Shown here piece by piece: positions 1-30,831 of a stretch of 30,831 nucleotides of DNA. How positions within the stretch are numbered: the first letter of the stretch is position 1; every line of letters starts with the position of its first letter. The stretch is from Oscillospiraceae bacterium. Its GTDB lineage: Bacteria > Bacillota > Clostridia > Oscillospirales > Acutalibacteraceae. The notes under the pieces were generated by a model. It worked only from the letters and a program-made list of their open reading frames with translations. It ran no database searches and was not told where the DNA came from. The stretch spans positions 1 through 30,831 of the forward strand of contig WREG01000001.1 in the NCBI GenBank assembly GCA_009779455.1, written 5' to 3'. The translations under genes and the position numbers were made by a program.

Positions 1-2
1 TA

Positions 3-332
3 CCGTTTTTTATGAGGCTTGCGGGAGCGTCGGAGGTCGAAATAGGGGACGGCTTCGACGTTGACGGCGCGGTAAGGCTGGTCACGGGCGGCGCGGTGAT
101 CTTAATCCCCATGAGCGAGCTTGTGGATTTCGCCGCCGAGGCCGCAAGGCTCAGCAAAGAATTGAAGGACGCGGAAAAACAGCTTGAAAACATAAATTCC
201 AAGCTGTCGAACGAAGGTTTTTTGGCGAAAGCCCCCGAAAACGTTGTAACCGGCCAGAAGGAAGCGGCGGCAAGGCTGGAGGAGAAGATTTCGATGCTCA
301 GGGCCAATATTGATAAAATAAATTTGATTTAA
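3..332 (+). CDS. valS: Valyl-tRNA synthetase, C-terminal coiled-coil arm (5'-partial)
   Basis: Frame is open from the window edge. LIPMSELVDFAAEAARLSKEL...KLSNEGFLAKAPENVV matches the ValRS tRNA-binding arm, and folC follows downstream as in the usual valS-folC order. Confidence 0.93.
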   Translation, partial: PFFMRLAGASEVEIGDGFDVDGAVRLVTGGAVILIPMSELVDFAAEAARLSKELKDAEKQLENINSKLSNEGFLAKAPENVVTGQKEAAARLEEKISMLRANIDKINLI

Positions 333-348
333 GAAAGGGGCTGATTTT

Positions 349-627
349 ATGATGTATCCTTATATGACGCTTGCGGATGAAACAGGGATTGTGCATTCGC
401 ACTTGTTGGGGGAAGGCAACGAAAAATATGTTGAAGTCCATTTTGAACGGCCCAAGCCTTACGGGTTTGATTCCGCCAGATGCCGCCTGCCTTCTTATGA
501 ATGGGTCATGCGGGACGGTTTCACGGACGATGAAATAGCTATGTTTGAGCGTATGCTTCATGCCAACGCGCACTCTTTCTTTAAATACGCGGCGATTGGG
601 GGGATTGGCGTTGCCAAAGCTATTTAG
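349..627 (+). CDS. Conserved hypothetical protein (92 aa), probable partner/antitoxin of the downstream DUF4160-like gene
   Basis: SD AGAAAGGGG precedes ATG. MMYPYMTLADETGIVHS...GF.SARC.LPSYEW resembles small Clostridia proteins I recall upstream of DUF4160 genes. Overlaps the next gene by 17 nt. Confidence 0.7.
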   Translation: MMYPYMTLADETGIVHSHLLGEGNEKYVEVHFERPKPYGFDSARCRLPSYEWVMRDGFTDDEIAMFERMLHANAHSFFKYAAIGGIGVAKAI

Positions 628-889
628 GACAGGCCAATATGTGATTTTCTTTTGGCTGAATGAAAACGACGAGCCTGTTCGTGTCCATATCGGGATAGTG
701 AACCCTTCGCCAAACGCCACCAAAATATGGCTTACAAAGGGCGGGGGCTGTATTGCCGCCAACAACAAAAGCAGAATACCTCAAAAAGATTTAAATGAGC
801 TAATGGGAATTATCCAAGACAACTTTTTCTATATATGCAGCAAATGGAAAGAATACTTTAGAACTGACACAATCAAGTTTTATTGTTAG
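611..889 (+). CDS. DUF4160-like protein (putative type II toxin), 92 aa
   Basis: TTG start at 611, in frame with ORF 545..889 and preceded by GGGGG. MPKLFRTGQYVIFFWLNENDEPVRVHI...NATKIWLT fits the DUF4160 pattern (F/Y-W-x-N-E...EPxHVH...TKIW). Confidence 0.72.
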   Translation: MPKLFRTGQYVIFFWLNENDEPVRVHIGIVNPSPNATKIWLTKGGGCIAANNKSRIPQKDLNELMGIIQDNFFYICSKWKEYFRTDTIKFYC

Positions 890-933
890 GATGGAAATTT
901 ACGGGATCTTGCGCCAATTTAAAAAAAATATTC

Positions 934-962
934 TTGACATTTTATAAAAAACAGTATAATAT
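934..962 (+). promoter_or_regulatory. Sigma-A promoter for the putative antisense RNA
   Basis: TTGACA at 934-939, then TATAAT at 955-960 (15-nt spacer) or TAATAT at 957-962 (17-nt spacer). No ORF follows on +. Confidence 0.7.
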
Positions 963-965
963 ATA

Positions 966-1056
966 GGCAGAGGGCAATGCCGCATGAGCGGTTAGCCCGT
1001 TATGACTGGGTTAAAATAACCGCTACCATTGACGGGGGAGCGGCTATTTTCGTTTT
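966..1056 (+). ncRNA. Putative antisense antitoxin RNA of a type I TA locus (about 90 nt)
   Basis: Lies between a consensus promoter and a terminator-like hairpin (1013-1024/1039-1050 followed by CGTTTT). No ORF longer than 5 codons from its ATGs. It is complementary to the 3' end and 3' UTR of the peptide gene on the minus strand. Confidence 0.55.
1013..1056. terminator. Bidirectional intrinsic terminator
   Basis: AAAATAACCGCT (1013-1024) and AGCGGCTATTTT (1039-1050) form a 12-bp stem: fully paired with one G-U on the minus strand, one mismatch on plus. T-runs on both sides. Confidence 0.7.
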
Positions 1057-1118
1057 ATAATCAGTATGCATACAGTAGTAATATACACGATTAAGTATAG
1101 CATAACCAAATACTCCAC
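1044..1118 (-). CDS. Putative type I toxin / holin-like peptide, 24 aa: MEYLVMLYLIVYITTVCILIIKRK
   Basis: GTG start with SD GAAAGGGGGTGA close upstream. One hydrophobic helix and a KRK tail. TAG at 1046-1044 sits in the terminator arm. It has its own promoter and a convergent antisense unit. Below the ORF-track cutoff. Confidence 0.75.
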   Translation of the reverse strand: MEYLVMLYLIVYITTVCILIIKRK

Positions 1119-1200
1119 GGCCTCACCCCCTTTCGGGAAGATCAGCATAACCGCTCACGACTTAAAAGCCGCAAAATACAACAAAGCCCTCTTATGAATT

Positions 1201-1228
1201 ATTATATCACCAAAGAAAAAATTGCCAA
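1201..1228 (-). promoter_or_regulatory. Promoter of the toxin peptide mRNA
   Basis: Minus strand TTGGCA (1228-1223), 16 nt, TATAAT (1206-1201), with an extended TG. Confidence 0.6.
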
Positions 1229-1245
1229 TAAAAATAAATTTACCG

Positions 1246-1274
1246 TTGCAAAATTCCCGCCGCCATATTATAAT
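1246..1274 (+). promoter_or_regulatory. Sigma-A promoter of the RCC1-dockerin gene
   Basis: TTGCAA (1246-1251), 17 nt, TATAAT (1269-1274). Confidence 0.6.
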
Positions 1275-1310
1275 GGTAGCGGAATTTTATTTTGAAAGGG
1301 TTGGGTTTTT

Positions 1311-3062
1311 GTGAAAAAGGCGTTTAGGGGCTTGGTTTCGGTTGTTTTGGCGGTTATTATTTTGTTGGCCTGCCTTCCGCTGGCCGCAAAGGCAGAAAGC
1401 GCGGTTGATTTTGCCGCGGCGGATACTTTTGTCGCCGGGGGCGGGTTCAGCATGGCTGTCAAAGCCGACGGAACCCTTTGGGCTTGGGCCTGGGACGGGA
1501 ATGACGCCGGAAAACCGCAAACCGCTAATAAAAAACCGCCTTCTAAAACAACGCCGGTTAAAATAATGGACAATGTGAAAACTGTATATTCAAATAATTA
1601 TGAATGTTATGCCATAAAAAATGACGGAACACTTTGGTTAATTGAAACTATACTTTTAAGTCCCGTGCGCTTTGAAGTCCCGGTAAAGGTTGCGGATAAT
1701 GTGAAGTCTGTATCATTCGCTGACGGTAATACATTTATGATTAAAACAGACGATTCGTTTTGGGGGTGGGGCTACAATGAAGATGGCCGACTTGGTATCG
1801 GTACGACAGAATATCAGGAATCACCCGTTAAAATTATTGATGATGTTGTATCAGTTGCGCATGGAATCGGACCGGGATACGGAAGCTCGGCAGTAAGCAC
1901 ATTTGTCATAAAAGCGGACGGAACACTTTGGGCTTGGGGAAAAAATGGGTTTGGACGAATAGGCAACGGATCGATGACGGACGTTTATTCACCGGTTAAA
2001 ATAATGGATGATGTAATTTCGGTCAGCGCGGGAAACGCCCGTATAGCCGCAATTAAAACGGACGGAACGCTTTGGACATGGGGTTTTAGCTGGATTCAAA
2101 GAGAGGGTTATGTATTTACAGGTTACTGGATCGGTTCTTTGGGAGGCGCATCCGGCGCATCCGGCAGCGAAAGCATTGGCCGCCCCACCTATGGTGCCTC
2201 ATTACCCGTTAAACTTGCTGATGACGTAAGATTTGTAGATTCTGAGCATCATGTGTGTTACTACATAAAAAACGACAAAATATTGTGGTACTGGGGCGGC
2301 GGCGGGGTTCTTTCAAAAGCGGAAGAACCTGTAAAGTTTTTAGACAATGTTATATATGTGAACGGTACATCTTCAGGTTTACGCGGATTTGCTATTAAAT
2401 CAGACAATACTTTGTGGGCTTGGGGTGATTCATTATATGAGAATAATAGTGAATTATTTGACCCGACAAAAATTGCCGACAATGTTTTAGCTGTTTCAGA
2501 ATATTCATCTCCCAGTTCACATTTCTTGTTCCTTAAAACAGACGCATCCCTTTGGGGCGCGGGGCATCATCTAAGGGGTGAATATCAACCCGGCGCGGAT
2601 TCAACCCCTGTAAAGATTATGGACGGCGTGAAACTGCCGTCACAAAAACAACCTCCCGCTATGCCCGGCAACACCATCACGCTAAATGGCAAGACTGATG
2701 CTGCCTGGAATATTGCGACACTGAGCGAACAAATCGAACTTGACGGAGGCTATATAAAAGCTTTTGATAAAGACGGGTTTGAGATTAAAGGCAGCTATGT
2801 TGGAACAGGTGCGATAATGGGGCTTTATGACAGCGAAGATAAAAAAATTGAAAGCTATGCGTTGGTTGTTAAGGGCGATGTTGAAGGCGACGGATTGATT
2901 TCATCAAGTGACGCGCGGGCCGTTTTGCGTATAGTGGCTAGGATTGACACTCCAAACAAGCCTCAAAACTTAGCCGCCGACGTGAACGGCGACGGCTTTG
3001 TTGACGCGGCCGACGCACGGCTGATACTGCGCTATGTGGCGAAACTGATTGACAAATTTTAA
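1311..3062 (+). CDS. Secreted RCC1/BLIP-II-like beta-propeller repeat protein with C-terminal dockerin type I domain
   Basis: Signal peptide MKKAFRGLVSVVLAVIILLACLPLAAKA. Eight (I/V/L)KxDxxLWxWG-like repeats, several followed by PVKIMD. Duplicated Ca-binding dockerin motif GDVEGDGLISSSDAR...DVNGDGFVDAADARLILRY. Confidence 0.85.
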   Translation: MKKAFRGLVSVVLAVIILLACLPLAAKAESAVDFAAADTFVAGGGFSMAVKADGTLWAWAWDGNDAGKPQTANKKPPSKTTPVKIMDNVKTVYSNNYECYAIKNDGTLWLIETILLSPVRFEVPVKVADNVKSVSFADGNTFMIKTDDSFWGWGYNEDGRLGIGTTEYQESPVKIIDDVVSVAHGIGPGYGSSAVSTFVIKADGTLWAWGKNGFGRIGNGSMTDVYSPVKIMDDVISVSAGNARIAAIKTDGTLWTWGFSWIQREGYVFTGYWIGSLGGASGASGSESIGRPTYGASLPVKLADDVRFVDSEHHVCYYIKNDKILWYWGGGGVLSKAEEPVKFLDNVIYVNGTSSGLRGFAIKSDNTLWAWGDSLYENNSELFDPTKIADNVLAVSEYSSPSSHFLFLKTDASLWGAGHHLRGEYQPGADSTPVKIMDGVKLPSQKQPPAMPGNTITLNGKTDAAWNIATLSEQIELDGGYIKAFDKDGFEIKGSYVGTGAIMGLYDSEDKKIESYALVVKGDVEGDGLISSSDARAVLRIVARIDTPNKPQNLAADVNGDGFVDAADARLILRYVAKLIDKF

Positions 3063-3082
3063 ATAAAGGTAGGGGGATTCAT

Positions 3083-3247
3083 GTGAAAAAATTAAAATTG
3101 TATTTGGATAACTGCTGTTACAACAGGCCTTTTGACGATCAGACTCAAATTGATTACACAAAATGGCAGAGGACATTATATGACGGCATGGAAATCGAAG
3201 AAATAAGCGGCAGGGCCATGGAAATTTACAACAATGTATATAAATAA
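3083..3247 (+). pseudogene. 54-aa chimera of a PIN-domain toxin N-terminus and the C-terminus of its usual partner; remnant of a deleted TA operon
   Basis: SD AGGTAGGGGG, GTG start. Translation MKKLKLYLDNCCYNRPFDDQTQI|DYTKWQRTLYDGMEIEEISGRAMEIYNNVYK. YLDNCCYNRPFDDQ is a PIN beta1 signature I recognise. DYTKWQR...MEIEEISGRAME matches the tail of small partner proteins that usually follow such PIN genes. Confidence 0.68.
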
Positions 3248-4574
3248 ACAGGAACCCATAAATTTTTACCATTCATTGCTGAAATTCGGCGTCAATCCCG
3301 GCCTCGAAAGGATTAACGCCCTGTTGTCCCGCCTTGGCAGCCCCCATATTGGCGGGAATTTCGTCCATGTGGCGGGGACAAACGGCAAGGGCAGCGTCTG
3401 CGCGTTTTTGTCGAATATTTTAAAATGCGCCGGGTACAAAACGGGGCTGTTTATCTCGCCGTATATAATGGAATTCAACGAGCGCATACAGATAAACGGC
3501 GAAAATATCCCCGATGCCAAACTTGCGAAAATTACCGTAGAGATCAAAGCGGCGGTTGAAAATCTTAATAAAAAAAATATCTTCCCCACCGAATTCGAGG
3601 CGGTGACGGCGGCGGCAATGCTGTATTTTAAGCGGGAAAACTGCGATGTCGCCGTGCTTGAAACGGGGTTGGGGGGGCTGTTCGACTCCACCAACGTCAT
3701 AGAAGAGCCGCTCGTGTCGGTCATAACGTCGATATCCATGGACCACGCCGAAATTTTAGGGGGCACAAACGGACTCTCCCCTATTATAAATCGAGAGTCC
3801 GTTATAGAAAAGATAGCCGCCCAAAAATGCGGCATAATAAAACCCGGCCGCCCCGTAGTCACAAACAACAGCCAAGACGAAAAAGTTTTAAAAATCATCA
3901 AAAATACGGCAATGGAAAAGAATTCCCCCCTGCTTGTCGCGGCTACAAAAGGAAAACAAGCGTTAAAATCGACAATAGAGGGCAGTTTTTACAACCTTAA
4001 AACTCTCCACTCTCCACTCTCCACTCTCCACTTAAATATCCCCTTCCCGGGCAGGCATCAGCTTGAAAACGCCATTACCGCCGCCCAAGCGGTATGTGAA
4101 TTATGGAAAAACGGCTTTGACATAAAAGACAGCCACATAGAAGCAGGGATAGAAACCGCGAAAAACCCCGCGCGTATACAGATACTTCAAAAAAGCCCGC
4201 TTATAATCCTCGACGGCTCCCATAACGAAGGGTCTGCCGCCGCCCTTGCCGAAGCCATACGCGAAAATCTGGGCGGCAAAAGGCTTTTGGGGCTTATGGG
4301 CGTGATGAAAGACAAGGATTGCGATAAAATGCTTGAAAACCTGTTGCCCCTGTTTTCCGCCCTCATAACCACCCGGCCCGATAACCCGAGGGCGCTGGCG
4401 GCGGAGGAACTCAAAGCCGCCGCGTCATACTATATGCCCCCTGAAAATATTATACCCGTTGAAAACCCGGCGGACGCTTACAGTTACGCGCTGAAAGCCC
4501 TGCCGGGATTCGACGGGTTTATAATCTGCGGTTCCCTTTACCTCGCGGGGGATATTTTAAGAATTGAGAAATAA
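3234..4574 (+). CDS. folC: Bifunctional folylpolyglutamate synthase / dihydrofolate synthase
   Basis: HVAGTNGKGS P-loop, FISPYI, PTEFE, LETGLGG, DSTNVI, DH, HQLENA, ILDGSHN, ICGSLYL. Confidence 0.96.
   Translation: MYINKQEPINFYHSLLKFGVNPGLERINALLSRLGSPHIGGNFVHVAGTNGKGSVCAFLSNILKCAGYKTGLFISPYIMEFNERIQINGENIPDAKLAKITVEIKAAVENLNKKNIFPTEFEAVTAAAMLYFKRENCDVAVLETGLGGLFDSTNVIEEPLVSVITSISMDHAEILGGTNGLSPIINRESVIEKIAAQKCGIIKPGRPVVTNNSQDEKVLKIIKNTAMEKNSPLLVAATKGKQALKSTIEGSFYNLKTLHSPLSTLHLNIPFPGRHQLENAITAAQAVCELWKNGFDIKDSHIEAGIETAKNPARIQILQKSPLIILDGSHNEGSAAALAEAIRENLGGKRLLGLMGVMKDKDCDKMLENLLPLFSALITTRPDNPRALAAEELKAAASYYMPPENIIPVENPADAYSYALKALPGFDGFIICGSLYLAGDILRIEK
3768..3803. repeat. 36-bp palindromic element inserted in frame in folC
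   Basis: AACGGACTCTC (3768-3778), 14-nt loop, GAGAGTCCGTT (3793-3803): a perfect 11-bp inverted repeat spanning exactly 12 codons (NGLSPIINRESV). Confidence 0.85.
4002..4032 (+). repeat. Heptamer tandem repeat (ACTCTCC)x4 + ACT inside folC
   Basis: Read directly from the sequence. Encodes TLHSPLSTLH. Confidence 0.9.
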
Positions 4575-4586
4575 TCGCAATATGAT

Positions 4587-5078
4587 TTATTCTTTTTGGG
4601 CTTTTTTAGCTAATTTGTTGGTATTGATAGTCCCCCGGAACACCACGAAAAACTGGAACAAAAACTCCGTCAGGCCGTTTACCGCCATTGTGCCGATGAG
4701 AACGGCATATTCCATCCAGCGGGCGTTTGGGCGCAAACCCGTGAGCGCGTTGCCCCACCATATGGACGCGGGGGTAAAAACCGCGTAATATCCCAACACT
4801 TTCAACATGGCGGCGGGAACGTTCGTCGCGGATTTAAAAGTGTAGCGGCGGTTGATTGTGAACATCCATATTACAGACAGGGCCAGCGCTATAAAATAGC
4901 TCCATCCGTAGGGCTTCCCCGCGTCCCTGAAAATATTCAGCTCCGTCAGCAGCGTAAAAGAGCCGAATTCAATAGCCCCGGCTGAACCTGCGGCTGACAG
5001 ATATTTTACCGCCATCCATGTTTTTTCTTTGGCGGTAAATTCGGTTTGGCCTTGAAGCTTTTTATCTTTTGTTTTCAT
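4587..5078 (-). CDS. GtrA family membrane protein
   Basis: 163 aa, about four hydrophobic segments, GAIEFGSF, FTINRRYTFKS, FLFQFFVVF motifs. Confidence 0.82.
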   Translation of the reverse strand: MKTKDKKLQGQTEFTAKEKTWMAVKYLSAAGSAGAIEFGSFTLLTELNIFRDAGKPYGWSYFIALALSVIWMFTINRRYTFKSATNVPAAMLKVLGYYAVFTPASIWWGNALTGLRPNARWMEYAVLIGTMAVNGLTEFLFQFFVVFRGTINTNKLAKKAQKE

Positions 5079-5089
5079 TTCAAACCTTC

Positions 5090-5707
5090 TTATTTAATAT
5101 TCGATAAATAAAAATCCTTGATCCGCGCTAAAAATTCACGGGTATTATGATATGGCATATTCATATACGGCCTTAAATCGGACGAAACCCCGTAAACTTC
5201 TTCAATCCCCAAATGTTTCGCGATATATACCGCGCGGTAAAGGTGATAGCCCTGCGTCACAATAACGGCGGATTTTATATTTAAAACATTTTTCGCGCGA
5301 TGCATGGATTCAAAGGTGGAAAACCCCTCGCCGTCCAACATTATCGCATCTTCGTCCACGCCTTTATTAACGGCGTAGTTTTTCATAGTCGTTACTTCGT
5401 CATAGCCCTCTTTATTGCCTCCGTCGCCGCTCATTAAAAGCTTTTCCGCCGCGTTTGCGCTCCAAAGCCCCACGCCGCGCAGTATCCTGTCCTCCAGCAT
5501 ATGGCTGGGCACGTCCGGCGCGTGAACCCTCGCCCCCAGCACAAGTATATATTCCGCGCCCAGCCCGGCGGCTTCTTCCGCCTTGACAATATTTTTTTTC
5601 GCGCTCTTTATGACGATAAAATTAATGGCAAAAGGCGCGGCGGCGCAAATAGTGAAAATTACTGCGCATATTATTGTAATTATTTTTAATGTTTTCTTGT
5701 TCTTCAT
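5090..5707 (-). CDS. SanA/YdcF (DUF218) family protein
   Basis: N-terminal TM helix, LVLGARV, LEDRI, LLMSGD, YDEV..MKNY, GFSTFESM, VTQGYHLYRAVY. Confidence 0.85.
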   Translation of the reverse strand: MKNKKTLKIITIICAVIFTICAAAPFAINFIVIKSAKKNIVKAEEAAGLGAEYILVLGARVHAPDVPSHMLEDRILRGVGLWSANAAEKLLMSGDGGNKEGYDEVTTMKNYAVNKGVDEDAIMLDGEGFSTFESMHRAKNVLNIKSAVIVTQGYHLYRAVYIAKHLGIEEVYGVSSDLRPYMNMPYHNTREFLARIKDFYLSNIK

Positions 5708-5753
5708 AAAATATCAAATCATACGGTCGGACATAAAGCCCGCCACTGTGGCT

Positions 5754-5785
5754 CCTAATCCCTAGTCCCTATCCCCTAATCCCCC
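5754..5785. repeat. Heptamer tandem repeat CCTA(A/G/T)(T/C)C x4 over the prfB stop codon; G-tract-rich on the coding strand
   Basis: cctaatc cctagtc cctatcc cctaatc. The minus strand reads GGGGG-ATTA-GGGG-ATA-GGG-ACTA-GGG. Confidence 0.8.
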
Positions 5786-6888
5786 GAGGACGCCTGCATC
5801 TTCAGATACGCGTTGATAAACCCGTCCAGATCCCCGTCCATGACGGCGTTTATATTGCCGTTCTCGAAATTCGTCCTGTGGTCCTTCGCTAAAGTATATG
5901 GCATGAAAACATAGGAGCGGATCTGGCTCCCCCAGCCTATTTCCTTCTGGTCGCCTTTGATATCTTCAATTTTATCAAGGTGTTCGCGCTCTTTTATCTC
6001 AATAAGCTTCGATTTGAGCATAGTCAGCGCGACCTCCCTGTTCTGGTGCTGGCTGCGTTCCACCTGGCAGGAAGCGACAATGCCCGTGGGGATGTGCGTT
6101 AGCCGCACGGCCGACGAGGTTTTGTTTACCTTCTGCCCGCCCGCCCCGCTGGCGCGGTAAACGTCCATTTTGATATCCTCCGGCTTGATATCGACTTCTA
6201 TCGTGTCGTCGATCTCCGGCATGACCTCAAGGGACGCGAAAGAGGTGTGCCGCCTGCCCGACGAATCAAAGGGGGATATTCTCACAAGCCGGTGTATGCC
6301 CGTCTCGCTTTTCATAAAGCCGTAGGCATTTGTGCCTTCAATGAGGATAACGGCGGATTTAAGCCCCGCCTCGTCGCCGTCTAGGTAGTCGAGGGTGGAG
6401 GTTTTAAAGCCGTGCCGCTCGCCCCAGCGGTGGTACATCCTGAAAAGCATCAGCGCCCCGTCCTGCGCCTCGGTTCCGCCCGCACCCGCGTGGAAGGTGA
6501 GTATGGCGTTTTTTCCGTCATATTCGCCCGTTAAAAGAGTGGCTAAGGTCTGCGCTTCAAGCTCTTTTATAAAGCTTTCCGCGCCGCTTCCGCACTCTTC
6601 GAGCATGGTTTCGTCCTCTGCTTCATTCGCAAGCTCGATAAGCGTCAGGGTATCGTCAAAATTATTTTTAAGCGTATTATAGGCCGCAAGCTTGTTTTTT
6701 AATACGCTTATCCTTTGCAGAACCTTTTGGGAATTTTTAAGATCCCCCCAAAAGTTTTCGCCCGCCGTTTCCGTTTCAAGCGTCACTATTTCTTCCGACA
6801 TTTTTTCTATGCCCAAGGCCTCGCCCAAGTGCCGGAGCTTGTCTTTTTCCCCCAGCAGGGACAGCCTTAATTCTTCAAATTGTAACAT
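5776..6888 (-). CDS. prfB: Peptide chain release factor 2 (no programmed frameshift)
   Basis: SPF motif (RISPFD), GGQ motif (SGAGGQKVN), WGSQIRSYV. Start placed at ATG 6888 behind SD GGGAGGTG. One continuous frame. Confidence 0.96.
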   Translation of the reverse strand: MLQFEELRLSLLGEKDKLRHLGEALGIEKMSEEIVTLETETAGENFWGDLKNSQKVLQRISVLKNKLAAYNTLKNNFDDTLTLIELANEAEDETMLEECGSGAESFIKELEAQTLATLLTGEYDGKNAILTFHAGAGGTEAQDGALMLFRMYHRWGERHGFKTSTLDYLDGDEAGLKSAVILIEGTNAYGFMKSETGIHRLVRISPFDSSGRRHTSFASLEVMPEIDDTIEVDIKPEDIKMDVYRASGAGGQKVNKTSSAVRLTHIPTGIVASCQVERSQHQNREVALTMLKSKLIEIKEREHLDKIEDIKGDQKEIGWGSQIRSYVFMPYTLAKDHRTNFENGNINAVMDGDLDGFINAYLKMQASSGD

Positions 6889-6955
6889 ATATAACACCTC
6901 CCATTATAATTTAACATAAAAATATGCCGATGTCAAATATTTCACCGTGTTTTTA

Positions 6956-6984
6956 TTGACATTCAATGTGATTTTGTTTAAAAT
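6956..6984 (+). promoter_or_regulatory. Sigma-A promoter, divergent from prfB
   Basis: TTGACA (6956-6961), 17 nt, TAAAAT (6979-6984). Confidence 0.6.
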
Positions 6985-6991
6985 AATAGAT

Positions 6992-7564
6992 ATGAGAAAA
7001 ATAAACGAAAAAGAAATAGGCGCGGCGGCGGGATTGCTGGCGGTAGCTTTTATTGACGACCCCATGTTCTCCTATTTTTTCAAGAATAGGCGGACAAGAG
7101 CCGATAAAGCGTTTTATTATATGAAATACGAGCTTTTGCAGTGCATGAATTACACGTATATGGGGGATGAAAACGAATTTGTCGCCGTGTATAAAAAGCC
7201 GGGCGATAAAGACCGCCCCGTGCCTGTTTCTTATATGCTCAAAATGCCGTTCAGAGCGGGATTCGCGGGAATCATCAAATCTTTGCGTTACCCTGCTTTC
7301 GCAAACGGCTTGAAAAAAAAATATATGCCCCCCGGCGGCGGTTATTTAAAGCTTATCGCGGTAAAAGAGGAATTCCGGGGGCGCGGGATAGCGAAAAAAG
7401 CAGTCGCGGAGCTGTCGGGGAACAGTGAGGCATACCTTGAGACCCAAAACCCTATAAACGTTGAAATATACAAAAAAATGGGCTTTGTATTGCTTGAGGG
7501 AAAGGCTTTCGCGCCGGGAGTTACACATTTTTGCATGATAAAAAGTGGGAAAAGTGGGCAGTGA
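6992..7564 (+). CDS. GNAT family N-acetyltransferase
   Basis: AFIDDPMF, YLKLIAVKEEFRGRGIA (acetyl-CoA motif A), YLETQNPINVEIYKKMGF. Start at 6992 preferred over 6947. Confidence 0.85.
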   Translation: MRKINEKEIGAAAGLLAVAFIDDPMFSYFFKNRRTRADKAFYYMKYELLQCMNYTYMGDENEFVAVYKKPGDKDRPVPVSYMLKMPFRAGFAGIIKSLRYPAFANGLKKKYMPPGGGYLKLIAVKEEFRGRGIAKKAVAELSGNSEAYLETQNPINVEIYKKMGFVLLEGKAFAPGVTHFCMIKSGKSGQ

Positions 7565-7586
7565 GCAGAAAAAATAAAAAAACATA

Positions 7587-7615
7587 TTGCATAATGGAAA
7601 AATGTATGTTATACT
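7587..7615 (+). promoter_or_regulatory. Promoter for the 36-aa small protein
   Basis: TTGCAT (7587-7592), 17 nt, TATACT (7610-7615), with an extended TG. Confidence 0.6.
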
Positions 7616-7650
7616 GCTTCCATTATAGAAAAAAGGAGGCAAAAGCCCGC

Positions 7651-7761
7651 ATGAAAACGGTTTCGCAAAATTCAAATATGCAGGAAATGCGAGTTATTCT
7701 TGTCGCAATGCTTATGCTTTGCGCCGGGTTTTTGCTGTTATATTTGCAATCGAATTTATAA
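7651..7761 (+). CDS. Small single-pass membrane protein, 36 aa: MKTVSQNSNMQEMRVILVAMLMLCAGFLLLYLQSNL
   Basis: AAGGAGG SD at 7633-7639, own promoter upstream, terminator downstream, one hydrophobic stretch. Confidence 0.55.
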   Translation: MKTVSQNSNMQEMRVILVAMLMLCAGFLLLYLQSNL

Positions 7762-7782
7762 AAAATAAAAAGATGCAGAAAT

Positions 7783-7825
7783 AAACGGTTGAAAGCTGGC
7801 AGATAAAACGCTTTCAGCCGTTTTT
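7783..7825 (+). terminator. Intrinsic terminator
   Basis: AAACGGTTGAAAGC (7783-7796) / GCTTTCAGCCGTTT (7810-7823), followed by further Ts. Confidence 0.75.
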
Positions 7826-7842
7826 AATTTATCCCACAGCCC

Positions 7843-7868
7843 GTAGGGGAAGGCCTCGTGTCCTCCCG
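7843..7868 (+). repeat. GTAG-type REP-like palindrome (intergenic, imperfect)
   Basis: GTAG GGGAAGGC CTCGT GTCCTCCC G. Same architecture and the same CCGTAGGGGA...CCCG ends as the copy in iorA. Confidence 0.55.
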
Positions 7869-7904
7869 TGATGATATCTATAATTTAAAAAAAGGGGGAA
7901 ATAT

Positions 7905-8864
7905 ATGCAAAATTACGAAATCATAAAATTAAAGCCCGCGGATTTTCAAAAATGCTCAAACATCTGGAACATGGAAAACAGGCCCAGCCTTACAATGTCC
8001 CGCTATAACCAGCTTGTTTCAGGCAGCCGCGCCTCTTATGTCTACACCGTAAACGGCGAGTTCCTAGGCGAAGGCGCTATTGTGTTTGAAAATGACGACC
8101 CGGATTACACTATAACGGGGCGGCGTGTTAACCTTTCGTTTCTGGTTGTGAAGGAGGGGTATAGAAATCAGGGTATCGGCGGTATTCTAGTTGACTATAT
8201 TTTAAACAAGGCGGAAGAAATGGGATATAAAGAAATCAGCATCGGCGTTGACAAGAAAAACGCGGCAGCCCTGCATCTTTATCGGAAAAAAGGCTTCACG
8301 GAGGTTATATTTGACGGCGAGGACGAAGACGGGCCTTATTATAAACTGCTGAAAAGGCTGGGCAGCGTAACAATCCGCCTCGCCGCCCCCGCCGACGCGC
8401 CCGATATGGCGGAGGCGCATATGCGCTCGTGGGAGGTCGCCTATAAGGATATCATCCCCGAGAGCTATATCAGCGAAAAGGTCGCCACGCGCCCGGCGTT
8501 ATATAAACAAATCATTACCGACGAAAACAAGACAAATTATGTCATTCAAAAGGGCGGCAAAACAGCGGGCGTCATGAGTATCGCCCCGGATCAGGATGAC
8601 GATGCGGGCGAAAATTTTTACAGACTGCAAAGCCTATACCTCCACCCGGATTACTACCGTCAGGGTATCGGCACCAGGGCTGTAAACTTCGCCTTTGACA
8701 AAGCGCGCAGCCTTGGCAAAACGGCCATGACCGTCTGGGTTTTAGAGGAAAATATAAATTCTATTAAATTTTATGAAAAATGCGGATTTATCGCAGACGG
8801 CAAAACAAAAATATTAGAATGCGGCAAATCTCTTATCGCAATCAGAATGAGGAGGGACTTGTGA
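7905..8864 (+). CDS. Tandem (two-domain) GNAT acetyltransferase
   Basis: Two motif-A/B sets: VKEGYRNQGIG...AALHLYRKKGF and LHPDYYRQGIG...SIKFYEKCGF. Confidence 0.88.
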   Translation: MQNYEIIKLKPADFQKCSNIWNMENRPSLTMSRYNQLVSGSRASYVYTVNGEFLGEGAIVFENDDPDYTITGRRVNLSFLVVKEGYRNQGIGGILVDYILNKAEEMGYKEISIGVDKKNAAALHLYRKKGFTEVIFDGEDEDGPYYKLLKRLGSVTIRLAAPADAPDMAEAHMRSWEVAYKDIIPESYISEKVATRPALYKQIITDENKTNYVIQKGGKTAGVMSIAPDQDDDAGENFYRLQSLYLHPDYYRQGIGTRAVNFAFDKARSLGKTAMTVWVLEENINSIKFYEKCGFIADGKTKILECGKSLIAIRMRRDL

Positions 8865-9658
8865 CGGCAAGCAACAAAGAAAAAATATACGAAAGATACG
8901 GCGGCGGCTCCCCTGAGGACGGCCGCGAAAATTCCTCGCGCACCGCGTGGCTGGAATTCCATTATACAAAAAAAGCTTTAAGCGAATTTATTAAAAAAGA
9001 CAGCCGGGTTTTGGAAACCGGCTGTGCAACGGGTTACTACGCCATGCATTTCGCGGGCAAATGCAGAGAATACGTCGGAGTTGACCTTTTCCCGCCGCAT
9101 ATTAGGCTTTTCAATAAAAAGATAAAACAAAACAGGCTTAAAAATGTATCCTGCCGCGTGGGCGACGCGACTGATTTAAAAGGCATCGAAACGGGCGGCT
9201 TTGACGCTGTCTTTTGCTTGGGGCCGATGTACCACCTGCCGCCGGAGGAGCGCGAGCTTGTGTTCGCGGAATGCGGGCGCGTCTGCAAGCCCGGCGGGGT
9301 CACAGCCTTCGCCTATATAAACAAAATCGGGGTATACGCCGGGGCCTGCGTGCATGACGAATACAGGGAAATATATCCCAACCCGAAAACCGATAAAGCC
9401 GTGTTTGAATTGGGGACGGACGACGAAAGGCCGGGCTTGTTCTATTTCACAATGCCCGAGGAGATGGAGGAAGCCGCCGCACGGCACGGGCTTGCAAAAA
9501 TCCGCAATACGGGGCTGGACTTTTTTGTCACTATGAGCGTGGCCGACAAGATGGATGACGAAAAATTCGCGGTTTTCATGGAACTGGCGGATAAAATGGC
9601 CGAATACGAATCCTGTACGGGGATGAGCAATCATGCGCTATTGATTTGCAGAAAATAG
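8861..9658 (+). CDS. Class I SAM-dependent methyltransferase
   Basis: GTG start overlapping the upstream stop (GTGA) behind GGAGG. VLETGCATG motif I, VGDATDL, FDAVFCLGPMYHL. Confidence 0.85.
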   Translation: MTASNKEKIYERYGGGSPEDGRENSSRTAWLEFHYTKKALSEFIKKDSRVLETGCATGYYAMHFAGKCREYVGVDLFPPHIRLFNKKIKQNRLKNVSCRVGDATDLKGIETGGFDAVFCLGPMYHLPPEERELVFAECGRVCKPGGVTAFAYINKIGVYAGACVHDEYREIYPNPKTDKAVFELGTDDERPGLFYFTMPEEMEEAAARHGLAKIRNTGLDFFVTMSVADKMDDEKFAVFMELADKMAEYESCTGMSNHALLICRK

Positions 9659-9691
9659 ACTTCAAATTTTTTATAAAGGGGAATAGGCAAT

Positions 9692-10531
9692 ATGAAATTC
9701 ACACATTACGAGGCGGCGAAAGATTTTTCTGATGACGTGCTGGAGGTATTGAACCGGCACGAGATACAAAACAACCTGTTTTACGGCAATATCGGCGACG
9801 GCCCGAATAAATTCATGGCGAGCGTAAAAGACGGCGGCGGCAACGTGATTCTGACCGCGATACGCACGGCCCCGTACCCGATGGTTATGTATGAAACGGA
9901 TAATGTACGGAGCGATGAAGCCGTCAAATTTTTCGCCCGCGCCCTTGCGGAAAACAACATTGAAATTGATATTGTCATGGCGGAAAAAGAGCTTGCGAAG
10001 AATTTTTGCGATTATTATGGTAATTTGACGGGTGAAAAATATCACAACAACGAAAATCTTGTGCTTTACGTGCTTGAAAAGGTTAACAGGCTTGATTTAG
10101 CAAAAGGAGAGTTCCGCGTTGTTAATGAGCGGGATATGTTCTGGCTGCCGTACTGGTGCGCGGACTTCCAGCCCGCCTGCAATCTCGGCGAATTCAATCT
10201 TGATAAAGGGCTTGAGCAGGCGAATAAAATAATAGGGAACGGCAGTGCTTTTGTGTGGGAGGACGGCTTCCCCGTTTCCCTCGCGGCAAAAGTCAGAACC
10301 GTTTCAGACTGCGCCTTCATCGGCACGGTCTATACCCCGCCGAACCTGCGCGGCAGGGGATACAGCACCGCCTGCGTTTCGCGCCTGTCGCAAAAACTGC
10401 TTGGCGACGGCTTTAAATACTGCGCCTTATACGCCGACTGCGCCAACCCTTATTCAAACAGGATATATCAGAAGATCGGGTACAGGGAAGTTTTTTGGTA
10501 TGACCAGTATAAGCTTACGGGGGAGGAATAA
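9692..10531 (+). CDS. GNAT family acetyltransferase (C-terminal GNAT/FR47-like domain)
   Basis: IGTVYTPPNLRGRGYS, LYADCANPYSNRIYQKIGY. Confidence 0.85.
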   Translation: MKFTHYEAAKDFSDDVLEVLNRHEIQNNLFYGNIGDGPNKFMASVKDGGGNVILTAIRTAPYPMVMYETDNVRSDEAVKFFARALAENNIEIDIVMAEKELAKNFCDYYGNLTGEKYHNNENLVLYVLEKVNRLDLAKGEFRVVNERDMFWLPYWCADFQPACNLGEFNLDKGLEQANKIIGNGSAFVWEDGFPVSLAAKVRTVSDCAFIGTVYTPPNLRGRGYSTACVSRLSQKLLGDGFKYCALYADCANPYSNRIYQKIGYREVFWYDQYKLTGEE

Positions 10532-10533
10532 TA

Positions 10534-11130
10534 ATGCTGACGCACAAAGGAACCGTAACGCTGACAACAAAACGCCTGATTTTGCGCCGCCTTACAATTG
10601 ACGATGTCCCGGCAATGTTCAGGGATTACGCGACCGACGGCAAAATGACGAAATACCTGACATGGGAGCCGTATACGGACATGGAAAAACTGCGGGAATT
10701 TGTAGAAAAGCGCGTTGCCGATTATGAAAATATCATGTATTACCATTGGGCGGTCACAATGGGCGGCGAATTTATCGGGACAATAAATCTTCACGCTATA
10801 TTCGATGAAGCCGAACGTTGCGAGATGGGCTATTGCATAGGCTCAAAATGGTGGAACAAAGGCGTTATGACCGAAGCCGCTGCCGAGGTTATCCGCTTCG
10901 CTTTCGAGGAACTGAACGCCAACAAGGTAAGCGCTTCGCATGACACCCAAAACGCCGCGTCGGGCGCGGTCATGAGGAAAAACGGAATGAAACAGGAAGG
11001 GTTGTTGCGCGAGCATTCCATGAGAAAAGACGGCACGAGGGGGGATATGGCGTGTTACGCTATTTTAAGAAGCGAATGGGAGAAAATCAAGAATAAGAAA
11101 TATGAATATTTACCACTTCGGGAAAATTGA
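10534..11130 (+). CDS. RimJ/RimL-type GNAT acetyltransferase
   Basis: LTTKRLILRR, EMGYCIGSKWWNKGVMTEA, NAASGAVMRKNGMKQEG. Confidence 0.88.
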   Translation: MLTHKGTVTLTTKRLILRRLTIDDVPAMFRDYATDGKMTKYLTWEPYTDMEKLREFVEKRVADYENIMYYHWAVTMGGEFIGTINLHAIFDEAERCEMGYCIGSKWWNKGVMTEAAAEVIRFAFEELNANKVSASHDTQNAASGAVMRKNGMKQEGLLREHSMRKDGTRGDMACYAILRSEWEKIKNKKYEYLPLREN

Positions 11131-12001
11131 AAAGCCTCAGCGGGAATAGGCTGTTCCCAAGCCCTCGGCTTACTATCATTTTGTTGCAGAACGGTTCCTC
11201 TTCATATAATCCCGTATAATATTTCGGAAACAGCCCCTGCCCCGGGGCGGCAACCCCGCCGATAAACGGCAGTATGAACTGCCCGCCGTGGGCGTGGCCC
11301 GAAAGCATAAGGTCAAATTTATAATTTTTATAGGAATCCCCGCCGATAAGGGCGTAATGTTCCGGGTAATGGGATAAAACAATGTTGAACCCGCCCGTCT
11401 CGGACAGACGGCCGAGCAAGCCGCCGGAAGCCCGCAGGCTTTCGCCCGCTTCTTCTTCAAGCCCCAAAATATTCACTTTGTTCCCGTTGATATCGAAAGC
11501 CGCTGTTTCATTTGCCAATAAAATTATCCCTTTTTCGATGAGTTTGCCCGCGATCTCGTCCCTGCGCCCCGTATAGCCTTCATTATTGCCCAAAATGCAG
11601 GCCAGCGGCCATTCGCCGCTTAAAGATTCGATAAATTCGGCGGTCTCTTCAATATTTTTCGCGTTTTTATCAATAATATCGCCCGTTATAACGATAAGAT
11701 CGGGCGATTGTTCTTTAATGACATCATAAAGCCTGCGGCTGCCCTTGCCGAATTGCTTGCCGTGCAGGTCGGACAGATGGATAATGTTAAAAGGCGTTTC
11801 GATATGCGCCGATATGTTGACATCAGTGACCACAATATGATTGTTTTGATAATAAGCGAAAAAGATAAAAACTGCCGTTAAAATAAAAGCGCCGGCAATG
11901 AAAAACATCCGTTTATTTATCTTTTTTAAAGTCTTATTATCCTCGGTTTGCCAGTTGATATATTCTTTCAGCGCCCTTGGCGAAAAAATTGTATTATTCA
12001 T
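11087..12001 (-). CDS. Membrane-anchored calcineurin-like metallophosphoesterase (YkuE-like) with an N-terminal YoeB/Txe toxin fragment
   Basis: HLSDLH, TGDIID, GNNE, LSHYPE, SGHAHGGQ, VSRGLGNS motifs and a TM helix at about aa 32-51. Residues 1-30 (MNNTIFSPRALKEYINWQTEDNKTLKKINK) look like a YoeB/Txe N-terminus. Confidence 0.85.
   Translation of the reverse strand: MNNTIFSPRALKEYINWQTEDNKTLKKINKRMFFIAGAFILTAVFIFFAYYQNNHIVVTDVNISAHIETPFNIIHLSDLHGKQFGKGSRRLYDVIKEQSPDLIVITGDIIDKNAKNIEETAEFIESLSGEWPLACILGNNEGYTGRRDEIAGKLIEKGIILLANETAAFDINGNKVNILGLEEEAGESLRASGGLLGRLSETGGFNIVLSHYPEHYALIGGDSYKNYKFDLMLSGHAHGGQFILPFIGGVAAPGQGLFPKYYTGLYEEEPFCNKMIVSRGLGNSLFPLRLFNFPEVVNIHISYS
11912..12001 (-). pseudogene. 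Truncated YoeB/Txe-family toxin (first about 30 codons)
   Basis: Y..WQTEDxKTLKKIN pattern. Start overlaps the antitoxin stop (ATGAATAA), as in antitoxin-toxin operons. Confidence 0.72.
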
Positions 12002-12272
12002 TTTCCATCGCCTCCAGCTCTGCCATGGTTTTCACTATTACGTTTCCGGCATTTGCCTGAGCAATAGACTCTTCAAGGATTTTCATGTTGTATTCATTGA
12101 AATATTCGTCATACTTGTTTTTTGCCTTGATTTGAAACGGTATGGCCTGCTCCCGTATCGCCTGGCGGAAAAACACGTTAATAGCTCCGGATATGCTCAA
12201 CCCTAACAATGCAAACAGTGCTTCGGCGTCTCTTTTTACGTCATCTTCAATTCTAACGGTAATATTAGTCAT
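11994..12272 (-). CDS. RelB/DinJ family antitoxin, 92 aa
   Basis: MTNITVRIEDDVKRDAEALFALLGLSISGAINVFFRQAIREQAIPF (RHH signature). SD AAAGAGG. Start at 12272, not 12335. Confidence 0.88.
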   Translation of the reverse strand: MTNITVRIEDDVKRDAEALFALLGLSISGAINVFFRQAIREQAIPFQIKAKNKYDEYFNEYNMKILEESIAQANAGNVIVKTMAELEAMENE

Positions 12273-12303
12273 GATAAAAACCTCTTTGTTTATATTTGTA
12301 TTA

Positions 12304-12335
12304 ACATTATACGCTATTATAATGTGCTTTGCCAA
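12304..12335 (-). promoter_or_regulatory. TA promoter with palindromic operator
   Basis: TTGGCA (12335-12330), 18 nt, TATAAT (12311-12306). Inverted repeat ACATTATA (12304-12311), 6 nt, TATAATGT (12318-12325) overlaps the -10. Confidence 0.6.
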
Positions 12336-12364
12336 TACATTTATTCGTTTTTTAATATCTATTA

Positions 12365-12396
12365 ATAAATTCGGCGGTCTCTTCGATATTTCTCGC
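12365..12396. repeat. 32-bp direct repeat of an internal segment of the phosphoesterase gene (11631-11662)
   Basis: ataaattcggcggtctcttcgatatttctcgc versus ataaattcggcggtctcttcaatatttttcgc: 30/32 identical. Confidence 0.85.
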
Positions 12397-12516
12397 CTGT
12401 CTAAGTGTCATTCGGCGCAGGCGGGCTTTCGCCCTCCGAGGAGAATGGCAACGGCAGACGCAAAATAGGCCGCAAAGATACAATACTTTTAGTTGGGGGT
12501 TGGTATGGGTTTAAAT

Positions 12517-12551
12517 AAAGCTTCACCGCCCCTTGGGGGCAGTGAAGCTTT
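12517..12551 (-). terminator. Intrinsic terminator after the beta-helix gene
   Basis: AAAGCTTCAC-x-GCCCC / GGGGC-x-GTGAAGCTTT stem, with a G-U at the interrupted position on minus and TTTATTT following on minus. Confidence 0.75.
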
Positions 12552-12568
12552 CGTTCATAAAAGGGGGG

Positions 12569-13789
12569 TCATGACGTTATCATTTCCAAAACCCCGCTAA
12601 ATTTTAAGAATATTGCAAAAGGCTCTTTATGCGGGAAATTAAAACCGTTAAGGTCTCTGTCATCGACAAATTTGGCGCGCGCTCCGCTGTCTATGATTTC
12701 AACCAAAGTGCTGACTGTGGGGTTATATTGGACATCATAGTTTAAAAACTTTACGCTTGTGTCAAATACGCCGCTGTTAGTGATCGTATTGTTTTTAACG
12801 GTGACTTTATCGCCGTCATTTTTCGAGACGAATTTATAAACCGCTATACCGCGGTCGCAATTGTCAATCGTATTATTTTCGATGGTAATAACGCCGCCGT
12901 TATATACCTCGTAAATATGTATCGCGGAGCCTTTTATAATATCCGAACCGCTTGCCGGGATTGATACAATGTTTCTTATTGTATTGTCTGAAATAATAAT
13001 ATCGCCCTGGCCGCCCTCAATCCAAATAGAGCCGTTGACGGCAGAACCGTTTTGGATGGTATTCCCGCTTACGACCGCAGGGTTTCCGCCGTCGCTTATA
13101 TGGTTGCCTATACGAACGCCGTTGTCATATATGCCGTCTATATAATTCCCGGTAACTACGGGCGAAATGCAATTCCCGAGATCGACTGCGTCGTTTCCGC
13201 AGTCTAAAACGGTATTGTTCCTGACGACGATATTTTCCTTGGAAGTGCCGGTTGCGAATATGCCTTTTACGGATTTCCCGCTGCAATCAAGCGTAACGCC
13301 GTCTATCGTAACGTCGCTCCCGTCGATTATGATTGCGCGGGAACCTGCATAAGACCCGTCTAATTTGATAACGGAACCCGGTTTGCCGAGTATTGTTACA
13401 TCATGCGGAACGTTTATTACCGTATTAATAGGGTACTCGCCTGCCCCGATTATAACCGTCTCGCCCGGCAAGGCTGCTTCGATGATTTCCTTAAGGTTGT
13501 CGCCCGGGGTTACCACAACATCCGGTTCTTCCGGATCGGTCGTCGGCTCGGTCGGTTTCGGATCGGTTGGTTTGCCGTGCAAAATACGCAGGATAAAATC
13601 AAAAATCTTTTGAAGTATGTCATTAAAGAATTTTGAAATAGCCTCTATAATTGAGACGGCACCCCCGGAAGAAGAATCGCCCTCAACAACGGCGTCTTCC
13701 GTTTCCGCGGCAGTGACCGTTGAGAATGCCACGGAAACCAACGGCACAAGCATAATTGACGCGAGAATAATTGCTAAAATCTTTTTCAT
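12569..13789 (-). CDS. Secreted right-handed parallel beta-helix (pectin lyase-like fold) protein
   Basis: Signal peptide MKKILAIILASIMLVPLVSVA, amphipathic FFNDILQKIFDFILRIL segment, PT linker, repeated I(S/E)xNTIxN PbH1-like turns. Confidence 0.75.
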   Translation of the reverse strand: MKKILAIILASIMLVPLVSVAFSTVTAAETEDAVVEGDSSSGGAVSIIEAISKFFNDILQKIFDFILRILHGKPTDPKPTEPTTDPEEPDVVVTPGDNLKEIIEAALPGETVIIGAGEYPINTVINVPHDVTILGKPGSVIKLDGSYAGSRAIIIDGSDVTIDGVTLDCSGKSVKGIFATGTSKENIVVRNNTVLDCGNDAVDLGNCISPVVTGNYIDGIYDNGVRIGNHISDGGNPAVVSGNTIQNGSAVNGSIWIEGGQGDIIISDNTIRNIVSIPASGSDIIKGSAIHIYEVYNGGVITIENNTIDNCDRGIAVYKFVSKNDGDKVTVKNNTITNSGVFDTSVKFLNYDVQYNPTVSTLVEIIDSGARAKFVDDRDLNGFNFPHKEPFAIFLKFSGVLEMITS

Positions 13790-13870
13790 TGAAATTGCCT
13801 CCTTTGTTTTTGCGGCAAAAGCCGCGTATTTTTTTGGAAAAAACTTCCGCTTATAATTATAACCAAAAAT

Positions 13871-13899
13871 ATTTTAACATAAATTTTATTTATTGTCAA
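13871..13899 (-). promoter_or_regulatory. Sigma-A promoter of the beta-helix gene
   Basis: Minus strand TTGACA (13899-13894), 17 nt, TAAAAT (13876-13871), extended TG. Confidence 0.6.
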
Positions 13900-13938
13900 T
13901 ATTTTTATTCTTTTGTTAAAAAATGTTCACAGACTCAC

Positions 13939-13988
13939 AAACCCGGCGCAACACTCTGCGGGAAAAGTGTTGCGCCGGGCTTCTTTTG
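13939..13988. terminator. Terminator after paaK
   Basis: Perfect 14-bp stem CCCGGCGCAACACT (13942-13955) / AGTGTTGCGCCGGG (13966-13979). Confidence 0.75.
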
Positions 13989-14007
13989 AGGCAGTCCGGG
14001 AACAATA

Positions 14008-15240
14008 TTAATACCTGTTGTCAAACACCCTTGTGGATTTCTTTTCGCTCCGCGGCAGCTCGCCCATTCCCACGGGTTTCGCGGCCGGTTTTAACCCGAC
14101 CTTGGCCTTGAACGCGTCTTCCACCTTTTTTTCAAGGTTTTTATAGGAATCTTGCGGCAGGCCCGTCTCAAAAAACAGCGTCAGGATGTCCCTTCCGTTC
14201 AGATGGTCTATCATTATCTGGTATTCGCTGCTCACGCCGTCTATGCCCGCAAGAACCTCGTCCACAAGGCTGGGGTAGATTATCGCGCCCCTGACCTTGA
14301 CCATGTCGTCCGAACGGCCGATTATCCTGTCTATGCGGGGGTATTCGCTGCCGCAGGGGCAGCCGCCGGGAACAATCCGCGTCAGGTCGTGGGTCCTGTA
14401 GCGTATCAGCGGCGCGCCCTCTTTGCAGAACGTAGTCAGCACAAGCTCGCCGGATTCCCCGTCGGGTACGTTTTCTCCGGTTTTGGGGTCGATTATTTCA
14501 ATATAAAGATAGTCGTCCCAAATGTGCATACTTTCCTGTTCCATACAGTTGATGCCGATTCCCGGGCCGTAAATTTCGGTTAGGCCGTAAATATCGTAAA
14601 GCTCCACGCCCAGCTCGTCGGCGATGCGGCGGCGCATTTTCTCGCCCCAGCGCTCGGAGCCGATAACGCCTTTTTTAAGGCATATCTTATCCTTCACGCC
14701 GCGTTTTTCGATCTCCTCCGCGAGAAGCAGGGCGTAGGAGGACGTGGCGCAAAGCACGGTGGATTTTAAATCCGTCATCATCTTTATCTGCTTGTCCGTG
14801 TTGCCAGGCCCCATGGGTATTGTCATCGCGCTCATGCGTTCGGCCCCCAGCTGGAAGCCTATGCCGGCCGTCCACAGGCCGTAGCCGGGGGTTATGTGTA
14901 TTCTGTCAAGCTCCGTAATCCCCGCCGTTCTGTAGCAGCGCTCAAACATTACCGCCCAGTCGGTCACGTCTTTTTGGGTGTAAGGGATAATTACGGGAGT
15001 ACCCGTCGTGCCGGAAGACGAATGGATCCGGACGATTTTTTCGTCCGGCACGGCCTGCAGCCCCAGCGGATACGCCCCGCGCAGGTCCTCCTTGTCCGTA
15101 AAGGGCAGTTTTTCAAAATCCTCCCTTGTTTTTATGTCCCCGGGTTCAATGCCTTTAAAGAAATTTTTGTAAAAATCCCCTTTCAAGGCGTTGCCCATTG
15201 ATTTTTTGATTTTTTCAAGCCGGATTGCTGTCATCTCCAT
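14008..15240 (-). CDS. paaK: Phenylacetate-CoA ligase family (AMP-forming)
   Basis: HSSSGTTGTP, YGLTEIYGPG, LIRYRTHD, GRSDDMVKVRG. Confidence 0.92.
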   Translation of the reverse strand: MEMTAIRLEKIKKSMGNALKGDFYKNFFKGIEPGDIKTREDFEKLPFTDKEDLRGAYPLGLQAVPDEKIVRIHSSSGTTGTPVIIPYTQKDVTDWAVMFERCYRTAGITELDRIHITPGYGLWTAGIGFQLGAERMSAMTIPMGPGNTDKQIKMMTDLKSTVLCATSSYALLLAEEIEKRGVKDKICLKKGVIGSERWGEKMRRRIADELGVELYDIYGLTEIYGPGIGINCMEQESMHIWDDYLYIEIIDPKTGENVPDGESGELVLTTFCKEGAPLIRYRTHDLTRIVPGGCPCGSEYPRIDRIIGRSDDMVKVRGAIIYPSLVDEVLAGIDGVSSEYQIMIDHLNGRDILTLFFETGLPQDSYKNLEKKVEDAFKAKVGLKPAAKPVGMGELPRSEKKSTRVFDNRY

Positions 15241-15255
15241 TTTTTTGTTGTCCTT

Positions 15256-15834
15256 TCATAAGCAGATTATATTTTTACCGATTTCAAACGCCTTTAGGTT
15301 CGCCTCGGCAAACCGCGCCGGGCTTTTTTCTTTTATGGCGCTTTCCATAACACCCGCGCCGAAAGGAAATCTTCCGCTCTCCACAGCCGCGCCCAAAAGT
15401 GCGACGTTCAAAATTTTTGCGCCGACCCCCGCGTCAAACAGTTTCTGCCCGTTTATTATCACATGGTTTTTAACATTCGATTTAATGTAATTTATCATAT
15501 CGCCCGCGTTGTAATCATTTTTAACGGCGGAAAAAGGTTTAACGGGGGCGTCGAATACTATTATACACCCGTCTTCAGCCAGATAAGGCAAAACCCTGAC
15601 GCCCTCCGCCGGTTCAAAGGCGATTATTATATCCGCCGATTTAAGCGGTATTACAGGCGAATGTATTGCTTTGCCCATCCTGACGTGGCTCACGACTGAG
15701 CCGCCGCGCTGGGCCATGCCTATGGTTTCGGTGGTGCGGACGGATAAGCCGACACTCATGGCCGCCTCCGCTATCAATTTTGACGCGAACACATTCCCCT
15801 GCCCGCCCACGCCGGTTATTAAGCAGTTAATCAT
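15256..15834 (-). CDS. iorB: Indolepyruvate:ferredoxin oxidoreductase beta subunit
   Basis: GVGGQGN, ETIGMAQRGGSVVSHVR, FEPAEG. Confidence 0.92.
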   Translation of the reverse strand: MINCLITGVGGQGNVFASKLIAEAAMSVGLSVRTTETIGMAQRGGSVVSHVRMGKAIHSPVIPLKSADIIIAFEPAEGVRVLPYLAEDGCIIVFDAPVKPFSAVKNDYNAGDMINYIKSNVKNHVIINGQKLFDAGVGAKILNVALLGAAVESGRFPFGAGVMESAIKEKSPARFAEANLKAFEIGKNIICL

Positions 15835-15854
15835 ATCTCAAAAACCCCTTTTTA

Positions 15855-15992
15855 AATTCATAATTCATGATGCATAATTACTGGCTAAAATTAAAGTTTT
15901 ACTATTCTTTATAGGAAATATATAAAATAAAAATTTTTCGATTATATTTAATATCGCACAAATTATGAACTCTGCATTATGCATTATGAATT
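15855..15992. repeat. Inverted pair of TTATG(A/C)A heptamer arrays in the iorA-iorB spacer
   Basis: Minus-oriented aattcat aattcat gatgcat aatta (15855-15880) and plus-oriented ttatgaa ctctgca ttatgca ttatgaa (15963-15990). Confidence 0.85.
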
Positions 15993-17788
15993 GCCTTTGC
16001 GGCGCACACCGTCCCGCAAAGCCCGCAGCCTGTGCAAAGCGTATTATTTATGGTTGCTTTTTTATTTTCAATTGTGATGGCCGGGCAGCCCAGCTTTTTT
16101 ACGCACATTCCGCAACCGACGCATTTTTCTTCGTTTGCGCGGCAGGCTGATTTGCTTTTCAGCAATGTAATGCAGGGCGCTTCGAAAATCACCGCCCTTG
16201 CGCCTTTTTTGCCGATAATATCGTTCAGCGCTTCTTTCGCCGCTTTTTGGTCAAAGGGGTTTACGCTTTTTATGCTGTCTTTTTCCACGCCGCAGGCGGC
16301 AAGCATATCATATATGCTTATTTTCGGAGCGGGTTTTCCCGAAAGCGTCACGCCCGTGCCGGGATGGGGCTGGTTGCCTGTCATGGCTGTAGTTGAATTG
16401 TCGAGAACCGCCACTATTATGTCGCTGCCGTTGTAAACCGCGTTGATAACGCCGGGGATGCCCGTATGAAAAAATGTCGAGTCCCCGATAAACGCAAAAT
16501 TCAGCGTGTCCGGCTCAATCCTGTTTATCCCCTGGGCCACCGTTATGCCCGCCCCCATGCAAAGGCAGGTGTCTACCATGTCGAGGGGCTGCGCGTTGCC
16601 TAACGTATAACAGCCGATATCCCCCGAAAAAACGGCTTTTTTGCCTTTTGCCGCTTCTTTAACCGCGAAAAATGACGCCCTGTGGGGGCATCCGGCGCAC
16701 AACACAGGCGCGCGGGCGGGAAGCGGGGGAAATTCCGCCGTTTCCTGCGTTTCTTCGTTTATTCCGTCTAAAAATGAACGGACTGCGCGGGATACTGTCT
16801 CCGGCGTATTCTCCCCCGCATTCGGCATATGCCCCGTAAGCTTGCCGTTAATTTTAACATTCAGCCCGTGCTTGCCGCAAAGGGTTATAAGCTCCCGCTC
16901 AATCACAGGGTCAAGCTCCTCGGCGACAAGAATCTCTTCAAGGCCGTTTAGAAATTCAAGGGCCAATTTTTCGGGGAAGGGGTAAGCGGAAATTTTTAAC
17001 AATTTGCAATCTGTTTCCTGCGGGACGGTGTGGAAACCGTCCCCTACGGTCAACGCTTCCTGTACATAGGAATAACTTACGCCGCCGCAGGCTATGCCCT
17101 TTTTTCCGGAACCCGTTAATATATTGTTTTTATATAACGATAATTCTTCGCTCATGCTTTTTTGTTTTTTTTCAATTTCAAGATGGTTTGCATAGGCAAG
17201 CCTTGGGAATATGACCCAGCGGCTGTCTTTTATAAAGCCTTCCGGCTCTTTTGCGGGCAGCTCCGGAAGCAGCTCGACTGAAGCGCGGCTGTGGCAGACG
17301 CGGGTTGTGGGGCGCATTATCACCGGCCTGCCGTATTTTTCGGACAAATCGAAAGCGTCGGCCATCATGGCGTAGGCTTCCTCCGGGGTGGAAGGGTCAA
17401 ATACCGCTATTTTCGCAAATTTGCCATAGTGGCGGGTATCCTGCTCCGTTTGGGATGATATGGGACCGGGGTCGTCCGCCGCTACTACCACCATGCCGCC
17501 CTTCACGCCTACATAATTAAGGCTCATCAAGGGGTCTGACGCCACGTTCAGACCGACCTGCTTCATCGTAACCATCGCCCTTGCCCCGGCGTAGGCCGCG
17601 CCCGCCGCCACTTCCATAGCGGATTTTTCGTTGGCCGACCATTCGGCGTGGATGCGCCCGTCATTATTTTTTGCCACCGTCTCCAATATCTCCGACGACG
17701 GCGTGCCGGGATAGCCTGCCGCAAGCCGCAAACCGGCGCGTATCGCCCCGAGGGCTATGGCTTCATTGCCCATTAACAGTTTTTTCAT
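15977..17788 (-). CDS. iorA: Indolepyruvate:ferredoxin oxidoreductase alpha subunit
   Basis: MGNEAIA, GYPGTPSSE, NEKSA.E, CAGCPHR, GDIGCY, TPP motif IGDSTFFHTG...DNSTTAMTG, two C-terminal CxxCxxC [4Fe-4S] motifs. Start MKKLL at 17788. Confidence 0.94.
   Translation of the reverse strand: MKKLLMGNEAIALGAIRAGLRLAAGYPGTPSSEILETVAKNNDGRIHAEWSANEKSAMEVAAGAAYAGARAMVTMKQVGLNVASDPLMSLNYVGVKGGMVVVAADDPGPISSQTEQDTRHYGKFAKIAVFDPSTPEEAYAMMADAFDLSEKYGRPVIMRPTTRVCHSRASVELLPELPAKEPEGFIKDSRWVIFPRLAYANHLEIEKKQKSMSEELSLYKNNILTGSGKKGIACGGVSYSYVQEALTVGDGFHTVPQETDCKLLKISAYPFPEKLALEFLNGLEEILVAEELDPVIERELITLCGKHGLNVKINGKLTGHMPNAGENTPETVSRAVRSFLDGINEETQETAEFPPLPARAPVLCAGCPHRASFFAVKEAAKGKKAVFSGDIGCYTLGNAQPLDMVDTCLCMGAGITVAQGINRIEPDTLNFAFIGDSTFFHTGIPGVINAVYNGSDIIVAVLDNSTTAMTGNQPHPGTGVTLSGKPAPKISIYDMLAACGVEKDSIKSVNPFDQKAAKEALNDIIGKKGARAVIFEAPCITLLKSKSACRANEEKCVGCGMCVKKLGCPAITIENKKATINNTLCTGCGLCGTVCAAKAIHNA
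17021..17047 (-). repeat. 27-bp GTAG-type REP-like palindrome inserted in frame in iorA
   Basis: Minus strand GTAG GGGACGGT TTCCAC ACCGTCCC G: perfect 8-bp stem, exactly 9 codons (VGDGFHTVP). Confidence 0.8.
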
Positions 17789-18995
17789 AATTATGCCCAC
17801 CATTATGTATCATTTTTTTGTTTATTATCGACAGAGCCACAACCAGCGCCGCGCCGGCGGCCGCCAAAACGCCCAGTACGGCGAATTTTAAACGCTGATC
17901 GGCTATTTTATTTATCGCGACCGGGAACAGAAGCGCCGAAAGCATAAACCCGACCATCACCGCGCCGTAGTTAGAGCCGAAATTTTTCATCCCGAAATTT
18001 TCGTAGGTAAGCACAGGGTACAGGCCCGAATAGCCTCCGTAGCAGAAGGCGACCGCCGCAATTATCGCCATCAGCAATATCCCGTTTGCGAAACAAAGGC
18101 CAAAAGCGCCTGAAGCCGTTACCGCGAGGATTATAATGTCCGCTTTTTCCCTGCCGATTTTATCAGACAGCAGCGGCGCGCCGAGCCGTCCCAAAGCGTT
18201 TGCGATACCGGTGAACATAACAAGATAAGTGGCAAAATTTTCAAGCCCCCTGGTTTTCGCGAGGTCCGTTAAATCGGGGTTGATTATAAAGAAAACAGAG
18301 GTGCCGAACATTAAAGACAGAGCGAGCAGATAAAAACGCGGGGTTTTAAGCATTTCGAGGGTCGTGTACTGTTTCTCTTTCAACATCGGCGCGGCCGCGT
18401 TCGCCGCCTGTTCGGGCGTTTTTATAAAATTGAACAATATAAGCACCGCCGCCGCGAAAACTGCCGACAAGACAAGGAATGTGTTCCTGACGCCGAGGTT
18501 TTTATTCATCATAGTCACAAGGGGGGCAAAAATCACCGTAGAAAAGCCGAAAAAACATACGCATATACCTGTTGCGAAGCCCCTGTTTTTCGGAAACCAT
18601 TTCTGTACGTTTGAAACTATGGCGTTATATGCCGCGCCAACACCGAAACCGCCTATAATACCGTAGAAAATATACACGCAGGCGACGGGCGACGTCCCGC
18701 CCGCAGGTATAAGGGCCGTCGCGAGCATACCCGCAGAAACCATTAGGCCGCCTGTAAGCGCGGTCAGCTTTACCCCTATTTTCGTCTGCGCCTTTCCGCC
18801 CGCCAATATCCCTATAACGAAAAAACACAGCATAAACGAAGCTGTAAGGCCTGCATCGGCGGGAGTCCAGCCGTAATACGCGCTGACGGGGTTCTTAAAG
18901 ACGCTCCAGACATATATAATGCCTAAAAACAACTGTAAGAACGCGCCTGTGAACAAAACTTTTAAGCCTTGTTTGTTTTTCCTGATCGCAGACAT
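17763..18995 (-). CDS. MFS transporter, OFA (oxalate:formate antiporter)-like
   Basis: LQLFLGIIYVWSVF, WFPKNRGFATG, NALGRLG, YGGY.GL.P...FG.KNFGSNYG. About 12 TM segments. Confidence 0.85.
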   Translation of the reverse strand: MSAIRKNKQGLKVLFTGAFLQLFLGIIYVWSVFKNPVSAYYGWTPADAGLTASFMLCFFVIGILAGGKAQTKIGVKLTALTGGLMVSAGMLATALIPAGGTSPVACVYIFYGIIGGFGVGAAYNAIVSNVQKWFPKNRGFATGICVCFFGFSTVIFAPLVTMMNKNLGVRNTFLVLSAVFAAAVLILFNFIKTPEQAANAAAPMLKEKQYTTLEMLKTPRFYLLALSLMFGTSVFFIINPDLTDLAKTRGLENFATYLVMFTGIANALGRLGAPLLSDKIGREKADIIILAVTASGAFGLCFANGILLMAIIAAVAFCYGGYSGLYPVLTYENFGMKNFGSNYGAVMVGFMLSALLFPVAINKIADQRLKFAVLGVLAAAGAALVVALSIINKKMIHNGGHNYEKTVNGQ

Positions 18996-19037
18996 AAAAA
19001 ATTTCCCCTTTCAAAACTATATTGAATTTTAAAATTT

Positions 19038-20525
19038 TCACCCGTGGTATAGTTTCTTGGTCTGATACTGCGGTTCGCAGGTTAAATTTATGCCCAGTTT
19101 CCTGAAAATATCCTCGTCAACCTGTGAAAGCAGCACCGTTGAATGCGCCTCGCATCCCCGGAGCTCTGTGAGGCTTTCGACGGTTTTTTTTGCGTTTTCG
19201 TTGGCGGCCGCGCTTATCGAAAGGGCTTCAAGCGCTTCGTCCGTATGAAGGCGGGGGTTGCGGTTCCCCAAAATATCCGTTTTAAGCTTTTGTATCGGCT
19301 CTATAATGCCGGGGTCAATGAGCAGAAGCTTTTTCGGGAGGCCGCAGACAGCTTTGGCGGCATTGAGTATGGCGGCGGCTGAGGCCCCCAAAAGCTCACT
19401 GGTCTTGCCTGTTATAATCCTCCCGTCTTTTAATTCGATGGCGACGGCGGGCTGGTTATCCGTGCCTATCGAACGATCGACCGCCGCTTTGACGACGGGC
19501 CTGTCGTCCTCGGATATGCCGCACTGCTTCATTAAAAGCTCCAATTTTTCAATCAGTTTTTCGTTTGCCCTTCCCCGTTTTACGTCACAGATCGCCGCAA
19601 AATAACGGCGGATGATTTCATCCTTGGCCGCGAGGTTTACGGTTTCCCCGTCGGTAATGCAAAACCCCGCCATATTGACGCCCATATCCGTCGGGGAGCC
19701 GTAAGGGCTTTTGCCGGAGATTGTTTCAAATATCGCTTTCAATACGGGGAAAACCTCGATATCCCTGTTGTAATTTACAGCGGTCTTGCCGTGGATGTCT
19801 AAATAAAACGGGTCTATCATGTTGACGTCGTCAAGGTCGGCGGTCGCGGCCTCATAAGCTATGTTTACGGGATGCAAAAGCGGCAGGTTCCAAACAGGGA
19901 AGGTTTCGAATTTAGCGTAGCCCGCCGGGACGCCCCTTAAATGCTCGTGATAAAGCTGCGAAAGGCATGCGGCCATTTTCCCGCTCCCCGGACCCGGGGC
20001 CGTGACTATCACAAGGGGCCGGGACGTTTCGATATATTCGTTTTTGCCGAACCCTTCGGGGCTGACTATATTTGTTATATCATAAGGGTAGTTATCAATA
20101 GGATAATGCAGGAATACGCGTATGCCCAGCTGTTCAAGATGCTCCTTGTAATCAAGGGTGCCGGGCTGGCTGTCGAACCGGGTTATGACAACGCTGCCGA
20201 CGAAAAGGCCTATTTCACGGAAAGCGTCGATGAGCCTTAAAACGTCTGAGTTGTATGTGATCCCCAAATCCCGCCTGATTTTGTTCTTTTCAATATCCGA
20301 CGCGTTTATCGCGACCACGATCTCAGCGTCCGCGCTTAAATTTTTGAGCATCTGTATCTTCGTGTGCGGCAAAAAGCCCGGCAGAACCCTTGACGCGTGG
20401 AAATCGTCAAAAAGCTTGCCGCCGAATTCAAGGTAAAGCTTGCCGCCGAGCTCGTTTATCCTCTTTGATATCTGCCCGGATTGCTTTTCTATGTACAAAT
20501 CGTTGTCAAAGCCTGTTCCCCGCAT
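19038..20525 (-). CDS. DUF1846 family protein (P-loop-like, function unknown)
   Basis: GFDNDLY..KQS, LYLEFGGKLFDDFHASRVLPGF, TAPGPGSGKMA, YAKFETFPVWNLPL.HPVN.AYEAATADL. Confidence 0.9.
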   Translation of the reverse strand: MRGTGFDNDLYIEKQSGQISKRINELGGKLYLEFGGKLFDDFHASRVLPGFLPHTKIQMLKNLSADAEIVVAINASDIEKNKIRRDLGITYNSDVLRLIDAFREIGLFVGSVVITRFDSQPGTLDYKEHLEQLGIRVFLHYPIDNYPYDITNIVSPEGFGKNEYIETSRPLVIVTAPGPGSGKMAACLSQLYHEHLRGVPAGYAKFETFPVWNLPLLHPVNIAYEAATADLDDVNMIDPFYLDIHGKTAVNYNRDIEVFPVLKAIFETISGKSPYGSPTDMGVNMAGFCITDGETVNLAAKDEIIRRYFAAICDVKRGRANEKLIEKLELLMKQCGISEDDRPVVKAAVDRSIGTDNQPAVAIELKDGRIITGKTSELLGASAAAILNAAKAVCGLPKKLLLIDPGIIEPIQKLKTDILGNRNPRLHTDEALEALSISAAANENAKKTVESLTELRGCEAHSTVLLSQVDEDIFRKLGINLTCEPQYQTKKLYHG

Positions 20526-20565
20526 TCAAAATACCGCCTGTTTCGTTAAAATTTTATAGCTTATC

Positions 20566-22233
20566 TTAAAAAAGCCCCGAAATTTTGCCTTCGCCGTTTA
20601 TGCCGATTGACAACGCGCTCGGCGCTTTGGGCAAGCCCGGCATTGTCATTATGTCCCCCGTCATCAGCACGATAAAACCCGCCCCTGCCGCCAAACGCGC
20701 TTCGCGCACCGTAATTTCGAAGCCCCGGGGCCTTCCGAGAAGCAGGGGGTTGTCCGACAGGGAATATTGCGTCTTTGCTATGCATACGGGCAGATTCCCG
20801 AAGCCCGTTTCCTCGAATTTTTTGATTGATTTCGCCGCCGCGGGGATTATTGCGACATTGCCCGCGCCGTAAACCTGTTTCGCGACTATATTTATTTTTT
20901 CCGTGACGCTTATGTCAAGCGGATAGAGATATTTGAAATTTGAAGGCTGCTCACAAGCGGATATGACGGCCCGCGCCAGCTCCTGTCCGCCCTCAGCCCC
21001 TTTCGAGAAAACTTCCGACACGGCGAACCCGCAGCCTTGTTCGCGGCAATGCTGCGTAAGTATTTCAAGCTCTGCGTCCGAATCGCTGCCGAAACGGTTC
21101 ACGGCGACGACTACCGGAACGCCGAAGGCCCGCATATTGGCTATGTGAGCGGCAAGGTTGCATAAGCCTCTTTTAAGCGCGTCCGGGTTGCCGTTCATAA
21201 GGTTGTCCTTCTTTTCGCCGCCGTTGTATTTCAGCGCCCTTACGGTTGCTACGATAACCGCGCAGTCCGGCTTCAAGCCCGCGCTGCGGCATTTTATGTC
21301 CATAAATTTTTCCGCGCCCAGATCGGAGCCGAAACCCGCTTCCGTAACGGCGTAATCCGCTATTTTCAGCGCCAGTTTTGTGGCCCTGACGGAATTGCAG
21401 CCGTGGGCGATGTTTGCGAAGGGCCCGCCGTGGATAAGGGCGGGGGTATTTTCGAGGCTCTGCACCAGATTGGGGTTCACAGCGTCTTTTAACAGCGCGG
21501 CCATCGCCCCCTGTGCGCCCAAATCTGACGCGAAAACGGGTTCCCCGCCGTAATTATACGCTGCCATTATTTTGCCCAGACGCTCTTTAAGGTCGGTCAA
21601 ATCGTCGGCAAGGCAAAGTATCGCCATCACCTCGCTTGCGGCAGTTATGGTAAAACCGTCCTCGCGGACGACGCCGTCCGCTTTCCCGCCAAGGCCTATG
21701 ACCGTTTTGCGGAGAACCCTGTCGTTCATGTCCGCACAGCGCTTTATAAGCACGGAGCGCGGGTCTATGCCCAAGATGTTCCCCTGATGAATGTGATTGT
21801 CAACAAGCGCCGCGAGAAGGTTGTTAGCCGCCGTGACGGCGTGTATGTCGCCTGTAAAATGCAGGTTTATATCCTCCATAGGCACGATCTGCGCGTACCC
21901 GCCGCCCGCCGCGCCGCCTTTTATGCCGAAAACAGGCCCGAGCGAGGGTTCGCGCAAAGCCACGACAGATTTCTTGCCGAGCTTGTGCAGCGCCTGCCCC
22001 AGCCCGACCGTAGTCGTGGTTTTCCCTTCTCCGAAGGGCGTAGGGCTAACGGCGGTAACCAAAATAAGCTTGCCGCCGGGGTTATCCTTTGTTTCGCGGA
22101 AAGCCCGGTCATTGAGCTTTGCCTTATATTTCCCGTAAGATTCCAGGGCTTCGCCGTTTATCCCCAACCCGGCGGCAATTTCGCTTATCGGCAGCATCTT
22201 AGCGTTCTGCGCGATTTCTATGTCTGATAACAT
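20566..22233 (-). CDS. fhs: Formate-tetrahydrofolate ligase
   Basis: [77 protein letters not shown]. Confidence 0.97.
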
Positions 22234-22261
22234 TTAATTTCCTGCCTTTTTCTTTTTTTGC

Positions 22262-22290
22262 TTGTTAATATTTTGTCAATGTGATATAAT
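22262..22290 (+). promoter_or_regulatory. Sigma-A promoter divergent from fhs
   Basis: TTGTTA (22262-22267), 17 nt, TATAAT (22285-22290), extended TG. Confidence 0.6.
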
Positions 22291-22385
22291 AGGCGCGGCA
22301 ACATACGGTGGTATTGATAGCTCAACGCCGCGCCATTGCGAAAATGCATACGCATTTTCATTAGTTTTCACGATACAACAAATAA

Positions 22386-22415
22386 TTATGAACCATGAAT
22401 TATGCATTATGAATT
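22386..22415 (+). repeat. TTATG(A/C)A heptamer array overlapping the flavodoxin start
   Basis: ttatgaa ccatgaa ttatgca ttatgaa tt. Confidence 0.85.
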
Positions 22416-22933
22416 TAAATAAATTATCCTTGCCGGCGAACCCCAAAACGGCGGTTCTGTTCGGCTCGCCCAATAATAACGGGCATACAAAGAAATACCT
22501 TGACGAATTCCTGGCATTATTGCCCCCGGGCGGCGAAACTGAAATCATAGACGCTTACGGGCTGCGCCCCGCCCCGTGTTTCGGCTGCGGGTATTGCACC
22601 GAAAACGGCAAATGCAAAAATAATGACCTCGACGGCGTATTTGAAAAGCTGTCTGCCGCCGACCTTGCCGTAATCGCCTCGCCCGTCTATTTTTACGGCT
22701 TCCCGGCACCGCTCAAAGCAGTCGTAGACCGCTTGCAGCCTCTATATATAAACAAGTTTATAAGAAAAGGGCCGTTCTGCGAAAACAAAAATGCGGGAGC
22801 GTTAATAGCCACATCGGGAAGGGACGACGCCGAAACCTTTGAAATGCTGAAAAGGCAGTCGAAAATTGTTTTCTCCCTGCTTTCCAAAGAGTTACGCATA
22901 GCTTTTTATTTTCCTGAAACAGATAAGATTTAA
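22409..22933 (+). CDS. Flavodoxin family / iron-sulfur flavoprotein (NADPH-dependent FMN reductase fold)
   Basis: GSPNNNGHT, CFGCGYC...C...DL, ASPVYFYGFPAPLKAVVDR. Start uncertain (22409 or 22388); the upstream extension to 22262 looks non-coding. Confidence 0.82.
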   Translation: MNLNKLSLPANPKTAVLFGSPNNNGHTKKYLDEFLALLPPGGETEIIDAYGLRPAPCFGCGYCTENGKCKNNDLDGVFEKLSAADLAVIASPVYFYGFPAPLKAVVDRLQPLYINKFIRKGPFCENKNAGALIATSGRDDAETFEMLKRQSKIVFSLLSKELRIAFYFPETDKI

Positions 22934-23003
22934 TTTCCGATTGTTGTAATAAAACCGTTTCCTGCTAATTATATATTTATAAGGTGATTAGAAAAGGACG
23001 GTA

Positions 23004-24170
23004 ATGACAATGAATGTTTTAAAAACAGGCTGCAAAGGCGCGAACGTCGCGGCGCTGAAACTCGGGCTTATCAGGGCGGGGTTATACAATGAGCCGGCTG
23101 ACGGCGTTTTTGATGCGGAAACAAAGGCCGCCGTTATTGATTTTCAAAAAAGAAACGGGCTTTGCCCGAACGGGGAAGCGGGCGCGGTCACTTTTGAGCT
23201 TTTAAAGCCGTACATAATGGGCTGCCGTCAGGATGCAGGCAAAAACATCGTGCCTACGGATATGGATTATTCGTATTGCCTTTTAAAAATGATCCTTGCA
23301 GGGCTGAAAAAGCGCTATCCGTTTTTGGAGGTGTCGAGTATCGGCAAAAGCGTCATGGGCAGGAATATTTATTGTGTCGGCATAGGCGGGGGGAATAATG
23401 AAGTTTTCTATAACGCCGCCCATCACGCCAACGAATGGATAACAGCCCCGCTGCTGTTAAAGTTTATTGAGGATTACGCGAATGCTTACGCGGCAGGGGA
23501 GAGCATATCGGATATACCCGCGAAAACCCTTTTTGAAAAAACCGGGCTCTTTGTCGCCCCTCTTGTCAACCCTGACGGCGTTGACCTTGTGACGGGAGCC
23601 GTTGACAACGGGGTATTTTTTGCCCGCGCGAAAGGTTTTGCCGCAAACTATCCGCTGATCCCGTTTCCGGGCGGATGGAAAGCGAACATAGACGGCGTGG
23701 ATTTAAATCTCGCGTACCCGGCGGGCTGGGAAGAAGCCAAAAAGCTAAAATACGAGCAGGGCTTTATATCCCCGGGGCCCCGCGACTTTGTCGGCTGCCG
23801 CCCGCTTTCCGCCCCCGAAAGCAAAGCGGTTTATGATTTTACATTAAAACATGATTTTAAGCTCGTTTTAGCGTACCATACACAGGGCCGGGAAATTTAC
23901 TGGAAATACAAGGACTGCGAACCCGCGCATTCCCGTGATATCGCGGGAAAAATGAGCGCCGCCAGCGGTTATACGCTTGAAATCGCGCCGGAATATTCCG
24001 CGAACGCGGGCTACAGGGACTGGTTCATAAAAAAATACGGCCGTCCCGGTTTTACAGTGGAAGCGGGTTACGGGGTCAGCCCGCTGCCAGTCAGGATGTT
24101 TGATGAAATCTATGAAGAAAATATCGGGATTCTTGTTGAGGGGCTGCTTTTTTCAATGCATAATTCATGA
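23004..24170 (+). CDS. M14 family gamma-D-glutamyl-meso-diaminopimelate peptidase with N-terminal peptidoglycan-binding domain
   Basis: LKTGCKGANV...DGVFDAETKAAVIDFQKRNGL (PG-binding). NAAHHANEWIT (HxxE), VNPDGVDLV, WKANIDGVDLN, AYHTQG, FTVEAG. Confidence 0.88.
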   Translation: MTMNVLKTGCKGANVAALKLGLIRAGLYNEPADGVFDAETKAAVIDFQKRNGLCPNGEAGAVTFELLKPYIMGCRQDAGKNIVPTDMDYSYCLLKMILAGLKKRYPFLEVSSIGKSVMGRNIYCVGIGGGNNEVFYNAAHHANEWITAPLLLKFIEDYANAYAAGESISDIPAKTLFEKTGLFVAPLVNPDGVDLVTGAVDNGVFFARAKGFAANYPLIPFPGGWKANIDGVDLNLAYPAGWEEAKKLKYEQGFISPGPRDFVGCRPLSAPESKAVYDFTLKHDFKLVLAYHTQGREIYWKYKDCEPAHSRDIAGKMSAASGYTLEIAPEYSANAGYRDWFIKKYGRPGFTVEAGYGVSPLPVRMFDEIYEENIGILVEGLLFSMHNS

Positions 24171-24280
24171 TTCATAATGCATAATTAATTGACGAAACAG
24201 CAACTATTAATCGCTGTTTTATATGCAAACTAAAAAAATCGAAGAATATTCTATGTTTAATGAATTATGCATTATGAATT
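24155..24280. repeat. Inverted pair of TTATG(A/C)A heptamer arrays between convergent genes
   Basis: aatgcataattcatgattcataatgcataatt (24155-24186) and aatgaattatgcattatgaatt (24259-24280), with an internal AAACAGC/GCTGTTT hairpin. Confidence 0.85.
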
Positions 24281-24281
24281 T

Positions 24282-24881
24282 TTAAACTTTTGCGCGAATA
24301 AATAGCGGTATCCCCGTCTCTTCGCTTATCTTCCGGCAAGCGGACAGGGACGCGGGGCTTAAAACGTCAACCGCCGTAAAATTCACGTTTTTTATCAGCG
24401 TTTTGCATTCCTTTGCGAAGTCGAGCATTGCCCCGAACGCCGCCTCACCGTAGGCGGTTCGGCACAGTTTTTGATATTCCTCTTTATTCGGCGCGTTGAG
24501 GCTTATTGACGCGCTGTCTATATTTTTGCAAAGCAGCGGCGCGGTTTTTTTCCCGTTTATTAAATCCGAAAGGCCGTTTGTGTTGAGCCGCAAGGGAATA
24601 TCGCGCTTTGATTTTATATATTCAGCGACGGCAAGCAGCAAATCAAGCCTTTCCGTCGGTTCGCCGTAGCCGCAGAACACCGCTTCGTCAAAATCTTCAA
24701 GATTATAGCCGTCTACAGCTTTTTTAATGTCCCCAAAATCAGGCTCGCGTTCAAGCCACAGGCTCTCCCCCTCGTTTACGCCGTCGGCGGCTCGCCTCAA
24801 ACAAAACACGCAGTTCGCAGGGCAGCGGTTGGTGATATTGAAATAAAGCTTTGTTTTAAGCTTATAAGCGTATACATTCAC
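24282..24881 (-). CDS. Radical SAM protein (TIGR04100 / TatD-associated type)
   Basis: LYFNITNRCPANCVFC (CxxxCxxC), SLWLEREP, VFCGYGEPT, RLNTNGLSDLI, SISLNAP. Confidence 0.88.
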   Translation of the reverse strand: MNVYAYKLKTKLYFNITNRCPANCVFCLRRAADGVNEGESLWLEREPDFGDIKKAVDGYNLEDFDEAVFCGYGEPTERLDLLLAVAEYIKSKRDIPLRLNTNGLSDLINGKKTAPLLCKNIDSASISLNAPNKEEYQKLCRTAYGEAAFGAMLDFAKECKTLIKNVNFTAVDVLSPASLSACRKISEETGIPLFIRAKV

Positions 24882-25390
24882 AATAATCTTTCCTTCAAAC
24901 CCCGGCTGTCGAAAACAGCCCCTATAACAAAATAAAAAATCATGCTTCCCGCGGCTTGCAAAATGTTGAAGGGAAGCGATTCAAGCGGGACTATAAAACT
25001 GCCGGAAATCATCCCTTCGGCGGCATAATATCCCGCAATACAGATAATTCCCGCCAAAACGGGCGCGATTTTATTTCTTGCGGGGCGCAATATTTTTTTA
25101 TCTTTCCCCGCAAAACACAGGACCATCAATGTTTTTATAATGACGGTAAAGGGTATCCATACAGGGAAGCCGCAGGCAAAATCCGCGAACCCCGCCCCGA
25201 AGGCCGACGCTGCCGCGGCATAAGGCAGGGGGAGGAACGACGCCGCGAGATAAATAAATGTATCGCCGAAATGTAAGTACGCCCCGCCCGCGCCGACAGG
25301 AAAGTGAAGAAGATACGCGGTAAAAATAAAAATCACCGCCGAAAAAAACGCGCTTATTGATATCGTTTTGATTTTCACCCGGACCACCAA
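24878..25390 (-). CDS. ECF-type S-component-like membrane protein (TIGR04002 type)
   Basis: SAFFSAVIFIFTAY..H.P.G..GAYLHFGD.FIYLAAS.LP..YA, WIPFTVIIK. Start uncertain (25390 or GTG 25378). Overlaps the rSAM start by 4 nt. Confidence 0.78.
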   Translation of the reverse strand: MVVRVKIKTISISAFFSAVIFIFTAYLLHFPVGAGGAYLHFGDTFIYLAASFLPLPYAAAASAFGAGFADFACGFPVWIPFTVIIKTLMVLCFAGKDKKILRPARNKIAPVLAGIICIAGYYAAEGMISGSFIVPLESLPFNILQAAGSMIFYFVIGAVFDSRGLKERLL

Positions 25391-25394
25391 AATT

Positions 25395-25437
25395 AATTAT
25401 TATAGGGGCGAATTTTATTTCCGCCCCTGTAATAATT
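25395..25437. terminator. Terminator-like hairpin after the lipoprotein gene
   Basis: AATTATTATAGGGGCG / CGCCCCTGTAATAATT, 16-bp stem with one wobble. Confidence 0.7.
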
Positions 25438-25452
25438 CTATTTTAAATATTA

Positions 25453-26475
25453 TCAATATTCAAAATCCTTGACTTTAAGATTGTTATAAAGCTGCTGAAC
25501 GAGATCGATCTTCACAACAAACAAAGCCGTAGCCTTTGCGGTTATTTCCACCACCATTTCGTGGTCAAGGTTCACTATCTGTTTTGTGTCGGGGTTAAAC
25601 TCCAGCACAGCTGTGCAGTCGTGGTATACAAGCGAATAGTCAACATCCTTAAGCAAAGCCGTCACCAATGAATTGCCTAATATTTCAGCGTCAATTTCAT
25701 TTTTCGACAGAGGGCTGAACATAGCGCCGTGGTAGCTGGGGGATGTGGTCGCGCCGTCGTCAGGCGGCTCCGGATTGTTTTCATCATTGAGGACAATTGT
25801 AACCTGAGCGTTGCCGTTCGGAAGAATTTCGTATTTGGCCTCTTTTATCGCGTTAGCGTCGGTCAAAAGGCAGCCCTTGGCCGTTTTGTTAACCGGGAAC
25901 CATCTCATGTCGTTGCCCTTGTCGAAATTTTCCCATTCAGCCTGATCCTCGGTAGTCATAAAGTTGCCCGCAAGGTTAAGAAGCTGGTTGATAATCGTAG
26001 CGCTTGCGTTTATTTGCCTGTTTGCCGCGTCGCCGGGGATGGTCTGATATTCCTTCTGCGAACGCTTGGGCTGGTCGGTCTTGGCTTTGTTCATGACTTC
26101 CGTATAAATCGCAAGTATCTCCGCCTTTGATTTTTCATTTGTGTTCACAGGCGCGGACGGTTCCGTAGTCGGGGTTTCCGCACCGTCTTGCTGATTTGCC
26201 GTTGTTGTTGCCGCAGGGGTTCCGCTGCCGGCGGTTGTGCTTTCGCCTGAAGCCGGGGGTGCCGTAGTCTCTGAAGCGGCGGGAGGGGTTTGCGTCGGGG
26301 TTTGAACCGGGGGCTGGGTGTTGACGACCGCGCCGCCGCCGTCAACAGCCACGCCGCCGCCGTTTATGATTATGTTGATGACCGGCGGTGTTTTTTCCGT
26401 TCCGCACGCCGCCAGCGTCAACAGCATAATTGCCGCCAAAACCGCAGCGCCCACGCGTAGTATGTTCTTTTTCAT
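25453..26475 (-). CDS. Hypothetical lipoprotein with Thr/Pro/Ala-rich linker
   Basis: MKKNILRVGAAVLAAIMLLTLAA-C lipobox, low-complexity TPPAASETT linker, SD AAGGAG. Confidence 0.78.
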   Translation of the reverse strand: MKKNILRVGAAVLAAIMLLTLAACGTEKTPPVINIIINGGGVAVDGGGAVVNTQPPVQTPTQTPPAASETTAPPASGESTTAGSGTPAATTTANQQDGAETPTTEPSAPVNTNEKSKAEILAIYTEVMNKAKTDQPKRSQKEYQTIPGDAANRQINASATIINQLLNLAGNFMTTEDQAEWENFDKGNDMRWFPVNKTAKGCLLTDANAIKEAKYEILPNGNAQVTIVLNDENNPEPPDDGATTSPSYHGAMFSPLSKNEIDAEILGNSLVTALLKDVDYSLVYHDCTAVLEFNPDTKQIVNLDHEMVVEITAKATALFVVKIDLVQQLYNNLKVKDFEY

Positions 26476-26679
26476 TAATATCAATCTCCTTTATGAATAG
26501 CAATTAATCCTACAAACTAAAATTTACACTATAATCAAAGATTTGTCAATAGTAAAATATAGAAAAGTTCATATATTATTTTAATTTATTTTTTTCTGTT
26601 GACAATAATATACAATATGTTAAAATTATTATAAATATCAGCGCATTTTATTACCTAAAAATATACATAAAGGAGTTTA

Positions 26680-28044
26680 ATGGCAATTATGAAAAATAAG
26701 GAAAAATTCTTAAAAAACCTCGCAGACGCAATCAAATTCAAAACAATATCCAATAATGACGAAAACAAGGTTGACTGGGCCGAATTCGAGCGGTTCCACG
26801 ATTTCCTCGAGGAACGCTACCAACTTATCCATAAGACCCTCGAAAGGGAAAAAGTGAGCCGCGCCAGCCTTTTATACCGCTGGAAAGGCTCTGACGGCTC
26901 GTTGCCGCCTATGGCGATGATCGCGCACATGGACGTAGTCCCCGTTTCGGCAGGCACGGAAAAGGACTGGAAGCACCCGCCGTTCTCCGGCTGTTATGAC
27001 GGCAAGAACTTATGGGGCAGGGGTTCCCTTGACATGAAAAACCATCTCATAGGCATTATGGAAAGCGTCGAAGCCCTGCTTGAAGAAGGCTTCACGCCGA
27101 AAAGGGACGTTTACATCTGCCTCGGCCAGGACGAAGAGGTCATGTCGGGCGAAAAATCGGGGGCTCTGGCTATGGCAAGGCTTTTGAAAAGCCGGGGCGT
27201 CCGCCTCGACAGCCTGAACGACGAGGGCGGTGCCATACTCAACGCGAAAATCCCGGGGGTTATAAATAAAAGGGTGGCGGCAATAGGCGTCGCGGAAAAG
27301 GGCTATGTCGATTTTGAGATCTCCGTGAACGCGAAGGGCGGGCATTCCTCTCAGCCCCCTAAACACTCGGCTTTAGGGGTTATGGCAGACGTTATCAAGG
27401 ATATCGAAAACAACCAGTTCAAGCCGGTTTTCACCGATCTGACCGACCAGATAATGGATGAGGCGGCGAATTGCCTTTCCTTCCCCGCCAAAATCCTGTC
27501 GCCCGCGCTTCTGGCTTTAAAACCCCATTTGAAATACATTTTGGACGCCATACCCATAACAAACTGCTTCGTGCGGACAACCACGGCGGTGACAATGGCA
27601 AGCGGAAGCCCTTCGCAGAACGTATTGCCGCAAAAGGCCACCATCAACGCGAATTTCAGGATAATGCCCGGAACCACCATAGCCGACGTTGAAAGGCATA
27701 TCAGGAAAGTAGTGAAAAATAAAAATATCGAAGTCAAAATGTATAAAGGCCAGGAGCCTTCCGGCATTTCCGACACGAAAACCGAGAGCTACGGCAAGCT
27801 GAAACGGCTGTGCATGGATATTTACGGCAAAAACACCGCCGTCATCCCTTTCCTCGTCATGGGCTCCACTGACGCCTACCATTATCAGCAGGTCACGGAC
27901 AATATTTACCGTTTTACGCCCTTCCAGCTTGACGCCAGCCTTTTGAACACCGCCCACGGGACAAATGAGAGGCTGCCCTGCGAAAATCTGGACGAGGCGC
28001 TGGATTTTTTTGAAAAATATATAAAAGTGATGTCCGATGACTAA
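26680..28044 (+). CDS. M20 family peptidase / amidohydrolase (carboxypeptidase S/PM20D1-like)
   Basis: AHMDVVP, WGRGSLDMK, QDEE, DEGG, GGHSS, G.TD, HGTNE. SD AAGGAG. Confidence 0.9.
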   Translation: MAIMKNKEKFLKNLADAIKFKTISNNDENKVDWAEFERFHDFLEERYQLIHKTLEREKVSRASLLYRWKGSDGSLPPMAMIAHMDVVPVSAGTEKDWKHPPFSGCYDGKNLWGRGSLDMKNHLIGIMESVEALLEEGFTPKRDVYICLGQDEEVMSGEKSGALAMARLLKSRGVRLDSLNDEGGAILNAKIPGVINKRVAAIGVAEKGYVDFEISVNAKGGHSSQPPKHSALGVMADVIKDIENNQFKPVFTDLTDQIMDEAANCLSFPAKILSPALLALKPHLKYILDAIPITNCFVRTTTAVTMASGSPSQNVLPQKATINANFRIMPGTTIADVERHIRKVVKNKNIEVKMYKGQEPSGISDTKTESYGKLKRLCMDIYGKNTAVIPFLVMGSTDAYHYQQVTDNIYRFTPFQLDASLLNTAHGTNERLPCENLDEALDFFEKYIKVMSDD

Positions 28045-28132
28045 AATTTTGTTTTTATATATTGCATTTTTACATATTTCCGTTGTATAATAATTGTGGT
28101 CATAATAGAATATCGAAAGGATGGCAGTTCAA

Positions 28133-28318
28133 ATGGAAAGAACTGTAAGTTTTAATATCCCAATTAATCTTTCAAATTCATGTCCTCCGGATATCGGCAT
28201 TTCCGAAGAGCTTTTATTAGCTCAAAAAGACCGTGCGGACGGGTACAAAGGCCGTGATTTTAAAGAAATAGCGGTTGAAATGAAAAAAATAATAACAGAG
28301 GCAGAAAATGGAAGATGA
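28133..28318 (+). CDS. Small protein (61 aa), probable antitoxin of the RelE/ParE toxin
   Basis: Own promoter (TTGCAT, 18 nt, TATAAT at 28062-28091) and SD AAAGGA. Overlaps the toxin start by 11 nt. Charged C-terminal helix resembles antitoxin tails. Confidence 0.55.
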   Translation: MERTVSFNIPINLSNSCPPDIGISEELLLAQKDRADGYKGRDFKEIAVEMKKIITEAENGR

Positions 28319-28628
28319 TAAATATGCTGTGATTTTAGCTCGGCGTGCGGACAATATGCTGATTGCCCACATTGATTTTTTAGCACAGGTAAGCCCGTCC
28401 GCCGCCCGCAATTTATATGCCGATTTTAACAAGTCGATGATTTTATTATCAAAAAACCCGTTTCGACAACCTTTTGCCGATGAGTTGGATGCAACGGGAA
28501 TTCCCGCAAACACGTATCGAAAAAAAATATTTTATAATGGGTATAAAGCATTATACATAATTGAAAACACCACAGTGTATGTAGATGCTATTATCGATTG
28601 CAGGCAAGAAAATAAAAATTTGTATTAA
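28308..28628 (+). CDS. RelE/ParE family type II toxin
   Basis: YAVILARRADNML..HIDFLAQVSPSAA...L..NPFR.P...YRK...Y.ALYIIE...VYVDAIIDCRQ. Confidence 0.82.
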   Translation: MEDDKYAVILARRADNMLIAHIDFLAQVSPSAARNLYADFNKSMILLSKNPFRQPFADELDATGIPANTYRKKIFYNGYKALYIIENTTVYVDAIIDCRQENKNLY

Positions 28629-28630
28629 TT

Positions 28631-29164
28631 TTAAACAATGTTGTATTTTCCCTCGTATTCGCAAAACAAATTATACCACTTTTCATGCTTGAAATTGTCT
28701 TTAACGTCAGCCGGGTCAAAATAATGCCCCATTTTCATGTTGTGGAGCATAGCTTCCAGAATCAGGCATTCCCGCAGGTACTCATCCCCAAGCATGGAGT
28801 CGATATCGGTATTCATTTTCTCGCTGATGCCGTCTATGGCGGAGCGGTATAAAATATTTTGCCTTCCGAGCAGATATCCAATCCGCTCAAGGCAGTTTAT
28901 GCCCTCGCGCATATCCTTTACGCTTAATTTCCCTTTGAAATTAAGCGTTTTTTCGCCCCCGTTCAAAATATTGTCAACGCTTGTGCCAAGAGCGTCCGCG
29001 AGGTCGGTCAATATTGATGTGTCGGGCAGAGCTTCGCCCCGCTCCCACTTGGAAACGGCCTGATATGAGACGTGCAAAGCCTCGCCAAGCCCGTTTTGTG
29101 TCATTTTTTTGCTTTTCCTGAGCGCCGATATCTGCGCCCCGGTTTTTTTAGGGTCAACAGCCAT
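28631..29164 (-). CDS. XRE-family helix-turn-helix transcriptional regulator
   Basis: GAQISALRKSKKMTQNGLGEALHVSYQAVSKWERGEALPD. Confidence 0.9.
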   Translation of the reverse strand: MAVDPKKTGAQISALRKSKKMTQNGLGEALHVSYQAVSKWERGEALPDTSILTDLADALGTSVDNILNGGEKTLNFKGKLSVKDMREGINCLERIGYLLGRQNILYRSAIDGISEKMNTDIDSMLGDEYLRECLILEAMLHNMKMGHYFDPADVKDNFKHEKWYNLFCEYEGKYNIV

Positions 29165-29221
29165 TTTTATCGCCTTTCTTTCGTTACAAGGTTTCGTTCC
29201 CTTAATTTAAAACCTGTAACT

Positions 29222-29250
29222 ATTATAATCCTTTAAACCTATATTGTAAA
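29222..29250 (-). promoter_or_regulatory. Promoter of the XRE gene
   Basis: Minus strand TTTACA (29250-29245), 17 nt, TATAAT (29227-29222), flanked by AAACCT repeats. Confidence 0.5.
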
Positions 29251-29322
29251 TAACCGGGCGGTTTATCTTTCTTTCGGCAAATTCAAATACAGGTTGATAA
29301 TAAAATATTTAAACATTATACA

Positions 29323-29351
29323 TTGACATTATGTTTCTTATTCTCTATAAT
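29323..29351 (+). promoter_or_regulatory. Perfect consensus sigma-A promoter of xylA
   Basis: TTGACA (29323-29328), 17 nt, TATAAT (29346-29351). Confidence 0.8.
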
Positions 29352-29394
29352 CAATTATGGAGAATTTTATTATTATTGAAAGGCGGCTGCAACA

Positions 29395-30717
29395 ATGAGA
29401 GAAACATTTAATAATATACCGAAAATCAAATATGAGGGGCCGAAATCGAAAAACCCGCTTGCTTTCCGCTTTTATAACCCCGGAGAGGCTATAGGCGGCA
29501 AGACCATGCGCGAGCAGCTGAAGTTCGCAATGTCATACTGGCACACCATTTGCGGCGAGGGGGCGGATATGTTCGGACCCGGCACGGCGGACAAAAGCTT
29601 TAATGAAAAATCGCCTATGTACCTGTATAAGCACAAGGCGAGGGCGGCCTTCGAGCTTATGGATAAGCTGTCGATAGACTGGTTCTGTTTCCACGACAGG
29701 GACATAGCCCCCGAAAGCCTTACTTTGGCGGGGTCGAACGCCCGGCTTGACGAAATGACGGATATTATCGGGGATTTGATGCGGGAAAGCGGCAAAAAGC
29801 TCCTTTGGGGCACGGCGAACCTGTTTTCCAATCCCCGCTTTATGCACGGCGCGGGTACGGCTGCAAACGCGGAGGTTTTCGCCTTCGCTGCGGCGCAGGT
29901 GAAAAAGGCCCTCGAAATTACGGTAAGGCTCGGCGGGACGGGCTATGTGTTCTGGGGCGGCCGTGAAGGCTACGAGACGCTTTTGAACACAGACATGGGC
30001 TTCGAGATTGACAATATGGCGCGGTTTTTAAAGCTTATGACGGCATACGGCAGAAAAATCGGCTTCAAAGGCGATTATTATATAGAACCCAAGCCGAAAG
30101 AGCCGACCGCCCATCAATACGATTTCGACGCGGCCTCCGTACTGGCGTTCCTGCGGAAATACGGCCTTGAAAAGGAGATAAAACTGAATATTGAGGCGAA
30201 CCACGCCACGCTGGCCGGGCATACCTTCCAGCATGAGCTGAGGACGGCCCGCGAAAACGGCGCGTTCGGCTCCATCGACGCCAACCAAGGCAACCTGCTC
30301 CTGGGCTGGGATACGGACCAATTCCCGTCGAATGTATACGAAACGGCGTTCTGCATGTACGAGGTGATAAAGGCCGGCGGCTTCACAAACGGCGGCCTGA
30401 ACTTCGATGCGAAAAACCGCCGCGGGTCGTATAAGCACGAGGATATATTCAAGGGCTATATTTTGGGCATGGATTCCTTCGCCCTGGGCCTGCGGCTGGC
30501 ATATAAAATCATAGAGGACGGCAGGCTTGACGCCTTTGTCGAGAACAGGTACAAAAGCTTTAAAACGGGCATAGGCGCGGATATTATAAGCGGCAGGGCC
30601 ACGGTCGAGGATCTGGAGAAGTTCGCCCTTGACAAAGGGGATGTTATGGAATTTGTGGAGAGCGGGGGGCAGGAGGAGCTTGAGGGGATTGTTAATCAGA
30701 TATTTTTTGCGGGTTAA
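29395..30717 (+). CDS. xylA: Xylose isomerase (class II)
   Basis: [68 protein letters not shown]. Confidence 0.97.
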
Positions 30718-30765
30718 TTAATTGTTATTAGGGCATAATTTTTATAAAAAAGGAGCGATTATTCA

Positions 30766-30831
30766 ATGTTTGCTTACGAATTTCAAACAGCTGTAAATGG
30801 AGATTATATACGGATTCCCGATGAATGCAAA
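30766..30831 (+). CDS. Hypothetical protein, 3'-partial (MFAYEFQTAVNGDYIRIPDECK...)
   Basis: SD AAGGAG and an open frame to the window edge. The pattern recalls small AbrB-like/antitoxin-type proteins but is too short to call. Confidence 0.5.
   Translation, partial: MFAYEFQTAVNGDYIRIPDECK

Follow-up and report, generated by a model that had tools for sequence, protein, structure and literature searches.

Locus organisation

The locus described here occupies some 300 bases in the genome of a termite-gut member of the Clostridia (GenBank assembly GCA_009779455.1, contig WREG01000001.1), and the term window is used below for the whole stretch of DNA that was analysed, which comprises 30,831 nucleotides of this contig. 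An open reading frame for a 24-residue peptide on the minus strand lies opposite the gene of a small antisense RNA on the plus strand, and the pair is situated between the housekeeping genes valS and folC with no obvious mobile element. All parts listed in an earlier note on this DNA were found again at the positions given there, and they are collected in Table 1 together with the additional elements identified here.

Table 1. Coordinates of the features of the locus, numbered from the first base of the window
Feature	Position	Strand	Details
Antitoxin promoter	934..962	+	TTGACA 934-939, 17-nt spacer, TAATAT 957-962; 10/12 matches
Antisense (antitoxin) RNA, ~90 nt	966..1056	+	5' hairpin 972-998, linker, terminator
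Toxin mRNA, predicted	1008..1194	-	~187 nt if ending at the shared terminator; from sequence and fold
Shared bidirectional terminator	1013..1056	both	Arms 1013-1024 and 1039-1050; from folds
Toxin ORF	1044..1118	-	GTG start, 24 codons and TAG
SD-sequestering hairpin	1121..1140	-	CTTCCC, GAAA loop, then GGGGGTGAGG
Leader motif	1148..1157	-	TGAGCGGTTA; inverted repeat I5
Toxin promoter	1201..1228	-	TTGGCA 1228-1223, 16-nt spacer, TG-extended TATAAT 1206-1201; 11/12 consensus bases

The putative toxin gene

On the minus strand the promoter, leader, strong Shine-Dalgarno (SD) site and 24-codon ORF that had been claimed are indeed present, the leader measuring 76 nt and the SD site, GGGGGTGAGG at 1130-1121, standing seven bases ahead of the start codon and agreeing with the extended consensus GAAAGGAGGTGA in 11 of 12 positions. 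The start codon itself had to be corrected, being the GTG at 1118 and not an ATG. An alternative reading of 34 residues from the in-frame ATG at 1148 was rejected, since homologues place their ATG or GTG and their SD site at the M-E-Y position. The peptide thus read consists of M-E-Y, an 18-residue hydrophobic stretch and a terminal K-R-K. The ends of the predicted mRNA are placed by the -10 box on the 5' side and by the U-run on the 3' side, and a read-through form may extend to about position 962; modelled in this form the 5' end of the transcript folds onto its 3' end (z = -4.96).

The SD site lies in the 3' half of a small hairpin, and its predicted pairing probability in the window is 0.75 as compared to 0.55 when the upstream sequence is shuffled, the corresponding values for the family being 0.91 and 0.65. 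The site is accordingly predicted to be sequestered across the family.

The earlier note did not recognise the family of the peptide, and this was borne out, since neither the 24-residue nor the 34-residue reading matched any model in Pfam or NCBIfam. A tblastn search of the peptide, which had been proposed as a check, returned no second copy in the window's own genome; the other copies there are detectable at the RNA level only and were found with the RNA model described below.

The antisense RNA and the shared terminator

The plus-strand promoter and the gene for an RNA of about 90 nt overlapping the 3' end of the ORF, both likewise claimed before, are present, and the RNA proves to be conserved, structured and covarying. 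An alternative -10 box, TATAAT, is found at 955-960 of the same strand. The overlap amounts to about 47 nt and covers the last four sense codons, the stop codon and the 3' UTR of the toxin gene. Positions 964-1054 score 95 bits with R1, a covariance model built for the plus-strand RNA, and 17 of 23 base pairs show double changes with a covariation score of 0.304, which none of 500 shuffles reached and which falls to 0.05-0.11 when the pairing partners are slid. Both helices of the antisense RNA are supported by this covariation. Taken alone, the antisense RNA folds no better than shuffled sequences (z = -1.15), and an Rfam search of two stretches of the window with E-values up to 10 identified no family, the returned hits being at chance level.

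Two other readings of the plus strand were considered and dropped. An ORF of 27 codons at 977..1060 lies within the antisense RNA, but its ATG is lost in homologues and it lacks a properly spaced SD site. An attenuator or riboswitch acting on the downstream RCC1-dockerin gene was discarded because the RNA accompanies the convergent ORF throughout the family and no particular neighbouring gene.

The two transcripts share a terminator with a stem of 12 bp at 1013-1050, a hairpin top of 14 nt and U-runs on both strands, and the toxin stop codon (1044-1046) as well as the K-R-K codons sit within it. The terminator claimed in the earlier note thus stands as far as the folds are concerned, whereas a simple terminator scan of the window detected none, which is explained by the 14-nt top of the hairpin. 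In the family model this helix (helix 3) comprises 12 pairs, of which 8 are changed on both sides, with 95% of cells paired. The loop motif TTTGGA/TTGG is conserved across the family, and the apical loop on the antisense strand carries ATTGA, a U-turn motif of the YUNR type.

A shared 5' motif and long-range complementarity

The ten bases of the leader motif recur identically in the antisense RNA at 985-994. The repeats concerned, I1 and I5, are inverted in the DNA, so that the two RNAs carry the same sequence there and not complementary ones. The family consensus of the motif is a short hairpin followed by GGCGGTTAG, and when searched for as G[CT]GG[TC] it was found in 118 of 130 module leaders, in every peptide class. 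The motif is furthermore complementary to the bases directly after the toxin stop codon, and in sibling modules it corresponds to a long-range helix of the Rfam BsrG model. This complementarity of 8 bp is present in the window and invariant throughout the family; the covariation signal is hence zero, and the helix is beyond the reach of covariation because its eight pairs never vary. Complementarity for both long-range helices of the BsrG type, namely between leader and post-ORF sequence and between the 5' end and the far 3' end, is present in the window, the read-through form on which the latter depends being putative.

Expression

Strand-specific RNA sequencing had also been proposed as a check, and in a homologue from Sporomusa ovata stranded data contain RNA from both strands, with a read depth of 2600-6800 on the toxin strand over the ORF and with antisense-strand reads from paralogous copies that start in the 5' domain and reach the linker and the terminator. 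The assignment of strands in this homologue relies on standard library practice, and the paralogues make it less sharp. For the window itself, a search of public sequencing runs listed no RNA run, while three termite-gut metagenome DNA runs hold all or part of it.

Distribution and conservation of the module

The module branch is very common across gut Clostridia and Negativicutes. Among 151 genera of the family to which the window belongs, model R1 has a match in 57, a sample of 151 genomes from the class as a whole gave 29 with a match, the antisense RNA element is present in Negativicutes as well, and an exact-pattern scan returned more than 120 stretches, including some from Lachnospiraceae, Oscillospiraceae and Sporomusa. 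Single genomes contain up to 17-18 copies, often in tandem at a spacing of about 360-400 bp. The genome of the window holds one further intact module and one decayed module. Some decayed copies retain the antisense gene only, and of the copy C126 in the window's genome just the terminator is left, 3' of a gene.

The R1 hits comprise hundreds of loci with an identical layout. A convergent, SD-preceded ORF of 21-35 codons with its stop codon in the terminator arm and in the same register was found at 131 of 189 hits, and these loci gave 124 distinct peptides, all of them hydrophobic and with a lysine-rich end. Although the rest of these loci shows an identity of no more than about 65-70%, the ORF is kept open in them and the spacing of its SD site and start codon is constant. 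A promoter-like site matching the consensus in 10 or more of 12 positions lies where expected on the antitoxin side in 85% of modules and on the toxin side in 59%, as compared to 2% in shuffled flanks. The antitoxin promoters are consistently nearer to the consensus and are the stronger ones family-wide, with a mean score of 10.9/12 against 9.5/12 and 43% perfect sites. The copy in the window reverses this trend, since its TG-extended toxin promoter (11/12) appears at least as strong as its antitoxin promoter (10/12).

Peptide classes on a common RNA scaffold

Among the homologous peptides, 28 distinct ones begin with M-E-Y or alike (M-E-I, M-E-L, M-E-Q), are 21-27 residues long and end with their stop codon in the terminator arm. 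Three sibling peptides encoded on the same RNA scaffold pass the Pfam model Hol_Tox (PF16935) with 32, 25 and 23.5 bits at a cut-off of 23.3, whereas the window peptide does not match this model even at E = 10 and none of three further MEY-type siblings matched it. A profile comparison with hhalign of the window's peptide class and the Hol_Tox-type siblings gave a probability of 15% over 7 columns, confined to the lysine tail. At the RNA level, sibling modules match the Rfam BsrG family (RF01412) with 33.9, 30.6, 23.9 and 19.4 bits (E = 2e-5 to 0.8, threshold 55), which suggests distant kinship rather than membership; the toxin-strand RNA of the window gave no match to RF01412 at E = 10.

The scaffold may be described as a pair of facing promoters, 5' domains that match between the two RNAs, the SD hairpin and the bidirectional terminator containing the stop codon. 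At least three peptide classes would be carried on it, namely M-E-Y, Hol_Tox and M-L-T-I...K-T-Q-K, which are without detectable mutual similarity. The peptide classes retain their protein sequence despite drift of the DNA. The match between a toxin leader and the 5' domain of its own antitoxin is moreover maintained copy by copy, which would mean a mimic-type control switch. It is conceivable, although we offer this as a tentative extension and would sooner expect it to fail than to hold, that a single RNA chassis carries at least three mutually dissimilar peptide classes, that the antitoxin mimics the 5' end of the toxin mRNA and competes for its 3' extension, and that the whole constitutes a superfamily of Clostridia and Negativicutes that is missing from Rfam and from annotation.

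Comparison with known type I systems

The convergent layout with a 3' overlap had been likened to txpA/RatA and bsrG/SR4, and this likeness holds in view of the Hol_Tox siblings and the weak Rfam BsrG matches of sibling modules at E = 2e-5 to 0.013. In common with bsrG/SR4 of the Bacillus subtilis SPbeta prophage, the SD site is located in a small hairpin, the leader/post-ORF and 5'/far-3' helices of the Rfam model are ones to which sibling modules align, and the antitoxin promoter outdoes the toxin promoter in strength (PMC8167048), as is the trend in the module family and opposite to the window copy. The window peptide is on the other hand shorter than BsrG and has no detectable similarity to the TxpA/BsrG group, the window RNA does not match RF01412 and its siblings reach 24-34 bits against the gathering score of 55, the overlap is about 47 nt if the toxin mRNA ends at the shared terminator as compared to the extensive overlap of bsrG and SR4, and the hosts belong to the Clostridia and Negativicutes instead of the Bacilli.

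A 3' overlap of the antisense RNA with the toxin gene is also seen in txpA/RatA of B. subtilis, in the TxpA/Hol_Tox family and at EF3263 of Enterococcus faecalis, for which a 3'-overlapping sRNA has been described (Fozo et al. 2010, PMC2887945). The same study reported TxpA-like toxins in Clostridiales, some of them annotated as holin-like. An unusually strong SD site of 11-12 bases, reported for txpA (PMC8167048) and resembling that of the window, and a hydrophobic peptide with a basic end are further common traits of this family, and sibling peptides on the window's scaffold pass its Hol_Tox model. The M-E-Y class of the window fails both that model and the profile comparison, TxpA with its 59 residues (PMC8167048) is far longer than the 24 residues found here, and the window has no RatA-like Rfam match. 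It should also be mentioned that some peptides of this family type, YhzE-2 among them, were non-toxic when tested and that native functions have been argued for such peptides (Fozo et al. 2010, PMC2887945), an observation that counts against a type I toxin reading for peptides of this family type.

The par system of the E. faecalis plasmid pAD1 (Fst, RNA I/RNA II) likewise has convergent genes with one bidirectional terminator that serves as a pairing site and carries a U-turn-type loop motif (PMC8167048), and a short toxin with a transmembrane helix, predicted in our case, and a charged tail, the translation of which is limited by 5' structure. The direct repeats of par do however give complementary 5' ends, whereas the inverted repeats of the window give like ones, and the window peptide matched no model of the Fst family. 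SprG/SprF of Staphylococcus aureus shares the 3' overlap of the antisense RNA and the occurrence of several chromosomal copies; one sibling peptide weakly matches the NCBIfam model PepG1, with 19 bits against a cut-off of 70, and the window peptide does not match it.

Assignment and proposed mechanism

Of the components expected in a type I system, the window contains an ORF for a short hydrophobic peptide, preceded by a promoter and a ribosome-binding site of its own, and, as judged at the sequence level, a cis antisense RNA gene with promoter and terminator that is complementary to part of the toxin mRNA. On these grounds the locus is probably a chromosomally encoded type I toxin-antitoxin module, of the TxpA/BsrG kind. 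Support comes from the sequence elements, their conservation and covariation, the multi-copy spread, the predicted sequestration of the SD site, the stronger antitoxin promoters of the family and the presence of RNA from both strands in one homologue. The module forms a divergent branch, as yet without annotation, within the TxpA/BsrG group of type I systems. The earlier note had correctly called an ordinary element of a known kind.

We infer that the peptide inserts into the membrane and is toxic, and the following pathway may be envisaged. The minus-strand mRNA would encode a membrane peptide with a single helix, the very strong ribosome-binding site being held partly closed by the local hairpin (CTTCCC, GAAA loop, GGGGG), and the plus-strand RNA of about 90 nt would end at the same bidirectional terminator. 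The two RNAs probably make contact at the tops of their terminator hairpins, which are complementary, the antisense loop having a motif of the U-turn type, and would then zip into a duplex that is either cut by RNase III, as in txpA/RatA, or that tightens the closure of the ribosome-binding site, as in bsrG/SR4; in both cases little peptide would be made while the antisense RNA is present. Since the toxin leader holds a copy of the antisense 5' sequence, a read-through toxin transcript could also fold back so that its 5' and 3' ends pair, in the manner of the Rfam BsrG model, and the antisense RNA would compete for the same 3' stretch of this transcript.

Alternative explanations

The most serious rival is that the peptide is a non-toxic, physiological membrane peptide of regulatory or accessory nature, for instance ComI-like, which is tuned by a cis-antisense RNA and forms no addiction module. 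Sibling peptides do match the NCBIfam model of the competence inhibitor ComI weakly (28 bits against a cut-off of 55), YhzE-2 provides a precedent for absent toxicity and argued native functions (Fozo et al. 2010, PMC2887945), and the chromosomal position between valS and folC, with no obvious mobile element, would suit such a role. The usual marks of toxin control are nevertheless present, including multi-copy and tandem spread to as many as 18 copies per genome, decayed copies in which just the antisense gene survives, predicted SD sequestration and near-consensus antitoxin promoters, and these are joined by the kinship with TxpA/BsrG-type modules. The peptide classes can moreover replace one another on a single RNA scaffold, which speaks against a specific protein partner, and altogether we find a non-toxic role unlikely, though it deserves more weight than the remaining alternatives. 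A control of the par/Fst type, in which the 5' end of the antisense RNA pairs with the translation-initiation region of the toxin by way of the repeats and the terminator provides just the first contact, would fit the convergent genes, the bidirectional terminator with its U-turn-type loop motif (PMC8167048) and the common repeat near the 5' ends of both RNAs. It is made very improbable by the inverted orientation of I1 and I5, which renders the RNAs identical at this point and not complementary, by the fact that, from reading the sequence, the antisense RNA nowhere complements the SD or start region, and by the missing match to the Fst family.

It could also be argued that the locus is a functionless repeat, a unit of 300 bp with terminal inverted repeats that resembles a miniature mobile element or acts as a bidirectional terminator only, with an incidental ORF. 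The unit is flanked by inverted repeats, multi-copy and often found at contig ends, and the C126 copy, consisting of a terminator alone, is in line with this notion. It is however in poor agreement with an ORF that is open in 131 of 189 diverged loci with SD site and start codon at a fixed distance, with peptide classes that are conserved as protein while the DNA drifts, and with promoters maintained on both sides and abundant RNA in the homologue; nor did unsystematic inspection reveal target-site duplications or a link to a transposase, and we give this explanation as little credence as the par/Fst-like one. That a chance ORF coincides with promoter-like hexamers in an intergenic region might be suspected from the AT-rich composition, and the promoter scan gave 5 sites as compared to a mean of 2.6 in shuffles. 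This idea is refuted by hundreds of homologous loci in which these parts recur in an unchanged order and covariation is seen, which leave it a negligible probability. The reading as a type I toxin-antitoxin module of the TxpA/BsrG kind is thus the one that we prefer.

Significance

Such modules are almost unannotated in the uncultured Clostridia of gut, rumen and termites that dominate those habitats, and our searches of Rfam, Pfam and NCBIfam produced no Rfam model matching the module and no curated model naming the peptide class of the window. Of the genera sampled in the window's family, nonetheless, about one in three has the module, which extends to Lachnospiraceae and Sporomusa in culture; cultured carriers include Sporomusa ovata DSM 2662, Roseburia inulinivorans DSM 16841 and Butyrivibrio hungatei XBD2006. 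With a covariance model of the module, thousands of such loci could be labelled in annotation and short, putatively toxic ORFs that interfere with cloning could be recognised, and the cultured carriers are tractable strains in which the shared 5' domain may be studied.

Architecture of the module

The earlier note had read from the sequence a minus-strand promoter, an SD site, a 24-aa peptide gene and a terminator, and all of these are present in the sequence and its predicted fold, the sole correction being that the ORF starts with GTG. [quoted passage not shown] The peptide is laid out as M-E-Y, 18 hydrophobic residues and K-R-K, and it has no match in Pfam or NCBIfam. The terminator also encloses the K-R-K codons, and a simple terminator scan of the locus missed it because the top of the hairpin is 14 nt.

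Features of the toxin-antitoxin-like locus and related loci in its own genome (G000; C-numbers denote its contigs, other positions refer to the window)
Feature	Position	Strand	Remarks
Antitoxin promoter	TTGACA 934-939; TAATAT 957-962	plus	17-nt spacer; 10/12 matches
Antisense RNA 5' hairpin	972-998	plus	from fold
Terminator hairpin	1013-1050	plus	12 bp, then U-run; opposite-strand reading ends peptide gene; folds of both strands
Toxin promoter	TTGGCA 1228-1223; TATAAT 1206-1201	minus	16-nt spacer with TG extension; 11/12 consensus positions
SD site GGGGGTGAGG	1130-1121	minus	~76 nt downstream of toxin promoter; with flank 11/12 of extended SD GAAAGGAGGTGA
Toxin start codon	GTG 1118-1116	minus	7 bases past SD; opens 24-codon frame
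Toxin stop codon	TAG 1046-1044	minus	inside terminator hairpin
Own-genome locus 1			window's module
Own-genome locus 2	G000:C202:2380-2700		intact; 21-residue peptide starting M-E-I-I; both promoters 12/12
Own-genome locus 3	G000:C14:1400-1800		decayed; antisense gene, terminator and last codons (..K-R-K stop) kept
Own-genome locus 4	C126		bare terminator

A widespread RNA family with a coupled peptide gene

Three homologous loci (67-69% identity) were recovered from relatives by DNA search; at the M-E-Y position each has an ATG or GTG that aligns with the peptide start, and conservation is highest 3' of the ORF. A covariance model of the plus-strand RNA trained on these and the window's copy (R1, four sequences) finds the antisense RNA in 57 of the 151 genera sampled from the window's own family, where matches reach 17-18 per genome and often stand in tandem with a spacing of ~360-400 bp, and in 29 of 151 genomes sampled over the class. 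Double-sided changes occur in 17 of the 23 modelled pairs among 37 distinct sequences, and the covariation score is 0.304 vs 0.05-0.11 with the partners slid, with 0 of 500 shuffles as high, in an alignment that was fitted to R1 and is thereby biased toward the structure. On the opposite strand, an SD-preceded ORF that stops at a TAA or TAG in the terminator arm accompanies 131 of the 189 nhmmer hits obtained from the DNA searched here, and of 38 R1 matches inspected, nearly all of the 35 checked for an ORF have one in the same register. We conclude that the locus is a member of a family and not a chance arrangement.

When one genome per species was scanned for the exact pattern, at least 120 stretches were returned, and the matches listed fall in Lachnospiraceae (Butyrivibrio, Roseburia inulinivorans, Oribacterium, Pseudobutyrivibrio), in Oscillospiraceae, Acutalibacteraceae, Ruminococcus, Christensenellaceae, Peptococcaceae and Desulfosporosinus, and in Negativicutes (Sporomusa ovata, S. 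rhizae, Phascolarctobacterium). The pattern also matches this Bacillota-type module in a few bins assigned to Bacteroides thetaiotaomicron, Segatella copri, Synergistaceae and Sphingobacterium (loci L084, L086, L110, L180), which may represent a transferred module or else contigs put into the wrong bin.

The 124 distinct peptides riding on this scaffold have 18-53 residues, mostly 21-35, and are hydrophobic with a lysine-rich end, although the lysine tail is partly forced, since AAA and AAG codons are the complement of the U-run of the antisense RNA. They sort into at least three classes. The M-E-Y type of the window has 28 distinct members of 21-27 aa; of the M-x-T-Y-E type, three members pass the Pfam Hol_Tox model (32, 25 and 23.5 bits vs a cut-off of 23.3), and NCBIfam ComI and PepG1 match weakly; the M-L-T-I...L-I-A-V...G-Y...K-T-Q-K type (~32 aa) is found in Lachnospiraceae, at loci L082, L090, L152, L173 and others, and no Pfam or NCBIfam family was found for it. 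The modules of this last type have a much longer leader with conserved blocks of its own, ACTGTGACC and TTACATAGAAA. Profile comparison of the M-E-Y and Hol_Tox classes gave a probability of just 15%, and the window's peptide has no counterpart in Pfam or NCBIfam, so it is the RNA scaffold, not the peptide, that ties the module to known toxins.

Kinship with bsrG and txpA

This link is seen in RF01412, the Rfam model of bsrG toxin mRNA, which matches sibling modules with 33.9, 30.6, 23.9 and 19.4 bits, below its gathering score of 55 (E-values in a 6-kb search 2e-5 and 0.013), one of them, of M-E-Y type, aligning from end to end; the window itself gave no match. In these alignments the bracketed long-range helix of bsrG corresponds to the siblings' leader motif and post-stop bases, its outermost helix to their 5' end and far 3' end, and its SD hairpin coincides with that of the family. 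We read the scaffold as distantly akin to bsrG-type mRNAs and not as a member of them. The literature agrees with a TxpA/BsrG placement, since Fozo et al. 2010 listed 118 TxpA-family ORFs, a few of them annotated as holin-like toxins and some from Clostridiales, and described a ~110-nt RNA overlapping the 3' UTR of EF3263 (PMC2887945); our literature search found no description of the scaffold in gut Clostridia or Negativicutes.

Shared 5' domains and long-range pairing

Both RNAs start alike, as the inverted repeats I1 (955-975 / 1186-1206) and I5 (985-994 / 1148-1157) put AGAGGGC and TGAGCGGTTA into both window transcripts. A G[CT]GG[TC] core is present in 118 of 130 leaders, from modules of all peptide classes, and most of these align as a short hairpin with GGCGGTTAG after it. 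Leaders score higher against their own antisense 5' domain than against those of other modules (mean local score 20.9 vs 12.8), and in 56% of modules the cognate domain ranks in the top 5%. The antitoxin of par covers the start region by means of direct repeats (PMC8167048), but such a par/Fst scheme is ruled out here, because the repeats are inverted and the two 5' domains therefore alike, not complementary. Instead, the inverted repeats would allow two pairings within the toxin mRNA. The leader motif is complementary to eight bases starting at the stop codon, a pairing invariant over the family and thus beyond the reach of covariation, and if the transcript passes the terminator, its 5' end may pair with the 3' extension, as in the predicted fold of the 233-nt read-through RNA (-85.5 kcal/mol, z = -4.96; terminated RNA z = -1.76).

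Evidence for toxin control

SD sequestration, promoter asymmetry and the copies in the window's own genome speak for toxin control. The SD lies within a small hairpin with a GAAA-type loop, on the 3' side of the stem, and its predicted pairing probability is 0.91 vs 0.65 with shuffled upstream sequence (102 modules, 94 exceeding their own shuffles; window 0.75 vs 0.55). Promoter-like sites of at least 10/12 stand at the expected place on the antitoxin side in 85% (perfect consensus 43%) and on the toxin side in 59% (perfect 6%), compared with 2% in shuffled flanks, suggesting that the antisense gene is generally the stronger one; the SR4 promoter has likewise been reported to be stronger than that of bsrG (PMC8167048). 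The window reverses this trend (toxin 11/12 with TG, antitoxin 10/12). Its genome, a termite-gut metagenome bin that is 83% complete, holds four related loci, and in the C14 copy a GC-rich palindrome (GGGACGCCG..CGGCGTCCC), present twice, stands in place of most of the toxin gene; this copy is an orphan antitoxin and shows REP-like elements inserted into loci of this kind.

Expression in a homologue

Among public sequencing runs the window occurs in termite-gut DNA runs and in no RNA run, and RNA-seq of the Sporomusa ovata homologue (Hol_Tox-type peptide; L172:2760-3260) was therefore used, in three stranded raw-read runs, with the first mate taken by the usual convention as antisense to the RNA, and one older contig run. 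The toxin strand has a depth of 2600-6800 across the ORF; at 3064, ~15 nt past the -10 box, coverage has a sharp edge and fragment ends carry adapter, which may mark a processed 5' end. A second discrete end at 2954, just 5' of the predicted antisense-covered region, would fit cleavage beside a duplex, and coverage passes the shared terminator, weaker, to 2855. The antisense strand has a depth of 400-1200 across the 5' domain, and many of its reads enter a different linker and AAGAAATAGCCGC terminator arm, indicating expressed paralogous antisense RNAs; in the older run one contig begins at 2830, 5 bases past the plus-strand TATAAT. These data support two-strand transcription in the family, being drawn from a homologue and not the window's copy, with detail blurred by paralogues and the strand assumption.

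Genomic neighbourhood

Between valS and folC lie a DUF4160 two-gene unit (349-889), the module and a dockerin gene, in what looks like a small variable islet amid housekeeping genes. The first gene of this unit is a 92-codon ORF (349-627) that matched nothing in Pfam; it overlaps the second, which encodes the DUF4160 protein (~545-889, Pfam 38 bits). The 81 bases directly upstream of the RCC1-repeat/dockerin gene (1230-1310; GTG at 1311) have a 93% identical copy at G000:C140:119-199 and an 11-base arm in common with the toxin-antitoxin terminator (I3). They contain a hairpin (~1256-1282) with a T-run behind it, and either strand has promoter-like sites. This stretch may act as a leader or attenuator conserved among paralogous dockerin genes.

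Proposed mechanism and implications

The peptide would insert in the membrane and harm the cell if made in excess. The antisense RNA, whose loop has a conserved TTGG/TTGA U-turn-type motif, would meet the toxin mRNA via the complementary hairpin tops, and by analogy the duplex could be a target for cleavage, on the model of RatA and RNase III, and/or could block the SD more tightly, on that of SR4 (PMC8167048). Hypothetically, the toxin mRNA might also fold back, with the antisense 5' domain as a competitor. The scaffold family, the coupled ORF and the sub-threshold RF01412 matches of siblings support the type I reading first made by likeness to txpA/RatA and bsrG/SR4, and the locus can be taken as a genuine module of the type I toxin-antitoxin-like sort and as a new, divergent member of the TxpA/BsrG kind. 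As a single locus it is ordinary; the family, unannotated, absent from Rfam and very widespread, merits a model.

Follow-up and report, generated by a model that had tools for sequence, protein, structure and literature searches.

We asked how a perfect palindrome came to lie inside the reading frame of folC in an Oscillospiraceae bacterium, and whether it belongs to a dispersed element or is an isolated event. Rickettsia palindromic elements (RPEs), reportedly described by Ogata et al. in 2000 and 2002, are established as in-frame palindromes of housekeeping genes, and the initial annotation of our locus had proposed a likeness to them. RPEs are mentioned in PMC3733652 and PMC10969869, and intragenic GTAG/CGTC REPs have been found in many species (Di Nocera, De Gregorio and Rocco 2013, PMC3733652), so that in-frame palindromic repeats are not confined to Rickettsia. 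We analyzed the palindrome in a window of 30,831 nucleotides (contig WREG01000001.1, positions 1 to 30,831 of the forward strand), and in the 2.02-Mb genome from which the window comes (G000; 282 contigs, 82.9% complete).

By direct reading of the sequence, the palindrome is a perfect 11-bp inverted repeat whose arms pair at 11 of 11 positions around a 14-nt, AT-rich loop (Table 1). Its first base, position 3768, is the start of a codon in the folC ORF, and the element spans 12 whole codons (residues 179–190) that contain no stop, leaving the reading frame open through the insert. Sequence and ORF reading bear out the initial annotation on all three counts, namely the perfect arms, the loop length, and the exact fit to 12 folC codons. 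The arm-gap-arm pattern was recovered in 0 of 100 shuffles of the window, and the predicted folding energy of the hairpin is −10.6 kcal/mol (z −3.6) for DNA and −17.1 kcal/mol (z −2.7) for RNA. Perfect hairpins with a stem of at least 10 bp number 376 in the 2.02-Mb genome versus 39 in a shuffled genome, and such a hairpin is by itself not rare in this organism. On the plus strand the ends and flanks read CACA/AACGG...CCGTT/ATAG (slashes mark the borders). These ends are ambiguous by at most 1 nt, and there is therefore no target-site duplication; neither GTAG/CTAC nor CGTC/GACG is present at either end. A TATAAT sequence lies on the minus strand of the loop, ATAGAAAAG follows the stem, and the heptamer ACTCTCC can be read at bases 3773–3779, which run from within the left arm to the base that opens the loop.

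Table 1. Features of the folC locus (positions refer to the window)
Feature	Positions	Strand	Remarks
folC (folylpolyglutamate/dihydrofolate synthase), 446 aa	3234..4574	+	Pfam Mur_ligase_M, Mur_ligase_C; PDB 1O5Z, E 1e-64
Palindromic insertion, 36 bp	3768..3803	+	FolC codons 179-190, NGLSPIINRESV; single pattern match in the window
Left arm, AACGGACTCTC	3768..3778	+	
Loop, CCCTATTATAAATC, 14 nt, AT-rich	3779..3792	+	
Right arm, GAGAGTCCGTT	3793..3803	+	Exact reverse complement of the left arm
Tandem heptamer ACTCTCC, 4.4 copies, in folC	4002..4032	+	TRF; in frame, ~200 bp past the palindrome

FolC orthologs were taken from 40 relatives and the 30 best were aligned, none of them from the same genus and the best being 55% identical to the query. 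A gap of exactly 12 residues lies opposite the palindrome-encoded segment in all 30 (same family and order), which is the 12-residue insertion that the initial annotation had predicted from an ortholog alignment, and the same gap is present in HMMER alignments with PDB 1O5Z (Thermotoga maritima FolC) and 1FGS (Lactobacillus casei FPGS). The insert separates the codon for the Thr of LG.T from that for the Ile with which the IEKIA..K helix opens. At this position the orthologs show LG.T followed by a helix starting with I/V/L-x-x-IA-x-x-K, and in the alignments with the 30 orthologs and the PDB entries deletion of the insert gives back the canonical motif LG.T-IEKIA..K, as had been proposed. The query FolC has just two further lineage-specific insertions, residues 258–264 and a Pro-Pro pair at 402–403. 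In a whole-protein search the nearest other FolC sequences, labeled Oscillospiraceae, are 53–55% identical, and nothing is found between 53% and 100%. Judged from these alignments, chance cannot account for both hairpin ends matching the ends of the 12-residue ortholog gap (the probability of such a coincidence for a random 36-nt insert is ∼4^-11). The comparison shows a 36-bp perfect palindrome that was added to an ancestral folC in frame and is translated with the gene.

The source is a fragmented metagenome-assembled genome of low depth (word depth about 2–7×), in which a palindrome might be suspected of having arisen during sequencing or assembly. The ENA has an independent megahit contig (L055; 6,235 bp) that contains the palindrome with 0 differences and agrees with the window throughout 5,580 bp save for one heptamer unit fewer, downstream of the palindrome. 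Logan unitigs also span the palindrome without differences (X1, positions 3569–4030; X2 and X3, positions 3634–3898). The public runs containing this folC stretch are termite-gut metagenomes; X2 and X3 look like a single data set filed twice, which leaves at least two termite-gut data sets. No record lacking the insert is listed among the unitigs, which at k=31 drop rare variants and might therefore miss a minor allele with an empty site, and the insert is fixed in the available assemblies and unitigs. The identity of the insert across assemblies and unitigs therefore speaks against an artefact: two different assemblies agree exactly, the k=31 unitigs come from the runs of two studies, and the insert keeps the frame without stop codons, so that we regard the chance of an artefact as close to negligible.

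A search of the genome with folC returned one match, the sole copy found in the 82.9% of the genome that is represented. We built an AlphaFold2 model of FolC on a 54-sequence alignment (mean pLDDT 91.9, pTM 0.91); its TM scores against solved FolC/FPGS structures of 0.83–0.87 (0.83/0.87 for 1O5Z) confirm the FolC fold. Model confidence drops only near the insert, with pLDDT values below 50 at residues 177–182 and block means of 55 and 60 across residues 171–190, and in the DSSP assignment coil ends at residue 186 and a helix runs from 187 to 201. The low confidence and the coil suggest that the first part of the insert (about residues 177–186) forms a disordered, floppy surface loop, whereas its last four residues may lengthen the N terminus (N-cap) of helix 187–201, which bears Lys-198 (K198). 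A surface location had been anticipated by the initial annotation and agrees with this low-confidence, predicted loop of the AlphaFold2 model. The insert site falls between the DH motif and the invariant K198. The query retains the residues in 70 of 70 invariant alignment columns, including the P-loop GTNGKG, D170/H171, and K198, and K198 aligns with the lysine that Mur-type ligases have in their active site and that is carbamylated there. The 12-residue insert appears to be tolerated and to have no function of its own.

Could the hairpin nevertheless have been selected, as an RNA or DNA structure within folC (for ribosome pausing, as an RNase site, as a promoter of the internal or antisense kind, or for protein binding), or for an adaptive peptide? 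We consider this very improbable: a predicted stem of −17 kcal/mol as RNA, a minus-strand TATAAT in the loop, and a position between two active-site motifs would suit such a role, but the promoter and terminator scan is blank at the element, there is no Rfam match, the palindrome is not conserved in any relative, and the inserted peptide is predicted to be disordered. Two specific devices were considered and rejected. An intrinsic terminator is not called by the scan at the folC palindrome, whose stem is followed by ATAGAAAAG and not by a T run; a translational bypass element of the T4 gene 60 or byp kind does not fit an insert whose frame is free of stop codons and which is not bracketed by matching codons.

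Arms and loop were found together in folC only. Within its own genome we located no second exact arm-gap-arm pattern, no other blastn-short match (word size 7) longer than 13 nt, and no paired arm-like sequences elsewhere at ≤1 mismatch. Insertion sequences with similar ends were looked for and discarded, the arm pairs found at ≤2 mismatches within 6 kb looking like chance. One intergenic hairpin (C5:2264–2314) shares 9 of 11 arm bases, but its 29-nt loop is unrelated and its likeness is at chance level. There are 0 copies in 400 genomes of the order at ≤3 mismatches. The same arms do occur in 23 hairpins of GTDB species genomes, all with other loops and mostly with terminator-like A-run/T-run flanks, and these were not accepted as copies; three of them from Clostridia/Ruminococcus are each single-copy in their genome, and L039, the sole one of the three for which the ORF context was read, lies between convergent ORFs. 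A scan of IMG/VR returned 0 matches, and a scan of JGI metagenomes one sediment contig with a short stem, attributable to chance. A word search with residues 165–204 among 5.8 billion protein clusters found a peptide like the insert in its own cluster only. Look-alikes of the loop within 2 differences (substitutions or indels) number 72 genome-wide, one of them near a heptamer array; they are AT-rich, resemble −10 boxes, and are tied to no repeat. On contig C9 an inverted pair of heptamers has a spacer that resembles the loop, a likeness also put down to chance. The palindrome is single-copy in every collection searched and belongs to no detectable repeat family.

This result bears directly on the proposal of an element family. 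The initial annotation had expected further intergenic or intragenic copies and had counted their absence among the conditions that would speak against its reading; zero copies or near-copies were found in the own genome, the 400 genomes of the order, the GTDB representatives, IMG/VR, or the JGI metagenomes. A dispersed, RPE- or REP-like palindromic family colonizing genes of this Clostridia lineage is thereby made improbable, although it would produce the same outcome as RPEs and intragenic REPs in a genome that harbors other hairpin families, a Y1 transposase fragment, and an in-frame GTAG REP in iorA, and of which ∼17% is missing. Assembly collapse would not remove a 36-bp repeat, and the palindrome is without a GTAG or CGTC tag. 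What stands of the proposed RPE likeness is an in-frame palindrome read as a predicted surface loop; the idea of an element family is not supported by the collections searched.

RPEs, as credited to Ogata et al., are said to be present in tens of copies per genome in Rickettsiales and to be mostly longer (RPE-1 reportedly about 100–150 bp). The folC palindrome resembles them as an in-frame palindrome in a housekeeping gene, encoding a peptide that is absent from orthologs and located in a predicted surface loop, with the catalytic residues intact. It differs in being 36 bp long, single-copy, without sequence relatives, and located in a termite-gut Clostridia metagenome-assembled genome; given its size and its lack of database relatives, a likeness to the RPE-1 to RPE-8 consensus sequences is improbable. 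GTAG/CGTC REPs are closer in size, belonging to a class of 20–40-bp palindromes that leave no target duplication and can sit in ORFs and be translated. The folC element, in contrast, has no terminal tag, is unrepeated, and combines a perfect stem with a long 14-nt loop; REPs occur in many copies, often as inverted dimers, whereas it is present once, and they pair with RAYT transposases, to which nothing found here connects it. Its 11-bp terminal inverted repeats recall a MITE, but it is single-copy and shows no duplication beyond 1 ambiguous nucleotide. A CRISPR repeat, an Xer/dif-like or lox-like site, and a sequencing-adaptor hairpin were all rejected (single copy, 14-nt spacer, open frame, and no sequence match). 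Hairpin DNA that lies in frame and is read as a predicted surface loop is therefore RPE- and intragenic-REP-like in its outcome. The folC element is an orphan, untagged, REP-sized palindrome with an outcome like that of known in-frame palindromes.

The genome around it is rich in repeats, and folC itself carries a second one. Three extra units of the tandem heptamer encode residues 258–264 (LHSPLST), opposite a 7-residue gap in 28 of 29 orthologs, and this segment sits in a β-hairpin loop of the AlphaFold2 model. The tract is a one-base variant of (CTCTCAA/TTCTCAA)n arrays of 3–5 units that are found genome-wide (57 by scan, 68 pattern matches) and are absent from 25 relatives. Most arrays lie between genes, point in the direction of the gene that follows, and sit directly 5′ of its ribosome binding site; where two genes diverge, arrays are often present as inverted pairs. 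In heterocystous cyanobacteria, the short tandemly repeated repetitive (STRR) heptamers, which Mazel et al. reportedly described in 1990, are dispersed arrays of 7-nt units, in tens of copies and mostly intergenic; they are of relevance to the heptamer insertion next to the palindrome and not to the palindrome. The arrays found here share with STRRs the dispersed 7-nt units, the tens of copies per genome, and the mostly intergenic location, and differ in their unit (CTCTCAA), their phylum, their orientation with the downstream gene, and one array that is in frame in folC. Unitigs break at the folC tract, and contig L055, with one unit fewer, has a frameshift in folC, which would then encode two products (264 and 92 aa). 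All that the palindrome has in common with the heptamers is a CTCTC/GAGAG core and the 7-mer ACTCTCC, a match expected by chance at a level of a few percent in a post hoc estimate.

Hairpin or repeat DNA read as protein recurs in this genome. A GTAG-headed hairpin at positions 17021–17047 forms an in-frame insertion of 8–9 residues in iorA when compared with 14 orthologs, and further GTAG hairpins and REPIN-like dimers are found on other contigs. Other ORF-internal hairpins lie in a ComEA-like gene (contig C128), a sulfatase gene (C21), and an oxidoreductase gene (C46). The genome contains one Y1_Tnp gene fragment, at the start of contig C209, where the upstream side is not assembled, and no hairpin like that of folC is present in the 700 bp read there (fragment and downstream sequence). 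Hairpin lengths inside long ORFs fall into mod-3 classes with counts of 28/22/16. Multiples of 3 are not significantly enriched, and across the genome the counts therefore give no sign of further orphan palindromes inserted in frame; the distribution of genome hairpin lengths has no peak at 36 bp.

A palindrome of this kind may also be made in place. Template-switch hairpins have been described in PMC5453318, PMC8794818, and PMC8604942, and coding palindromes of Nematomorpha mitochondria in PMC6649704; they resemble the folC element in being perfect inverted repeats in coding sequence with no transposon signature. Replication template switching could have generated the hairpin de novo, or could have perfected an older 12-codon insert by overwriting one arm with the reverse complement of the other. 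The process is known to make inverted repeats and to homogenize their arms, coding sequence included (PMC5453318, PMC8794818, and PMC8604942), and it would account for a perfect stem, the lack of a target duplication, and the lack of a donor copy. The nearby heptamer tract, moreover, marks folC as prone to slippage-type events, and ACTCTCC is common to the left arm and to this tract, although the shared 7-mer carries the chance level given above. Known template-switch events, however, copy an adjacent template and leave one arm ancestral, whereas at folC the arms and the loop all lie inside the insertion and neither arm is ancestral. Within 2 kb there is no sequence of ≥10 nt, direct or inverted, that could have served as a template, and genome-wide there is none of >13 nt. 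With both arms new and no template, one-step template switching therefore fails, and a two-step route requires an unseen intermediate. We rate an origin or perfection in place as unlikely, or at best a weak possibility.

The reading that we favor, with modest confidence, is a single and probably recent insertion of a pre-formed hairpin, which has been carried as a tolerated passenger. As to its origin, one insertion of already palindromic DNA without target duplication is the likeliest route, put forward more tentatively. This lineage demonstrably places short structured repeats within genes. The inserted DNA might have been a REP- or MITE-sized hairpin that moved as in single-strand (HUH/Y1; IS200/IS605-type) transposition, or a hairpin fragment captured in repair. 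We argue that the perfect 11/11 stem points either to a recent event or to arms held identical by DNA-level template switching. The insert would be a passenger and not a device: as a predicted disordered loop and helix N-cap it would leave the Mur-ligase core undisturbed, and in a sole folC copy only an in-frame, loop-located insertion could be expected to survive. The searches gave neither a donor copy nor a related element, an unusual result if the palindrome is mobile; in a genome of 282 contigs and 82.9% completeness, a donor could be missing. The palindrome also has no GTAG/CGTC tag and no target-site duplication, and nothing ties it to the Y1 gene fragment.

The folC palindrome, the folC heptamer tract, and the GTAG REP of iorA might conceivably reflect one lineage-specific process that writes structured DNA into coding regions, a reading that we regard as doubtful. 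If it were true, the palindrome would either have founded a new hairpin element that lacks a tag or have arisen as a hairpin de novo, and the heptamer tract, with its one-unit difference between the assemblies, could turn the sole folC on or off.

The event in folC is real, but single and of a known general kind. It provides a natural case in which an essential enzyme of the Mur-ligase type apparently tolerates a 36-bp perfect hairpin between two of its active-site motifs, and the insert could be used as a marker of a permissive FolC loop. A palindrome within a gene need not imply a mobile family, the family test having failed here even though the genome has true intragenic REPs. The context may be the more useful lead: several lineage-specific repeat classes enter the coding sequence of an uncultured termite-gut lineage, and among them a slippage-prone heptamer tract can frameshift the lineage's only folC.

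A perfect tandem heptamer tract lies within folC, the only copy of this gene found in the genome (G000), and adds seven residues (LHSPLST) in frame, which 28 of 29 orthologs lack. In an independently assembled megahit contig (L055, around position 4664), the tract has one unit less, which shifts the frame of the sole folC gene and yields products of 264 and 92 amino acids. The copy difference could represent slipped-strand on/off variation or a difference between the assemblies; unitigs break at the tract. In termite-gut metagenome runs X1-X4, unitig depth is ∼440-4,300x over window positions 4001-4032 and 2-7x in the flanks. As tract depth far exceeds that of the flanks, ACTCTCC-type repeats are abundant elsewhere in these metagenomes, with other organisms or the host as their sources.

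Repeat-derived residues are also found in IorA, where a GTAG-headed REP hairpin is translated into 8-9 additional residues that are missing in all 14 aligned orthologs. This hairpin has a sister copy in the window and belongs to a GTAG family that forms REPIN-like dimers elsewhere in the genome. Further perfect hairpins, with lengths that are multiples of three, are located within long open reading frames (ComEA-like, sulfatase and Oxidored_FMN); one of these has the 11-14-11 geometry of the folC palindrome and one is a 72-bp GTAG REPIN. An intergenic hairpin on contig C5 shares 9 of 11 arm bases with the folC palindrome, and pairing is maintained by two-sided changes. Its 29-nt loop is unrelated to that of the palindrome, and we judged the resemblance to be due to chance.

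The genome contains a single Y1_Tnp (PF01797) match, a C-terminal fragment located where its contig starts. It may represent a RAYT/IS200-type transposase serving the GTAG hairpins; the 700 bp read, comprising the fragment and downstream sequence, contained no cognate hairpin.

Repeat features in the window and in other contigs (C) of G000
Feature	Location	Details
Heptamer tract in folC	window 4002-4032	ACTCTCC x4.4, perfect
REP hairpin in iorA (15977-17803)	window 17021-17047	GTAG-headed, minus strand
Sister copy of iorA hairpin	window 7843-7868	
GTAG family, including REPIN-like dimers	C50:3553-3634; C10:4948-5001; C8:5901-5931; C127:446-479	
GTAG family, in Oxidored_FMN ORF	C46:7345-7416	
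Hairpin in ComEA-like ORF	C128:2445-2480	
Hairpin in sulfatase ORF	C21:3372-3407	
Intergenic hairpin	C5:2264-2314	arms AATGAACTCTC / GAGAGTTCATT
Y1_Tnp match (L056)	C209:1-207	PF01797
Example heptamer arrays	C2:18098-18170; C9:3757-3831; C15:8755-8848; C95:5313-5390; C108:1063-1131; C176:3723-3800	

Heptamer repeats are widespread in this genome, which contains 44 perfect arrays of any unit compared with ∼0.01 expected. At least 57 dispersed arrays consist of three to five CTCTCAA/TTCTCAA units (68 pattern matches), and none of this type was found in 25 related genomes. The arrays are located just 5' of the ribosome binding site of the downstream gene, whose orientation they share, and inverted pairs are frequent between divergent genes. 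They recall the STRR repeats of cyanobacteria.

What the first reader, a model, noticed from the sequence alone, without database searches (positions are those of the whole stretch)
11087..12335. TA promoter capture: YoeB/Txe toxin stub fused in frame to a membrane metallophosphoesterase
Behind an intact relB-like antitoxin with promoter and palindromic operator, the toxin position holds an ORF whose first 30 aa are YoeB-like. It then continues without a stop into a full phosphoesterase (TM helix plus all metal-binding motifs). The RNase C-terminus of the toxin is gone. The internal ATG at 11908 has no SD, so the enzyme probably depends on the toxin's start and falls under antitoxin autoregulation. 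The antitoxin might still bind the cytoplasmic stub. The enzyme also has GNNE instead of the usual GNHE. This is either neutral decay or a domesticated, stress-responsive regulatory arrangement (inference).
Basis: partly seen in the sequence, partly recalled or inferred. Interest (0 to 1): 0.72.

Follow-up and report, generated by a model that had tools for sequence, protein, structure and literature searches.

The report
Decayed toxin gene fused to phosphoesterase
In a termite-gut bacterium, a deletion destroyed the toxin of a toxin-antitoxin pair and joined its first 30 codons in frame to the next gene, a membrane phosphoesterase, which now has to use the pair's promoter and ribosome site; the join is real but is a one-off and looks like a by-product of ordinary toxin decay.

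Summary
ORF 11087-12001 (-) starts with 30 codons that match the N-terminus of intact YoeB toxins (24/30 identical to the closest). These codons lie behind an intact RelB antitoxin with the usual 8-nt start/stop overlap. The ORF then continues into a complete YaeI-like membrane metallophosphoesterase (MPE).

The homology break is at 11911/11910, 2 nt before an ATG (M32) that is probably the enzyme's native start. M32 has no Shine-Dalgarno sequence (-1.1 kcal/mol). The toxin start has a strong one (-9.3 kcal/mol). No room is left for a promoter of the enzyme's own.

A second assembler rebuilt 11170-12445 from the probable source run without any difference.

The fusion is unique among 5.8 billion proteins and about 115 related RelB loci. 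In those loci, toxin-killing deletions and frameshifts beside an intact RelB recur (about 15-25% of assessable loci). One relative has the likely precursor layout: the cassette lies 12 nt upstream of a co-directional gene.

GNNE is the norm in this enzyme subfamily (100 of the 120 closest homologues), not an oddity.

A 20-nt patch copied from inside the enzyme gene sits at the cassette's left edge, behind an 11-nt microhomology. It is a scar of illegitimate recombination.

I found no evidence that the arrangement was selected. The scan has noted host-gene stubs flanking such cassettes in other genomes.

The parts
12306..12335 (-). Promoter of the relB-yoeB cassette (TTGGCA, 18 nt, TATAAT). It is the only good promoter-like site upstream of the fused ORF.
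   Evidence: 11 of 12 matches. It is conserved in relatives L002, L005, L006 and L145.
12304..12325 (.). Perfect palindrome ACATTATA-N6-TATAATGT over the -10 box, the putative RelB operator.
   Evidence: Read. It is only partly conserved in relatives. Function is inferred.
11994..12272 (-). Intact RelB/DinJ-family antitoxin, 92 aa.
   Evidence: PF04221 36.9 bits; TIGR02384 62.7 bits. It is 87% identical to homologues that pair with an intact YoeB. All 23 invariant columns of 40 homologues are kept.
11912..12001 (-). yoeB stub: start codon and codons 1-30 of the toxin, with ATGAATAA overlapping the relB stop and a GGAGG SD 9 nt upstream.
   Evidence: 24/30 identical to the L005 YoeB; SD duplex -9.3 kcal/mol.
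11909..11912 (-). Breakpoint: cassette homology ends after ..AATAAAC (11911). GG (11910-11909) precedes the ATG of M32.
   Evidence: DNA alignment with three intact cassettes and L145.
11087..11908 (-). Complete YaeI-like metallophosphoesterase ORF counted from M32 (273 aa). With the stub it forms the 304-aa fusion ORF 11087-12001.
   Evidence: PF00149 55.5 bits. The NF008460 YaeI profile 4-269/271 aligns to aa 29-300. About 50% identical to stand-alone homologues of about 280 aa.
11852..11908 (-). Single N-terminal TM helix (aa 32-50) of the enzyme.
   Evidence: Hydropathy 2.37 over 19 aa. Aa 1-31 carry 7 K/R and 3 D/E, against 0 K/R after the helix. This suggests the stub is cytoplasmic and the catalytic domain outside (inference from the positive-inside rule).
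12365..12384 (-). 20-nt patch identical to 11631-11650 inside the MPE gene (codons about 117-123). An 11-nt near-match precedes it (12385-12395 against 11651-11661). It lies between the 122-nt element and the cassette's left edge.
   Evidence: 32 nt, 94%, E 2.9e-6 against the genome; three-way comparison with the C4 copy of the element.
12385..12506 (.). 122-nt repeated element of unknown nature that borders the locus. A second copy lies on contig C4.
   Evidence: 91% copy at C4:6563-6682. About 93% copies occur in two other termite-gut runs. No Rfam match.
12517..12552 (-). Hairpin (16-bp arms) after the upstream beta-helix gene, a likely terminator that would limit read-through into the cassette.
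   Evidence: (I2, 94% complementary) and the sequence. The terminator scan did not call it.

Best explanation
A horizontally spread relB-yoeB cassette came to lie directly upstream of a resident membrane metallophosphoesterase gene, in the same orientation. One or more illegitimate recombination events then removed yoeB codons 31 to the end, together with the enzyme's own promoter and ribosome-binding site. The break ends 2 nt before the enzyme's probable native ATG and happens to be in frame.

Shown: the toxin is dead because all catalytic parts are gone. RelB, its promoter, the palindrome and the toxin's SD and start codon are intact. The enzyme ORF is complete.

Inferred: the enzyme is now transcribed from the RelB-controlled promoter. 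It is translated from the toxin's start, coupled to relB, as a 304-aa protein with a 30-residue cytoplasmic extension. Homologues with variable N-termini suggest the family tolerates such an extension.

The arrangement is most likely a by-product of toxin-inactivating decay. It survived because it kept the enzyme expressed, not because it evolved as a regulatory device.
For: Stub and cassette homology with a sharp break at 11911/11910.

M32 as the native start: homologues have a median of 17 aa before the QNN motif, and this protein has 20 aa counted from M32. The YaeI profile starts at aa 29.

SD duplex energies are -9.3 kcal/mol at the toxin start and -1.1 at M32, against a median of -7.9 for 17 gene starts in the window. 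No promoter-like site lies on the minus strand between the relB start region (12250) and M32.

The nearest MPE homologues stand alone without any TA genes.

Toxin decay beside an intact RelB recurs. Of 57 assessable metagenome loci, 43 have a full YoeB, 7 a partial one and 7 none. Of 24 assessable genome loci the counts are 18, 4 and 2. Examples are in-frame internal deletions (L069, L073), stubs joined to unrelated sequence (L038, L079) and a frameshift (L145).

A precursor-like layout exists in L145, where the cassette ends 12 nt before a co-directional gene. In another locus the gap is 40 nt.

The cassette is AT-richer (0.36-0.39 GC) than its flanks (0.45-0.55). Near-identical RelB genes occur in several phyla of termite-gut MAGs.

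A Logan contig of 1276 nt spans 11170-12445 with 0 differences.

The fusion is unique in 5.8 billion proteins. No YoeB C-terminal remnant is found elsewhere in the MAG.
Against: There is only one genome and no close relative: the MAG is the only genome of its genus among the species representatives searched, and the best MPE in its family is 44% identical. Selection therefore cannot be tested.

The stub shows no extra divergence. Against L005, RelB is 86% and the stub 80% identical, which is within the spread of intact pairs. That fits a recent event, but it also fits constraint.

A simple single deletion does not explain the 20-nt MPE-derived patch at the left edge, so the history was more complex.

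No expression data exist. Read support comes only from the probable source sample, at about 5x depth.
Confidence: 0.66

Rival explanations
1. Domesticated regulatory module. The fusion is kept by selection because RelB autoregulation, relieved when the labile antitoxin is degraded under stress, gives useful stress-inducible expression of the extracytoplasmic phosphoesterase. The stub may still bind RelB as a co-repressor or tether.
For: RelB, its promoter, a perfect palindrome over the -10 box, the SD and the translational coupling are all intact. The enzyme is intact and is the only copy of its subfamily found in the MAG. The stub keeps the residues invariant in YoeB N-termini and has not diverged faster than in intact pairs. 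Orphan antitoxins are discussed in the literature as possible regulators (PMC7192599).
Against: The fusion is not found in any other genome, metagenome locus or protein searched. The same cassette family decays in many other ways without any fusion. All the intact features are equally expected shortly after a recent deletion.
Confidence: 0.12
2. The enzyme is functionally orphaned. The fusion protein is misfolded, mislocalised or barely made, and the gene is on its way to loss. Any activity comes from weak internal initiation at M32.
For: M32 lacks an SD. A 30-residue foreign segment with net charge +4 (7 K/R, 3 D/E) precedes the TM helix. MPE matches are missing from 16 of 40 related genomes searched, so the gene looks dispensable.
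Against: No stop, frameshift or loss of any invariant residue in 273 codons. Homologues carry N-terminal extensions of 0 to about 40 aa before the helix. The charge bias of the stub fits the normal N-in topology.
Confidence: 0.12
3. Assembly or binning chimera. The cassette, common in the termite-gut metagenome, was wrongly joined to the enzyme gene of another organism.
For: The source is a low-coverage MAG (about 5-9x), and many related cassettes occur in the same metagenomes.
Against: No repeat lies at the junction that could mislead a k-mer assembler. An independent assembly of the run (Logan) gives one contig across 11170-12445 with 0 differences. Neighbouring contigs have similar depth: 7.0, 5.3 and 8.8. 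MPE-derived sequence lies on both sides of the cassette, which a chimeric join would not produce. The break is in frame and lies exactly before an ATG.
Confidence: 0.05

Closest known systems
Degraded type II toxin-antitoxin loci with orphan antitoxins (for example the Klebsiella pneumoniae population survey, PMC7192599)
   Same: An intact antitoxin gene with promoter sits beside a toxin that has been lost or inactivated. The survey attributes such orphans to degrading TA pairs and raises possible new regulatory roles.
   Different: Here the toxin's start, SD and first 30 codons were reused as the 5' end of the next gene. I found no description of such a translational fusion in two literature searches.
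YefM-YoeB / Axe-Txe and RelBE / DinJ-YafQ operons (autoregulated type II TA systems)
   Same: Same gene order, overlapping stop and start, a promoter with an inverted repeat over the -10 box, a RelB/DinJ-type ribbon-helix-helix antitoxin and a YoeB-type toxin N-terminus. Intact relatives match solved YoeB structures 8yxv, 3oei and 2a6q.
   Different: The toxin keeps only the first 30 of about 90 residues. The conserved GKPEPLK, NR(L/I)(I/V)Y and C-terminal HY segments seen in relatives are deleted, so there is no RNase and no co-repressor of the usual kind.
E. coli YaeI phosphodiesterase family (NCBIfam NF008460) and calcineurin-like metallophosphoesterases (PF00149)
   Same: A full-length match to the YaeI profile (positions 4-269 of 271), all metal-binding motifs and an N-terminal hydrophobic helix.
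   Different: The score is 100.9 bits, below the equivalog cut-off of 188. The protein is about 50% identical at best to uncharacterised homologues and has no solved relative by sequence. It carries a foreign 30-residue N-terminus.
Bartonella Bep effectors derived from a FicTA toxin-antitoxin module (PMC5675462; title and abstract seen)
   Same: Part of a TA toxin gene became part of a larger protein by fusion.
   Different: There the toxin domain itself is retained and functional. Here only a non-catalytic stub is carried along.
TA/defence cassettes flanked by duplicated stubs of the neighbouring host gene
   Same: The cassette lies directly in front of a host gene, with host-gene sequence on both sides.
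   Different: Here the left-hand piece is only 20-32 nt from the middle of the gene, not a 5' stub. The toxin is truncated and fused.

Membership tests
Txe/YoeB toxin (PF06769, TIGR02116) | Complete RelE-fold domain of about 80-90 aa scoring above the curated cut-off | tested here: not met
   14.7 bits against a cut-off of 27, covering only profile positions 1-25 of 80. The intact relative L005 scores 84.8 bits on TIGR02116.
Txe/YoeB toxin (PF06769, TIGR02116) | Catalytic residues of the RNase (E. coli YoeB Glu46, Arg65, His83, Tyr84; from my own knowledge of the 2A6Q work) | tested here: not met
   Everything after residue 30 is deleted. The conserved GKPEPLK, NRxxY and HY segments of relatives have no counterpart.
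Txe/YoeB toxin (PF06769, TIGR02116) | Descent from a yoeB gene: position behind the antitoxin with overlapping start, and N-terminal sequence homology | tested here: met
   ATGAATAA overlap. 24/30 identical to the L005 YoeB, E 5e-17. Collinear cassette DNA.
RelB/DinJ antitoxin (PF04221, TIGR02384) | Score above the cut-offs, full length, conserved residues kept | tested here: met
   36.9 bits (cut-off 22.4) and 62.7 bits (cut-off 45.65). 92 aa like its homologues. 23 of 23 invariant columns kept.
RelB/DinJ antitoxin (PF04221, TIGR02384) | Binds its operator and represses its own promoter | not testable with these tools
   Only the promoter and the palindrome were seen.
Functional type II TA system | Active toxin neutralised by the cognate antitoxin | tested here: not met
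   The toxin is truncated to 30 aa. No remnant of the rest is found in the 83%-complete MAG.
Calcineurin-like metallophosphoesterase (PF00149) | Score above the cut-off and the metal-binding motifs DxH, GD, GNx(D/E), H, GH, GHxH | tested here: met
   55.5 bits (cut-off 21.5). D78/H80, G107-D108, G138-N139-N140-E141, H211, G235-H236 and H238 fall in invariant columns. The GNNE form is shared by 100 of the 120 nearest homologues.
YaeI phosphodiesterase equivalog (NF008460) | Score at or above the equivalog cut-off | tested here: not met
   100.9 bits against 188. The protein is YaeI-like only.

The most novel reading that the evidence does not exclude
The fusion is a working regulatory device. 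RelB, an unstable antitoxin left without its toxin, has become the dedicated stress-sensitive repressor of an extracytoplasmic phosphoesterase. The retained YoeB helices on the cytoplasmic face still bind RelB, so the enzyme's own abundance feeds back on its promoter. This would be a membrane-tethered remnant of conditional cooperativity.
Probability: 0.06. Interest if true: 0.6.

Novelty: new variant of a known kind. Interest (0 to 1): 0.3.

Why it matters
It is a clean natural example of how a selfish toxin-antitoxin cassette, after its toxin is destroyed, can leave its promoter, antitoxin-repressor and ribosome site in charge of a resident gene. That is one concrete route from addiction module to ordinary gene regulation. 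The comparison set also shows how often and in which ways this cassette family loses its toxin in termite-gut bacteria. As a single, unreplicated case in a low-coverage MAG it is a modest curiosity rather than a new principle.

Tried and rejected
- Complex prediction of RelB with the 31-aa stub gave no verdict (score 0.00). It says nothing about binding either way.
- No RNA run was listed as a holder of this stretch, so expression is untested.
- The lead that another RelB (P0129/P0241, 79% identical) is also followed by a Metallophos gene was followed to L145. That enzyme is an unrelated cytoplasmic MPE (BLASTP E 0.19). The adjacency is a parallel, not shared ancestry. It still serves as a precursor-like layout.
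- The YoeB-family hit on contig C55 is a different, complete toxin with its own antitoxin, not the missing C-terminus.
- The 122-nt element beside the cassette has no Rfam family and unremarkable folding (z -0.6 and -0.3). It is almost unmatched in 300 other genomes of the same order. I found no sign that it is a leader of the operon.
- A search of 5.8 billion proteins for other large proteins with this stub (region 1-40) found only the query itself. The search needs shared 5-residue words, so distant cases would be missed.
- No close relative genome exists among the species representatives, so conservation and dN/dS of the fusion could not be tested.
- I did not run a structure prediction of the fusion. 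The alignment-based motif check seemed enough.

Full report
**Setting.** The window is the whole of contig C1 of a 2.02-Mb MAG (282 contigs, 82.9% complete, 0.54% contamination). It comes from a termite-gut metagenome. The contig carries ordinary chromosomal genes around the finding, including prfB, several GNAT genes, a methyltransferase, iorAB, paaK-like, an MFS gene, DUF1846 and fhs. The MAG is the only genome of its genus among the species representatives searched.

**The observation.** On the minus strand, an intact 92-aa RelB/DinJ antitoxin (11994-12272; PF04221 36.9 bits, TIGR02384 62.7 bits) is preceded by a near-consensus promoter. The promoter is TTGGCA-18-TATAAT at 12335-12306. A perfect palindrome, ACATTATA-N6-TATAATGT, covers the -10 box at 12325-12304. 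The antitoxin's stop overlaps the ATG at 12001 (ATGAATAA). From that ATG a 304-aa frame runs to 11087.

Residues 1-30 of this frame align without gaps to the N-terminus of intact 89-90-aa YoeB toxins that follow close RelB homologues in other termite-gut contigs. Identity is 24/30 to L005 (E 5e-17) and 50-74% to three relatives. The cassette DNA is collinear with these relatives from about 12 nt upstream of the -35 box down to ..AATAAAC at 11911. Similarity then stops.

Intact relatives continue with LIKDILRNG and the conserved GKPEPLK, NRxxY and HY segments. These segments align with solved YoeB structures. The window instead continues with R-M-F-F-I-A-G, a TM helix (aa 32-50) and a complete metallophosphoesterase (PF00149 55.5 bits). 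The YaeI profile covers positions 4-269 of 271 but scores below the equivalog cut-off. Every column invariant in 14 homologues is kept.

**Corrections and additions.**
- GNNE is not an oddity. 100 of the 120 nearest homologues have GNNE and 18 have GNHE.
- M32 is probably the enzyme's native start. Homologues have a median of 17 residues before the conserved QNN motif, many starting directly with the helix. This protein has 20 residues counted from M32. The break thus lies in what was the 5' untranslated region, 2 nt before the ATG, and the enzyme ORF is complete.
- The toxin start has a strong SD (duplex energy -9.3 kcal/mol, top 2% of window background). M32 has none (-1.1). The median of 17 gene starts in the window is -7.9.
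- No promoter-like site lies on the coding strand between the relB start region and M32. The enzyme therefore has to be transcribed from the cassette promoter, or by read-through past the hairpin at 12517-12552. It is most likely translated from the toxin's start. This step is inferred from geometry and is not shown.

**Is the join real?** Logan's independent assembly of the run that holds 98% of the stretch's words gives one 1276-nt contig over 11170-12445 with no difference. This run is probably the source sample. Neighbouring contigs have similar depth: 7.0, 5.3 and 8.8. No repeat lies at the junction. Enzyme-derived sequence lies on both sides of the cassette (see the left edge, below), which an assembly chimera would not produce. 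Support from a second sample is lacking. I put the chance of an artefact at about 5%.

**How it arose.** The cassette is foreign-looking (0.36-0.39 GC against 0.45-0.55 in the flanks). RelB genes 80-87% identical occur in Chitinispirillia and Oscillospiraceae MAGs, and more distant ones in Treponema, Deferribacteraceae and other MAGs, mostly from termite guts. The closest enzyme homologues (about 50% identical) stand alone with no TA genes nearby.

I examined 80 metagenome loci and 29 genome loci with RelB relatives. The table gives the toxin's state in the assessable loci.

| Set | Assessable loci | Full YoeB | Partial YoeB | No YoeB |
|---|---|---|---|---|
| Metagenome loci | 57 | 43 | 7 | 7 |
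| Genome loci | 24 | 18 | 4 | 2 |

None of these loci has this enzyme downstream. The decayed loci show the toxin lost in several ways beside an intact RelB:
- Two different in-frame internal deletions leave mini-ORFs of 38 and 36 aa (L069, L073).
- N-terminal stubs are joined to unrelated sequence (L038, L079).
- One locus has a deletion plus a frameshift (L045).
- Some loci keep only C-terminal fragments (L067, L092).
- L145 has a 1-nt frameshift.

L145 is also instructive for layout. Its yoeB N-terminus is about 80% identical to the stub (my count from the sequences). The cassette ends 12 nt before a co-directional resident gene, with only an SD in between. That gene is by coincidence another, unrelated Metallophos protein.

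From such a layout, one deletion of roughly 200 nt would give exactly the window's structure. It would run from yoeB codon 31 to just before the next gene's ATG. The chance of landing in frame is one in three.

**The left edge.** Just upstream of the cassette lie 20 nt (12384-12365) that are identical to 11650-11631 inside the enzyme gene (codons about 117-123). They are joined to a 122-nt repeated element (12385-12506). The join falls where the element's end..GCGA(G/A)AAATAT, nearly matches the enzyme sequence GCGAAAAATAT. The other genomic copy of the element, on contig C4, continues differently after that point.

This patch is far beyond chance (E 2.9e-6 against the genome). It is a scar of illegitimate recombination. 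It could be a templated filler from a template-switch event. It could also be the remnant of a duplicated 5' part of the enzyme gene that a microhomology-mediated deletion later trimmed. I cannot decide between these. A single simple deletion is therefore not the whole history. Earlier notes of this scan describe TA or defence cassettes in other genomes flanked by duplicated stubs of the neighbouring host gene. I did not test those cases.

**Function.** What is shown:
- The toxin is non-functional.
- The antitoxin, promoter and coupling signals are intact.
- The enzyme ORF is complete, and it is the only member of its subfamily found in the MAG.

What is inferred:
- The product is a 304-aa N-in membrane protein with a lysine-rich 30-residue cytoplasmic extension and an external catalytic domain.
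- Its transcription is subject to RelB autorepression, and hence possibly to antitoxin turnover.

Nothing indicates that this was selected. The fusion is unique in 5.8 billion proteins. The stub's divergence is within the range of intact pairs, which fits either a recent event or constraint. No sister genomes are available. The RelB-stub complex prediction returned no verdict.

**Verdict.** This is a real and neatly interpretable gene fusion created by decay of a mobile relB-yoeB cassette. It is a new variant within the known phenomenon of degraded TA loci and orphan antitoxins (PMC7192599). Interest is modest unless RelB-dependent control or conservation is demonstrated.

Noticed in passing
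window 12385-12506; G000 C4:6563-6682 (L022 2564-2683): A 122-nt element occurs twice in the MAG at 91% identity. The second copy lies between a PEPCK gene and a PBP5-like gene. Copies about 93% identical with the same boundaries occur in two other termite-gut runs. It has no Rfam family, unremarkable folding, and only weak partial matches in 3 of 300 other genomes of the order.
   Followed up: partly
L069 395-535 and L073 1796-1930: Two metagenome contigs carry the same YoeB N-terminus (MIENISFTLEGLKDYIHWQTEDKK..) with different in-frame internal deletions. The mini-ORFs are 38 and 36 aa and keep the C-terminal HYDD. They sit beside an intact RelB, so the same cassette lineage lost its toxin independently at least twice.
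   Followed up: partly
L145 4001-5311: A RelB (79% identical to the window's) is followed by a yoeB with a 1-nt frameshift after codon 13. Twelve nt after the toxin's stop comes a co-directional 240-aa cytoplasmic Metallophos gene unrelated to the window's enzyme, then a PGA_cap gene.
   Followed up: yes
window 11087-11130: The GNAT gene (10534-11130, +) and the phosphoesterase gene (11087-12001, -) converge and overlap by 44 nt. The GNAT has a tail of about 20 aa beyond its Pfam domain that reads into the enzyme's 3' end.
   Followed up: no
window 3083-3247: A 54-aa ORF begins like a PIN-type toxin (MKKLKLYLDNCCYNRPFDDQ..) and ends 14 nt inside folC. If so, this contig holds a second decayed TA locus abutting a housekeeping gene.
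   Followed up: partly
G000 C55:125-424 (L108): A separate, complete 99-aa YoeB/Txe-like toxin lies behind a partial antitoxin ORF at a contig end. The MAG also has six RelB-family antitoxin genes, so it is rich in TA loci.
   Followed up: partly
L116-L144: Near-identical relB-yoeB cassettes occur in termite-gut MAGs of several phyla (Chitinispirillia, Oscillospiraceae, Treponema, Deferribacteraceae, Desulfovibrionaceae and others). This indicates wide horizontal spread within that habitat.
   Followed up: partly
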